Position numbers and translations under genes: made by a program. Positions 1-64,000 of a stretch of DNA of 64,000 nucleotides are shown in pieces. The notes below the pieces were generated by a model that was given only the letters and a program-made list of their open reading frames with translations, had not been told where the DNA came from and made no database searches. Position 1 is the first letter of the stretch. Every line of letters starts with the position of its first letter. The stretch is from an uncultured delta proteobacterium (GTDB lineage: Bacteria; Desulfobacterota; Binatia; Binatales; Binataceae): positions 1,056,001 through 1,120,000 of the forward strand of contig CAVRVY010000003.1 in the NCBI GenBank assembly GCA_963724765.1. Direction: 5' to 3'.

Positions 1-2
1 AT

Positions 3-485
3 TCGGCGCGCAAGGTGCGCGAGGAACTGGCGCCGAAAATCGTCGAAGAACTTCGCAGCCGCAACGTGGAGGCGTTTTACCTGGTGCCTGCCTGACCCGT
101 GTGCCATCAGTCCGTTGGACTGATCGCCCGCGAAGTCGAAGCCGCCGGCATCCCGACACTGTGCATGACCTCGGCATATGACATAACGCAAGCCGTCAAT
201 CCGCCGCGCGCGGTATTCCTCAACTACCCGCTCGGCCATCAGACGGGCAAACCGAATGATCCGGAAAACCAGCGCGCGATCGTGGGCGACGCGCTCGGCG
301 CGTTCGAAACGATAAGCAAGCCCGGCACGATCGTCGAGCTGCCCTACGTGTGGGATGCGAACGATCGCCGATGGGAGGAGACTGATTACACGCCCGGATT
401 CCTGCCCCCGCGGCCTAAAAAGGCCGACGCCGATCTGGCCGAGCAGGAGCGCCGCCGCCGCTACACGACGGCCAATTCGGGGTAA
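3..485 (+). CDS. GrdB/PrdB-like (glycine/betaine/proline reductase selenoprotein B family) selenoprotein, 5'-partial, Sec codon TGA at 93-95
   Basis: Frame is open from base 3: SARKVREELAPKIVEELRSRNVEAFYLVPA-TGA-PVCHQSVGLIAREVEAAGIPT...PPRAVFLNYPLGH. The LVPx-U-xxCHQ-V-LIAR-E--GIPT and PPR...PLG motifs are typical of this family. A hairpin follows the TGA. Confidence 0.85.
106..124 (+). promoter_or_regulatory. Putative bacterial SECIS hairpin
   Basis: Perfect 8-bp stem ATCAGTCC (106-113) / GGACTGAT (117-124) with loop GTT, starting 10 nt after the in-frame TGA. G is the first loop base. Confidence 0.75.
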
Positions 486-548
486 ACCGTAGCGCCGGCC
501 GCCGCACTGGTTCGCCGCGGCCGGTAATCTGACCAGGGAGAATTGACG

Positions 549-1070
549 ATGGCTGAAGAACGCAAAGGCGCGGTCACGATGCGCGGAAATCCGATGACGC
601 TGGTGGGGCCGGAACTCAAGCCCGGACAGAAGGCGCCCGCCTTCACCGCCGTGGGCAAAGGGCTCGCGCCGGTGACGCTCGACCAGTTCAAGGGCAAGGT
701 CAAAATCATCGCCGCGATCCCGTCGATCGATACGCCCGTGTGCGACGCTGAGACCCGTCGCTTCAACGAGGAAGCCGCCAAGCTGCCCGGCGACGTGCAG
801 ATATTGACCATCTCGATGGACCTGCCGTTCGCGCAGGCGCGCTGGTGCGGCGCGGCCGGCGTCGACAAGGTCACCACGATCAGCGACTGGCGCGCGGCCG
901 AGTTCGGCCAGAAATACGGCGCGCTCATCAAGGAGCTGCATCTGCTCGCACGCGCGGTTTTCGTGCTCGACAAGAACGACAACGTCGTGTACGCCGAATA
1001 CGTCAAGGAAGTGGCCAACCAGCCCAACTTCGAGGCCGCGCTCGACGCGGCGCGCAAGGCGGCGGCCTAG
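549..1070 (+). CDS. tpx: Thiol peroxidase (atypical 2-Cys peroxiredoxin)
   Basis: PSIDTPVC peroxidatic motif, SMDLPFAQARWC resolving Cys, LLARAVFV. AGGGAG SD precedes ATG 549. Confidence 0.95.
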   Translation: MAEERKGAVTMRGNPMTLVGPELKPGQKAPAFTAVGKGLAPVTLDQFKGKVKIIAAIPSIDTPVCDAETRRFNEEAAKLPGDVQILTISMDLPFAQARWCGAAGVDKVTTISDWRAAEFGQKYGALIKELHLLARAVFVLDKNDNVVYAEYVKEVANQPNFEAALDAARKAAA

Positions 1071-1092
1071 GCGTCGGCCGGCGCGGCGGCTT

Positions 1093-1818
1093 GTGCGACC
1101 GTCGATCCGGACGGCGGCCGGCCGCCGCGCACTCGGCGCGCGAGATGCCGCCGCGCCATGGCGATGGCGGATCGGCGGGCGCACGCTATGGATCGTTCCG
1201 GACCAGGCGTGCCGCGTGCTGAGTTGGGCGCCGCTCGGCGGTGGCGTGCGCATCGCCCGCCTGCTCGCAAATCACCAGGTTGAGCTCGACGATCGCGAGG
1301 CTATGCTAGCGCCGCGCGGCTACCTCGCCCGCGTCGTTCGCGCCGCGGGCCACGACCCGCGGCGCGCCGTCGCGCTGATGACCGGTGCGGAAGTGACGCG
1401 CGCCGGTTATGCGCTCGCGGCTCGCGACGGCATGAGCGCCGGCGCATGGTGTACCACCGGATTTTCCAACGCGCTGCGCGCCGGAGATCGCGCGACTGTT
1501 CTTTCAACCCATGCCGGCACGATCAATCTCATCGTGGTGCTCAATCGCCCGCTCGCGAGCGCAGCGATGGTCGAGGCGGTGGAGATAGCCACTGAGGCGC
1601 GCGCTCTCGCTGTGCTCGAGGCCGGGATCAAAAGCGTTCGCTCTGGCGCGCCGGCGACCGGCACCGGCACCGACTGTATCGCGATCGCCGCGCCGGTGCG
1701 CGCGACCGCGCGGGGTGTGCGCCCGGAAAGCTATTGCGGCAAGCATACGCTGCTCGGAGAACTAATCGGCCGCGCGGTGCTCGAAAGCTGCGCGCGGGCT
1801 ATCCGCCGGATGCGCTGA
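1093..1818 (+). CDS. cbiZ: Adenosylcobinamide amidohydrolase
   Basis: LMTGA, TTGFSNA, GTINLIV, ATEAR, ATGTGTDC and YCGKHT motifs; cob gene context. Start uncertain. Confidence 0.85.
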   Translation: MRPSIRTAAGRRALGARDAAAPWRWRIGGRTLWIVPDQACRVLSWAPLGGGVRIARLLANHQVELDDREAMLAPRGYLARVVRAAGHDPRRAVALMTGAEVTRAGYALAARDGMSAGAWCTTGFSNALRAGDRATVLSTHAGTINLIVVLNRPLASAAMVEAVEIATEARALAVLEAGIKSVRSGAPATGTGTDCIAIAAPVRATARGVRPESYCGKHTLLGELIGRAVLESCARAIRRMR

Positions 1819-1831
1819 GCCGCGCGCAGAA

Positions 1832-2800
1832 ATGCAAAGCGGACTCTATCTTTCGACGTCGGCGATCGCGGTGGCGCTCGCGCTCGATTTTGCGCTAGGC
1901 GATCCGCCGTGGATGCCGCATCCGGTGCGGTTTATCGGCCGTGCCGTGACGTGGGGCGAAGCGCGTCTGCGCACCGGACAACCGCGCCCCGATCTGTGGC
2001 GCGGCGTGTTGCTCACCTTCGGAATAGTGATCGCTACGGCGATCGCGGTGTTGGTCGCGGTCGCGATTGCGTCGACCGTCGCCAACTGGCTCGGCCTTGC
2101 GGCGGCGGTATTGATTGCGTGGACGACGCTCGCGCTGAACAGCCTTGACCGCGCCGCCGGTGAAGTCGAACAGGCGCTCGGATGCGGGCGCGACGATCTC
2201 GCGCGCGCGGCGATGCCAGCGCTGGTCGGACGCGACCCCGCCACGCTCGATCGCGACGCGATGGTGCGCGCCACGGTCGAGTCGGTCGCCGAGAACTGTT
2301 CTGACGGTGTGCTCGCGCCGCTCTGCTTTCTTTTCCTTGGCGGGCCGGTCCTTGCGGTCGCCTACAAGGCGATCAACACGCTCGACTCGATGATTGGCTA
2401 CCGCGACGCGCGCTATCTCTACTTCGGACGCGCGGCGGCGCGGCTCGACGATGCCGCCAACTTCGTTCCCGCGCGAGTTACCGCGCTTTGCCTCGCCGCC
2501 GCGTCCGCGTTGACGCTTGGACGAGGCGGTGCTGCGCTCCGCGTCTGCCGCGCCGATGCGCGCAAGCATGCGAGCCCCAATGCTGGCTTTCCGGAAGCCA
2601 CGATGGCAGGCGCGCTCGGAATCGAATTGGGTGGCGATGGAGTGTACGCGGGAGAGGTCGAGCATCGCGCGCGCCTGGGACGCGCGGAGCGCGCGCCGAA
2701 GGTGGCGGATATTGCGGCGGCGCGCCGCTTGATGCGTATCGCGACGGCGATCGGGTTTGGTCTGCTCGCGCTCCTACGCTATGTCCTCTCCGGCTACTGA
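1832..2800 (+). CDS. cbiB: Adenosylcobinamide-phosphate synthase
   Basis: GDP..HPV, ESVAENCSDG, YKAINTLDSMIGY, ARLDD, HASPNAG.PEA motifs. Confidence 0.95.
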   Translation: MQSGLYLSTSAIAVALALDFALGDPPWMPHPVRFIGRAVTWGEARLRTGQPRPDLWRGVLLTFGIVIATAIAVLVAVAIASTVANWLGLAAAVLIAWTTLALNSLDRAAGEVEQALGCGRDDLARAAMPALVGRDPATLDRDAMVRATVESVAENCSDGVLAPLCFLFLGGPVLAVAYKAINTLDSMIGYRDARYLYFGRAAARLDDAANFVPARVTALCLAAASALTLGRGGAALRVCRADARKHASPNAGFPEATMAGALGIELGGDGVYAGEVEHRARLGRAERAPKVADIAAARRLMRIATAIGFGLLALLRYVLSGY

Positions 2801-2908
2801 CATACGATGAACCCCGCGCGAAGCACCACGCAGATTAATTCTTGGCGATGAAGCTCGAATGATGAAGAGCGGGAAAGACCAAGCTCGCGGAACAATGAAA
2901 TCGAGGAA

Positions 2909-3967
2909 ATGAAACTCGAGATTGACCGGACTCACGGCGGCGCCGCGCCGTCCGGCGTGCTGGATTTCAGCGCCAGCCTCAACCCGCTGGGTCCGCCGCC
3001 CCCGGCGCTCGCCGCATACCATGACGCGGCCGGGCTTATCGCGCGCTATCCGTCGCCCTATCCCAACGATCTCGCCGCGCGCCTCGCGCGGCGCCATCGC
3101 GTCGCGCCCGACAACGTCGTGGTCGGCAACGGCTCGACCCAGCTAATTCATCTGCTCGCCCGCACGCTGGGTCCGCGCCTCCCGTCCGTCGCGATCCCGA
3201 CCTTCAGCGAAATCGCCAACGCGATGATCGTCGCGGGCGCGGCGCCCAGCGCGATGCCGGCGCGCCGCGAGCGCGGCTTCGCCGTCGAAATCGAGCAAAT
3301 TGAGCGCGCACTCGAGCGGGGCGCCGATGCGATCTTCATTGGCCGGCCCAATAGTCCGACCGGTGCGATGCTGAGTATCGGTGACGCGAGCGAAATCGCC
3401 GCACGATGCTCCAGCCGGGGATGCTGGTGCGTTTTCGACGAGGCCTTTATCGACTTCGCGGGCGAAGAGCATTCCGCGATCCGCCTGGCTGCCGACAATT
3501 CGCACGTTATCGTGCTGCGCTCGCTGACCAAGATGTTCGCGATCGCCGGGCTGCGCCTGGGCTACCTGGTCGCCGGTCGCGACGTGGCGCGCCGCCTGCG
3601 CGAAGCGATCGAGCCCTGGTCGGTCAACGTCGTGGCCGAGCGCGTCGGCGATGCTTGCCTGGACGTGGCCGAAGAGTTTTCCGCGCAAAGCCGCGCCTTG
3701 GTAGCGACCGAGCGCTCGCAACTCTTTTGTGCGCTTAACTCGATCGAGGGCATCCGCGCCTTTGTGTCGTCCGCGAACTTCCTGATGCTGGAGGTGGTCG
3801 CGGATGGGCGCGCCGTCGGCTTCGCGCAACATATGCTCTCGCGCGGTATCGCGGTGCGCGATTTGCGCGACCTGCCGGGATGCGGCCTCGGGATGTATCG
3901 TGTGGCGGTGCGCCTGCGCGCGGAGAATGAGCAATTGATCGCGGCGGCTCGGGCATACTTCGATTAG
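2909..3967 (+). CDS. cobD: Threonine-phosphate decarboxylase (PLP)
   Basis: HGG..LDFSASLNPLG, PNSPTG, DEAFIDF, RSLTKMFAIAGLRLGY; cob cluster context. Confidence 0.85.
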   Translation: MKLEIDRTHGGAAPSGVLDFSASLNPLGPPPPALAAYHDAAGLIARYPSPYPNDLAARLARRHRVAPDNVVVGNGSTQLIHLLARTLGPRLPSVAIPTFSEIANAMIVAGAAPSAMPARRERGFAVEIEQIERALERGADAIFIGRPNSPTGAMLSIGDASEIAARCSSRGCWCVFDEAFIDFAGEEHSAIRLAADNSHVIVLRSLTKMFAIAGLRLGYLVAGRDVARRLREAIEPWSVNVVAERVGDACLDVAEEFSAQSRALVATERSQLFCALNSIEGIRAFVSSANFLMLEVVADGRAVGFAQHMLSRGIAVRDLRDLPGCGLGMYRVAVRLRAENEQLIAAARAYFD

Positions 3968-4012
3968 TCAATCGAACAATTAGTCAATCGACGAATAGAT
4001 GGTGCCGTATAG

Positions 4013-5077
4013 ATGGGTGTGCTGGAAGAAACGCTCGAAGCGATAGCATTGCCTGACGAGGCGGTAGCCGCAGTAGCGGGCCGCCGTCTCGATTCATTGA
4101 CCAAGCCGCGCGGCAGCCTTGGCTACCTCGAGGAAATTGTGCGCCGCTACGCCGCGATCCGGCGCGATCCGGAGGCGCGGATGGGCGGCGGCGCACTGTG
4201 CGTGTTCGTCGCCGACCACGGCGTCGCCGAGGAAGGCGTGAGCGCCTATCCACAGGCGGTGACCGCCGAAATGCTGCGCAATATAGCGGGCGGCGCGGCG
4301 GCGATAGGGGTGCTCGCGCGGCGCCTCGGTTATCGGTTGTGGATCACAGACGTCGGCGTGCTGGCCGATACCAGCGCCGACGCGTTGTCCGCGGTACTCT
4401 ATCGGCGTATCGGTGCGGGCACGCGCAACTTGGCGCGCGAGGCCGCGATGTCCGTCGCACAGACGCGCGCCGCGCTGGAGGTTGGCGTTCAAGTCGCGCG
4501 TGGCGCGGTCGCGTCCGGCGCCACGCTTGTTGGAATCGGCGAGATGGGAATCGCCAACAGCACTTCGGCGGCGGCGTTGCTCGCGGCGTTCACGCGGCTT
4601 CGGCCGGCACGCCTGGCCGGGCGCGGCGCCGGTATCGATGACGCCGGTATGCGGCGCAAGGTCGCGGTTATCGAACGCGCGCTCAAGCTCCATCGCGCGG
4701 TGCTTGAAGATCCGCTCGCCACGCTCGCGGCACTCGGCGGCTTCGAGATCGCCGCGATGGCCGGCGCGTGTCTGGGCGGCGCGGCGCTGAATGTGCCGGT
4801 GGTGGTTGACGGCTTTATCGCAACGGCGGCTGCGGTGGCCGCCGAGCGGCTGAGCCCCGGCCTGTTCGCCCATCTGTTTTTTGGCCATCGCTCCTCCGAG
4901 GGCGGCCACGCGCTCGCGCTCGAGAAACTCGACGTACGGCCGATCGTTGACCTTGGGATGCGCTTGGGCGAGGGCACCGGCGCGGCGCTGGCGATGAGCG
5001 TGATCGAAACCGCGCTGGCGTTGTTCCACGAGATGGCGACGTTCGAGAGCGCCGGGGTCTCGGAAAAGATCGGATGA
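4013..5077 (+). CDS. cobT: Nicotinate-nucleotide-dimethylbenzimidazole phosphoribosyltransferase
   Basis: LTKPRGSLG.LE, ADHGV, GEMGIANST, DGFI, MRLGEGTGA. Confidence 0.95.
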   Translation: MGVLEETLEAIALPDEAVAAVAGRRLDSLTKPRGSLGYLEEIVRRYAAIRRDPEARMGGGALCVFVADHGVAEEGVSAYPQAVTAEMLRNIAGGAAAIGVLARRLGYRLWITDVGVLADTSADALSAVLYRRIGAGTRNLAREAAMSVAQTRAALEVGVQVARGAVASGATLVGIGEMGIANSTSAAALLAAFTRLRPARLAGRGAGIDDAGMRRKVAVIERALKLHRAVLEDPLATLAALGGFEIAAMAGACLGGAALNVPVVVDGFIATAAAVAAERLSPGLFAHLFFGHRSSEGGHALALEKLDVRPIVDLGMRLGEGTGAALAMSVIETALALFHEMATFESAGVSEKIG

Positions 5078-5883
5078 GCGAGGATGGTCAGGGCGCGGCG
5101 GATCGCGCGAGCGGCACGCAGGCGCCGGAGGGCATCGCGCGCGGCGGAAAGCTCACCGAAATCCGTCTTGCCGCGGGCTTCCTGACCATCCTTCCCGTAC
5201 TTCCGCGCGCCGCCGTGGCGCCCGAGACGCTCGCGGCGTCGTTCGGATGGTTTCCGCTCGTCGGGTTTGCGCTTGGCGGGGTGCTCGCGGCCGGGAATCT
5301 ACTGCTGACGCCGCTCTTAGGCGATGCGCTCGCCGCGGTTCTGCTGGTGCTCACGCTCACCGTGTTGACCGGCGCGGTCCACGTCGATGCGCTCGCTGAT
5401 ACCGCCGACGCGCTGAGCGCGGGAGCGGATTGCCGCCGCGCGCTGGAGATTATGCGCGACAGCCGGATCGGCAGTTTCGGCACGGCCTCGATTTTTTTCT
5501 TTTTCGCGCTCGAGATCGTGGCGCTGGCGACGATGGGTGAAGTGCAGCGCACGGCGGCGCTGTGGCTTGCGCCCGGCCTGGCGCGCTGGGCGATGGTGGC
5601 CGTCGGATGGCGTATCGATTACCTGCGCGCCGAGGGCGCGGGGACGCTGCTGGTGGGACCCGGCGGCGATCGCAATCTCGCGCTCGCCAGCGCGATCGTC
5701 GTGCTCGCGGCACTGCCGATCCTCTCGTGGCGCGTGCTGTTGGCTTATGTCGTAGCCGCGGTGCTTGCGGCCGTGCTGCGCGCGGCGTACCGGCGATGGC
5801 TCGGCGGCGTGACGGGAGATCTTCTCGGGGCGGCGGGCGAACTGGTGGAACTCGCGGTGCTGTTGGTGATGGCGGTTATTTGA
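5074..5883 (+). CDS. cobS: Cobalamin 5'-phosphate synthase
   Basis: FLTILP, TGAVHVDALADTAD, MRDSRIGSFG, GGVTGDLLGA. Confidence 0.95.
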   Translation: MSEDGQGAADRASGTQAPEGIARGGKLTEIRLAAGFLTILPVLPRAAVAPETLAASFGWFPLVGFALGGVLAAGNLLLTPLLGDALAAVLLVLTLTVLTGAVHVDALADTADALSAGADCRRALEIMRDSRIGSFGTASIFFFFALEIVALATMGEVQRTAALWLAPGLARWAMVAVGWRIDYLRAEGAGTLLVGPGGDRNLALASAIVVLAALPILSWRVLLAYVVAAVLAAVLRAAYRRWLGGVTGDLLGAAGELVELAVLLVMAVI

Positions 5884-6397
5884 CGCGCAGCGGATAGCCC
5901 GCGACCATCAGCACCACGCGGTCGGCGGTTTGCGCCAGCGCCTGGTTGGTCCATCCGAGGAGATCGCGGAAGCGCCGCGCCATCGCGTTCTCCGGCACGA
6001 TTCCGGCCCCCACTTCGTCCGTCACCACGATGCTGGCGCAGGGCGCGTCAGCCATCGCGCGAGCGAGGCCGCGACCCTCGGTCAGAATCTCTTGATCGCT
6101 GCGACGGGCCATCAGCAGGTTCGAGATCCAAAGCGTCAGGCAATCGACGACTACGATATCGGCGCGGCGCGCGAGCTTTGTGAGCGCAGCGCCGATGACG
6201 ATCGGTTCTTCGATCGTCACGAAATCGGCGGAGCGATTGGCGCGATGATGCGTGATGCGCTCGCGCATCTCGTCGTCTAGCGCTTCGGCCGTGGCGATGA
6301 AAAAATGCCGCGCGCCTGGCGCCTGCTGCGCCAGCGCGAGCGCGTGCGCGCTTTTGCCGCTGCGCGCGCCTCCGGTTATCAGCGTTACGGTGCCCAT
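5876..6397 (-). CDS. cobU: Bifunctional adenosylcobinamide kinase / cobinamide-phosphate guanylyltransferase
   Basis: GGARSGKS P-loop, EMRERITHHR, VDCLTLW, EVGAGIVP, FRDLLG. Confidence 0.95.
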   Translation of the reverse strand: MGTVTLITGGARSGKSAHALALAQQAPGARHFFIATAEALDDEMRERITHHRANRSADFVTIEEPIVIGAALTKLARRADIVVVDCLTLWISNLLMARRSDQEILTEGRGLARAMADAPCASIVVTDEVGAGIVPENAMARRFRDLLGWTNQALAQTADRVVLMVAGYPLRVK

Positions 6398-6523
6398 CCG
6401 CGTTCCTGTCCGCGCTCCCGACGATCTGCGCTCGAGATTGCCGCGTTGCGATCGCGCTCTTCGACCCGCCGCGCAATCGTGATGATTGACTTGCCTGCCG
6501 CAAAAATCATATCAGTCTTCTGC

Positions 6524-6660
6524 GCCCGGTGTACGGGAAGCCGGTTAGAGTCCGGCGCTGCCCCGCAACTGTACGGGGGGACAACGGCCCATCTGAGCCA
6601 CCGCTAACGAGCGGGAAGGCGGGCCCGCGGATGATCCCCAAGCCAGGAGACCGGCCGGGT
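6524..6660 (+). ncRNA. Cobalamin (B12) riboswitch
   Basis: GGGAA-GCCGGT..AGTCCGGC-GCTG-CCCCGCAACTGT, GCCAC..GGGAAGGC and B12 box AGCCAGGAGACCGGCC, closed by CCCGG/CCGGG. Directly upstream of a TonB-dependent receptor. Confidence 0.95.
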
Positions 6661-6788
6661 GACTATTAAGCCGTCTGCCTTCCGTGGGGAAGGAGGCTTA
6701 GGCCACTCGTCACTCCCTTCTCCGGGAGCCTGCCCGAGCGCCTGAGTCAGCCCATCCCGCGTGGCTGACGCATAGCTCGAGGGAGGCT

Positions 6789-8891
6789 ATGAAAAGATCG
6801 GTCGTCGGCGTTCTAGTCCTGACATTTTTTGTTTTTTTCGGATTGCCGATTGGTTCGCGCAGTGCGCGGGCTCAAATCGCGCCCGCGCCTGCCGCGCCGC
6901 CGTCGGCGGCGCGAGCGTCGGGCTCGAACGGCGCGGCACACAGCACCGCCGCGCCGCGAGTCGCGCAGGCCAAATCCAACGCGCAAGCCAAATCCAGTAA
7001 GGCCGCAACTTCCGCCAAGCCGCATCGCAAGCTGCCAAAGATGGTGTTCGTGGTGACGGCGACGCGGATGGAGCAGGCGCTCGATACGGTCGGCACCACC
7101 GTCAGCGTCGTCGGTTCGCAGCAGATTCAGGAACAGCAAATTCATGCCGCTGGCGACGTTCTGCGCCAGGTGCCCGGCGTCGAAATCACCCAGAGCGGAT
7201 CGGCAGGCACCGAGACTGACGTTTCGATTCGCGGCTCGACCGCGGCCGAGACGCTGATTCTCATGGACGGCGTCGATGTCAACAGTGGCGCGACCGGCGG
7301 CTTCGACATCGCTGACGTGACCAACGACAATCTCGACCGTATCGAGGTAGTGCGCGGCGCGGGCGGCGCGCTTTACGGCTCGTCGGCGATCGGCGGCGTA
7401 GTCAACCTCATCACGCGCGAGGGCAGCGGCCCGCTCAAGCTCAACTATGACGGCGAGGGGGGCAACCGCGCGACCCAGCGCCAGGCGGTGACTTTCGATG
7501 GCGCGGATGGACGGCTGGCCTACTCGGGAGCGTTGTCGTACTACTCGACCACCGCGTTTCGTCCGCGCAACGCGAGCTTCGACGATCTCTCGGGCGTGCT
7601 GCGTTTGGATTACCACCTCACCCCCGACACGAAATTCACCGGCTTTGCGCGTTACATCCGCTCCAACGTGAGCCTGGTCAACTTTTCCAATTTTATTACG
7701 CCGGTCGATCCCAACGCCCACCAGCGCAACGAGTTCATGCTTTACAACGGCGTGGTCACGCATCAATTCAGCGATCGGCTGGATGGACGGATGAGCGTCT
7801 ACTTCCTGCGCAACGATCTCCGCGTCAACGACACGCCGTTCCCCGCCAATCTCACCTTCGAACGCGACCGCATTCCGGACGAAACCCGCGGCACCAACAT
7901 GGAGTTGCACTATCGATGGGGCGAGGGCTTTCGGTCGCTGGCCGGCTTCGATTTCAAGGACCGCTGGGTGCGCTCGGCAGAACTCTACGACACCCTCGAG
8001 CCGCCCACGCAGTCGTTCACCGCATACCACGCCCGGCGCCAGGAGTATGCCGGCTACCTCGAGCAGGAGGGACGTCTGTTCAATGGCCTGATGCTGGTGA
8101 CCGGTGGAGTGCGGGTGGACGGCAATAGCGATTTCGGAATCGAAGTAAGCCCGTCGTGGACGGTCGCGATACCGCTTGAGCGATGGGGCGTGACGCTGCG
8201 CGGCAGTTACAGCGAGGGGTTTCGCGCGCCCAGCTTCAACGAGCTGTATTTTCCCGACTTCGGCAATCCGAAGCTGAATCCTGAGATCTCCAGCGAATAC
8301 GACGGCGGTATCACCAAGACCTTGGGCGAGTCGGCGTCGTTTACCGCGACCTACTTTTCACGCCGCGTGCACAACCTGATCGTGGCCGAGCCATGCACGA
8401 CGTATCCCGGATGCGTCGAGGCGGCGAACGCGGGCCGCGTCGACACCCAGGGCGTCGAGCTGGTGCCGACCGTCCAATTGATGCGTGGACTCACGTTCAG
8501 CGGCAACCTGACCGTTATTGACGAGACCCACGTTTCGTCGTCGCCGGAAATCCGGCCGCTGCGCGTGCCCAAGTACTCGGCCTTCGCGCTGCTGACATAC
8601 GCACGCAAGGCGCTATGGACCTCGAACGACGCAGTGTCGGCCAACCTCGCCTACTACTTCGTCGGCGATCGCGACGACCTCAACCCGGTCACTTCCATGA
8701 TTCAGAACCATGCCGCCTACAACCGCTTCGACCTGACGATGGCCTACGACGCGGGGATTCGCTACGGGCGGATTCGCGGCGAAGAGCTCTACGTGCGGGT
8801 GCAGAACGTGCTCGACCGCCATTACGCCGAGGTGTTCGGCTTTCCCTCGCCGCCGGTCAACTTCGTCGCGGGAGTGAAAGTGGATTTCTAG
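6789..8891 (+). CDS. btuB: TonB-dependent cobalamin receptor (BtuB-like)
   Basis: Signal peptide, VVTATR TonB-box region, plug motifs IRG..LMDG and RIEVVRG..ALYGSSAIGGVVNLIT, C-terminal Phe; downstream of the B12 riboswitch. Confidence 0.85.
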   Translation: MKRSVVGVLVLTFFVFFGLPIGSRSARAQIAPAPAAPPSAARASGSNGAAHSTAAPRVAQAKSNAQAKSSKAATSAKPHRKLPKMVFVVTATRMEQALDTVGTTVSVVGSQQIQEQQIHAAGDVLRQVPGVEITQSGSAGTETDVSIRGSTAAETLILMDGVDVNSGATGGFDIADVTNDNLDRIEVVRGAGGALYGSSAIGGVVNLITREGSGPLKLNYDGEGGNRATQRQAVTFDGADGRLAYSGALSYYSTTAFRPRNASFDDLSGVLRLDYHLTPDTKFTGFARYIRSNVSLVNFSNFITPVDPNAHQRNEFMLYNGVVTHQFSDRLDGRMSVYFLRNDLRVNDTPFPANLTFERDRIPDETRGTNMELHYRWGEGFRSLAGFDFKDRWVRSAELYDTLEPPTQSFTAYHARRQEYAGYLEQEGRLFNGLMLVTGGVRVDGNSDFGIEVSPSWTVAIPLERWGVTLRGSYSEGFRAPSFNELYFPDFGNPKLNPEISSEYDGGITKTLGESASFTATYFSRRVHNLIVAEPCTTYPGCVEAANAGRVDTQGVELVPTVQLMRGLTFSGNLTVIDETHVSSSPEIRPLRVPKYSAFALLTYARKALWTSNDAVSANLAYYFVGDRDDLNPVTSMIQNHAAYNRFDLTMAYDAGIRYGRIRGEELYVRVQNVLDRHYAEVFGFPSPPVNFVAGVKVDF

Positions 8892-8905
8892 AAACGCTCG
8901 CGCGC

Positions 8906-11869
8906 TCACCCGTCGCGCGACATTTCGATGCGAAAGCATTCATCGAAGGTCGCGCGGATGCGGGTGCGGCGGGCTTCGAGCTCGGCCAGCAGCCGCGCCG
9001 CGCCGTCGGTATCGCGGTAGCCCATCCGGCGCGCCAGCGGGCCCAGGCTTTCCGGCGCGATCGAGAGCGCCCACGCGGCCTGGTCGGTCTCGATGCGCAG
9101 CCGGTTCTCCAGGCGCGAGAGGAAACGGTAGTCGGCTTCCAATTGCGCGGCCGCGTGATGTTCGAGCAGCCCGCACCGGCCGATCCCGCGGACCAGCGCG
9201 ACGGTGGCTCGGCTGGTCAACTCCGGATGCGCGTGGCCGTAGCGCAGCGCCATCATCTGGGTCAGGAATTCGACGTCGACCAGGCCGCCGCGGCCCTGCT
9301 TGATGTTGAGACTGCCGCGTCCGTCAGCGCCAAGCTCGCGCTCAAGGCGCAGGCGCATCGCCGCGATCTCGCCAACCTCCGCGCGGCTCAATCCGCGGCC
9401 GAAGACGAATTCGCGCCGCGCCGCTTCGACCTCCGCACCCAACTCGGGTTCGCCCGCGATGACGCGCGCGCGCACCAGCGCTTGGCGCTCCCAGACCGCC
9501 GAGGAGTTGGTGCGATGGTAGTCGCGAAAGCCGTCGAGCGAGGCCACCAGCGGTCCGGCGTTGCCCGAGGGACGCAGCCGGAGGTCGATCTTGTAGGCGT
9601 AGCCCTCGCGCGTGCGCGCTTCGAGCACGGCGATGAACTTCTGCACAATCCTGGAGGCGGCCACGCGGCTGCTCTCGGCCACTTCGCCGCGGTCGTGGTA
9701 GACAAAAATAAGATCGAGGTCCGAATTGTAGGACATCTCGGCCGCGCCCAGCCGGCCCATCGCAACCGCCGCCAGCTCCAGCGCCGGCGGCAGCGGGATG
9801 CGCGCCGCTATTTCGGCCCGCGCCAGTTCGAGCGCGCGCCGCAGCACCACTTCGGCGAGCAGGCCAAGCTCGGCCTGCACCGCGTCGGCGTCGAGGTCGC
9901 CCGCGAGATCCGCGATCGCGATACGCAGGAACTCCTGGTGGCGGAAAGCGCGGATCGCGTCGAGACGGCTTTCGAGGTCGGGGCTTGCCACGAGCAGCCC
10001 GCGCAGCTCCTCGTCGAGTTCATCCAGCGAACGCCGCGGCCGCGCCAGGTCGGAGCGCACCAGCGTATCGATCATGTCGGGATGGCGAATGAAAATCGTC
10101 GAGAGGTAGGCGCTGGAGGCGAATAGGCTCAGCACCACGCGGCGGGTTGCGGGGTGCTGTTCGAGCAGCTCGAGGAAGGAGCTGCGTGCGCCGATCGCCG
10201 CGATGAACGACGCGAGGTTCATCAGCGCAAGGTCGGGATCGGCGAGCTCGCGAATCTCGTCGAGCAGCAGCGGGCCGAGGCGCTCGAGCAGCTCGCGCCG
10301 GCGCGGCGCGCCCGCCGCGATCGCATGTTCGGGGCCGCGCGCCAGCAGCAGCAGATGTCCCGCGCTCTCCTCGGGCCGCGCGAAGCCCAGCGCTTGCAGT
10401 ATTGGCGCCGACTGATGCGGATCGAGCGCACCGCGCCACGCGCGCTCGGCGGCTTCGGAAGCTGCGCGGCCGCCTCGATCCTCGGCAGCACCCAGCATCT
10501 CGCGGAACTGCGCGGCGACCATGGCACGATGATTCTGAAGTTCGGCCGCGAAACGGGCCACGGCCGCGGCATCCTTCCCGCGGCCCATCCGCGCCGCCAG
10601 CGCACGGCGGCCCGCGTCGTCGGCGGGCAGCACGTGGGTCTGGAGCGCGGCCACAATCTGCAGCTTGTGTTCGACATCGCGCAAAAAGAGATAGGCGGCC
10701 GCCAGTTCGCGGGCGCGGTCGGCGTTGAGATAGCCGAGCGCACCGAGACGCTCGAGCGCCGCCAGCGTCCGGGCGCTGCGCAGGCGCGGATCGCGACCGC
10801 CATAGACCAGGATGAGCGCCTGCACGATGAATTCCAGCTCGCGAATTCCGCCGTAGCCGAGCTTGATGTTGCGGTCGACCAGATCGGGCGCGCGCAGCTC
10901 ACGCTCGATCTGAAGCTTCATCGCGCGCAACTGGCGCAGCGTATCGAAGTCGAGGTAGCGGCGATAAACGAAGTGGCTGAGCTCGCCGAGCAGCCGCCGT
11001 CCGACCTCGAGCACGCCGGCCACCGGGCGCGCGCGCAGCAGCGCGGCCCGCTCCCAGGTTTCGCCGAAGCTCTGGTAGAAGCTGAGCGCGCCCCCAAACG
11101 GAGTGACCAGTGGCGCGTTTCTGCCGCCCGGACGCAGCCGCATGTCCACGCGAAAGCATTTCGCCGACAATAGCTCGGTCAGCGTCTCGCCCAGCCGTGC
11201 CACCGCCTCCGCCTCGGCGTCCGGGCCGTCGTAGACGTAGATCAGATCGATGTCGGAACTGAGGTTGAGTTCCTGCGCACCCAACTTGCCCATCCCGAGC
11301 ACGCAAAAGCCTTCGGCCGCGGGCGCTTTGCGGCCCACGATGAGCCGTGCGCAATCGAGCGCCGCCGAGATGCACTCATCGGCGAGCCGTGACATCGCAC
11401 GCATCGTAGCGGCCACATCGAGCCGCCCGACCAGATCGGCGATCGCGATTTGCAGAAACAGCCGCAGCTTGAATTCACCGAGCCGTCGCGCGGCTTCCTG
11501 CCGGTCCGCGGTGGGGCCGGCGGCAAAGCGGATGGCGCTGTCGATCGATTCGGCGCTCGCGCCGCGCGCCGCGCGAAAGAACTCAAGCCAACGCGGACCC
11601 ATCGCGCCGAGTCCTTGCGCGACCACCTCGGAGCCGCCCACGCATAGCACGAGGTCGCCCGCGAGGGCTTCATCGGCGAGCGCCGTTCTCAGCTCTGCCG
11701 GCGACTCCTCGACGAGCTTGAGCAGGGTCGCGAGCGCCAGGCGCTCGTCGGCGGCGCGATGGGCCACGGCCGCCGTGGCGGCGGCCGCCAGGCGCGGATC
11801 GCCGAGCAGGCGCGCAAGCTGCGCCGCCAGATCGCGAAGCTCGGGCGCGAGCACAACCGCTTCGGGCAT
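8906..11869 (-). CDS. glnE: Bifunctional glutamine synthetase adenylyltransferase/adenylyl-removing enzyme
   Basis: Two nucleotidyltransferase domains (GKLGAQELNLSSDIDL, GRLGAAEMSYNSDLDL), DMRLRP/DLRLRPSG, WERAAL/WERQAL. Confidence 0.95.
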   Translation of the reverse strand: MPEAVVLAPELRDLAAQLARLLGDPRLAAAATAAVAHRAADERLALATLLKLVEESPAELRTALADEALAGDLVLCVGGSEVVAQGLGAMGPRWLEFFRAARGASAESIDSAIRFAAGPTADRQEAARRLGEFKLRLFLQIAIADLVGRLDVAATMRAMSRLADECISAALDCARLIVGRKAPAAEGFCVLGMGKLGAQELNLSSDIDLIYVYDGPDAEAEAVARLGETLTELLSAKCFRVDMRLRPGGRNAPLVTPFGGALSFYQSFGETWERAALLRARPVAGVLEVGRRLLGELSHFVYRRYLDFDTLRQLRAMKLQIERELRAPDLVDRNIKLGYGGIRELEFIVQALILVYGGRDPRLRSARTLAALERLGALGYLNADRARELAAAYLFLRDVEHKLQIVAALQTHVLPADDAGRRALAARMGRGKDAAAVARFAAELQNHRAMVAAQFREMLGAAEDRGGRAASEAAERAWRGALDPHQSAPILQALGFARPEESAGHLLLLARGPEHAIAAGAPRRRELLERLGPLLLDEIRELADPDLALMNLASFIAAIGARSSFLELLEQHPATRRVVLSLFASSAYLSTIFIRHPDMIDTLVRSDLARPRRSLDELDEELRGLLVASPDLESRLDAIRAFRHQEFLRIAIADLAGDLDADAVQAELGLLAEVVLRRALELARAEIAARIPLPPALELAAVAMGRLGAAEMSYNSDLDLIFVYHDRGEVAESSRVAASRIVQKFIAVLEARTREGYAYKIDLRLRPSGNAGPLVASLDGFRDYHRTNSSAVWERQALVRARVIAGEPELGAEVEAARREFVFGRGLSRAEVGEIAAMRLRLERELGADGRGSLNIKQGRGGLVDVEFLTQMMALRYGHAHPELTSRATVALVRGIGRCGLLEHHAAAQLEADYRFLSRLENRLRIETDQAAWALSIAPESLGPLARRMGYRDTDGAARLLAELEARRTRIRATFDECFRIEMSRDG

Positions 11870-12015
11870 CGTCAGCTACAATAGCAGAGCCTCGCGCCGG
11901 CGCGCGCCCGGCGCAGAGTGCTCTATCCCAGGTCCCTAAGCCGCGATTGAGGCGATGGCAGCGCGACTCGAGGCGATGCTAGACTTCGGCAGAATCCGCC
12001 GGGAGGTTCGATTCC

Positions 12016-12690
12016 ATGATCGTCCTGTACACGACCGAGCGCGATTATCCGTGGGGTACGCTGCGCTCCACACACGCGAGCAAGACCAAAGTGGTGCTCG
12101 AGGAAAAGCGCCTCCGCTACCGGATCGAAAATCTGCGCCCCGGCGACCTCTGGAAGAAACCACCTGAGATGCTGGCACGCCATCCGCTCGGCAAGGTCCC
12201 TTATATCGAAGACGAGGGCGTGACGATCTATGACTCGACCGTGATCGATGAATATCTCGACGACCGTTACGGGCCGCCGCGTTTGCTGCCCGATGAGCCG
12301 CTGGCGCGCGCGTGGGTACGGGAACTCGAACAGTTCGCCGACGAGGCGTTGCTGGCCGCCGACCTGCCGCCCATCTGGATGGCCTATTGGAGCGAGCCCG
12401 ACAAGCGCGACGTCGAGCGCATGGAGAAGGGACGCGAGGGGCTGCGACGGCGCGATCTTCCGTTTATCGAAAGGGTACTCGGCGCCGCGCCTGCCGGCGG
12501 ATGTCTGTGCGGCGGCTTTTCGATGGCCGACGTTCCGATGATGGTGCTCGCGATGGTGCTCGAAGTCGACCGGTTGGCGCTGGACGAATTTCCGCGCGTC
12601 GAACGCTACCTCAGGGAATTGCGCTTGCGGCCGAGCTATCGCGCGATAAGTCCGCGCACCAGGGTCGCCGAAGCGAGCGAGTTGCGCTGA
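12016..12690 (+). CDS. Glutathione S-transferase family protein
   Basis: HPLGKVPYIED..IYDSTVIDEYLDD, LLP, FSMAD motifs; GGAGG SD. Confidence 0.85.
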   Translation: MIVLYTTERDYPWGTLRSTHASKTKVVLEEKRLRYRIENLRPGDLWKKPPEMLARHPLGKVPYIEDEGVTIYDSTVIDEYLDDRYGPPRLLPDEPLARAWVRELEQFADEALLAADLPPIWMAYWSEPDKRDVERMEKGREGLRRRDLPFIERVLGAAPAGGCLCGGFSMADVPMMVLAMVLEVDRLALDEFPRVERYLRELRLRPSYRAISPRTRVAEASELR

Positions 12691-12733
12691 AGGCAAGCGC
12701 GTAGCGCCCGTTAACGGCGTCGGCGCGCGCGCG

Positions 12734-13864
12734 TCAGGACTCGTTGCGGCGACGCGTAGCGGCCGCTGCGCTGCGGCGATGCGAGTCGGAAACCTGCTTT
12801 ACGTGAGCGCGATGATGGCGAGAGCGGAAGTGATGAATGATGCGCCGCAGAATCGGCGATGACGCCACCGGCGGCGGCGCCTCTTCGCTCTCGATTCCAG
12901 GAAAGTACTTATCCTCGTAACGGTGAACCTGGTCGGCGGCCAGGAACTCGGCGTAATAGTTCTTGACGGCGAAGCCGAAGTGCGGGCCGTTATAGTCCTG
13001 CACGATTTTCATGAAGTCGCTGGCGTATTCAGAGGCCGCGCGCTCCATTCCGGCCGTCCCATAATTGTAGGCAGTAATCGCGAGCGGCCAGCTCCCCAGC
13101 GCCTGGTAGTTAGATTGTAAAAGCTCCGCGGCCGCCTGCGTCGAACGCACCGGGTCGAGCCGGTCGTCACGGTAGCGCGTGATTTGCAGGAACTCGCGGC
13201 CGGTGGCGCGGGTGAATTGCCAGATACCCAACGCGCCGGCGCTCGAGCGCACGCGCGCTGAGAAGCCGGACTCGACTGACGCCAGCGCCACCAGCTCCGG
13301 CGGCAACCCGGCCCGCGCGAACACCTGCTCCATCCTGGGCCGGTAGTAACGGCTGCGCAGGAGCGCGTCATGAAATTGCTCGCTCAGGCCCTGCTGCACG
13401 CGTAAATTTTCCGCCGCGCGAGCGTAAGCCGATGCAGGCTGTCCCTTGAACATCGCGGCGACCCGCTGTTCCTCCCATCCAATCGGTTGCTGCCCCGTGG
13501 CGAGGCGGTTGAGGATGTCCCCGTACTTGGCTTTCAGGTAGGCGTTGGCCCACTCGATCTCTTCGCCGCTCGGAGCGCCGTCGCCCGACACATGAAATTT
13601 CTGGTAGATCAGCGAAACATTGTCGCGGTCGTGAACAATAAAGTCGCGATCCCCCCAGAAAGTGAAGGCTTTGACCCAGAAATCGATGTTGGGTTCGAGT
13701 GCGGCAGGCCGAGGGAAAGGTGACGGCTTGACGCTCGTCTTGAGAATCGAAACCTCGCTAGCGGCCTGCGCAATTGCGCGCGGCAAAACGATCAACAAGA
13801 TCGCGATTACAGCAGCGATGGCCGCCCGGGTGATTTGCCCAATTGCTGGCTTTGTTCTCGGCAT
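12734..13864 (-). CDS. Lytic transglycosylase (SLT domain, MltD-like, no LysM)
   Basis: Catalytic VESGF, SSAGALGIWQF, DDRLDP, LAITAYNYG; N-terminal signal. Confidence 0.9.
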   Translation of the reverse strand: MPRTKPAIGQITRAAIAAVIAILLIVLPRAIAQAASEVSILKTSVKPSPFPRPAALEPNIDFWVKAFTFWGDRDFIVHDRDNVSLIYQKFHVSGDGAPSGEEIEWANAYLKAKYGDILNRLATGQQPIGWEEQRVAAMFKGQPASAYARAAENLRVQQGLSEQFHDALLRSRYYRPRMEQVFARAGLPPELVALASVESGFSARVRSSAGALGIWQFTRATGREFLQITRYRDDRLDPVRSTQAAAELLQSNYQALGSWPLAITAYNYGTAGMERAASEYASDFMKIVQDYNGPHFGFAVKNYYAEFLAADQVHRYEDKYFPGIESEEAPPPVASSPILRRIIHHFRSRHHRAHVKQVSDSHRRSAAAATRRRNES

Positions 13865-14128
13865 CTCCGCCCTCTGCCGCTATCGTCACTCACCAGGCAC
13901 GCGCGCGGCTGTCCCCCCGCTCGGCGCCGATATCAACGTATACCAATTATGCCTAGGAGCTTTGGTAGTCAACAAAATGCTTTGACGTATCAATCCAAAC
14001 CTTCTGACGTTGCCACGCTACGCCTATCTTAGGGGAAGAGAATTGAGGAATTCCCGAAACGTGGCGGCGCGAGTGTCAGCTTGAGTTGGGTTTGCACGCG
14101 CAGCTAAGCTCGCGATCGAAGCATCCAC

Positions 14129-15418
14129 GTGGACGAAATCAAAATAGTTCCGCTGCGGCATCCGATAGCCGCGTCCATCAGGGTCCCCGGTTCCAAGAGC
14201 ATCACCAACCGCGCGCTGTTGCTGGCCGCGATGGCCGACGGGCGTTCAAATATTTCCGGTGCGGGCCTCAATGACGACACGCGCCGGATGGCGGCCGCGC
14301 TCGGCACGCTCGGTTTCGACCTCACCGTTGACGAGGCCGGGGCGCGAATTACCGTGGACGGTCGCGGCGGCGTCGTCCCGGCGCACGGCGGAGATCTGGA
14401 CGCCGGTGGTGCGGGGACCGCGATGCGCTTTCTGCTCGGCTTTCTGACGTTGGGACGCGGGCATTTCCGGCTCGACGGCAATCAGCGAATGCGCGAGCGT
14501 CCGATCGGTCCGCTGCTCGATGCGCTGGCGGCGCTCGGCGCCCCGGTGCGAGCCGAACGGGAAAATGGATGTCCGCCGGTGATAATCGAAGTTGGCGAGG
14601 GCGGCGTGCGCGGCGGCGCGGCGCGAATCGACGCCGCGCTTTCCTCCCAATTCGTCTCGGCGCTGCTGATGCCGGCACCGCTGTGGCCGCGAGGGCTCAA
14701 ACTCATGGTCACCGGCGAGGCCGCGCAGCCATTCATCACGATGACCCTGCGGCTGATGGAGCGATGGGGCGCGAGTGGAACGATGCGCAGCGGCGAAATC
14801 GTCGTACCGGGCGGTCAACGCTACACGGCGCAACCAAACTTCGAGGTCGAGCCCGACGCCTCGAGCGCGAGCTACTTCGCCGCGGCGGCCGCGCTGGTTG
14901 GCGGCAGCGTCATGCTAGTGGGACTCAGCGCCGACTCGGTGCAGGGCGATATCGCGTTCATGAAGCTGCTGGAGCGGATGGGCGCGCACGTCGAGTGGCG
15001 CGAGGATGGGGTGAAGGTAAGCGGCCGCGGGACTCTCAGCGGCGCCGATGTCGCGATGGGCGGAATGCCGGATTTGGTACCGACGCTCGCTGCGATCGCC
15101 CCGTTTTGTTCGTCGCCCACGCGGATTCGCGGCGTCTCCTTCATCCGCCATCACGAGAGCGACCGCCTGCGGGCGCTCGCCACCGAACTTCACCGGCTTG
15201 GCGCGTCGGTCCATGAATGCGAGGACGGGATGCTGATCGAGCCGTCGCAGATTGGCGCGGCGGCGGTCGATACCTACGACGACCATCGGATCGCGATGGC
15301 GTTTGCGGTGGCGGGGTTGAAGACCGCCGGCATCAGCATCAGGAATCCCGGATGCGTCTCCAAGACCTACCCGAATTTTTTCCGCGACCTCGCTCGGCTA
15401 TCGAGCCCGCAAGCGTAG
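14129..15418 (+). CDS. aroA: EPSP synthase
   Basis: PGSKSITNR, AGTAMRF, SSQFVSALL, ESDR, DDHRIAMAF, VSKTYP. Confidence 0.95.
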   Translation: MDEIKIVPLRHPIAASIRVPGSKSITNRALLLAAMADGRSNISGAGLNDDTRRMAAALGTLGFDLTVDEAGARITVDGRGGVVPAHGGDLDAGGAGTAMRFLLGFLTLGRGHFRLDGNQRMRERPIGPLLDALAALGAPVRAERENGCPPVIIEVGEGGVRGGAARIDAALSSQFVSALLMPAPLWPRGLKLMVTGEAAQPFITMTLRLMERWGASGTMRSGEIVVPGGQRYTAQPNFEVEPDASSASYFAAAAALVGGSVMLVGLSADSVQGDIAFMKLLERMGAHVEWREDGVKVSGRGTLSGADVAMGGMPDLVPTLAAIAPFCSSPTRIRGVSFIRHHESDRLRALATELHRLGASVHECEDGMLIEPSQIGAAAVDTYDDHRIAMAFAVAGLKTAGISIRNPGCVSKTYPNFFRDLARLSSPQA

Positions 15419-15492
15419 CGCGTCACCGTTCTCCGGCTGAAAAATCAATGAGGAGTTGTTCACGCGTTCACGAACGACCCTACAAATTCTGG

Positions 15493-15580
15493 CCCCTCTC
15501 CTTGTCCAGAAGAGCTTTGCCTAACTTGCGACGATCCCTTCCGACCCCTCTCCTTGTCCAAGGAGGGGGTTGGGGAGAGG
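15493..15580. repeat. REP-like palindromic element, one full and one partial copy, between convergent aroA and atpC
   Basis: CCCCTCTCCTTGTCCA at 15493 and 15545. The second copy forms the hairpin CCCCTCTCCTTG-TC-CAAGGAGGGGG followed by TTGGGGAGAGG, resembling the widespread CCCTCTCCC..GGGAGAGGG intergenic repeats. Confidence 0.6.
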
Positions 15581-15616
15581 TCCAATGATCGCTTTACGCG
15601 ATCCGCGCGAAGTGCG

Positions 15617-16039
15617 CTAGTGCGACGGCGCGCGGCGGGATTCGGCGACGTCGTGGCGCGCCCGCAGCACCATCACCGATTGCTTCTCGTCATCGTAATT
15701 TGAATCGAACACGCTCATCTGCGACAGCCGTTCCTCGGCGGTGCGCAATTCGGTCTCGTCGATGGGCGCGACCTTCTCGGGCGGCTCCGCGGTTTGCGCG
15801 AGCGCCGTCATCACGCCGTCCTTGACCTCGACCAGTCCACCCGTGACCAGGTACTCCAGCGTCTGCCCCTCAGCGGTCCGGATCGTCAGCAGGCCCGGCA
15901 CCAGCGAGGTGATGTAGTTGGTGTGGTCGGCGAGCACGCCGAACTCGCCGAGCGGATTGACCGCGTTTACCTGTTCGGCCTGACCGTCGAACAGCACGCC
16001 GGTCGGCGTCACAAGCTTGAATGCGAACGTCGTCGCCAT
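15617..16039 (-). CDS. atpC: ATP synthase F1 epsilon subunit
   Basis: LVTPTG, GEFGVLADH, GGLVEV; follows atpD. Confidence 0.93.
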   Translation of the reverse strand: MATTFAFKLVTPTGVLFDGQAEQVNAVNPLGEFGVLADHTNYITSLVPGLLTIRTAEGQTLEYLVTGGLVEVKDGVMTALAQTAEPPEKVAPIDETELRTAEERLSQMSVFDSNYDDEKQSVMVLRARHDVAESRRAPSH

Positions 16040-16093
16040 CGCGATTCGCTACCCGTCCCGATTCCCTGGCATGCCGCTTGGGCGCCGGCGCGC

Positions 16094-18441
<2,348 letters not shown>

Positions 18442-18463
18442 CCTTGCTTACTGCGCGTGGCGG

Positions 18464-20017
<1,554 letters not shown>

Positions 20018-20040
20018 GGCAGTTGGTTTTTTGGGCCGCC

Positions 20041-20577
20041 TCAGCCCACCAGCCGGCGCTCGGCTTCGCTAAGCCGCGTGGCCAGGCTGCCGTCGTAGAT
20101 TTTTCCCTCCAGCTCGGCTACGACGCCGCCGAGCAACGCTTGGTCTACCTTCACGGTCGCGATCACGGTCTTGCGCACCATCGCTTCGAGCCCGCGCACC
20201 ACGGCCTCGGTGTCCTCCGACTTCGGCTCGCGCGCGAAAGTCAGCGTGGCGCGCGCCCGGCCGAGCAGCACGTCGAGCTGGTCCTGATAGGACTGGGAGA
20301 CCGCGATCAGGTCGGCGATCCGCCCATGGCGCGCCACCACCACCGCCAGCGAGCGCAGCGGATAGCTCAAATCCAGCCGCTCGGCGATCTTCGCCATCGC
20401 TTCGATCCGCGCCTCATGCGAGACCTCGGGCGAGGCCAGGCGCAAGGCGATTTCAGGCGCATCCGCGATCCGCGCCAGACGCTCGAGCTCGGTGCCCCAG
20501 GTCTCCAACTGGCCGTGATCTTCGGACAGCCCGAGCAGGGCACGCGCGTAACGCTTGGCTACTCGCGTACCTTTCAC
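20041..20577 (-). CDS. atpH: ATP synthase F1 delta subunit
   Basis: [20 protein letters not shown]. Confidence 0.93.
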
Positions 20578-21224
20578 CGATGCGCCTCTTGCGCGAGCTT
20601 TTCCTCGAAGCCGCGGAGCAGGCGCGCCTGGTCATCGTCGTTGAAGCTCTTGACCATCAGGTCGCGTGCGAGGCGCCCGGTAGTTTCGGCGAGCATCGCG
20701 CGGACGTGGCGCTGCGCGGACTCGGTTATCGCGGCACCGGTGAGCTCGGTGTCGCGGACGATGCGTAGCGCGGTTTCGCGCGCGATCTCGCGGATCCGAT
20801 TGGCCATGTAGGCCGTTTCGGCGTCGAGGTCAGCGCGGAGCTGTTGCTTTTCGGCCTCGAGTTTCGACATCCGCTCGGCCGCGCGATTGGCCAGGTCCTG
20901 CGCTTGCTTATAAACCCCCTCGGCGCGGGCTAAGGTGTCCCTGATACTGCTCGCGCGGTCGGCAAAAAATTTGCGCGCCGCGGGACCCGCGTAGTGCACG
21001 AGAAGCCATACGAAGATGGCGAAGTTGATGACGTAGAAAAGCAGTGAGAGCCACGAGCCGGTTTCGGCCGCCTCGCCGCCGCCGCCCTCGGCGCACCATC
21101 CCGCGGTGGGCAGGAGCAAGACGGCGCAGGTCAATACTGTAGCGCCTATAGCGCCGCACTTTTTCGCGATGACGCTCCGCTTGGCGATCAAGCTGCGCTT
21201 TATGCTGATCACGCTATGTTGCAT
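20574..21224 (-). CDS. atpF: ATP synthase F0 subunit b, with signal-like N-terminal extension
   Basis: INFAIFVWLL TM segment followed by coiled coil; position before atpH. Confidence 0.85.
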   Translation of the reverse strand: MQHSVISIKRSLIAKRSVIAKKCGAIGATVLTCAVLLLPTAGWCAEGGGGEAAETGSWLSLLFYVINFAIFVWLLVHYAGPAARKFFADRASSIRDTLARAEGVYKQAQDLANRAAERMSKLEAEKQQLRADLDAETAYMANRIREIARETALRIVRDTELTGAAITESAQRHVRAMLAETTGRLARDLMVKSFNDDDQARLLRGFEEKLAQEAHR

Positions 21225-21227
21225 CGG

Positions 21228-21698
21228 TTAGTTGTTCGATGTCCCTTGTGCGCCTTGCGCGTCGCCGTCAACCGGACGGCCCAGAACACGCCCCGCGAGC
21301 TCCACGGCGAGAACCCGGCTGAGCCGCTCGAGTTCGCGCTCGCCTGCGCGCAGTTCATCTTCAATTCCGGCTCTGACACGCTCCAGGGCGCTGTGAGCCT
21401 CGGTCTTGGCCTCCTCGATCAATCGTGCGGCGTCCGCCTCGGCCTTGCGTCGCTCGGCCTCACGCATGGCCAGCGCCTCGCGCCGCAACTCCACCAGTTG
21501 ACGGTCGCGCTCCTGGCCAGCAGCTTTCTCCTCTTTGAGCAGTTGCTCCGCGCGCGCGCTCAGGTCCTTGAGCTTGTTCTCGCGGTCGCTGAGCAACTTG
21601 AGGAAAGGGCCGAAAAAAAGTCGATCGAATATAAACCAGAAAACAAGGAATGACACAATCAGGGTGGAGAAAATTCCCCAGTCGGGCGGAATGTGCAT
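21228..21698 (-). CDS. ATP synthase F0 subunit b'
   Basis: Start reassigned to MHIPPDWG (ATG 21698); TM helix then FGPF..R coiled coil. Confidence 0.85.
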   Translation of the reverse strand: MHIPPDWGIFSTLIVSFLVFWFIFDRLFFGPFLKLLSDRENKLKDLSARAEQLLKEEKAAGQERDRQLVELRREALAMREAERRKAEADAARLIEEAKTEAHSALERVRAGIEDELRAGERELERLSRVLAVELAGRVLGRPVDGDAQGAQGTSNN

Positions 21699-21826
21699 TT
21701 TACGGCGTCTCCCGTGCGGGATGGATACGGTTTTGACCGGCGCGCAAGACCGCTGTAGGCGGGCTACCGAGCGCCGGAGGCTGGCTGTCGGGCCGGACGG
21801 ACCGGACGTACCAGAGTTGTGGGCTG

Positions 21827-22372
21827 TCAGGCCTGCTTCTGACCTCCGGCCTGCGCCACCATGCGCTCCTCCTTGGGAAACACGGTGACCTTTCGATCCT
21901 CGCGCGCAGCCTCGGGCTGCATCGCACAATGGCCCTCGAAAACGGCGCCTTCGTGCACCACCAGCACGGGCGCGGTCAGGTTGCCTACGACCTTGGCCGA
22001 GGGGCGAATTTCGATCCGCTGACCGGCGGTGATATCGCCGCTGACCTTGCCCGCCACGATGATCGAGGCCGCCTTGATTTGCGCCGTCACTACGGCGCTC
22101 TCGCCAATCATGACGCTATCCTTGGCGATGATTTCGCCGTCAACCTGGCCGTCGATCCGTGCGGGCCCCTCGAAACTGAGCTTGCCGCTCACTTTCGAGC
22201 CTTGATCCAGATAGGCGCGCGCCTCCAACGGAGCCGCCGCATTCTGGCGTGGCGGGGCTATCCGGCCCTCGGGCGCGGGCGATGGCGGCGGTATCGGCAC
22301 GGCCTGCGGCTGCGGCCTCACGGCCGGGTCGGGTCGAACGTTCTTTTCCGGTTCCTTATTGAAAAGCGCCAT
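21827..22372 (-). CDS. Bactofilin (polymer-forming cytoskeletal protein)
   Basis: Start at MALFNKE after GAGGGAG SD; beta-helix repeats GKLSFEG.RIDG.VDGEI..IGESAVV..IVAGKVSGDI..HEGAVFEG.C.M. Confidence 0.9.
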   Translation of the reverse strand: MALFNKEPEKNVRPDPAVRPQPQAVPIPPPSPAPEGRIAPPRQNAAAPLEARAYLDQGSKVSGKLSFEGPARIDGQVDGEIIAKDSVMIGESAVVTAQIKAASIIVAGKVSGDITAGQRIEIRPSAKVVGNLTAPVLVVHEGAVFEGHCAMQPEAAREDRKVTVFPKEERMVAQAGGQKQA

Positions 22373-22738
22373 TTCACCACTCCCTCGAGGGCCCAGCCCA
22401 AGGCCGCACGGTCCACAGTTTAGGCTTCGCTCATAGCCAATACAAATGACGGAGTCAATCCGTTCCGCCGGCTGCGATTCCCGGCAACTCAACAATGGCT
22501 GATATCGGCTAGCGCTGGCAACCCGTCTATCTCTATCTGGGTTGTCTATCCGGACTGGCCCAGGCCTCCGGAGGGCGGATCCCACGAGGATCCTTTTGCA
22601 GCATCCTTTTGGCGGCAGCCCTTTGAGGAACGCAAATTCTTGGGGCTTGCGGCGCTTATCGTAAGGATTGCCCCGATGCTATGCTGGCAGCGGTAATCTG
22701 ACGTTTAATTCGACATCGCTCCAACCAATGAGGAAGCC

Positions 22739-23140
22739 ATGGCAGCAATTCCGCAGCAGTATCTCGATCTCCTATCACCCAGCAAAAAAGCCTTCGCACA
22801 TCTCGCGACCCTGATGAAGGACGGCTCGCCCCAGGTGACGCCGGTGTGGTTGGACTTTACCGACGGGATGATCCGCGTGAACACGGCACGCGGCCGCGTG
22901 AAGGACCGCAACCTGAAAGTTGGCTCGCGCGTCGCACTCTCGATCGCGGATCCCGACAACCCGTACCGTTACGTGCAGATTCGCGGCAAGGTCGTGAAGG
23001 AAACCGAGCAGGGCGCCGACGCCCATATCGATTCGCTGGCCAAGAAGTACATGGGCGTTGACTCCTATCCCTACCGCAATGCCGCCGAGAAGCGCGTGAT
23101 CTACTATATCGAGCCAGTCTCGGGACAGGGCATGAATTAA
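22739..23140 (+). CDS. PPOX class F420-dependent oxidoreductase
   Basis: ATLMKDGSPQVTPVW, GRVKDRNL, DPDNPYRYVQIRG, IDSLAKKY. Confidence 0.85.
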   Translation: MAAIPQQYLDLLSPSKKAFAHLATLMKDGSPQVTPVWLDFTDGMIRVNTARGRVKDRNLKVGSRVALSIADPDNPYRYVQIRGKVVKETEQGADAHIDSLAKKYMGVDSYPYRNAAEKRVIYYIEPVSGQGMN

Positions 23141-23191
23141 CAGATTGGGTCGATTCGATCTGGTCGATTCGATTTGGTCAATGATAGGCCG

Positions 23192-23219
23192 GGATCGGCG
23201 GTAACCGCGCCGCCGATCC
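23192..23219. terminator. Strong hairpin between convergent genes
   Basis: Perfect 10-bp stem GGATCGGCGG / CCGCCGATCC; no U-tract. Confidence 0.5.
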
Positions 23220-23280
23220 GCGGTGCTCGCGCGCGGCCGGCGGGCAGCGGTGGCTCGATTGGGCGCGCCCGGCGCCGCGC

Positions 23281-23490
23281 TCAGTGCACCGTGCGCTTGT
23301 CTTCCTGCTGAATCGTGCTGCCGCAGGTCGATCCGCAGTGCGGACAGACGTACTCGTACTTGTCGCCCTCGGGCAGGATCAGCAATAGGCGCTTGCGCAC
23401 CGCGACCGCGCGCTTGCACTTGGGACAAGCGAGCAGCGATGCTTCCATCCGCTCGAAGGCCGGCCTGCGTTGGTCTCTGGTTCCCGGCAT
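23281..23490 (-). CDS. Small zinc-ribbon protein (CxxC..CxxC)
   Basis: CPKC..VRKRLLLILPEGDKYEYVCPHCG. Start taken at MPGTRDQ; an alternative is MEASLL. Confidence 0.7.
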   Translation of the reverse strand: MPGTRDQRRPAFERMEASLLACPKCKRAVAVRKRLLLILPEGDKYEYVCPHCGSTCGSTIQQEDKRTVH

Positions 23491-23576
23491 CGCTAACCAG
23501 AATAGCGAGGCTGCACGCGGCGCGGCAACCGTTGCGCGCGATAACCGGCGGCGTCGGCCCGAGCCATTTCGCGCCG

Positions 23577-24314
23577 TCACTTCGCGTCGTGAAAAATGAT
23601 CCCGAGGGTTAGGCGGCGGCCGTGACGCACCCGGCTCACCCCGTGGCGCATCGTCACCCGATAGTGCCCGCGGCTGCCGGCGATCGGCCGCTCGCTGGTC
23701 GCGAACAGGATCGCCTCGCCCTGCTGCAGTGCGACGGCTTCGCCGCGGCTCTGCGCGCGCGGCCGGTTCTCGACCAGCAGAAATTCGCCGCCGCTGAAAT
23801 CGATCCCGTCGCGGCTGAGCAGGCAGGTGAGCTGGATGGGAAAGGCGACTTCGCCATAGAGGTCCTGGTGCAGACAGTTGTAACCGCCCGCCTCGTAACG
23901 GAGCAGCAGCGGCGTCGGCTTGGTCTGGCCGGCGCGCCGGCAAATCTCCAGGAAGCGCTCTAGTTGCGCCGGATAGGTCTCGTCAAGTCCCATCGCGCGA
24001 CGCCATCGGTTGGCGATCGGTGCGAGATGCGGATAAATCGCCGCGCGCATCGCGGCAACCAGCGGCGGCAGCGGCGGCGCGAAATACTGGTACTCGCCCA
24101 CGCCGAAGCGCACCCGTTCCATCACGACCCGCGAACGAAAGCGCTCGCGCTCGTCGTACATCGCCGAAAGCTCGGAGCACTGCGGGGGCGCGAGCAGGGC
24201 GGGAATCGTCGCGTAACCGCGCTCGTCGAGCGATCGCGCGATCGCGGTCCACTCCAGCGCCGCCAGCCGCCGCTCGAATTCGGCCGTCAGCGCCGGGGGC
24301 GCCGCGCCGGTCAT
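23577..24314 (-). CDS. 2OG-Fe(II) oxygenase (DUF2086-like)
   Basis: PTPLLLRY, NCLHQDLYG (HxD), MRHGVSR, TLGIIFHDA. Confidence 0.85.
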   Translation of the reverse strand: MTGAAPPALTAEFERRLAALEWTAIARSLDERGYATIPALLAPPQCSELSAMYDERERFRSRVVMERVRFGVGEYQYFAPPLPPLVAAMRAAIYPHLAPIANRWRRAMGLDETYPAQLERFLEICRRAGQTKPTPLLLRYEAGGYNCLHQDLYGEVAFPIQLTCLLSRDGIDFSGGEFLLVENRPRAQSRGEAVALQQGEAILFATSERPIAGSRGHYRVTMRHGVSRVRHGRRLTLGIIFHDAK

Positions 24315-24500
24315 TTTCGATGGGAGTTTTGTTCTCACGAAGTCCGCGTCTACTGCTGCCCGTCCGACCATAATATAAGCTTCAACCCCGTGCCCGCGCC
24401 GGCGTGAATCCGATTCGTCGGGTTATGACCCGGGTCCTGACAAGATCAATACAGCCCTGATATCCTAAGTGGCCGCGCCGAAGAGTGAGAGAGTTATAGG

Positions 24501-25844
24501 GTGGACGAATCCGCACAGCACGACGCTTCGCCGCCGCGCGTCTTTATCGAGACCTACGGCTGCCAGATGAACGTCGCCGATTCCGAGTTGGTCGGCGGGG
24601 TGCTGCGCCGCGCCGGCTACGCCGCCGCCGCCCGTCCCGAAGACGCCGACGTCATCCTGCTCAACACCTGCGCGATTCGCGAGCATGCCGAGGAGCGCGT
24701 GCTGCGACGCCTGAGCGAGCTTGCGCGGTTCAAGCGTGCCCGCCCGGAACTGCGGCTGGGATTGCTGGGATGCATGGCGCAACACAATCGCGCCGCGCTG
24801 GTCGAGAAAGCGCCGTGGCTCGACCTGGTCGCCGGGCCTGACAGCTACCGCCGCCTGCCGGAACTGCTCGGCCGCTCCCGGCTCGACCCGGCGCGGAAGG
24901 CGGCCAAAATCGACGTGCGCCTGGACCGCGCCGAGACTTACGCCGAAATCGCACCCGCGCACGGGGCCGGCGTGCGCGCGTTCGTCACCGCGATGCGCGG
25001 ATGCGATCGGTTCTGCGCATTTTGCGTGGTGCCGTATGTGCGCGGACGCGAGCGCAGCGTGCCGCCCGAGGCGATCCTGGCCGACATCCGCGGCCTCGCC
25101 GCGCGCGGCGCGCGGGAAATCGTGCTGCTGGGACAGACGGTCAACGCCTACCGCCACGGCGACACCGACTTTGGCCGCCTGCTGCACCTGGTCGCGGAGG
25201 TCGACGGAGTCGAGCGCATACGCTTCACCTCGCCCCATCCGTCGGACATGAGCAACTCGGTTATCGAGGCGATGGCGACCGAGCCGAAAATACAGCCGTC
25301 GCTTCATCTGCCGGTACAGTCAGGATCGGACCGGATACTGGCCGCGATGGAACGCGGATACACCGTGGACGAGTACCTTGGCCTGGTCGAGCGGATGCGC
25401 GCGGCGATACCGGCGATCGCGCTCTCGACCGACATCATCGTCGGCTTCCATGGCGAGGAAGAGGCGGATTTTCGCGCCACGCTCGAGTTAATGGCGGCGC
25501 TGCGCTACGACTCGGCCTTCAGCTTCAAGTATTCGTTGCGCGAGAACACGCGCGCGTTCAAGCTCGGCGACACGGTCAGCGAAGAGGAGAAGGGTCGGCG
25601 GCTGGCCGAGGTGATCGCGCTACAGGAACGCGTATCGGCGGAGCGCAACCGCGCGCTCGCCGGACAGCGTTTCGCGGTGCTGGTCGAGGGCCGTGCGCGC
25701 CGTGGCGGCGGGATGCTGGCCGGGAAGACGCCGCAATTCAAGACCGCGGTGTTTCCCGCCGCCGATTCGATAAGCCCCGGCGATATCGTGACGGTGCGCG
25801 TGGACTCCGCAACCGCGCATACGTTGCACTGCGCGCTGGTTTAG
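24501..25844 (+). CDS. miaB: tRNA-2-methylthio-N6-dimethylallyladenosine synthase
   Basis: TYGCQMN, NTCAIRE, radical SAM CDRFCAFC, RFTSPHP, C-terminal TRAM domain. Confidence 0.93.
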   Translation: MDESAQHDASPPRVFIETYGCQMNVADSELVGGVLRRAGYAAAARPEDADVILLNTCAIREHAEERVLRRLSELARFKRARPELRLGLLGCMAQHNRAALVEKAPWLDLVAGPDSYRRLPELLGRSRLDPARKAAKIDVRLDRAETYAEIAPAHGAGVRAFVTAMRGCDRFCAFCVVPYVRGRERSVPPEAILADIRGLAARGAREIVLLGQTVNAYRHGDTDFGRLLHLVAEVDGVERIRFTSPHPSDMSNSVIEAMATEPKIQPSLHLPVQSGSDRILAAMERGYTVDEYLGLVERMRAAIPAIALSTDIIVGFHGEEEADFRATLELMAALRYDSAFSFKYSLRENTRAFKLGDTVSEEEKGRRLAEVIALQERVSAERNRALAGQRFAVLVEGRARRGGGMLAGKTPQFKTAVFPAADSISPGDIVTVRVDSATAHTLHCALV

Positions 25845-26011
25845 CCCCGCCTTCCAGGCCAGCGCTGACTCAGGGGCTGAACGAAATGATGAGTTGGTCA
25901 AGCGGGAGGGCCCTGGTCACCGCCTGCCACCGATCAGCAATAGCGATAGAACTCCCAAAAGGAAGCTGATGTTGCGAGCCGGCGCTGAAATCATGCGCTA
26001 CCCGAGCATTC

Positions 26012-26782
26012 TCAAATGAGCGATCTTCCCTGGGCGCCGTCCACCGGCAGGCACGCGCCCGTGATCCAGCTTGCCCGCGGCGATGCGAGGCATACCACCG
26101 CGTAGGCAACCTCCTCCGGACGGCCGAGCCGGCCGGCCGGGAATTCGTGGCTAAGGAAGTCCTTCTCGAACGCTGGATTGGCCTTGAAAGCCTTCTCCCA
26201 GGTGCCGCCGGGGTAAAGGATCGATCCCGGCGCGACCGTGTTGACCCGGATTCCCTTGGGCGCCAATTCGCGCGAGAGCATCTTGGTGAACGAGATCATC
26301 GCCGCCTTGGAAGCGTTGTAGGTCAGCGGGCCGCCCGCTTCGCGGCCATAAATCGAACTGATGTTGATGATCGCGCTGCTGCCCCGCTGCTCCATCAGCG
26401 GCGCGCACAGTCGCGCAAGCCGCACCGCCGAGAAAAAGTTAAGCTCGAAGGCCGCCTGCCACGCCGCCTCGTCGAGGTCCTTAAGCGCACCCATCCGCGC
26501 GCCGCCCGCGTTGTTGATTAGCACGTCGACCCCGCCCGTCCGCCTGGCCACGCCCTCGACCCATCGCTGGGCCGCCGCCGGATCGGCCACGTCGACCGCC
26601 TCGGCATCGACCTCGTATCCCTTGGCGCGCAACTCGGCTGCCGTCTTCTCCAGCGCTTCGGCCCCGCGCGCACAGAGGCTCAGCCGCGCACCCTCGGCGC
26701 CTAACGCCTCGGCCATCGCCCGCCCCAATCCCCGGCTGGCGCCGGTTATCATCACGACCTTGTTTCCGAGACCCAAATCCAT
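26012..26782 (-). CDS. Short-chain dehydrogenase/reductase
   Basis: TGASRGLG, NNAG, YNASK. Confidence 0.9.
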   Translation of the reverse strand: MDLGLGNKVVMITGASRGLGRAMAEALGAEGARLSLCARGAEALEKTAAELRAKGYEVDAEAVDVADPAAAQRWVEGVARRTGGVDVLINNAGGARMGALKDLDEAAWQAAFELNFFSAVRLARLCAPLMEQRGSSAIINISSIYGREAGGPLTYNASKAAMISFTKMLSRELAPKGIRVNTVAPGSILYPGGTWEKAFKANPAFEKDFLSHEFPAGRLGRPEEVAYAVVCLASPRASWITGACLPVDGAQGRSLI

Positions 26783-27001
26783 CGCTTATCCTCCTTTTGC
26801 GCTTATGATCCCGGGCGTCCCTTGCCGAGCGTCCATTGATGCCAGGCGTGCCTGGTGTCGTCCCGCCCGGACGCCCCGGCGTTGGCGCGGCCATGCGCGT
26901 TTCCCTACGTTTGGGGGTATCATCTAGCAAAGCGGCCGGTGCTTTACACATGCTGGCCGATGGGCGACACGGGATGCTCCCAATCGGGCCGAAATCGTGG
27001 G

Positions 27002-27030
27002 TTGACAGGCCCAAGGGGCGGACCTAAGCT
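27002..27030 (+). promoter_or_regulatory. Sigma70-type promoter of rpsU
   Basis: TTGACA (27002-07), 17-nt spacer, TAAGCT (27025-30). Confidence 0.7.
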
Positions 27031-27064
27031 CCAAGGTCTTGATTTGAAAGGCAACTGGAGGTCT

Positions 27065-27262
27065 ATGGAAATCAGGGTTGAAGGCTCTCTTGACCAGGCG
27101 ATGCGGGTGCTCAAGCGCAAGCTCGCCAAGGAGGGAGTGTTCAAGGAAATGAAGAAGCGGGCTTTTTACGAGAAGCCCAGTGTCCGCCGCAAGCGCAAGC
27201 GCTCCGAAGCTCAACGCCGCCGCCGCAAAGAACAGCGCCGCCGTCGCGCCTCCGCTCTCTAA
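27065..27262 (+). CDS. rpsU: 30S ribosomal protein S21
   Basis: MEIRVEGSLDQAMRVLKRK..FYEKPSVRRKRK; GGAGG SD. Confidence 0.95.
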   Translation: MEIRVEGSLDQAMRVLKRKLAKEGVFKEMKKRAFYEKPSVRRKRKRSEAQRRRRKEQRRRRASAL

Positions 27263-27465
27263 GCGCTCAACCGACCAGCGTTATCCCGCGTGCCGTCGGC
27301 TTCACAAAGTCTGACGCCGCGCGCTGCTGCGTCGCCACTGATGCAGACCGCCGATAATCGCTTCGGCCGAAGACTCAGGCCGATAGGCCCTGCAGAGCGC
27401 TCAGCGTTTTTTTCACGCGGAGTATTTAGTGATTCCATAGAATTTGTCGAATTTTACGTTCTCAC

Positions 27466-29157
27466 TCAATTTGGGGGCGGCGGCGTGCTTTGATCGAGAT
27501 CATCGGCTGCCTTAAACTCCCGGCTTGCCTGCGCATCTTGACCAGTCCTTAAGAGAGCTATGCCCAAGTAGTGGTGGGCGGTCGCGAAGTTGGGGTTGAG
27601 CCGGATGGCTTCCCTGCACTCGGCGATTGCGGCAAAGTACTGACCTTTATGGATAAGGATGTTGCACAAGGTAGAGTGGGCCATGGCGGAGTAGGGGACG
27701 AGACTGATGGTGTCCCTGTATTCGGCGATTGCAGCACCGTACTGGCCCTTCCCGGCAAGAGCGGTACCAAGATCAGAATGGGCCATGGCGGCCACGGCTG
27801 GGTCGGGTTTGAGGCCGAGGGCCTCTCTGCACTCGGTGATCGCGGCATCGTACTGACCCTTCTTGTAAAGGGCACCGCCCAACTTATAGTGGGCAAGAGC
27901 CCAGTTGGGTTTGAGCCGGATGGCCTGTTGGTATTCGACGATTCTGGCATCGTGCTGGCCCTCGTGGTCAAGGGAAGTACCTAAGTTAAAATGCGCCTCG
28001 GCTAGGTGCGGGTCGAGCCGGATGGCCTCTCTGCACTCGGCGATCGCGGCCTCGTACTGACCCTTCTCGTCGAGGGCAGCGCAAAGAGCGGAGTGGGCCA
28101 CGGCGAGCTCAGGTTTGAGCCGGAGTGCCTCCTTGGACTCGGTGATCGATGCATCGTACTGGTCCATTTTCCCGAAGGTATTAGCCAGGTTAAGGTGGGC
28201 CTCGACTAGATTGGGTTTGAGCCGGATGGCCTTCTGGTCTTCGGCGATTGCGGCATCGTAATTGCCTTTTTGCGTAAGAGCGATACCTAGATTAAGGTGG
28301 GCGACGGCCAGATCGGAGTTAAGCCGGAGGGCCTCCTTGAACTCAACAATTCCTTGGTTTGCGTTTCCAGACAAAAGAAGATAGTTGCCGCGTAGGAAAT
28401 GCATCGCCGACCGACTCGAAGCGGACTCTGGCAGCTTGGGCGACTTAAGAAGGTCACCAAGGACCTGCGCTGCTTTGTCATAGGACTGGCGCTGGGCCAG
28501 GACAAGAGCCAACATAGTTTCCGCGAATAGGGTAACCTCATCGGGAAGTATCAGCTGATCAAGATTGGCAAGTTGATCGTTCTGGAATTTTCCAAGACTA
28601 AGTTCAGACGCGGGGCTTACCACTGTCAGCCAAGGTTCTTGAGTGTGTTCCACAACGAAGGGCCTCAAAACAAAAGAAGCTCGAAGCCAATGGCCAATTT
28701 TGAGCGCTTCAGCTTGCTGAGCATCATCATCCGGGGGCAGCGGCCGCTCGATCAGGCGTACCTTCACGAGTCTTCGCAACTGCTCGCTGTTGCTGCTTTT
28801 GATCTCAAGACGTAAAGCATTTTCGTAGGCGGTTTGTTGTTCGCGATTTTCTTGGTCGGGTACTTCGGCCACCAGTATTCCGATTTCGCCCCGGGCGAAG
28901 GCATACGGCAGACCCACGTATCTATAAGTTAGCCATGCGAGCGGCGCTAGAGTTATGACGCTCACTAAGTACGCTGCAAAATAAACTCCTACCCAGCGGC
29001 GGAGGGATCCAGACCAGCCAGGAGTCCATAAGTAGTTCGCGTACCGCCATGCCACTATTGCTGAAATTCCGAGCACGAGGATCAGAAACAAATATGGATA
29101 TTCAAAAAAGAGGCCGCCAAACGTAGCCATCAACTCGATTAGATCTTTCAAGACCAA
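27466..29157 (-). CDS. Membrane-anchored tetratricopeptide-repeat protein (~9 TPRs)
   Basis: Two N-terminal hydrophobic helices, then 34-aa repeats A.AH..LG.AL..KGQYD.AI.E.REA.RL.P. Visibly lower GC than the flanks. Confidence 0.85.
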   Translation of the reverse strand: MVLKDLIELMATFGGLFFEYPYLFLILVLGISAIVAWRYANYLWTPGWSGSLRRWVGVYFAAYLVSVITLAPLAWLTYRYVGLPYAFARGEIGILVAEVPDQENREQQTAYENALRLEIKSSNSEQLRRLVKVRLIERPLPPDDDAQQAEALKIGHWLRASFVLRPFVVEHTQEPWLTVVSPASELSLGKFQNDQLANLDQLILPDEVTLFAETMLALVLAQRQSYDKAAQVLGDLLKSPKLPESASSRSAMHFLRGNYLLLSGNANQGIVEFKEALRLNSDLAVAHLNLGIALTQKGNYDAAIAEDQKAIRLKPNLVEAHLNLANTFGKMDQYDASITESKEALRLKPELAVAHSALCAALDEKGQYEAAIAECREAIRLDPHLAEAHFNLGTSLDHEGQHDARIVEYQQAIRLKPNWALAHYKLGGALYKKGQYDAAITECREALGLKPDPAVAAMAHSDLGTALAGKGQYGAAIAEYRDTISLVPYSAMAHSTLCNILIHKGQYFAAIAECREAIRLNPNFATAHHYLGIALLRTGQDAQASREFKAADDLDQSTPPPPN

Positions 29158-29161
29158 TTGG

Positions 29162-29536
29162 TCACCTTTTTAAAGCAATAACTGCCGTCCCTGCGAACGG
29201 CGGTCGGGGGCTGCCGCTACGCACAGGTCCAGCATAGCCAGTCCTCCGATCATGTGCCGTCCAACAGGCCGCGACGGTCCAGGTCGCCAAACTGAGCCAC
29301 AGACCCGGCCTGTTGCCACAAAGCTTGCCAAGGCGAACCGCCATGTCTGCGGTACTGACGGACTCGCCGGCCAGCACGTGATGTAGGGTCTGGCGGCTCA
29401 CCCCAAGCAGCGTCGCGATCTCCCCGATCGTCCGTCGCGTGCGAAGTTCCGGCATGACGGTGTGCGCAAAGATCACCCCCGGATGAGTCGGGGGCCGCGT
29501 GATCTTACTGCGATCAACGATATACTCCTCGCTCAT
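29162..29536 (-). pseudogene. HigA/VapI-family antitoxin, C-terminus apparently degenerate, no cognate toxin adjacent
   Basis: PPTHPG..A.LLGVSRQTL...TADMAVRLGKLCGN.PGLWL. The expected Q..YDL tail is missing. Confidence 0.65.
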
Positions 29537-29800
29537 GATTAACTGGTCTCCCTAGGCGGAAAATCGATCACAAGCCCTTACGACGATCCCGTGTGGAGAT
29601 TGCACTCTGCCACGATCGTATGAGCTAACTGCCTGATCCTCTCCTGAGCCTTGGTGGCGGGGCGCCATAAGTGCTTGGAGGTGTAGGTGCCTCCGGTCTC
29701 GCCAGCCTCGTAAATGTGATCGCGAGGCCCGGAGCTCGGGCCGCAAACCGTCGCGCTGCGGTTCCTGTGGACAACCGTGATCAGCGTCCCAATAGATTTC

Positions 29801-29829
29801 TTGAACGACGCCAAGACCGACTATAGTAT
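29801..29829 (+). promoter_or_regulatory. Putative sigma70 promoter for a small RNA
   Basis: TTGAAC (29801-06), 17 nt, TAGTAT (29824-29); an overlapping TATAGT lies at 29822-27. Confidence 0.5.
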
Positions 29830-29992
29830 CAGTCGCGTTCGCAAGGAGGCTGCAGCGAATAGCCGAGGCTAAGGTGGACAAGGGCACCCCCCTGCCACTG
29901 TCCAATAAGTGCCGTGAGCAAACGCTGCCCGGAACGCGATTGGGGAACACAGAGCCTCGAAGACCTGGTCGAAAGCGGCCGGGTCTTTTTTT
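29830..29992 (+). ncRNA. Candidate unclassified structured small RNA
   Basis: Nested helices 29830-40/29932-42, 29852-57/29923-28, 29860-63/29868-71, 29875-80/29899-904. Bounded by a promoter and an intrinsic terminator; no credible ORF. Confidence 0.55.
29961..29992 (+). terminator. Intrinsic terminator
   Basis: AGACCTGGTC-GAAAGC-GGCCGGGTCT stem followed by a T-run. Confidence 0.75.
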
Positions 29993-30133
29993 ACTCATCA
30001 TCTGTTCCGCAGGGAACCGATTCGTACGTTTGTTCCTGTCTTAGATTTACCTTAACGGCTCAAAGCACTACAAAGTAAGCGAGCGCGTGTTTCGAGGCAC
30101 TGGTCAGGGGGGGGCTTTCGCGACCAAAGGCTC

Positions 30134-30171
30134 AGGAAGGCTGGAGCCATTTGGGGCCAGCCTTCCTTTTT
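30134..30171 (+). terminator. Second intrinsic terminator
   Basis: Perfect 11-bp stem AGGAAGGCTGG / CCAGCCTTCCT followed by TTTT. Confidence 0.7.
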
Positions 30172-30394
30172 CGATCGCGCCCAGGTCGCGCGACGGTCAG
30201 GAACCGCATCGCCCTGCAGCCGCTGCCCACGCCGCGCGCCGCGGCCGTCGGGCACCATTCGGAGCGACTTCGTGCGAACGGGCGCCCCAAGCGGGCTCTG
30301 GCGCGATTTCACTGCCCACCAGAGTGCCCACTCCCAGATCCCCACGGGCCGATCTGTCGTAACCTCGGCCCGAAAAACCCTTTGATTTTGCTAG

Positions 30395-30946
30395 CTAAGT
30401 GACGCTAGGTAACCTGTCACGACATGGTTTCCAAGTGAAGATGACCTGGCCGCGCGCCACGTAACAATCGAGTTCGTAGTGGGCGAGGCCGAGCGCCGCG
30501 CGGCCCATCCTGAAACCTCCGATCACGTGCCGCAGCATTGCGGGCAGGCCCTGCGGCTCCTCGGCGTTGTCGGCAGTCTCTGCATACGGATTGGCGTTGA
30601 GTTTGGCGCTCAGCTCCACCGCGACGCATCCGTCATCCCGATGATGCCCGAGCGCATCGGCGCCCGTCTCCAGCGCCGCGCATCCCAGGCACAGCACTAC
30701 CTGGTCGCCCGATTCCCCGGCCCAATCAAGGTCGTCGCCCAGGCCTGCGAGCGTCGTCGCGCATTCGTCCCATCGCTCGTGGGCGCGTTCGGTCGAATAG
30801 CGGCGGATGGCCCGTGCGATATGGCTCAGCGCGTCCTCGCCCGCGTCCGGCCCCAGCGTGAAGACGCCGTCCTCATCGATACACAGTCCACCGGCAGCCT
30901 GTGCGCCGAATTTTTCGGCGAGGAATTCGCCCAGGTTAATCGGCAA
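30395..30946 (-). CDS. Hypothetical acidic protein (start uncertain)
   Basis: Open frame with plausible GC3 bias and composition; no recognisable motif. Confidence 0.35.
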   Translation of the reverse strand: MPINLGEFLAEKFGAQAAGGLCIDEDGVFTLGPDAGEDALSHIARAIRRYSTERAHERWDECATTLAGLGDDLDWAGESGDQVVLCLGCAALETGADALGHHRDDGCVAVELSAKLNANPYAETADNAEEPQGLPAMLRHVIGGFRMGRAALGLAHYELDCYVARGQVIFTWKPCRDRLPSVT

Positions 30947-31285
30947 AGCGCATTTGAGATTTAGCGGTGGCGAGTCGGAGAGCAGATGGCGGGTCGAGTT
31001 ACGAAGTTTGGCGGGGCGGGCGCGGCGATTGAGGAGCCGCTCGCGGCCCGGTGGATCGATGAAGGCTGGCCGCAGGAAGCCGCAAGGAACGCCTTCGATG
31101 AATCGTGAGATGTGTGCCTCTCTACGTCCCAAGGGTCCGATCCGCAAGGTACCAACCTCCTATGACTGTAGCGCCGCAAGCCCTGGCTTCAACGGCGGCC
31201 AACACGCGTACGGAGGCCGGGCGCAGCGCAGCCGCGGCCGTTCTTCGAGCCACCACAGCGTCGCGCACAAGGTCGCGGCTAATGC

Positions 31286-31306
31286 TGTGGATAATCTTGT
31301 TGATAA
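31286..31306. promoter_or_regulatory. Tandem DnaA-box-like 9-mers
   Basis: TGTGGATAA (31286-94, perfect consensus) and TGTTGATAA (31298-306, one mismatch), 3 nt apart. Confidence 0.5.
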
Positions 31307-32116
31307 TGTCGTGTAAAGTGAGATCGAAAATGTGACCAATGATTTCGCGGATCGAGCGCCGTGCCGACCGGTCATCCCGTGGGCCCGTAGCCGATGGCTC
31401 CGGGCCGGCAATGGCGCGCGGCCTCCGGGATTACTCCCGGATGGAACCGCGGGGTCCGATAGTGGAAAAGCGACGACTTCGTCTCGCGTCATGCGACGAG
31501 GCCCTTTTCATCATCACCACCAGCCCGCTCGATCCCAACCGCCTCCGCCCGTCCACTTCCCTCACCCTTGCCGAGCGGCGACTCGTGGTACCCTATCGCG
31601 ACCCTGGCCAACCGGCGCCTCGCGTGCGCTTTGTTCGTCAGGGCCGTGCGTTACTACAGGCTGTACGGCGACATCATCGTCAAATTTGCGCCGGACAGGA
31701 AACTGTTTAGCGCGCGAACGTGCGATGGGCAACGAGGTAGTGAAAAATCGATCTGTGATCCCAACCTTGACATTGAGCAACGCGCGTGAGCCGTCTCACC
31801 GCGGCCGGCCAAGGCTGTGGGCCACGTATATGAGGGCAGCTAATGGATATCCGGTCCCGCGCGCGCAACCTCCGTTCGCCGCAGCCGCGGCATCGAAGGT
31901 CCAGCGCCTTAAGCGGGGACGGCGTTTGTCACCTATGCGGCGCTGACTGCGACACTCTATAATGCGAGCGCCGCGTCGTGTGTCGTGGCAGCCCTGATGT
32001 CGCGTGAATTAACAGAACGAATCCATCGCGGCTCGCGCGCTGACCGACCGGCTCTTACGCGCCTGAATTTTTTTCGTGGCGGTCGAGCCTGAAGGGGGTT
32101 CGAGAAGCGCTCGGGG

Positions 32117-33415
32117 TCATGGCTCCAGCCGTTCCATCATCCGCGGAAACGGAATCGTCTCGCGGATATGATGCAGCCCGCAGAGCCACGCCACCACCCG
32201 CTCGATTCCCATTCCGAACCCGGCGTGGGGCACCGAGCCGTAGCGCCTCAGATCGAGGTACCAGTTGAGCGGCTCGATGGGCAGGCCGTGCTCGACGATG
32301 CGGGCGCGGAGCGTTCCGTAGTCGTCCTCGCGCTGGCCGCCGCCGATAATCTCGCCGTAGCCCTCGGGCGCCAGCATGTCGACGCAGAGCGCCACCTCGG
32401 GACGCTCGGGGTCGCGCTTCATGTAGAACGCCTTACACTCGGCCGGGTAGCGATGAACCATCACGGGGCGGTCGAACTCGGCGGAGAGCGCCGTTTCCTC
32501 GTCGCCGCCAAGGTCGTCGCCCCATTTGACGGCCAACCCCTTGGCCTTGAGCCGCTCGATTGCCTCGTCGTACGAAATTCGCGGGTAGGGCGTCGCCGCC
32601 GCGCGCCTGAGCGGCTCGAGGTCGCGCTCGAGCGTGGCCAGGTCCGCCGCACGCCGCTCGAGCACGCGACCCACGATGTAGCTGACGAAGTCCTCGGCAA
32701 GCTGCATGTCCTCGACCAGGGTGTAGAAAGCGACCTCCGGCTCGACCATCCAGAACTCGGTCAGATGGCGCCGCGTCTTGGACTTCTCGGCGCGGAAGGT
32801 GGGGCCGAAGCAGTAGACCTTGCCCAATGCGAGCGCTCCGGCCTCGGCGTAGAGCTGGCCGCTTTGCGTGAGATAGGCCTTGCGCTCGCCGAAGTAATCG
32901 ATTTCGAAAAGATTGGTGGTGCCCTCGCACGAGGTCGGGGTCAGGATCGGCGCGTCGAACAATACAAAGCCGCGCTCATGAAAGAACTGGCGCGCGGCGG
33001 AGGCGACCTCGTCGCGTACCCGCAGGATCGCGTGCTGGCGCGCCGAGCGCACCCACAGATGGCGCAGGTCGAGCAGGAAGGCGACTCCGTGCTCCTTGGG
33101 TGTGATCGGATAGTCGGTTGCGGATGCGTAAACTTTGAAACGCTTGACCGTCAGCTCGAAGCCGCCCGGCGCGCGCTTGTCTTCGCGCACCACGCCGGTC
33201 ACCTCGAGCGAGGTCTCCTGCCCGAGATGGTCGGCAGCGGCGAACGAGTCGGCGCCGACTTCATTGAGCAAGGCGACGCATTGGCAAACTCCGGTGCCGT
33301 CGCGCAGCAGCAGGAAGTGGATCTTGCCGCTCGAGCGGCGGTTGTAAAGCCATCCCTTGAGCGTCACTTCGTCGCCCACGTGATGGCCCAGTTCGTCGAT
33401 ATAGACCCACGCCAT
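32117..33415 (-). CDS. asnS: Asparagine-tRNA ligase
   Basis: OB fold [64 protein letters not shown]. Confidence 0.95.
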
Positions 33416-33582
33416 GGAGCTATTTAAGCAGATTGACGCACATTGGCGAGCGCCGGCGATCGGGGCCTGCAGCTCGTTTGCGCAACGCGGTCCTCACGGC
33501 AGTTTTATGCGCGCGCGGCCTTGATGCCGTCGCTCGGGGAACGTTGTTGGGGTGCCTTGTCGCTGATAGGGTTTGACGCGGT

Positions 33583-34152
33583 ATGAACGGGCTCGACTAT
33601 CTGATTCTGGCGGCGATTGGACTAGGCGCGATCTTTGGGGCAGCGCGCGGAATTCTCCGAATCGCTTCGTCGCTGATCGCGCTGGTCGCGGCGGTGTACC
33701 TGGCCGCGCTCTACTACCAGGCGGCCGGCGCGTACCTTGCGCGCGCGTTCTCGATGCGGCCTGCGACCGGCGCGACGCTAGGCTACATCATCGTCTTCAT
33801 TGCCGTGATGGTCATCGTGGCGTGGGGCGGCGCGAAACTCGCCGAGCTTGTTCGCGCCTTGCACATGAGTTGGGTTGACCGGCTCGGGGGCGCGGTGGTT
33901 GGCGCGGCGCTCGGCGCGTTGTTGGCGGGTTTAATCGTGGTGGTCGCGACCGTTACGATGCCGGCCGACACGCCTTTGGTCCGGCAATCGCAGCTTGCGC
34001 CGCGGGTGCTGGACTACAGCCATAACCTGGCGGCCTTCGTCCCCGCGCAGGTGCGCGACGCGTATTACTATCGCGAGGCCCAGCTCATCACGTACTGGAA
34101 TCAGCATAAAGCGCCGCCCGAGCCCGCATCGGGGCCCGCGGCGACGCCATAG
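33583..34152 (+). CDS. cvpA: CvpA family membrane protein
   Basis: MNGLDYLIL..G..RG, DRLGGAVVG, SQLAP. Confidence 0.85.
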   Translation: MNGLDYLILAAIGLGAIFGAARGILRIASSLIALVAAVYLAALYYQAAGAYLARAFSMRPATGATLGYIIVFIAVMVIVAWGGAKLAELVRALHMSWVDRLGGAVVGAALGALLAGLIVVVATVTMPADTPLVRQSQLAPRVLDYSHNLAAFVPAQVRDAYYYREAQLITYWNQHKAPPEPASGPAATP

Positions 34153-34194
34153 CAAATCGGATTGCGGTAAATCGGATCTGGATGGTTGGCGCGG

Positions 34195-34527
34195 TTACGC
34201 GAGCGCGCTGTCGACCGCTTTCACCAGATGGCTCTTCGGCACTGCGCCGACGATCTGTTCCTTGACCTGACCGCTCCTGATGATCAGAAGATTGGGAATT
34301 CCGCGGACCCCGTAACGCGCCGGCGTTTCCGGATTGTCGTCGACGTTTATCTTCACCACCTTGAGCCGGCCGGCATACTCGCCCGCCAACTCCTCGATGA
34401 GTGGAGCGATGGCGCGGCAGGGCGCGCACCACGGTGCCCAAAAATCGATCAGCACCGCCTTGTCGGACTTCAGGACTTCCTGGTCGAAGTTCGCGTCGGT
34501 GACATGGTTCACTAACTCACTGGCCAT
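34195..34527 (-). CDS. trxA: Thioredoxin
   Basis: DFWAPWCAPC, VRGIP. Confidence 0.95.
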   Translation of the reverse strand: MASELVNHVTDANFDQEVLKSDKAVLIDFWAPWCAPCRAIAPLIEELAGEYAGRLKVVKINVDDNPETPARYGVRGIPNLLIIRSGQVKEQIVGAVPKSHLVKAVDSALA

Positions 34528-34736
34528 CGCAACTTTGCTCCTTACCGTTACGTTACACCTTAAAGCTCGCTACAGTTTAAGGCTAAGGACCCCCAGCCGG
34601 GCAGTCAAGGCGCAATCTCTGTTGCGGTCGTGGCGCTTTACGGGCGCGCGCAAGCTCGCAGTTGACACCTTGCAATCGCGCGGCGTTGAATCGTGCCATA
34701 ATGGCACGCTCGAGAGGAACGGCTGAGAGTTGCCGC

Positions 34737-35834
34737 ATGCGCGCGATGGCTGCCGTGGTTGCCATCGTGGTCCTGATAGCCGCAGGCGCGGTGATCGTGC
34801 GTGCCGCGATCGAGCGGGTCGGCGCGCCGGCGCCCGACTTCACCTGCGAGCCATGTCTTAACCACGCGCCGTTCAAGCTGAGCGACCTTCGCGGCAAGGT
34901 CGTGCTGGTCGACTTCTGGGAGTATACCTGCATCAATTGCATTCGTACGTTTCCCTTCCTGCGGCGCTGGGACACGCTCTACCGTCCGCTGGGACTGGTG
35001 ATCGTCGGTGTGCACACGCCCGAGTTCGAGTTCGCCAAGAATCCCGAGCGGGTCGCCGACGCCACCAGGCGCTTCGGCTTCGATTTTCCGGTAGCGATCG
35101 ATAGCGATTACAAAATCTGGTACGCCTTTCACAACGAAGGTTGGCCGGCCGATTACCTTATCGACAAGGACGGCAACGTCGCTTATACGCACATGGGCGA
35201 GGGCGAGTACGGCGACTTCGAGCAGAAGATTCAGGGGCTGCTCAAGCAGGCCAATCCGACGCTCAACTTCAACCAGCCCAGGTATAAGATTCCGGACGAC
35301 GAGAACGTCGAGCTCGGCGGCGGTGTCTGTATGCGCGCCACGCCGGAGACTTACCTGGGCTTCGCCCGCAGCATCAACATCGCGAACCCCGGCGGAGAGA
35401 ACCGCACCCGTCAGAGCGTCTATGCGGCGCCGGCCGAAATCCCGCTTGACGATTTTGCGCTCAATGGAAGGTGGCTCGCGGCGGCCGAGTACGTTCGTCA
35501 CGCCGAGGGCGCCAGGCCGCCTGGGGATTCGGTCGCGCTGCACTATCGCGCCAAGTCGGTCTACCTGGTGGCTGGGTCGGATGACTCGAAACTCCGGCGG
35601 CTCTACTTAACGCAGGACGGCAGGCCGTTAGCCAAGGCAGCGTGGGGAGTCGACGTGCGCGCCGGCAGCGACGGCCGGACCTACGTCGGGCTTGCCGGCA
35701 AACGGATGTATTATCTCGTGAACAACAGCGAGTTCGGCGGCCATCTGCTGCAGCTCTACGCGGCGGAGCCGAGCCTCTCACTCTATTCGTTCACTTTCGG
35801 CAATAACTGCGAGAACAAGTTCGCCCATCGTTGA
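34737..35834 (+). CDS. Exported redoxin with DipZ-like C-terminal domain
   Basis: DFWEYTCINC, GVHTPEF, WPADYLID, GEG.Y, TPETYLG, YSFTFG. Confidence 0.85.
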   Translation: MRAMAAVVAIVVLIAAGAVIVRAAIERVGAPAPDFTCEPCLNHAPFKLSDLRGKVVLVDFWEYTCINCIRTFPFLRRWDTLYRPLGLVIVGVHTPEFEFAKNPERVADATRRFGFDFPVAIDSDYKIWYAFHNEGWPADYLIDKDGNVAYTHMGEGEYGDFEQKIQGLLKQANPTLNFNQPRYKIPDDENVELGGGVCMRATPETYLGFARSINIANPGGENRTRQSVYAAPAEIPLDDFALNGRWLAAAEYVRHAEGARPPGDSVALHYRAKSVYLVAGSDDSKLRRLYLTQDGRPLAKAAWGVDVRAGSDGRTYVGLAGKRMYYLVNNSEFGGHLLQLYAAEPSLSLYSFTFGNNCENKFAHR

Positions 35835-36017
35835 AGGCGGCGGACGTTCCGCCTCGATTGCGACAGCCCCGCGATTCCAGTCGGCGCAGGTTCTGAGTTT
35901 TCCTGTCCCAATTTTGAGTTCGGAACGGCTCTTTGGTGGATTATGACGTATTTTCATACATTTAGGAGTCTATAGACACTAATTTGCCGCTGGTGCAGTA
36001 TACTCATCACAAAGGCG

Positions 36018-36452
36018 ATGGCATCCCGAGCAGTTGGAGAAGAACTGGTCTATCCCTCGCTGGCTGCGGCCCTTCTGACCGCGGCATTCGTGCTGTTGCT
36101 CAGCGGCACCGTTGGAAATTTCCTGATGGAGCGAGATGCGGTGGAGCGCTTCGTCCGCGACTGGCTGCCGATCCTGCCGCCGTTCCTGCAGGCGCTTCCT
36201 CCCTGGGCGCGCGAGGCGCCATTTATCTTTGGCGGTATCGCACTGCTTGCGATCGTGACGGTGCGGCTGCTCGCGGGCGTCCTGCCGGCGGTGGCGCTCT
36301 ATCTGCTGTCTGTGGCCGTTGCCTGTGCAGTGATGCTTCTGGTGCCGCCGACGCGTCTGCCGGCGGACGCCGAGGACTGGGTATTTTTCAGCTATGTGGT
36401 CCTGGCGGCCTTTGTAGGTGGAGCACCGAAACCTTACGAAGATCAAATTTAG
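36018..36452 (+). CDS. Small membrane protein, DUF4118-like 4-TM sensor module without output domain
   Basis: Four hydrophobic helices with a G..PA...LS....LLVPP..L...EDW pattern. Confidence 0.5.
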   Translation: MASRAVGEELVYPSLAAALLTAAFVLLLSGTVGNFLMERDAVERFVRDWLPILPPFLQALPPWAREAPFIFGGIALLAIVTVRLLAGVLPAVALYLLSVAVACAVMLLVPPTRLPADAEDWVFFSYVVLAAFVGGAPKPYEDQI

Positions 36453-36660
36453 GCAAGAGCGGATTCAATTGAGATCCCGATCTGTTCGCGCCGCCGCGTC
36501 GTGCGTCAGCTTGACAGCGATGGCGGCCTCGTGGTCTACCAGCGGAATCGAGCCCGGCAGCCTCCAGTAGCAACATTGACCGGCGCCAGCGTATTCCCGG
36601 AGAAGCCAACCGGCTTAGGGAATCGACGCCTGCGGCAGACCGGATAAGAGGAGAGATGAG

Positions 36661-37746
36661 ATGAAAGCCGCCATATTTCATGGACCCCATCAGCCACTCA
36701 GCATCGAGGAAATCCAGATCGATGAGCCACGCGAACGCGAGGTGCTGGTGCGCACGGTTGCAACCGGCGTGTGCCATAGCGACCTCCACTTCGTCGAGGG
36801 CCTGTGGCCTCATCCCGCGCCCGCCGTGCTTGGCCACGAGGCCGCCGGTATCGTCGAGCGGGTCGGCTCGGAAGTCACATATCTGAAGGCGGGCGATCAC
36901 GTGATCTCGTGTCCGTCGGTCTTCTGCGGCTACTGCAAGCAGTGCATCTCGGGTCATCCGTACAGCTGCACCAACCGTCCCGCGGTCAGGCGCGCCAAGG
37001 GCGACAAGCCGCGGTTGTCCAAGGGCGGCGCGATGATTCGCCAGTTCAGCGACCTCTCGACCTACGCCGAGAAAATGCTGCTGCACGAGAACGCGCTGGT
37101 GAAGATTCGCGACGACATGCCGCTCGATCGCGCCGCGCTCATCGGATGCGGCGTGACCACCGGCGTCGGCGCCGCACTCAACACGGCCAAGGTCGAGCCG
37201 GGCTCGACGGTGGCGGTCTTTGGCGCGGGCGGGATCGGACTTTCCGCGATCCAGGGTGCGCGGATCGCCGGCGCGGCGATGATCATCGCGGTGGACATGT
37301 TCGAGCACAAGCTCGCGACCGCCAAGCGGTTCGGCGCGACTCATACGGTTGACGCGTCATCGACCGATCCGGTCGAGGCGATCCAAAAACTGACCGACGG
37401 CGGAGTCGATTACTCGTTCGAGGCGATCGGGCTGAAAAAAGCCGCCGAGCAGTGTTTCGAGGCCTTGGCGCCCCGCGGCACCGCGACCGTAATTGGCATG
37501 ATCCCGGTGGGGCAGAAGGTCGAAATCGACGGTCCCAAGCTGCTCACCGAACGCCGGATCCAGGGCTCGCTGATGGGCTCGAACCGCTTTCGCATCGACA
37601 TGCCGCGATACATCGATTTCTACCTGCAGGGCCGGCTCAACCTCGACGACATGATCTCGCGCCGCGGCAAGCTCGAGGACGTGAACGAGGCGTTCCGAGC
37701 AATGAAGGCCGGCGAGGTATCGCGCACGGTTTTGATGTTCGAGTGA
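36661..37746 (+). CDS. Zn-dependent alcohol dehydrogenase
   Basis: GVCHSD, GHE, CGYCKQC..C, GCGVTTG, GAGGIG. Confidence 0.93.
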   Translation: MKAAIFHGPHQPLSIEEIQIDEPREREVLVRTVATGVCHSDLHFVEGLWPHPAPAVLGHEAAGIVERVGSEVTYLKAGDHVISCPSVFCGYCKQCISGHPYSCTNRPAVRRAKGDKPRLSKGGAMIRQFSDLSTYAEKMLLHENALVKIRDDMPLDRAALIGCGVTTGVGAALNTAKVEPGSTVAVFGAGGIGLSAIQGARIAGAAMIIAVDMFEHKLATAKRFGATHTVDASSTDPVEAIQKLTDGGVDYSFEAIGLKKAAEQCFEALAPRGTATVIGMIPVGQKVEIDGPKLLTERRIQGSLMGSNRFRIDMPRYIDFYLQGRLNLDDMISRRGKLEDVNEAFRAMKAGEVSRTVLMFE

Positions 37747-37749
37747 TTC

Positions 37750-38020
37750 TCCGCAGACTCCGCTCGGAAGAAGAAGGGTCGTTCGCGAATGGCCCCTTGC
37801 TGATCGAGCGCTTCGAGGCTGAACGCTACTCGCTGAGCGACGCCTCGCCGGTCGAGGTTTTGCGGGAATTGATCGAAGCGCGTGGGATGAAACTTGCCGG
37901 CCTCGCCGCGTTAATCGGCTCCAAGGGCGTGGCGTTGGAGATTCTGAGCGGCAAGCGTGGCCTCAGTAAGTCCAATATCAAACGCCTCGCCGAATACTTC
38001 CGCGTTTCGCCCGTTTCTGT
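37750..38020 (+). pseudogene. Fragment of a HigA-type (XRE HTH) antitoxin
   Basis: LLIERFE..SPVEVLRELIEARGMK..LIGSKG...EILSGKRGLSKSNIKRLAEYF.VSP; no start codon or N-terminal half. Confidence 0.65.
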
Positions 38021-38101
38021 AAGACCCAACGCATTTTTGCTCGCGTCCTCAACACCGTGTACCTTTCGTCCTGGGCAAACCAATCCAGTAGGGGGACGCA
38101 G

Positions 38102-38953
38102 ATGGAATACTTGCTGTACATGTCGACTACCGAACAGATCATCACCGTTACGGTGGTTTTTTCCGGACTAAGTGTTCTGGGGCTCTACATCGTGCGGATC
38201 CTGGTGCCGCTCGAGACGTTGAAGAAGAATCATGAGGTGGCGGGTTTCACGTTTGGAGTGTTGGGCGCCTTCTATGGTTTGCTGCTGGCGTTCGTGATCG
38301 TGGCGGCCTGGGAACGCTTCGATCGGGCCAGCGCGAACGTTCAGGAGGAAGGGGTCGCACTGATCTCTTTGTACCGGCTATCCAAGGGCTTCTCCGCGCC
38401 TGCCGCCAGCGACATGCAGCATACGATCCGTGCGTATACCCATCGGTTGATCGACGTCGAGTGGCCGGCGATGGCGAACTCGAATTTCGCCGGCATCGAT
38501 GACTCACTTGGTACGTTGCCTCTGTGGCAAATTGTCGCGACTTACAAGTCCGACGATCCGCGCCAAACGCTGCTGGTCGATAAGAGTTTTGACCAGCTTT
38601 CAAAGCTCACCGAAGAGACCAGCCTGCGGTATCTATATTCGAGAGAGAACCTGCCGTCGGTGGTGTGGCTGGTGATTTACGCCGGACTGCTGATCACGAT
38701 CGGGTTCAGCTACTTCTTCGGGCTGGAGACCTTCTTTTCGCAGGCGCTTATGTGCGGGGTTTTCTCCACCCTTCTGGGCTTGACCATTCTTGCGATACTC
38801 GAGCTCGCGCATCCCTACCAGGGAACTGTCGTAGTGTCTTCGCAACCGCTCGAATATGCGCTCTCGCGCATGGACGACATGGACAAGGTTGCGGGTGCCG
38901 GCCTCCATCAGGATCCGCCCAGCCCGCAGTTAAGTCCTCTAACAGCCCGCTGA
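38102..38953 (+). CDS. DUF4239-like membrane protein
   Basis: G.FYGLLLAFVIVAAWE, EWPAM, LELAHPYQG..VS..P. Confidence 0.75.
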   Translation: MEYLLYMSTTEQIITVTVVFSGLSVLGLYIVRILVPLETLKKNHEVAGFTFGVLGAFYGLLLAFVIVAAWERFDRASANVQEEGVALISLYRLSKGFSAPAASDMQHTIRAYTHRLIDVEWPAMANSNFAGIDDSLGTLPLWQIVATYKSDDPRQTLLVDKSFDQLSKLTEETSLRYLYSRENLPSVVWLVIYAGLLITIGFSYFFGLETFFSQALMCGVFSTLLGLTILAILELAHPYQGTVVVSSQPLEYALSRMDDMDKVAGAGLHQDPPSPQLSPLTAR

Positions 38954-38975
38954 ATGACCCGTAACGCGCGCCACG

Positions 38976-39848
38976 TCAGACCAGGCGCATCTCTTTCATC
39001 AGCGCGTGCAGCTTCTCGGCCGGGCCGGGCGACATCGGCGTAAGCGGCATCCGCATCTCGGCCGTACACTTGCCCATGAAGGCGAGCGCTTGTTTGACCG
39101 GGATCGGATTGGTCTCGACAAAGATCGCGCGCACCAGCGGCAGCAGCTTGTAATGCAACTCGCGCGCGCGTGCGTAATCGCCCGCCAGTGCCGCCGCCGC
39201 CAACTCATGCGTCTCGCGCGGCATGATGTTGCTGACGGTTGCGATCACGCCCTTGCCTCCGAGCGCCATCAGCGGCAGCGTGAGTGAGTCGTCGCCCGAC
39301 AGGATGGTCAGCCGGTCGCCGCACAGCCGGCGGATGTCGGAGATCTGATCCATCGAGCCCGAGGCTTCTTTGATGCCGACGATATTGCGGATCTCGCACA
39401 GGCGGGCGAAAGTTTCGGGCGCGATGTTGGAGGCGGTGCGTCCGGGGATGTTGTAGACGATGAGCGGCAGATCGACCGCGCCCGCAACCATCTTGTAGTG
39501 CCTGAAGATGCCGTCCTGGGTGGGCTTGTTGTAATACGGCGAGATCATCAATGCGCCATCGGCGCCGGCCTCGCGCGCGGAGGCGGTCAGACGGATTGCC
39601 TCCGCGGTCGAGTTGGAGCCGGTGCCGGCCACCACCGGCACGCGCTTGCGCGTCTGATGGATGACGATCCTGATCACCTGCTCGTGCTCGGAGTGCGTGA
39701 GCGTAGCCGACTCGCCGGTTGAGCCGCACGGCACCAGGCCGTCGACGCCGCCCTGGATCTGAAACTCGACCATCTCGCGCAGCGCCTGCTCGTCGACCTC
39801 GCCGTCGCGAAAAGGGGTTACTAAAGCCGTCAGTGCTCCATTGAACAT
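38976..39848 (-). CDS. dapA: 4-hydroxy-tetrahydrodipicolinate synthase
   Basis: GSTGES, PYYNKP, YNIPGRT, GIKEAS, ETNPIPVK. Confidence 0.97.
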   Translation of the reverse strand: MFNGALTALVTPFRDGEVDEQALREMVEFQIQGGVDGLVPCGSTGESATLTHSEHEQVIRIVIHQTRKRVPVVAGTGSNSTAEAIRLTASAREAGADGALMISPYYNKPTQDGIFRHYKMVAGAVDLPLIVYNIPGRTASNIAPETFARLCEIRNIVGIKEASGSMDQISDIRRLCGDRLTILSGDDSLTLPLMALGGKGVIATVSNIMPRETHELAAAALAGDYARARELHYKLLPLVRAIFVETNPIPVKQALAFMGKCTAEMRMPLTPMSPGPAEKLHALMKEMRLV

Positions 39849-39864
39849 TGGTTCGCCTCCAGGC

Positions 39865-40776
39865 TCACCCGCCAACCGGCACGAGTTCGCCGTCGCCTAC
39901 TTCGACCTCGCCGCTGAACACTTCGACCGCTTCGCCGGTCATCATCACGTGGTTGGCGCTTTCGCCGCGCTCGCGCCATTCGATATCCAGCTTGCCGCCG
40001 CGCAACTCCAGCGTCGCGCGCCGCTCGGCCCGCCCGGTCAGCACGGCCGCGACCAGCGAGGCGCAGGCGCCCGTGCCGCAGGCGAGCGTCTCACCCGAGC
40101 CGCGCTCCCACACCCGCATCCGCAGCCGATCGCGCGAAAGCGGCAGGATGAACTCGGTGTTGACGCGGCGAGGGAAGAACGGATGATGCTCGAACTGGCG
40201 TCCGACGCGGGCGAACTCGGGGTCTTCCAGCGCGAAGACCGCCTCGTCGTCGACGAACACCACGCAATGCGGATTGCCCATCGAGACCGCGGTAATCCGC
40301 CAGGTGCGGCCGCCGGCTTCCAGCAGATGGTCGACGACGCGGCCGTCCGCGGCGACCGGGATTTCGCGCCCTTCGAGGATCGGCTCGCCCATGTCGACGG
40401 TCGCCTCGATGACGCGTCCGCCGTCGAGCTTCAATTCCACGGTCTTGAGCCCGCAGTCGGTCTCGACGACTATCGTATTTTGCGGATCGCGCTGGTTGCG
40501 CGGCCGCGCGGCGCGCTCGTAGTGCAGCCGCGCGACGCAGCGGATTCCGTTGCCGCACATCTCGCCGCGGCTGCCGTCGGCGTTGTACATCTCCATCCGC
40601 ACGTCGGCGCTTTTGGACGGCGCGAGCATGATCAGCCCGTCGCCGCCGATACCGAAGCGGCGGTCGGAGAGCCGCCGCGACATCGCGGCGGGATCGGCGG
40701 GACGCAGGCGGTCGGCGATGACGTAGATATAGTCGTTGCCGCAGCCGTGCATCTTGATGAAGCCGAGCTTCGCCAT
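39865..40776 (-). CDS. dapF: Diaminopimelate epimerase
   Basis: KMHGCGNDY, EMCGNGIRC, GNPH, ERGSGETLACGTGA. Start overlaps the lysA stop (TGATG). Confidence 0.97.
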   Translation of the reverse strand: MAKLGFIKMHGCGNDYIYVIADRLRPADPAAMSRRLSDRRFGIGGDGLIMLAPSKSADVRMEMYNADGSRGEMCGNGIRCVARLHYERAARPRNQRDPQNTIVVETDCGLKTVELKLDGGRVIEATVDMGEPILEGREIPVAADGRVVDHLLEAGGRTWRITAVSMGNPHCVVFVDDEAVFALEDPEFARVGRQFEHHPFFPRRVNTEFILPLSRDRLRMRVWERGSGETLACGTGACASLVAAVLTGRAERRATLELRGGKLDIEWRERGESANHVMMTGEAVEVFSGEVEVGDGELVPVGG

Positions 40777-42044
40777 CAGGCGGGCCCTCCGGGCGGCAGG
40801 TTGACGATCTTTTCGCCGCGCACGAGGTCCTCGAAGCTCTCGCGCTCGCGCACCACGTGGGCCTCTGCGCCGTCGACCAGTATCTCCGGCGCGCGGGGGC
40901 GGCTGTTGTAGTTCGACGCCATCACGAAGCCGTAGGCGCCCGCGCTCATCACGGCCAGCAGGTCGCCGTCGCGCGGCTTGGGCATCTCGCGCTCGCGCGC
41001 GAAGAAATCCCCGCTCTCGCATACCGGTCCGACCACGTCGGCGGTTACGACCGAGCCGCCGGTGCGCCGATCGACCGGCAGTATCTGGTGGTAGGCCTCG
41101 TAAAGTATTGGCCGGATGAGATCGTTCATCGCGCCGTCGACCACGATGAAGCGCTTAACGTCGGTCTCTTTCACATAAAGCACGCGCGTCACCAGCGCGC
41201 CGGCATTGCCGACCAGCACGCGGCCCGGCTCGATAATCAGTTTCAGTCCGAGTCCGCGCAGCGGGCCGAGCAGCGCGGCCGCGTACTCCGAGGGCGGTGG
41301 CGGCTCTTCCTGGTACGGGATGCCCAGGCCGCCGCCGAGATCGAGGTAGCGCAGCGCCACGCCGCTCTCGCGGAGCGCCTTGACGATTATCGCGACCTTG
41401 TTGGCCGCCTCGGTGAACGGCGAAGTGTCGGTTATCTGAGATCCGATATGGGTGCTGAGCCCGACCAGCTCGAGGTCCGGGAGCGAGCGCGCCTCGGCAT
41501 AGTACTCGTGCACCTGGGCGAGCGGTATCCCGAACTTGCTGTCGCGATGGCCGGTCGAGATATGCGGATGGGTGCCAGGGTCGAGGTCGGGGTTGACCCG
41601 CAGGCTGACCGGGGCGCGCCGATGCATCCGGGCGGCGACGCTCGCCACGCGATGCAATTCGGGGCCGGACTCGACGTTGATCATCAGGATGCCCGCTTCG
41701 ATCGCGGCCTTCAACTCTTCGTCGGTCTTGCCCACGCCGGAAAAAACGATCTTGCCAGGCTCGGCGCCAGCCTTAAGGCACCGCATCAGCTCGCCTACCG
41801 ACACGATGTCGAAGCCCGAGCCCATCGCGGCGAACAGCTTGAGCACGCTGAGATTCGACAGCGCCTTCATCGCGTAGCAGATCAGATGGTCGGTGCCGGC
41901 GAAGGCCTCGTCCATGACGCGGTAGTGGCGGCGCAGCGTGCGCGTGCTGTAGACGTAAAATGGGGTGCCGAAACGCGCAGCGAGGTCCGAAACCGCAACC
42001 TCCTCAGCGAACAGCCGATTGTCCTTGTAAGCGAAGTAGTTCAT
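40776..42044 (-). CDS. lysA: Diaminopimelate decarboxylase
   Basis: YAMKA, HIGSQ, EPGR, GPVCESGD, MASNYNSR. Confidence 0.97.
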   Translation of the reverse strand: MNYFAYKDNRLFAEEVAVSDLAARFGTPFYVYSTRTLRRHYRVMDEAFAGTDHLICYAMKALSNLSVLKLFAAMGSGFDIVSVGELMRCLKAGAEPGKIVFSGVGKTDEELKAAIEAGILMINVESGPELHRVASVAARMHRRAPVSLRVNPDLDPGTHPHISTGHRDSKFGIPLAQVHEYYAEARSLPDLELVGLSTHIGSQITDTSPFTEAANKVAIIVKALRESGVALRYLDLGGGLGIPYQEEPPPPSEYAAALLGPLRGLGLKLIIEPGRVLVGNAGALVTRVLYVKETDVKRFIVVDGAMNDLIRPILYEAYHQILPVDRRTGGSVVTADVVGPVCESGDFFAREREMPKPRDGDLLAVMSAGAYGFVMASNYNSRPRAPEILVDGAEAHVVRERESFEDLVRGEKIVNLPPGGPA

Positions 42045-42206
42045 GTGTGAGGCTCGCCCGCGGGGCGCATTGCGCGCGCGGCCGAGTAGCCATCGTTTTT
42101 ATCACAGGCGCGCCGAATCGATAAACCGGTGCGCGCCCATCTCATTTACCGATTGGTCCCATGATTGGTCCTGACGAGGCCCCGATGCCTCCTTTCGCGG
42201 CGCGGC

Positions 42207-42716
42207 TTAGGGCGTCGGCGCCGGCGTCGGCATGTCCGAAAGCGGGGCGGCCATCGGCAACTTGAAGTTCTCAGGCGTGAGCGGCGGCGGGGGCGGCGTG
42301 CGAGTCTGCTGGACGACGTTGGAGGGGTCGCTCTGGTAGCCGTCGGAGGTTTCAGCGATCATCGAATAGCGATAGTTATGGCCCATCTGGGCGGTGGTGT
42401 CGATGTAGGCGAAGCGGCGCACCTTCTGAAAGCGCTCCTGGTCGGTTACCGGCAGCTCGGCGATATCGGTAGGAGACGCGTCGCCCTCCGAGCGCAGCAG
42501 GCGGAAGCCCGCCAGGTCTTTCAACGACGCGCCGCCGCTGTATTTCAGCGGCCGACTCCAGGTCAGCCGGATACCTTTGGGGTCCGACACGGCCGTGAGA
42601 TCATTGACCCGATCCGGATGAGTCAGCTCGGGCGCAACCGGACGGCTCTTCGCGCCGCATCCGGGCGCCATCGCAATCGCCATTACCGCCGCCGCCAAAA
42701 TCCACCACCGCTTCAT
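42207..42716 (-). CDS. Lipoprotein with an LptM/LppL-like N-terminus and a fibronectin-III-like domain
   Basis: Lipobox APG-C, then CGAKSRPVAP; LTW..P, Y.D, Y.Y, S.PSN pattern; located upstream of lysA. Confidence 0.6.
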   Translation of the reverse strand: MKRWWILAAAVMAIAMAPGCGAKSRPVAPELTHPDRVNDLTAVSDPKGIRLTWSRPLKYSGGASLKDLAGFRLLRSEGDASPTDIAELPVTDQERFQKVRRFAYIDTTAQMGHNYRYSMIAETSDGYQSDPSNVVQQTRTPPPPPLTPENFKLPMAAPLSDMPTPAPTP

Positions 42717-44170
42717 CGACTTTCGAGCCTCCTCAAGTAACGCCGCATCGTCTCCGCCGCAGGTCCGCCAGGCAGATTTCGCGCGCGCACCGAGCCTTCG
42801 GCGCTCAAGCCGCGCAGGGCGTCGCGGCCGAAGGCGCCGCTATGGCGCCGCAGGTCGGCGAGCGTGAAGTCTTCGAGCGAGCGCCCGGCGGCGGACGCCT
42901 CGCGCACCAGCGCGCCGACGATCTCGTGTGCGCGCCGAAAGGCGACGCCGTGGCGCACCAAGTACTCGGCAAGGTCGGTCGCCAGCGCGAAGCCGCCGGC
43001 CGCCGCCCGCATCGCCGCCGCGTCGAACCGAAGCCGCGGCCACAGCATCGCGAGCAGCCGCAGCGCCGGCTTCAATGTATCGAGCGCGTCGAAGGTGCGC
43101 TCCTTGTCTTCCTGGAGGTCGGAATTATACGCGAGCGGCAGCCCCTTGAGCACCGTGAGCATCGCCACCAGATCGCCGATCATCCGCCCGCTTTTGGCGC
43201 GAATCAGCTCGAGCAGGTCGGGATTCTTCTTGTGCGGCATCATCGAGCTGCCGGTGGAAAATTCGTCGGGCAGTGCGACGAAGCCGAACTCGGCGCTGCT
43301 CCACAGGATGATCTCCTCGGCCATCCGCGACAGATGCACGGCCGAGAGCGCGGCGGCGGCGAGAAAGTCGACTACGAAGTCGCGGTCCGAAACCGCGTCG
43401 AGGCTGTTCTCGCTGATCCGCTTGAAGCCCAGCTCGCGCGCGACCGCATAGCGATCGATCGGCAGCGTCGTGCCCGCCAACGCCCCCGCTCCCAGCGGCA
43501 TCACTGCCGTGCGCTCCAGCGCCTGGGCGAAGCGCTCGCGGTCGCGCGAGAGCATCTCGATATAGGCGGCCAGGTGATGGGCCAGCGTGATCGGTTGTGC
43601 GCGCTGGAGATGCGTGTAGCCGGGCATCACGGTGTCGAGATGGCGATGGGCGAGCGCGACCAGGGTGCGGCGCAGTTCGCCGACGAGCGCGCTCACCTCG
43701 GCCAGCTCGTCGCGCAGGTAGAGCCGCAGGTCGAGCGCGACCTGGTCGTTGCGCGAGCGCGCGGTGTGCAGTTTGCGCCCGGGCGCGCCGATGCGCTCGG
43801 TCAGGCGGCGCTCGATCGCCAGATGGATGTCCTCGTCGGCAAGCTCGAATCGGAAACGGCCGGCTGCGATCTCGCGCTCGACCGCGCGCAGGCCGGCGAC
43901 GATTTTCGCGCCCTCGGCACGCCGCAGCAGGCCCGTCCGCGCAAGCATCCGCGCATGCGCGATCGAGCCGCGGATATCATGGCGATAGAGTCGGCGGTCG
44001 AACGGCAGCGAGGCGGTGAAGGCTTCCACCTCGGGCAGACGCGCGCGCGCAAAGCGGCCGCGAATCAGGCCGCCGGAGCTGGAAGCGTCGGGGCGTGCGC
44101 GCGCCGCCTTCGTGGCGGCGACGGAGGATGCCTTAACGGCGGCGGTGCTTCGGCGGCGGGTTTTTCTCAC
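42713..44170 (-). CDS. argH: Argininosuccinate lyase
   Basis: HTARSRNDQ, PGYTHLQRAQP, GSSMMPHKKNPD. Confidence 0.97.
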   Translation of the reverse strand: MRKTRRRSTAAVKASSVAATKAARARPDASSSGGLIRGRFARARLPEVEAFTASLPFDRRLYRHDIRGSIAHARMLARTGLLRRAEGAKIVAGLRAVEREIAAGRFRFELADEDIHLAIERRLTERIGAPGRKLHTARSRNDQVALDLRLYLRDELAEVSALVGELRRTLVALAHRHLDTVMPGYTHLQRAQPITLAHHLAAYIEMLSRDRERFAQALERTAVMPLGAGALAGTTLPIDRYAVARELGFKRISENSLDAVSDRDFVVDFLAAAALSAVHLSRMAEEIILWSSAEFGFVALPDEFSTGSSMMPHKKNPDLLELIRAKSGRMIGDLVAMLTVLKGLPLAYNSDLQEDKERTFDALDTLKPALRLLAMLWPRLRFDAAAMRAAAGGFALATDLAEYLVRHGVAFRRAHEIVGALVREASAAGRSLEDFTLADLRRHSGAFGRDALRGLSAEGSVRARNLPGGPAAETMRRYLRRLESR

Positions 44171-44249
44171 TGGGGGGGACTCGAAGGATTCTCGAAGGAG
44201 ACTCGAAATTGCCGAAAAGATCGGAGCTGCACAAGAGCGGCGCCGCGCG

Positions 44250-44423
44250 TCAGCGCGGGGCGGCGATGCGGCAGAAGCATCCGCGCGCCGCGCAACTGGT
44301 CACGCCGTTGGGATGCGTGATGTGAACGTCCATCTTGTGATTGCACTTGGGGCATTTCTGCCCTGGACGCGGCACCAGCCGCGGCGTCGGACGCGAGGGC
44401 CTGAACTGGATCACTTTGCCCAT
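44250..44423 (-). CDS. 57-aa Cys/His-rich putative zinc-binding protein
   Basis: MGKVIQFRP...CPKCNH...H......C....C.C; fills the argG-argH gap on the operon strand. Confidence 0.65.
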   Translation of the reverse strand: MGKVIQFRPSRPTPRLVPRPGQKCPKCNHKMDVHITHPNGVTSCAARGCFCRIAAPR

Positions 44424-44437
44424 GGCGGCGCGCTCGG

Positions 44438-45673
<1,236 letters not shown>

Positions 45674-45704
45674 GCCGCCATCTTAAGGCATTCGCGCTCG
45701 CGCC

Positions 45705-46720
<1,016 letters not shown>

Positions 46721-46724
<4 letters not shown>

Positions 46725-47947
46725 CGCGTAGCGGCTGGTTTGGCGGCTGATGCGGCCGCCGGCGCGGCGGAGAGCGCGCGCTCGATTATCTTGAGCCCGG
46801 CGTCGGCTTCGTCGCGCGTCAGCGTGAGCGGCGGCAGCAGCCGCAGCACGTTCTCAGCCGTGGCGTTGACCAGCAGGCGTTCGCGCAGGCAGGCGTCGGC
46901 GGCGCTCTTGGCCTCGCCGTGCAGCACGATACCGATCATCATGCCCAGTCCGCGCACCTCGGCCACCCGCGCGCAGCCCTTGGCGAACGTGCGCAGCCGC
47001 TCGATCAGGTAGCCGCCGACGCTGGTCGCGTTCTCCATCGCGCCGTCCTGCTCGAGCGCGTCGAGCACGCCCAGCGCCGCGGCGCAGGAAACCGGGTTGC
47101 CGCCGAAGGTCGAGCCGTGACTGCCCGGCGTGAGGCTCTGGGCAATTTCGCTTTTGGCGATCATCGCGCCGATCGGCAGTCCGCCCCCGAGCGCCTTGGC
47201 AAGCGTCATGATGTCCGGCTTGACCCCGGCGTGCTGCCAGGCGAAGAGCTTGCCCGTGCGCCCCATCCCGGTCTGCACCTCGTCGAAGATGAGCAGGATT
47301 TTGCGCCGGTCACAGAGATCGCGCACGCGCTTGAGATAGTCGACGCGCGGCGTGACCACGCCGCCTTCGCCCTGGATCGGCTCGAGCATAATCGCGATCG
47401 TTTCGTCGTGGACCGCCTTGTCCAACGCTTCGACGTCGTCGTAGGGGACCATGCGGAAGCCCGGCACCAGCGGCTGGAAGCCGATGTGATATTTCTCCTG
47501 GCCGGTCGCGCTCAGCGTGCCGAAGGTGCGGCCATGGAACGAGCCGAGCGTGGAAACGACCTCGAAGCGGCCGGCGCCGCGGTCGTGGCCCCAGCGCCGC
47601 GCCAGCTTGAGCGCGGCCTCGTTGGCTTCGGCGCCCGAGTTGCAGAAGAACACTCGTCCGTCGCCGAAATGGCCGCACAGCCGAGCGGCCAGCCGCGCCA
47701 TCGGCTCGGTATGAAAGACATTGGAGACGTGCGTCAGCTTCTCAGCCTGTTCCTTGATCGCGCGTACGACGCGAGGATTGCCGTGCCCCAGCGAAGTCAC
47801 GGCGAGGCCGCAAAAGAAATCCAGGTAGCGGTTGCCGTCGGCGTCATAGAGATAGGCGCCGGTGCCGCGCACGAACGCCAGTGGCACGCAGCCGTAAGTG
47901 TTGATGAGATTTTGATGGGCGAGGTCGACGATTTCAGCGTTGTTCAT
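46721..47947 (-). CDS. argD: Acetylornithine aminotransferase
   Basis: NSGAEANE, FHGRT, EPIQGEGG, DEVQTG, LAKALGGG, HGSTFGGNP. Start taken at MNNAEIV. Confidence 0.95.
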
Positions 47948-48071
47948 CCTGGATTCCCCTGAATTCCCGGCAACCTGGCCGCGCCGCGCCTGGAGCGGCC
48001 GCGACTTCGATAGCCGGGTCATCTAAGCTGTATGCCACAGGACGGCGCGGAATGCTCGCCGCTGGGGCGTC

Positions 48072-48953
48072 CTAGCTGCTTGCCACGACCTCGGTGCCCA
48101 CGCCCGCTTCGGTGAAAATCTCGAGCAGGATTGCGTGGCGCGTACGTCCGTCGACCACGTGAGTCTTGCCGACGCCGCCCTTGAGCGCCGCGATACAGCA
48201 CTCCACCTTCGGAATCATCCCGTTGCTGATCGCGCCCGCCGCGATCAGTTTCTGTGCCTCGGCCACGGTCAGCGTCGGGATGAGCTTGCCGTCCTTGCCC
48301 TTCACGCCCTCAACGTCGGTCAGCAAAATGAGCTTTTCGGCGCCCAGCGCGGCGGCGAGGTCGCCTGCGGCGACGTCGGCGTTGACGTTGTAGGTCAGGC
48401 CGTCGCGGCCGTGGCCGACCGGCGCGATGACCGGGATGAAGCCGGCGGTCTCGAGCGTGCGCAGCACCTGCGGATTTACCTCGGCGACTTCGCCCACCAG
48501 TCCGATATCGACCTTGGAAGGCACGCCGGCTTCGTCGTTGAGCGTCATTTCGAGCTTGCGCGCGATGATCAGGTCCGCGTCCTTGCCCGAGAGCCCCACC
48601 GCGCGGCAGCCGTGGCGCGAAAGGAGCGCGACGATGTCCTTGTTGAGCCGCTGCAGCACCATCTCGACCGCTTCCATCGTCGGCGCGTCGGTCACCCGCA
48701 TCCCGCGCACGAAACTTGACTTCAGCCCCAGCCGCTCGATGAGCTGGTTGATTTGCGGACCGCCGCCGTGCACCACCACCGGATTCATCCCGACCGCCTT
48801 CAGCAACACCACGTCTTCGGCGAAGCTCTCTCGCAGATCGGCCGCTTCCATCGCGTGGCCGCCGTATTTTATTACGAAGGTCTTGCCGCGAAAGCGCTGG
48901 ATGTAGGGCAGCGCCTCGACCAATACTGACGCGATGGTGTTCGGATCCTGCAC
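48072..48953 (-). CDS. argB: Acetylglutamate kinase
   Basis: EALPYI, IKYGG, VHGGGP, NVNAD, GMIPK. GTG start uncertain. Confidence 0.95.
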
Positions 48954-49068
48954 CGTCTCTCTCTCCGCCGCCGGGACAGCCGGCGCACGCGGCCGCCCTC
49001 CTGGGCGCCGCATCGTCACGCGGCCTGCGCCTTCGCCGGGCCGTATCCTAACAGGGCTAACAGGGTCG

Positions 49069-50433
<1,365 letters not shown>

Positions 50434-50507
50434 TGCTCCTTCAACAAGGACGCCGCCTTCTCCACGCGCCCCTGTCGCGACGGGCGTGCGCCGGCGGCGC
50501 CGGCTCT

Positions 50508-51056
50508 CTACAATTCTTCAATTATAAACCGATCGTTGGTGTATACGCAGATCTCCGCGGCCACCTGCATCGCGCTCTCCGCGATCTGGCGCGCGCTCAT
50601 CGCCGGGGCATGACGCACCAGCGCCCGCGCCGCCGCCAGCGCGTAGTTGCCGCCCGACCCGATCGCCAGGATTCCGTCGTCCGGCTCGATCACGTCGCCC
50701 AGCCCCGAAATCAAAAGCGAACTTTCGCGGTCGGCCACGATCAGCATCGCTTCCAGCCGCCGCAGCACACGGTCGGTGCGCCAATCCTTGGCCATTTCGA
50801 CGGCAGCCCGGCGCAGGTTGCCGTTGAACTCCTGCAGCTTGTGCTCGAATTTCTCGAACAGCGTCAGCGCGTCGGCGGTCGAGCCGGCGAAGCCCGACAG
50901 CACTTTGTCGTCGTGCAGCCGGCGCACCTTGCGCGCTCCGTGCTTCATGATCGTCTGGCCGACGCTGACCTGGCCGTCGCCCGCGACCACCACGTGGCCG
51001 GCGTTGCGCACGCACAGGATCGTCGTCCCGCGGATGACGGTGTCGGACTCAGGCAC
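50508..51056 (-). CDS. hslV: ATP-dependent protease peptidase subunit
   Basis: TTIL N-terminal nucleophile, [23 protein letters not shown] start overlaps the xerC end. Confidence 0.96.
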
Positions 51057-51951
51057 GCGGATGGGCACGGCGATAGACCTCTTTGAGACGGTTGACGCTA
51101 ACGTGAGTGTAGCGCTGCGTGGTGGCGAGGCTCGCATGGCCGAGCATCTCCTGAATCGAGCGCAGGTCGGCGCCGGCGTTGAGCATGTGCGTCGCGAAGC
51201 AGTGGCGCAGCCCATGCGGCGTGATCGACGTTGCCAGTCCCGCCTGCACGATACGCCGGGCCAGGATGTTTTCGACCGCGCGCGTCGTCAGCCGTCCGCC
51301 GCGCAGGTTGGTGATCACCGGGCCGTCGAGTTCCCAGGCTTTCGGCATCGCGCGCCGCCACGTTTTAAGCGCGTCGAGCGCCGGTTCGCCAATCGGCACC
51401 ATGCGATCCTTGTTGCCCTTGCCCGAGCGCACCAGCACCATCCCGACCTCGTCGTCGACGTCGCGCCAGTCAAGGCCGACCAGCTCGCTCACGCGCAGGC
51501 CCGAGGAGTAGAGCGTTTCGAGAATCGCGCGGTCGCGCAAAGCGGCCGGGGAGGGGTCTTCGCTCTCGGCCTCAATCAGCCGGCGCACGTCGTCCTCGGG
51601 CAGGATCGCGGGCAGGCGGCGCTGGATGCGCGGCGAGCGCAACGCGCGCGCCGGGCTCGCCGAATTCGCCATCGTTTCGCGCCAGCGGAAAAAAGCCTTG
51701 ATCGCGAACAGGCGGCGCTGGACGGTGGCGCGGCTGAGCATTTTCATCGCTTCGGAAAGATAGCCGCGGATATGATCGGTGGTAATCGCCTCGGGGTCGA
51801 CTTCCTCGCCTGCTGAGGCGAGCGCGGCCCCGCGTTCGAGCAGGAAACGGCGAAAATCGCACAAGTCCCGGCGATAGTTCGATACCGTATTGTCGGCCGC
51901 GCGCGAGGCTTTGCCCAACGCCGCCGCGAATGCCTCTATTTCCGCCTGCAT
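51049..51951 (-). CDS. xerC: Tyrosine recombinase XerC
   Basis: [36 protein letters not shown]; xerC-hslVU synteny. Confidence 0.9.
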
Positions 51952-52084
51952 CGACTCGGGTCTAATCCAAACGCTATGCTATCAAGCAGGCGCAACGCGC
52001 AAAAGGTATACGCAAAAGCATACGTGAGCATGCGGGCGCCGCGCGCCAACGGGAGCGCAGGTCCTTACTAATGAACTGCTGGCG

Positions 52085-52396
52085 ATGAACTGCTGGAAGT
52101 GCGGCCATCGGGTCGAGATGATCGAGCGCGTCGGGTTCCACGCGCATTGTCCGCAATGCTATCGGCCGCTGCACGTATGCCGCAATTGCTCGCTTTACGA
52201 TCCGGCCTGTAACAATCAGTGCCGCGAGACGATGGCGGAGCGAGTGGTGGACAAGGATCGTTCGAATTTCTGCGAGTACTTCGCGCCCAACACTGACACT
52301 GCCGTGACGCCGTCTCAGCCCGAGCAGCCTCGGCCGTCTTCGGAACGCGACGCGCGGGCGCGACTCGACGCGCTGTTCAAGAAGAAAAAACCATGA
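52085..52396 (+). CDS. Conserved-type Cys-rich small protein
   Basis: CWKC..CPQC..LHVCRNC..YD..N.CRE..AE.V.DK..NFCEYF; overlaps the glmU start. Confidence 0.75.
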   Translation: MNCWKCGHRVEMIERVGFHAHCPQCYRPLHVCRNCSLYDPACNNQCRETMAERVVDKDRSNFCEYFAPNTDTAVTPSQPEQPRPSSERDARARLDALFKKKKP

Positions 52397-53820
52397 CGAC
52401 GGCGCCGGGAGCGATCGTCCTGGCCGCCGGACTTGGCACCCGGATGCGTTCGGCGCGCGCCAAGGTGCTGCGCGAGCTTGGCGGTGAGCCGATGATCGCG
52501 CGCGTGATGCGCTCGCTCATCCCGCTTGCGCCCGCGCCGCTGGTCGTGGTCGTTGGCCATCAGGGCGACGAGGTTGCGGCGGCCGCGCGCGCCGCCGTGC
52601 CGAACGTGAGCGTCGAGGCCGCGCGTCAGCCCGCGCAGCACGGCACGGGCGACGCGGCGCGATGCGGCCTGGAGGCTTTCACGCCGGGCTTTGATGGCGA
52701 CGTGCTGATCCTTTATGGCGACATGCCGATGGTCCGGCCGGCGACGCTGCTGGCGTTCATCGCCGAGCATCGCCGCGTGGGCGCAGATGTATCGTTCATC
52801 AGCGCGATGCTGGACGACGCTGGCGCATATGGCCGCGTAGTTCGCGACCGCCCCGGCGCGGTGACGGCGATCGTGGAGGCGCGCGACGCGTCGCCCGCCG
52901 AGCTTGCGATCCGCGAGATTAACACCGGCGTCTATCTCGCTCGCGCGGCCGTGTTGCGCGCAGCGCTCGCAGAGTTGCGCCCTAACAATGCGCAGGGCGA
53001 GTACTACCTTACCGACCTGGTGGCGATCGCGCGGCGCGGCGGCCTTACCGTGCAGGCCTGGTGCGCGCCCGAGGCGGCCGAGTTCGCCGGAATAAATTCA
53101 CTCAAGGAGCTGGCAGATATGGAAGCCGAGATCAGGGCGGTGGTTAACCGCAAGTTGCTGGAGGCGGGGGTGACGATCGTCGATCCGGCGACCGCGTATA
53201 TCGGCGAGCAGGTCGAAATCGGGCGCGACTCGGTAATCGGCCCCAACGTGCAGATTCTCGGCCGCAGCAAAGTCGGCGAGGGCGTGCGAATCGAGGGCAC
53301 GGCGTATCTGCGCGAGGTCGAAATCGGCGACGGATGCCATCTGAAGCTTGGCGTGCGCGCCGAGGAATGCCGCATCGGGCCGCATTGCGAAATCGGCCCT
53401 TTCGCCAATTTGCGCACTGGCACCGAGCTCGAAGGCCATAACCGCATCGGCAATTTCGTCGAGACCAAGAAGGCGCGGCTCGGAGAGGGCACCAAGGCGA
53501 GCCATCTGAGCTACCTGGGCGACACCGTGATCGGCCGCGAGACCAACATCGGATGCGGCGTGATCACGGTCAACTACGACGGCTACGACAAGCATCTCAC
53601 GCGGATCGGCAGCCGCTGCATGATCGGATGCGACACGCAGTTGGTTGCGCCGGTCAAGGTCGGCGACGACGTCTACGTCGCCTCGGGCACCACGATTTTG
53701 CGCGAGGTCCCCGACGGCGCGCTTTGCGTTTCGCATCATCCGCAGAAGATCAAGCACGGATGGACGGCCGAGTGGCGCCGCCGCCACGGCGATCGCGCCG
53801 AGGCGAAGGGCTCGGATTAG
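52393..53820 (+). CDS. glmU: Bifunctional UDP-GlcNAc pyrophosphorylase/acetyltransferase
   Basis: LAAGLGTRM, GEYYLTD, HLSYLGD, NYDG, hexapeptide repeats. Confidence 0.96.
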   Translation: MTTAPGAIVLAAGLGTRMRSARAKVLRELGGEPMIARVMRSLIPLAPAPLVVVVGHQGDEVAAAARAAVPNVSVEAARQPAQHGTGDAARCGLEAFTPGFDGDVLILYGDMPMVRPATLLAFIAEHRRVGADVSFISAMLDDAGAYGRVVRDRPGAVTAIVEARDASPAELAIREINTGVYLARAAVLRAALAELRPNNAQGEYYLTDLVAIARRGGLTVQAWCAPEAAEFAGINSLKELADMEAEIRAVVNRKLLEAGVTIVDPATAYIGEQVEIGRDSVIGPNVQILGRSKVGEGVRIEGTAYLREVEIGDGCHLKLGVRAEECRIGPHCEIGPFANLRTGTELEGHNRIGNFVETKKARLGEGTKASHLSYLGDTVIGRETNIGCGVITVNYDGYDKHLTRIGSRCMIGCDTQLVAPVKVGDDVYVASGTTILREVPDGALCVSHHPQKIKHGWTAEWRRRHGDRAEAKGSD

Positions 53821-53878
53821 CGCTGGCGTCGCGCTGCCCGGACCGGCAAACTTAAAGGCTGGGAAAGGTTGAACCTGC

Positions 53879-55711
53879 ATGTGCGGAATAATCGGATACG
53901 TGGGCCCCTCCGAGGCGGTGCCCATACTGCTCGGCGCGCTTGCGCGGCTGGAGTATCGCGGCTACGACTCGGCTGGTGTGGCGACGATCAACGGCGCCGG
54001 GATGGAAATCCGCCGCGCGGTCGGCAAGCTGGAGAACCTGCGCCGCGCGCTCGAGGGCGCGCCGCTTAAGGGATCGATCGGAATCGGGCATACGCGATGG
54101 GCGACGCATGGCCGCCCCTCGGAGGGCAACGCCCATCCGCACAAGGCCGGTCCGGTCGCGGTAATTCACAATGGCATCGTCGAGAACTACGTCGAACTGC
54201 GCGCCGCGCTGACCGGGCGCGGTCATAAGCTGAGCTCCGAGACCGACACCGAACTCATCTCGCATCTCATCGAGGAGCGGGTGCGCGCCGGCCTGGGGCT
54301 GACCGAGGCGGTGCGCCAAACGGTGCTCGAATTGCGCGGATCGTTCTCGATCGTCGTGCTCTCCGAAACCGAGCCCGACAAGTTGGTCGCCGCCAAGACC
54401 GCGACGCCGCTGGTGCTCGGGCTGGGCGAGAACGAGAACTTCGTCGCCTCTGACATCCCGGCGATCCTCGGCCATACCCGCCGCACCATCGTGCTCGAGG
54501 ACGGCGAGCTGGCCGAGCTCACCGCGCATGGCGTGCGCCTGATGACTTTCGACGGCGCGCCGATCGAACGCGCTCCGCGGCTCATCGAATGGGACTCGGT
54601 GGCCGCGACCAAGGGCGGCTTCCAGCATTACCTGCGCAAGGAGATCGCCGAGCAGCCGCAGGCCTGGATCGACACGTTGAGCGGGCGCGCGGCGGCCGGC
54701 TCCAACGCGGTACGCTTCGAGGGTGAGCTGTTGCCGGCGGCCGGGCCGCAGGCGATCGGGCGAATCGTGATGGTCAGCGCGGGCGCCTCATGGATCGCCT
54801 CGCTCATCGGTAAATTCATGATCGAAGAGCTGTGCGGCGTGCCGGCCGAAGTCGATTACTCGGCCGAGTTCCGCTATCGCCAGCCGCCGATCGACGCGCG
54901 CACCATGATGATCGCGGTGTCGCAGTCGGGCGAGACCGCCGACACCCTGGCCGCGTTGGAAGAAGGGCGCCGGCGCGGATGCCATCTGCTCGCCATCACC
55001 AACACCGTCGATTCCTCGATCGCGCGCAAGGCCGACGCGCAGCTCTACACTCGCTGCGGCCCCGAAATAAGCGTCACCACAACCAAGTGCTTCCTGACCC
55101 AGATCGAGGCGTTCTACCTGTTCGCGATCCATCTCGCCGCGCGCCTGGGCAGGCTCAGCGAGCGCGAAGTCAACGCGATGCTTGCGCCGGCCCTCGCGAT
55201 CCCGGCGCAAATCAAGGAAGTGCTGGAGAAGCGCGAGCGCCAGATCGAGCGCGTGGCGCGCAAGTACGGCAAGGCCCGCGATTTCTTATATCTCGGCCGC
55301 GGCATCAACTACCCGGTCGCGCTGGAGGGCGCGCTCAAGCTCAAGGAGATTTCCTACATCCATGCGGAGGGCTACTCGGCGGGCGAGATGAAGCATGGGC
55401 CGATCGCGCTCATCGACGACGAGATGCCGGTGGTGGTGATCATCCCGTTCGACAACGTGTATGAAAAGACGCTGTCGAACCTGCGCGAGGTCGAATCGCG
55501 CAACGGCCGCATCATCGCCGTGACCGACCATCCCACGCCCGAGCTTGAAGAGGTCGCGTGGGAGATAATCGAGGTTCCGACGACGCATCGGATGCTGATG
55601 CCGGTGCTGACGACGGTGCCGTTGCAGTTGCTCGCCTACCATATTGCGGTCTATCGCGGCACCGACGTCGACCAGCCGCGCAATCTGGCCAAGTCGGTGA
55701 CGGTCGAATAG
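53879..55711 (+). CDS. glmS: Glutamine-fructose-6-phosphate aminotransferase
   Basis: MCGI, EYRGYDSAG, SQSGETADT, KHGPIAL, PRNLAKSVTVE. Confidence 0.99.
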   Translation: MCGIIGYVGPSEAVPILLGALARLEYRGYDSAGVATINGAGMEIRRAVGKLENLRRALEGAPLKGSIGIGHTRWATHGRPSEGNAHPHKAGPVAVIHNGIVENYVELRAALTGRGHKLSSETDTELISHLIEERVRAGLGLTEAVRQTVLELRGSFSIVVLSETEPDKLVAAKTATPLVLGLGENENFVASDIPAILGHTRRTIVLEDGELAELTAHGVRLMTFDGAPIERAPRLIEWDSVAATKGGFQHYLRKEIAEQPQAWIDTLSGRAAAGSNAVRFEGELLPAAGPQAIGRIVMVSAGASWIASLIGKFMIEELCGVPAEVDYSAEFRYRQPPIDARTMMIAVSQSGETADTLAALEEGRRRGCHLLAITNTVDSSIARKADAQLYTRCGPEISVTTTKCFLTQIEAFYLFAIHLAARLGRLSEREVNAMLAPALAIPAQIKEVLEKRERQIERVARKYGKARDFLYLGRGINYPVALEGALKLKEISYIHAEGYSAGEMKHGPIALIDDEMPVVVIIPFDNVYEKTLSNLREVESRNGRIIAVTDHPTPELEEVAWEIIEVPTTHRMLMPVLTTVPLQLLAYHIAVYRGTDVDQPRNLAKSVTVE

Positions 55712-55801
55712 CCGCGCGCGGCGCGGGCTTGGTTCTCAGAGGGCAAAGATCGATCGCCGACGAAAGAAGTTTTACTCGTCGAAACTCGAAATTTACCAAA
55801 G

Positions 55802-56635
55802 CTAGTGCTTGGAGATCGGATACTGCGCGGCGGCACCGTCGATCGCGAGCGAATTTTCGTCCTGAATAAATGCCGCTACGCCGAGATGGTCAAGCTTCCA
55901 TGACGGATCGAGCTCGACGCTGAGTTCGTTCTCCAGCGCGGAACCGGCCGTCGGATTCAGTTCGAACGCGGGCACTATCTTTCTCACCGTGTAGTCGTAC
56001 CTGACCCGGTGGCCGCTGTTTTCGCCGCCGTCGATCTTGGCCATCAGTCCGTTCTCGTAGATTGCAACCACCACGATCAGCGACTTGTCTCCCGCCGTGC
56101 GCAAGATGTGCGCGCTGACGCTGAGGTTGAGCTTGTGCGAGCCCGCGGCCGGCGGCGTCGCGCGCACTGTGACCACGCCCGGCGGCGGCGTCGCACGGGC
56201 GGCCGCGATCGCGCGCGTGATACCGTTGGGGTCAGAGCCGACGCATTGCCATCTGCCGTTGATCACGATTTGCGGCGTATACGAACCGCTCAGTTGCATC
56301 GCGCGAATGTACTCGACCTGGCGCATGGTCCATTGGCTCGACGAAAACGGGTCCGACCATCCCAGGCTATCCCAATAATCGACGTGGTAGGCGAGCGGTA
56401 TCACGCCGGTGGTTAACGCGCCGATTCTGCTCAGCAGTTCGTCGGCGGGCGGGCAGCTTGAACATCCTTCGGACGTGAACAGCTCCAGCACCACCGGACG
56501 GTCCTCGGATGCCGCACTGCTTTGCGCGAATGCCACGCGCTGCCCCAGGAAAGGGGTTCCGGCCGCCGCCGCGAGCGTGATGGCGCCAATCACGGCGATC
56601 AAGCTCAACTGCGCGGATGCGGATTCACTCCTCAT
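55802..56635 (-). CDS. DUF1223 thioredoxin-like exported protein
   Basis: ELFTSEGCSSCPPAD, HVDYWD.LGW.DPF, YTPQ, GEN.G. Confidence 0.85.
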   Translation of the reverse strand: MRSESASAQLSLIAVIGAITLAAAAGTPFLGQRVAFAQSSAASEDRPVVLELFTSEGCSSCPPADELLSRIGALTTGVIPLAYHVDYWDSLGWSDPFSSSQWTMRQVEYIRAMQLSGSYTPQIVINGRWQCVGSDPNGITRAIAAARATPPPGVVTVRATPPAAGSHKLNLSVSAHILRTAGDKSLIVVVAIYENGLMAKIDGGENSGHRVRYDYTVRKIVPAFELNPTAGSALENELSVELDPSWKLDHLGVAAFIQDENSLAIDGAAAQYPISKH

Positions 56636-56733
56636 ACGGCCTCGCCAATAACAAACCTCCGAACCGCTCCGCAGGTTCCGGGCTACCGGTCCGGAGTTGA
56701 ACTGAAGTCGGCGCGAAGCTTAGCGAAACCGCC

Positions 56734-57687
56734 TCAGGTCGCGTCTGTGTAGACGTTGGTGAAGTCGGGATTTATCTCGCGTCCGTGATAGAAAATCGCC
56801 GCCCCGAGGTGCTCTTCGGTCCAGGTGATGGTCGGCATGTCGCGCGACACGAAGTAGCCCAGTCCGGCGAAAGTCTCGTTGCGATTGCCAGAGGGATCGA
56901 AGAAGTAGATCGTCGCGCCGCGCGTGATGCCGTGGCGGGTCGGCCCGATGTCGATCTTGACCCGATGCTTGGACATCACGTCGGCCGCGCGCAGGACATC
57001 GTTCCAGTTATCCACGTAGAAGGCGAAGTGATGAAAGCCCGGACGCGGGCCGCCAACGAACGCAATGTCGTGCGGCTTGCTGGTGCAGGAGAGGAACGCG
57101 GCGGCCTGGATGCTGTTGCCCGGACCAACCATCACCTGCTCGGTCAGTTGGAAGTTGAGCACTTCGGTGAAGAAGCGGCAGGTCTCGGCGACCTTGTTGA
57201 CGCCCTTGGATGGTTCGATCTCGGCGACCAGCAGGCAATGGTCCAGATGCATCGCGCCCGCGCCCTTTATATCATCCGGCCACGGGTCCGGATTAGTCAC
57301 ACCGACGCTCTTGCCCACCGCCTCTTTCTCCGCGAACAGGACCATTCGATGGCTGCTCGGGAGCGTGAAGCGGATCGCGCGGCCCACGAATGGGATCGCG
57401 CCGCGCTTGAGTTGCTCGACCTCGATACCTCGTTTGGTGATCGCGTCGCCGAGCGTGTCCAGTTCGGAGTCGCGCTCGACCTTGTACGCGATATAGTTGG
57501 CGCCGGGATGGTCGGAGGGCGTGAGGATTACACTGTAGCGATCCCATTCGTCCCAGGCTTTGTAGTAAGTCGTCCCGCCGCTCTCGCGATGGGTTTCGAT
57601 GAGCCCGATCACGTTGGAGTAATGATCGCGGGCCTTTTCGATGTCCGTTACTCGAACCGAGACGTGTCCGATACGCATCACCGCCAC
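56734..57687 (-). CDS. Catechol 2,3-dioxygenase (extradiol, XylE family)
   Basis: MRIGHV, KAWDEWD, LDHCLL, HHFAF, GPTRHGIT..TIYFFDPSGNRNE (Fe ligands H,H,E). Confidence 0.92.
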   Translation of the reverse strand: MAVMRIGHVSVRVTDIEKARDHYSNVIGLIETHRESGGTTYYKAWDEWDRYSVILTPSDHPGANYIAYKVERDSELDTLGDAITKRGIEVEQLKRGAIPFVGRAIRFTLPSSHRMVLFAEKEAVGKSVGVTNPDPWPDDIKGAGAMHLDHCLLVAEIEPSKGVNKVAETCRFFTEVLNFQLTEQVMVGPGNSIQAAAFLSCTSKPHDIAFVGGPRPGFHHFAFYVDNWNDVLRAADVMSKHRVKIDIGPTRHGITRGATIYFFDPSGNRNETFAGLGYFVSRDMPTITWTEEHLGAAIFYHGREINPDFTNVYTDAT

Positions 57688-57883
57688 GATAGCGTCCTCC
57701 AGGGACCGAGATGCCACGATGCTAACACCGTCGCCGCCCCGCTGTCACCCGTCGCGCCGCGCCTCGTTCGCCCCTTTTCGCCGCGCGGTGGCATCCGATA
57801 TATGGTCGTCTACGGAATCATAGTGGCGCGCGGCGGCCCGCCGAGCCGATCGGCGTGATGGTTGTGAGGAGGTGCCTAGGGCG

Positions 57884-59068
57884 ATGTCGGATATTCCTCC
57901 GCTTGCCGGAATCACGGTCGTCGATCTAACCCGCTACCTGGCCGGGCCGTTTTGCACGCAGATTCTCGGTGACTATGGAGCCGAGGTCATCAAAGTCGAG
58001 CCGGTCAAGGGCGCGCGCGCCGAGATGGGCGGTTATACCGGCAAGGACAGCTATTTCTTCATGAGTACCAACCGCTCCAAGAAAAGCGTGCAAATCGACC
58101 TCAGGCAGGCGGCCGGGCGAGACGTGATGCTGCGTCTGGCCGACCAAGCCGACGTGATGATCGACAATTTTCGTCCCGGCGTGATGGAGGCGATGGGCCT
58201 TGGCTACGAAACGCTCGCCGCGCGCAACCCACGTATCGTCGGATGCTCGATCTCCGGCTTCGGCGCGAGCGGCCCGCTGCGCGATACGCCCGGATTCGAC
58301 CAAATCGCGCAGGGCTTCTCCGGGTTGATGAGCGTGACGGGGACCGAGGAGAGCGGCCCGATGCGGGTCGGGATTGCGATCTGCGATCTGCTGGGCGGGA
58401 TTTTCGCCGCGCAGGGAATCCTGCTCGCGCTCCAGGCGCGCCATCGCAGCGGCCGCGGCCAGCGCGTCGAGACCTCGCTGCTGGAGGCGATCGTCAGCGT
58501 GCTCAGCTGGTCGGCGGGAATCTACTTCGACACCGGACGCCCGCCCGGACCCGCCGGCAACCATCATCCGCTCGCGGCGCCGCACGGTGTTCACGCGGCT
58601 TCCGACCGGCCCTTCAATATCGCCTGCGGCAACGAGACGATGTGGCACGCGCTGGCCGAAGCGATCGGACGGCCCGAACTCAAGGACGACTCGCGCTTTT
58701 CCTCGCTGGGCCATCGGATAAAGCATCGCGCGGCGCTGACCGAGGAGATCAATCTCGCGCTCGCCTCCAATACTGCGGAATACTGGATCGACCTGCTCAA
58801 CCGCGCGGGCATCCCCTCCGGTCCGATCATGACTATCGAGGAGATGTTCAATCATCCGCAGATAGCGGCGCGCGAGATGCTGCTGCGCCTGCCCCATCCG
58901 GTGCGTGGCGAGATCATGACGACCGGGCTTGGGGTGAAACTCTCCGAAACGCCGGGTCATATCACGCGGCCGCCGCTGGTCGGTGAGCATACCGACGAGG
59001 TCCTGACGGCACGCGGCTTCACCCTCGAAGAATTGACCCGTCTGCGTGAGGCTCGGGCAATTGGCTAG
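57884..59068 (+). CDS. CaiB/BaiF family III CoA-transferase
   Basis: LAGP, GAEVIKVE, NRSKKS, DNFRPG, PGFD catalytic Asp. Confidence 0.92.
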   Translation: MSDIPPLAGITVVDLTRYLAGPFCTQILGDYGAEVIKVEPVKGARAEMGGYTGKDSYFFMSTNRSKKSVQIDLRQAAGRDVMLRLADQADVMIDNFRPGVMEAMGLGYETLAARNPRIVGCSISGFGASGPLRDTPGFDQIAQGFSGLMSVTGTEESGPMRVGIAICDLLGGIFAAQGILLALQARHRSGRGQRVETSLLEAIVSVLSWSAGIYFDTGRPPGPAGNHHPLAAPHGVHAASDRPFNIACGNETMWHALAEAIGRPELKDDSRFSSLGHRIKHRAALTEEINLALASNTAEYWIDLLNRAGIPSGPIMTIEEMFNHPQIAAREMLLRLPHPVRGEIMTTGLGVKLSETPGHITRPPLVGEHTDEVLTARGFTLEELTRLREARAIG

Positions 59069-60641
59069 GGCGCCGGTGCCGGAATCATCGCCGGCGCGTG
59101 CGGGGTCGCTGTTCGGCGAGGCACTATGGGCCCCGCTGAGAGGCCGCAGCGCGCTGTGGCTCTGCTGCCTGTTCGGCGCAGAGACGTTGGCGTATGCGCT
59201 GATCCGGCTGCCGACCGATCTAGGCTTCGACGCCAATGCGTTCGGCGATCGGGGCGACTTCCTTTCGATCTCGTACCTGGTCGCACACGGCAGCCGCCCG
59301 GCGATCGATTTCGGCTACCATTGGGGCCTCGTGCCGATCATGCTGGCGCAGGCGTGGTTTGCGCTTTTCGGCGCAACTCCGCAGGCGAACGAGGCGATCA
59401 TGGTCGTCTGTGCGCTGCTGGTTGCTGTCGGTATCGCGCGGATGGCCGCCGCGATGCGCCTGGGCACGCTCGGTATAGTCCTGCTCGTAGTCGCGCTGCC
59501 GTTTGCGTTTCCGACTTTCACACTCACCTACGCTTTGGAAGCCGCGCTACTATCCAATGCGCTGGCGGAGCAGGCTGCACAAAGGCGTTCGACCGCGCTC
59601 GCGCTGACCACGGCGTCGTGCTTCGTGAACCCCAGCATGGCGTACTTCTATGGCTTCGTGCTGTTGCTCGGGCTGCTGTGGGAGAGCCGGCGGCCCGATA
59701 GTGCCGGCGGCTCGTCGACTGACTGGCCAAACATACTGCGCACGGTCACACCGGCCGCGATTACCGGCGCCGTGCTGACACTCATCCTGTCCGCAGCCTA
59801 TGGGCCGCTCGCGCTGGTAAAGACCATCCTGCCGCTGGCCGGGATGGCGGCGCATCGTAACCAGGCGTCGGGTTTCTTTCACGGCGTCGGGCGCGATTTC
59901 TGGTATCAGCCCCGGATGGGGCTGCCCTATTATCTCTTCACCGTAGTCGGCTTCTGGATTGCCGCGACTTTATGGCTGATCGTTGCGGGACTGCGCGCGG
60001 GACGGAGATTGCTATCGGCGCCTGGCACGCGCGACATCTTCGGCGCTGCCGATAGGTTCGTCCTGACCTGCGCCGTACTCCATGTCACGTTCGTCACCGT
60101 TTTTTTCGGATCGGCAGTGAGCTGGCGTTACTACTGCTACATCCTGGTGATGGGTGTCGCGGCGACCAGTATCCGGGACTTACTCTCGGCGCGAATCGCA
60201 GGGCTGCTTACGGCCATGGCTTTACTGGGCAATGTTTCCCATTTCGCACAAATCGCAGTTCGGTGGCGCACGACGGCGCCGAGTCCGGTGACGGCGGGGA
60301 TGTGGGCGTCATCCGAAGAAGTGCATGAATGGGAGCAGGTGCAGCGCGCGACGGGCGGCCATCGCGCGCTGCTGCTGACCGCGATGGGATGCGGTCCCGT
60401 GTTGTCGACCCGTTTCGAGCAGCCGTTCGCCAATCATTTCACTCCTGGAGAGCTGATGCCGGATCAGCTTGCGCGGCTGATGCGGCAGATAGATGGCGCG
60501 CAGCGGATCGTCGTGGTGATTAGCTCCGGCTTCGGCAACATGCTGGTATGGTGGCCCGATATCCAGGGCGCGCTCGACGGCCACGAGCTGCTGTGGAAGG
60601 GCAAGTCGTTCGCGGTATACGGGGCGCGCAGCCCGCGCTAA
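59046..60641 (+). CDS. Multi-pass membrane protein (possibly GT-C-like)
   Basis: About 11 hydrophobic helices, early GDRG..G.RP.IDF.YH.G loop, C-terminal soluble domain. Confidence 0.6.
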   Translation: MRLGQLARAPVPESSPARAGSLFGEALWAPLRGRSALWLCCLFGAETLAYALIRLPTDLGFDANAFGDRGDFLSISYLVAHGSRPAIDFGYHWGLVPIMLAQAWFALFGATPQANEAIMVVCALLVAVGIARMAAAMRLGTLGIVLLVVALPFAFPTFTLTYALEAALLSNALAEQAAQRRSTALALTTASCFVNPSMAYFYGFVLLLGLLWESRRPDSAGGSSTDWPNILRTVTPAAITGAVLTLILSAAYGPLALVKTILPLAGMAAHRNQASGFFHGVGRDFWYQPRMGLPYYLFTVVGFWIAATLWLIVAGLRAGRRLLSAPGTRDIFGAADRFVLTCAVLHVTFVTVFFGSAVSWRYYCYILVMGVAATSIRDLLSARIAGLLTAMALLGNVSHFAQIAVRWRTTAPSPVTAGMWASSEEVHEWEQVQRATGGHRALLLTAMGCGPVLSTRFEQPFANHFTPGELMPDQLARLMRQIDGAQRIVVVISSGFGNMLVWWPDIQGALDGHELLWKGKSFAVYGARSPR

Positions 60642-61109
60642 AAGCCGAGGCGCTCAAAATCAAGGCACCTGCTCAGAACTCGGGACATGATCGCTCGCGG
60701 TAGCATCAAAAAATCCCGACGATCTTAGAACGCGCGCTCGCCTCAGAGCTTGCGCCTCGGGTCTCGCGCGTTTTGCGAATAGCGACTGAAATCAGTTGCT
60801 TAGAAGGTGTTTTCGGCAGTCTTTGAATGCCACTGTCGCATTTCACGAAGAAATCGGCGGCTCCGAAAGCGGGTATCGCCAGCAATTCGCGTATGTATTT
60901 TCAGAGGCACAAGAATTGCTCCAGCTTAGAAGCGGCGCTGAGGTCTCCCCCGAGAACACCGGCGCTTGTCCCCCAAAGGCCGGGCTATCGCCGTAGGTCC
61001 CCCAACGTGCGGTCATTAACGGTAGCCCGGCCTCTTCCTCCTTCTCCATCGACTGGCACTTTTCAACTTGCGGCGCTGTTCAAATTCGCCCGTAGTGGCT
61101 CGCGTTCAT

Positions 61110-61829
61110 TCAGTAAAGCCGCGGCGTCACGAAAATCCCATCGATGAAATGTTTGGTGGCGGTCGCCGCCTTGAAAGGCTTCTTCATCAGCGTGTCCGCG
61201 AGCTCGCGCGCCGCCTTTGCCAGATGCCGCGTCTTGACCACCCGGGTGACCATCCCCATCTCGAACAATTCGCGCGCGGTGTAATGACGGCAGAGGATGG
61301 CGGCTTGCTTGGCGCGCCAGGGGCCCATCCGCATCGCCATCACGATCGCCGGGCCGCCCGTAAATGGCGCACTCAGATCGACCTCCGGCACCCAGAACTC
61401 GGCATCCTCCGCCGCGACCGTGAAATCGAAGGCGAGCGCGAGCGCCCATCCTCCGCCGACCGCGTAGCCGTTGACGGCCGCGATCGTCATGCAGTCCAGG
61501 CGGGTTATCTGATCGAAGGCGCGGCCGATCATCCGCGCCAGTCCGGCGTTGCGCTCGGTGAAGATGCGCCGGCGCTCGTTGGGGTCCTTCACGTCGCTGG
61601 CGCCGGAGACGTCGGCGCCGGCCGAAAACGCGGCGCCGGTGCCGGTAACGATCAGCACGCGGGTTTCGCGGTCGTCGCGGACGTCACGGATCAAGCGCTC
61701 GAATTCGGCCATCACCTCTCGGTTCATGCAGTTGCGCCGCTCGGGCCGGTTGAAGGTTATGGTGGTTAGCGGTCCGTCCTTCGCGAACAGGAAATTCGCG
61801 GGCGTGTTTGCGTTAATCGAATCGCTCAT
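61110..61829 (-). CDS. Enoyl-CoA hydratase/isomerase family protein
   Basis: NRPERRN, FSAGAD, AVNGYAVGGG, F.VPE. Confidence 0.9.
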   Translation of the reverse strand: MSDSINANTPANFLFAKDGPLTTITFNRPERRNCMNREVMAEFERLIRDVRDDRETRVLIVTGTGAAFSAGADVSGASDVKDPNERRRIFTERNAGLARMIGRAFDQITRLDCMTIAAVNGYAVGGGWALALAFDFTVAAEDAEFWVPEVDLSAPFTGGPAIVMAMRMGPWRAKQAAILCRHYTARELFEMGMVTRVVKTRHLAKAARELADTLMKKPFKAATATKHFIDGIFVTPRLY

Positions 61830-61848
61830 CTGACTAGTATTTGGGAGT

Positions 61849-62919
61849 TTATTCGTACGACGATTTCTTCCAGATACCCCGCAGATGCATCAGGGCAATC
61901 TGCCTTTCGATTACCTCTTTGCGATATTCCTGATGCTTCATCGGCGCGCGATCGAGATAAAGATTTTTAGGATAGATCGGCTCCTTGTATAATATCTGGT
62001 AAAGCTCGGTGCGCAGGTCCTTCATCCAGTTGTCCCACTGTGCGTTGCCCCGATGGTAGCGCAGCGCCTCGATATCGATTACCCCGGCCATGTAGGTCGA
62101 CGTTCCGCCGTACTCCTGTTTGCCAACGATTTGCCCGCGATGATTGATGACGAAGGAACGCCCGCCGAAAGTGTCTATCGGCAGATCGCTATCTGGATAT
62201 AGGTAATACGAGCCGAGGTTCGGCGCGACTATATACATATTGTTGTCGAGTGCGCGCGCCCGGCTCTGAATTTCGAATAGCTCGTTGCCAGTGGCCGGAT
62301 GAGGATACGATCCGCGATACACGACCTCCGCGCCGTTCATCGCCAGCGCGCGGGCATTTTCGGGGTATGAGCCCTCGTTCGCCATCATGATGCCGAGCCG
62401 GCCGATGTCCGTCTCCACCACCGGCCAGAATGCCTCCAGCGTCAGCCCGTACTTCTCCACCCACCAGTCGAAAATGTCGTGCGGACAGACCGAATGCTCG
62501 ACCGGAAACAGGGGCGAGACCTTGTAATGGCGCAGGATGATCTCGCCCTGGGGATCGAGGATGAAGCCGACGTTAAAAAAGCGATCCTTCCAGTCGGGAT
62601 GGTGCGCCTTGGCCTGGGCCATGATGAAAGCGTTGTACTGGCGGGCGAGCGCGCCGAGCGCTTCGGTCTCGCGGCCCGGGAGATCGATCGCGCACTCGCG
62701 CGCGTACTGCGAGTGGTCGAGGTCGAGCACCTCGTCGTTGAAGGCCTGCAACGCGCCCTCGGGCAACGCGATCAGGCGCACGGGCAGGTCGAGGCTGGAG
62801 AGCCAGGCCGCGGCCTTGCACATGTGGGCCAGGTGCTCGAGGTTTAACTGGATATCTTCGCGCTTGCGTATTCCGCGCACCGTCGGGATCAACCCGACGG
62901 CGGTGTAAGGCTTAATCAT
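61849..62919 (-). CDS. Nitrilase/carbon-nitrogen hydrolase superfamily protein with Ala at the nucleophile position
   Basis: LPEG (Glu), HYK (Lys), IGRLGIMMANEGSYPE, RARALDN. Confidence 0.8.
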   Translation of the reverse strand: MIKPYTAVGLIPTVRGIRKREDIQLNLEHLAHMCKAAAWLSSLDLPVRLIALPEGALQAFNDEVLDLDHSQYARECAIDLPGRETEALGALARQYNAFIMAQAKAHHPDWKDRFFNVGFILDPQGEIILRHYKVSPLFPVEHSVCPHDIFDWWVEKYGLTLEAFWPVVETDIGRLGIMMANEGSYPENARALAMNGAEVVYRGSYPHPATGNELFEIQSRARALDNNMYIVAPNLGSYYLYPDSDLPIDTFGGRSFVINHRGQIVGKQEYGGTSTYMAGVIDIEALRYHRGNAQWDNWMKDLRTELYQILYKEPIYPKNLYLDRAPMKHQEYRKEVIERQIALMHLRGIWKKSSYE

Positions 62920-62996
62920 GTCGCGCTCCTTTGTTCAGGCCTGGCATCGGCGATGCGGGCCGCCGAAGCCGCCGACAGCATTCGCGCGCGCCGATC

Positions 62997-64000
62997 TCAC
63001 GAAGGCTGATGAGCGACCTTGGGAAGTTCCGCCAGCGCCATCTTTATCGCTTCGTCGGGATACGGGCTGTCTTCGAGTTGGCCGCTCAGATAGCGGTCGT
63101 AGGCCGCCATGTCAAAGTGGCCGTGCCCGGAAAGGGTGAAGAAGATGGTCTTGCGTTCGCCGGTCCGCTTGCAGGCCAGGGCCTCGTCGATCGCCACGCG
63201 GATCGCGTGGTTGGTTTCCGGGGCCGGGATGATTCCCTCGGCGCGCGCGAAGATGAGCCCGGCCTCGAACGTCGCACGCTGCGGCACCGCGATCGCCTCG
63301 ACCAGCCCCTCGTGGTGAAGCTGCGAAACCAGCGGCGAGTCGCCGTGGTAGCGCAGTCCGCCGGCGTGGATTCGCGGTGGCACGAAACTGCGCCCCAGCG
63401 TGTACATCAGCATCAGTGGCGTGAGGCCCGCGGAGTCGCCGGAGTCGTAGGCGTAATGACCGCGGGTCAGCGTGGGGCATGACTCGGGCTCGACCGCGAC
63501 CAAACGTACCTGGCGTCCGGCGGCCTTGTCGGCGAAGAACGGGAACGCGGTGCCGCCGAAATTGGATCCTCCGCCGCAGCAGGCGATTACCACGTCCGGA
63601 TATTCCCCGGCCTTGGCGAACTGTTTTTGCGCCTCCAGCCCGATCACCGTCTGATGCAGCAGCACATGATTGAGTACCGACCCCAGTGCGTAGTTGGTAT
63701 CCTGACGCCCGGCCGCCTCTTCGACCGCTTCGGAGATTGCGATACCGAGTGAGCCGGGAGAGTCGGCGTCGCGCGCCAGCACGGTGCGGCCCGAGTTAGT
63801 GTTCATGCTCGGACTCGCAATCACCTCTGCGCCCCAGGTTTCCATCATCGAGCGACGAAAGGGTTTCTGCTCGTAGCTCACCCGCACCATGTAGACGCGG
63901 ACCTCGATACCGAACATCTGCCCGGCCATCGCCAGCGCGGAACCCCACTGACCGGCGCCGGTCTCGGTGGCGAGGCGATGAACGCCGGCCACGTGATTGT
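62997..64000 (-). CDS. Type-2 tryptophan synthase beta (TrpB2-like), 5'-partial
   Basis: [50 protein letters not shown]. Confidence 0.9.

Follow-up and report, generated by a model that had tools for sequence, protein, structure and literature searches.

A 3.1-kb accessory island in the window (the whole 64,000-nt stretch of DNA that was analysed) carries the genes of a TPR membrane protein and of a higA-type antitoxin and, at its right end, two putative small-RNA genes, RNA1 and RNA2, which are bracketed by a 15-nt inverted repeat (Table 1). RNA1 had been proposed in an earlier reading of this DNA (the original prediction) as a structured RNA with its own promoter and terminator in an accessory island. 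Comparison of a 12-kb query with 16 congeners gave conserved and adjacent flanks from which about 27335-30430 is absent. At the empty site of G001, G002 and G014 the homology stops at 27333 (27286 in G014) and resumes at 30431, with the flank ends 80-120 bp apart, confirming that 27334-30430 is accessory DNA. The G+C content of the island is 0.51-0.61, compared with 0.63-0.71 in its flanks. The host lineage is known to us only through genomes assembled from soil, peat and sediment metagenomes, and we know of no riboregulators described in it.

The gene divergent from RNA1 matches TIGR02607 with 53.7 bits (cut-off, 47.7) and no HigB (PF05015) match was found within the window, in line with its original annotation as an orphan higA. 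Its link with RNA1 is incidental, since higA is absent beside the other three RNA1 copies described below. Searching the nine neighbouring proteins with the PADLOC defence models returned two weak matches only (TPR and mad1).

Table 1 Features of the accessory island and of the two putative small-RNA genes (positions are those of the window).
Feature	Position	Strand	Remarks
Accessory island	27334-30430		3.1 kb; TPR membrane protein gene, higA, RNA1 and RNA2; empty sites in congeners
Orphan higA-type antitoxin / XRE HTH gene	29162-29536	-	divergent from RNA1; TIGR02607, HTH_31
15-nt inverted repeat, left arm	29753-29767		93% complementary to right arm
Imperfect palindrome GTTCC-TGTG-GACAAC	29761-29775		upstream of RNA1; possible operator; kept in 4/4 RNA1 loci
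Sigma-70-like promoter of RNA1, TTGAAC-17-TAGTAT	29801-29829	+	putative; TTGAAC 29801-29806, TAGTAT 29824-29829; A/T-rich stretch upstream
RNA1	29830-29992	+	~155-163 nt; predicted five-helix rod-like stem, then linker, then terminator
RNA1 helix P1	29831-29840 / 29932-29941		within the 11-bp closing stem 29830-40 / 29932-42
RNA1 helix P2	29852-29857 / 29924-29929		GCAGCG / CGCTGC
RNA1 helix P3	29863-29870 / 29908-29916		
RNA1 helix P4	29875-29880 / 29899-29904		TGGACA / TGTCCA
RNA1 helix P5	29883-29886 / 29893-29896		GGCA-CCCCCC-TGCC; tip at 29883-29896
CCCCCC (C6) apical loop of P5	29887-29892	+	proposed seed
Intrinsic terminator of RNA1	29959-29992	+	13-bp stem, 4-nt loop, T7; hairpin 29959-29988 plus T-run in scan
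Palindrome GTTCCGC-AGG-GAAC	30004-30017		possible operator; common to every family-B sRNA locus
Candidate RNA2 promoter, TTTACC-17-TACAAA	30046-30074	+	putative
RNA2	30080-30172	+	second small-RNA unit, ~90 nt; family-B member (model R2)
G8 run in apical region of RNA2	30107-30114	+	
Terminator of RNA2	30134-30171	+	
15-nt inverted repeat, right arm	30198-30212		contains a further GGAACCG motif

Predicted fold and putative transcription unit of RNA1

The sequence features listed for RNA1 in the original prediction are all present, and its multi-helix fold proved better than that of dinucleotide-preserving shuffles. The + strand (29828-29992) gave a folding energy of -74.2 kcal/mol, compared with -56.4 +/- 4.5 kcal/mol in 200 such shuffles (z -3.96), none of which equalled it. 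The reverse complement had a z of -0.29, with 71 of 200 shuffles equally good, and this bias towards the + strand fits the presence of several G-U pairs on that strand only. At the tip of the modelled fold, the C6 loop costs 0.0-1.0 kcal/mol to stay unpaired and is invariant in all four RNA1 loci; no other single-stranded part of the model is as exposed or as well conserved. Two of the pairings first proposed were not borne out by the homologues: the small hairpin TAGC-CGAG-GCTA is absent from them, the longer P3 helix fitting them better, and five of the six pairs of GAGGCT with AGCCTC are broken in G014. For the third, an alternative pairing of GGCAC with GTGCC, the variants still allow the pairing, but through G-U wobbles only.

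The hexamers of the putative RNA1 promoter match 8 of 12 consensus positions, because of which a generic promoter scan did not call it. Neither hexamer varies among the four RNA1 loci, and the spacer has a length of exactly 17 nt in each; its sequence is variable, the 3' half being different in each locus. Such invariant hexamers around a spacer that varies in sequence and not in length are the footprint expected of a real promoter. We infer a 5' end near 29835, because this position lies about 6-8 nt past the -10 hexamer; it also fits G014, whose closing stem is reduced from the 11 bp of the window to the inner 7 bp (GCGTTCC / GGAACGC). The terminator, in which G-U pairs mark the + strand, is likewise conserved in the four loci and perfect in G014. 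The putative promoter and the terminator claimed for RNA1 are both retained across its known copies.

Protein coding by RNA1 is very unlikely, given that 1-nt, frame-breaking indels occur at three places between close homologues, that a short GTG-started ORF inside RNA1 runs into a stop after 12 codons in G014, and that no Pfam family was matched at E up to 10 by any of six ORFs (the minus-strand ORFs of the window and L017 regions and the ORF opposite copy 2). The check for a decayed coding sequence, suggested together with the prediction, was thus negative. A remnant of higB or of another coding sequence under the conserved upstream region was considered and rejected on the same six ORFs and on the lack of PF05015 in the window. 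With a putative promoter, non-coding sequence, a terminator and conservation independent of its neighbours, RNA1 has the generic properties of a stand-alone sRNA gene.

A structured 5' element followed by a terminator would also be expected of a cis-acting leader, riboswitch or attenuator of a downstream + strand gene. In line with the original prediction, which saw no plausible + strand gene served by RNA1, none follows it before the island ends; the next conserved + strand feature is itself a terminated small-RNA unit, after which the island ends. The gene called beyond (30395-31147) lies on the - strand, codon-position GC being undecided between it and an overlapping + strand ORF (30479-30964). 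Moreover, the downstream genes differ in all loci and no riboswitch family matches, making a role as a leader very improbable.

Distribution, conservation and identity of RNA1

Searching related genomes by BLAST, as proposed with the prediction, and metagenome contigs yielded only three homologues of RNA1: copy 2, which lies elsewhere in the genome under study, and those of the congener G014 and of a metagenome contig, L017. Copy 2 (G000:C3:286720-286928, - strand) is 88% identical to RNA1. G014 is the sole carrier of the RNA1 body among 40 relatives (71% identity, E 3e-19), in which the other BLAST matches are pieces of at most 42 nt, mostly of the terminator part. L017:1940-2114 was the one true homologue among four loci found by scanning all metagenome contigs with a 21-nt core pattern; the other three were discarded, as they have none of the remaining RNA1 motifs and look like coding sequence.

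The four sequences, with helices P1-P5 and the terminator as structure, served to build a covariance model, R1. It scored RNA1 with 179.6 bits, copy 2 with 190.5, L017 with 180.2 and G014 with 137.3. Over 151 family genomes, full-length R1 matches were obtained only in the genome under study, G000 (two copies), and in G014, and the remaining matches reached 35 bits or less. Those in G010, G077, G087 and G142 and at G014:C10:32656 were terminator-driven and were set aside. The locus L028 (G014:C6:208778-208919; 32.4 bits, no C6 loop, fold z -1.23) may, from its sequence, be a decayed RNA1 paralogue. By BLAST, RNA1 was detected in 2 of 165 family genomes, and an order-level R1 search, for which the genomes were drawn from the same family, gave no further homologue.

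Pattern scans of genome contigs covered one genome for each of 185,579 species. A 31-nt pattern returned a single locus, that of G014, and a two-block pattern returned 56 loci, among which L107 is the same G014 locus (R1 137.3 bits) and L053 scored 20.8 bits (E 0.0028). No RNA1 match was found in IMG/VR with the core pattern or in 50,697 phage records by blastn. As far as searched, the RNA1 family is confined to two species of one genus and one metagenome contig. Among 13 public sequencing runs listed for 29676-30306 there was none of RNA. Metagenome contigs from four DNA runs of different studies (freshwater sediment, peat and soil) contained window-type and copy-2-type sequences only. They match the window including its homopolymer lengths, with 0 differences over 29871-30021 and 30045-30306, and the contig identical over 29871-30021 confirms the length of the C6 loop.

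All four RNA1 loci retain helices P1-P5 together with the C6 loop and the terminator, and the helix changes among the homologues are mostly transitions that turn G-C into G-U pairs. When five sequences were aligned by fitting them to the model, 90% of the 220 pair cells were paired, a share that fell to 34-44% with the partners slid by 1-3 columns. Of the 47 modelled pairs, 11 show a change on one side that leaves them paired. Two-sided changes were seen at two of the 47 pairs, and 85 of 500 shuffles did as well; one is the G-C to A-U change of P3 in G014, the only Watson-Crick compensatory change in the core, and the other affects one P1 pair (C-G), probably in the weak paralogue L028. The covariation analysis suggested in the original prediction thus revealed well-preserved pairs, but the covariation itself is not statistically significant, because the sequences are too few and too similar. 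As three of the four share 86-89% identity, recent common descent may account for much of the conservation. The structure is supported by thermodynamics, strand bias and pair-preserving substitutions.

These observations bear on an alternative in which the region is conserved as non-coding DNA of a mobile element that spread recently, for example as a site of regulation or recombination with protein boxes of the GGAACCG type, and in which the fold is incidental and no stable RNA arises. Apart from the insignificant covariation, such an explanation could draw on the recurrence of GTTCC and GGAAC boxes, on the inverted repeat around the module and on the homology of the RNA cassette, which extends beyond RNA1 (29676-30306 with L017 and 29721-30029 with copy 2; the homology with G014 covers 29763-30173) and does not reach into flanking genes. 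It is nevertheless quite unlikely, as the fold is far better than shuffles and on one strand only, the promoter spacer varies where the hexamers do not, and the G014 locus, at 71% identity, keeps its helices by wobble and compensatory changes together with both hexamers and a perfect terminator.

No RNA1 match at the gathering threshold was found with the 4227 models of Rfam 15, which include 6S, SRP, RNase P, tmRNA, C4, pRNA, RsaE, riboswitches and ribozymes. Within the window, the gathering threshold was reached only by a cobalamin riboswitch (6510-6673). Relaxing the search to E up to 10 over 29500-30450 gave three weak matches, all on the RNA2 terminator, and ARAGORN detected no tRNA or tmRNA gene in 27000-31500. 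The Rfam comparison called for in the original prediction, in which RNA1 had not been matched by eye to tRNA, tmRNA, RNase P, SRP, 6S, c4 or common riboswitches, leads to the same result over RNA1. 6S RNA was also dismissed, as there is no RF00013 match and RNA1 lies in an island and occurs in 2 of 165 genomes by BLAST (full-length in 2 of 151 by R1). Its accessory distribution rules out a housekeeping RNA.

The original prediction had further considered a retron ncRNA, a self-cleaving ribozyme or an RNA antitoxin. The terminal inverted repeat (P1) followed by G and the nearby antitoxin-type higA would be in keeping with such functions, which are nonetheless largely refuted and hardly credible. 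The only RVT_1 match of the genome is on contig C1, near neither of the RNA1 copies, both of which are on C3, and no ribozyme or retron family of Rfam matches. As for a type III (ToxI-like) RNA antitoxin, no tandem repeat family was found in 29650-30320, no toxin gene or other protein gene is conserved adjacent to or downstream of RNA1, and higA is missing from the other three loci, with no HigB in the window. The original proposal of a novel, independently transcribed sRNA is supported by contrast. Judged from its sequence, RNA1 is a genuine small-RNA gene, conserved and structured, whose family is unclassified, has a very narrow distribution and is borne by mobile DNA. It represents a new small-RNA family and not a new kind of RNA.

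RNA2, family B and mobile contexts

A second conserved small-RNA unit, RNA2, missed in the original prediction, lies just downstream of the RNA1 terminator in the window and is shared with L017 and G014. Its candidate promoter retains TTTACC and the 17-nt spacing at each of these three loci. The copy 2 locus has RNA1 and no RNA2. The 3' half of RNA2 matched loci in other congeners and in its own genome, leading to the alignment of a family B, which is defined here as RNA2 of the window, G000:C4:1523817-1523918 and one locus each in G003, G004, G005 and G009. The covariance model R2 scores RNA2 with 71.1 bits (E 1e-15) and, when run over 151 family genomes, detects family B in 6 of them, each belonging to this genus.

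The family-B loci are built alike, with a GTTCC...GAAC box, a promoter whose spacer is 17 nt, a stem and an apical hairpin followed by CAGAG-CTC and a terminator, and are not syntenic; the G003 gene is near a tRNA and a Peptidase_S74 tail-fibre-type protein, and the core copy of the genome under study is upstream of a TPP-enzyme operon. The half-sites of the palindrome upstream of RNA2 are invariant across the family-B loci and its centre varies, and the palindrome upstream of RNA1 (29761-29775) resembles this invariant box, GTTCCGC-N3-GAACCG. A sigma-54 promoter upstream of the B family was considered and discarded, as the GG/GC spacing fits just one of five loci by eye.

RNA1 resembles family B in that it occurs in the same genus, has a similar gene layout and retains the B-type apical hairpin, with an 11-nt insertion creating the C6 loop: the hairpin GGACAAAGG-CCAUUGUCC of family B reappears in RNA1 as GGACAAGG[GCACCCCCCUG]CCACUGUCC. 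It differs in being about 60 nt longer, with the extra helices P2 and P3. R2 scores RNA1 with 11.9 bits on the terminator part only, so that RNA1 is not a family-B member and its kinship with B relies on shared motifs only. In the island versions of family B (window, L017 and G014), the apical hairpin GGACAAAGGCCAUUGUCC is lost and a run of 6-8 G is found instead. Indeed, a G-run of at least 6 nt is present in all three loci that have RNA2, despite their differing flanks.

The neighbouring genes differ in all four RNA1 loci and no protein gene is common to them, which speaks against the adjacent toxin gene that an RNA antitoxin would require. Copy 2 lies among many ORFs that match no family, an excisionase-like gene (HTH_17) and one for a phage-type sliding clamp (phrog_947), and its region is prophage-like as judged from these genes. 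A terminase-small-like gene (phrog_4102) was found beside the L017 copy and a broken BKACE gene beside that of G014. Given the prophage-like surroundings of copy 2 and L017, and the tRNA and Peptidase_S74 protein near the G003 family-B gene, RNA1 might belong to a temperate phage or integrative element as a structural or protein-binding RNA (in immunity, packaging or anti-defence, for example), the rod shape and loop of which are recognised by a protein and not by RNA. The patchy distribution and the two copies in one genome would suit such a role. It is, however, unlikely, as the four loci have no protein gene in common, the phage records and, for the core pattern, IMG/VR gave no match, and RNA1 matches none of the phage RNA families in Rfam (C4, pRNA and others).

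Predicted pairing of the C6 loop

RNA1 is probably a base-pairing regulator. The reading we prefer, at a probability of roughly 0.5, is that of a stand-alone sRNA borne by mobile DNA that would act in trans by base pairing through its C6 loop, possibly with RNA2. A + strand transcript of about 155-160 nt would start from the TTGAAC-17-TAGTAT promoter, be ended by its own Rho-independent terminator and fold into a long irregular hairpin with six unpaired cytosines at the tip. This loop may be the seed that recognises single-stranded G-rich sites, among which the run of 6-8 G in the apical region of the neighbouring RNA2 is the strongest candidate. A loop-loop ('kissing') contact of the two RNAs could then allow one to titrate or control the other, as happens in Firmicutes between G-rich sponge RNAs and C-rich sRNAs.

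The pairing of the C6 loop with the G-run is suggestive in the interaction models. A repeat finder detected an 11-nt complementarity of 91% between 29884-29894 and 30105-30115. In a scan of all windows of 6-12 nt, which combined the hybrid energy with the opening cost of both RNAs, this interaction ranked first in L017 and G014 and third in the window, where a pairing of the 5' ends scores slightly better, depending on the assumed start sites. The observed energy was reached by 0 of 25 RNA2 shuffles for G014, 1 of 25 for the window and 3 of 25 for L017, where partial pairing of the G-run makes for a weak predicted interaction. Plain duplex folding of full-length RNA1 with RNA2 gave long spurious duplexes that did not surpass shuffles, 17, 23 and 85 of 300 being as good. 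G runs of at least 6 nt number 583 in the 10.8 Mb of strand sequence of the genome (both strands), corresponding to a chance of about 0.5% in any given 100-nt stretch.

A comparable arrangement is described in Bacillus subtilis, where C-rich stretches in RoxS and FsrA face the G-rich regions of the RosA sponge (PMC8216469). According to these accounts, sRNAs with C-rich regions and a G-rich sponge comprise RoxS/RsaE and FsrA with RosA, as well as RsaI in Staphylococcus aureus (PMC8216469, PMC6158497). Like these, RNA1 would be a stand-alone terminated sRNA exposing a C run in a hairpin loop, and RNA2 a second stand-alone sRNA with an accessible complementary G-rich region (PMC8216469, PMC6158497). 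Unlike them, RNA1 has one C6 loop and not several C-rich regions, shows no sequence or Rfam match with them and belongs to a different phylum. The genes of RNA1 and RNA2 are also neighbours on a mobile island, whereas the known ones lie apart in the core genome, and the pairing of RNA1 with RNA2 is a predicted one. If it is true, the logic of C-rich sRNA and G-rich sponge would extend from Firmicutes to a distant phylum and to mobile DNA, in the form of a compact two-RNA module; if it is not real, RNA1 is one more lineage-specific sRNA. R1 and R2 describe two unclassified sRNA families that annotation pipelines would miss.

AgvB and AsxR are bacteriophage-encoded anti-sRNAs of E. coli. Prophage-borne sRNAs and anti-sRNAs of this kind are known in pathogenic E. 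coli and share with RNA1 their location on prophage or island DNA and, in its case as a prediction, their action by pairing with another sRNA (PMC4104026). They differ in that they mimic the mRNA targets of core Hfq-dependent sRNAs, whereas RNA1 and its candidate partner RNA2 are on the same cassette, and there is no similarity between them and RNA1.

The c4 RNA of P1/P7, the CI RNA of P4, CopA/CopT and RNAI/RNAII are loop-loop antisense pairs of plasmids and phages, in which a structured mobile-element RNA of 80-160 nt nucleates pairing with a nearby-encoded loop through its apical loop. RNA1 is similar in being a structured mobile-element RNA with an apical loop complementary to a predicted loop encoded nearby. 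By contrast, RNA1 and RNA2 are in tandem on the same strand, not antisense to each other or upstream target sites, their complementarity comprises just 6-9 nt, and the Rfam C4 and related models do not match RNA1. RNA1 and RNA2 could be a co-evolved, self-contained two-RNA module that arose when a genus-specific sRNA gene was duplicated in tandem, in which case one copy would have gained the C6 apical loop and the other would have had its apical hairpin replaced by the run of 6-8 G. Under a shared GTTCC-N-GAAC operator, the kissing complex would then serve the carrier mobile element, for instance by providing a temperate phage or island with a switch for immunity, exclusion or addiction that is made of RNA alone. 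This proposal is doubtful and is put forward as a speculation.

With regard to further targets of the preferred trans-acting sRNA, C6 is not complementary to the canonical GGAGG ribosome-binding site, and no mRNA target stands out. Extended complements to the C6 loop occur at nine sites of 10-12 nt outside both RNA1 copies, about the estimated chance number, and none of the nine is at a ribosome-binding site. One of the loop-complement sites is located about 180 nt upstream of a NusG-like gene (C1:1211447).

Flanking repeats of the RNA1–RNA2 module and family B

The module comprising RNA1, the structured sRNA gene with the CCCCCC apical loop, and RNA2, the neighbouring family B unit, is flanked on both sides by the arms of a 15-nt inverted repeat, and this repeat together with the recurring GGAACCG boxes could represent protein-binding sites or the ends of a small mobile unit. 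Conservation of the bracketing repeat and of the boxes is absent in the congener G014. Each family B sRNA is ~100 nt long and has a terminator of its own; the GTTCCGC-N3-GAACCG box located ~105 nt upstream is invariant. The family, which no Rfam entry matches, is genus-restricted (6 of 151 genomes of the bacterial family), and the genomic contexts of its loci are non-syntenic.

Coordinates of the features discussed (G000, genome of the window; C, contig; L, locus)
Feature	Location	Strand	Detail
Cobalamin riboswitch aptamer	window 6510-6673	+	Rfam RF00174, 103.3 bits
TPR-repeat protein, 563 aa	window 27466-29157	-	
Inverted repeat, 15 nt	window 29753-29767 and 30198-30212		arms 93% complementary
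GGAACCG motifs	window 30013-24 and 30200-11		
Family B (L039/L041)	G000:C4:1523817-1523918	-	
Family B	G003:C19:10414-10515		
Family B	G004:C5:58845-58947		
Family B	G005:C3:306206-306307		
Family B	G009:C1:664476-664578		
RNA1-like locus	L028:1501-1642 = G014:C6:208778-208919	+ in L028	RNA1 covariance model, 32.4 bits
RNA1-type terminator hairpin	L010:1502-1545 (G010:C190)	-	~88% identity across 40 nt
BKACE gene	L009 ~175-1042 (G014:C10)	-	
Prophage-like region, RNA1 copy 2	L030 ~6100-16600 = G000:C3 ~283100-293600		
10-nt complement to RNA1 loop	G000:C1 ~1211447	+	

RNA1-related sequences and their settings

The RNA1-like locus on G014:C6, whose tip reads GGGCA-CCAA-TGCCC in place of the C6 loop and whose fold gives a z of only -1.23, is possibly a decayed paralogue. 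In another congener, G010, the RNA1 terminator hairpin also closes an unrelated sequence, and terminator modules seem to be common to different sequences within the genus. The G014 copy of RNA1 adjoins a gene for a beta-keto acid cleavage enzyme (BKACE) that appears divided between two frames, which may reflect a frameshift or an assembly error. Copy 2 of RNA1 lies in a prophage-like region that encodes a truncated DNA polymerase sliding clamp of phage type and an HTH_17 protein resembling an excisionase, alongside ~10 ORFs matching no family. Across the 19.5 kb of sequence around this copy, neither integrase nor structural genes were seen.

Loop complement on C1 and features of the window

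The 10-nt loop complement on C1 closely follows a TATAGAT-like box and is situated ~180 nt upstream of an ORF (MSAPYSWYLVRTKSNRE...) resembling a NusG paralogue, a label read from the translation rather than obtained by family search; the genome-wide count of such complements is close to the estimated chance level. Within the accessory island, the TPR protein gene lies directly downstream of the orphan higA in the same orientation, and its product carries ~8 TPR repeats and, as read by eye from the translation, hydrophobic segments at the N-terminus. The cobalamin riboswitch aptamer is the sole gathering-level Rfam match in the window.
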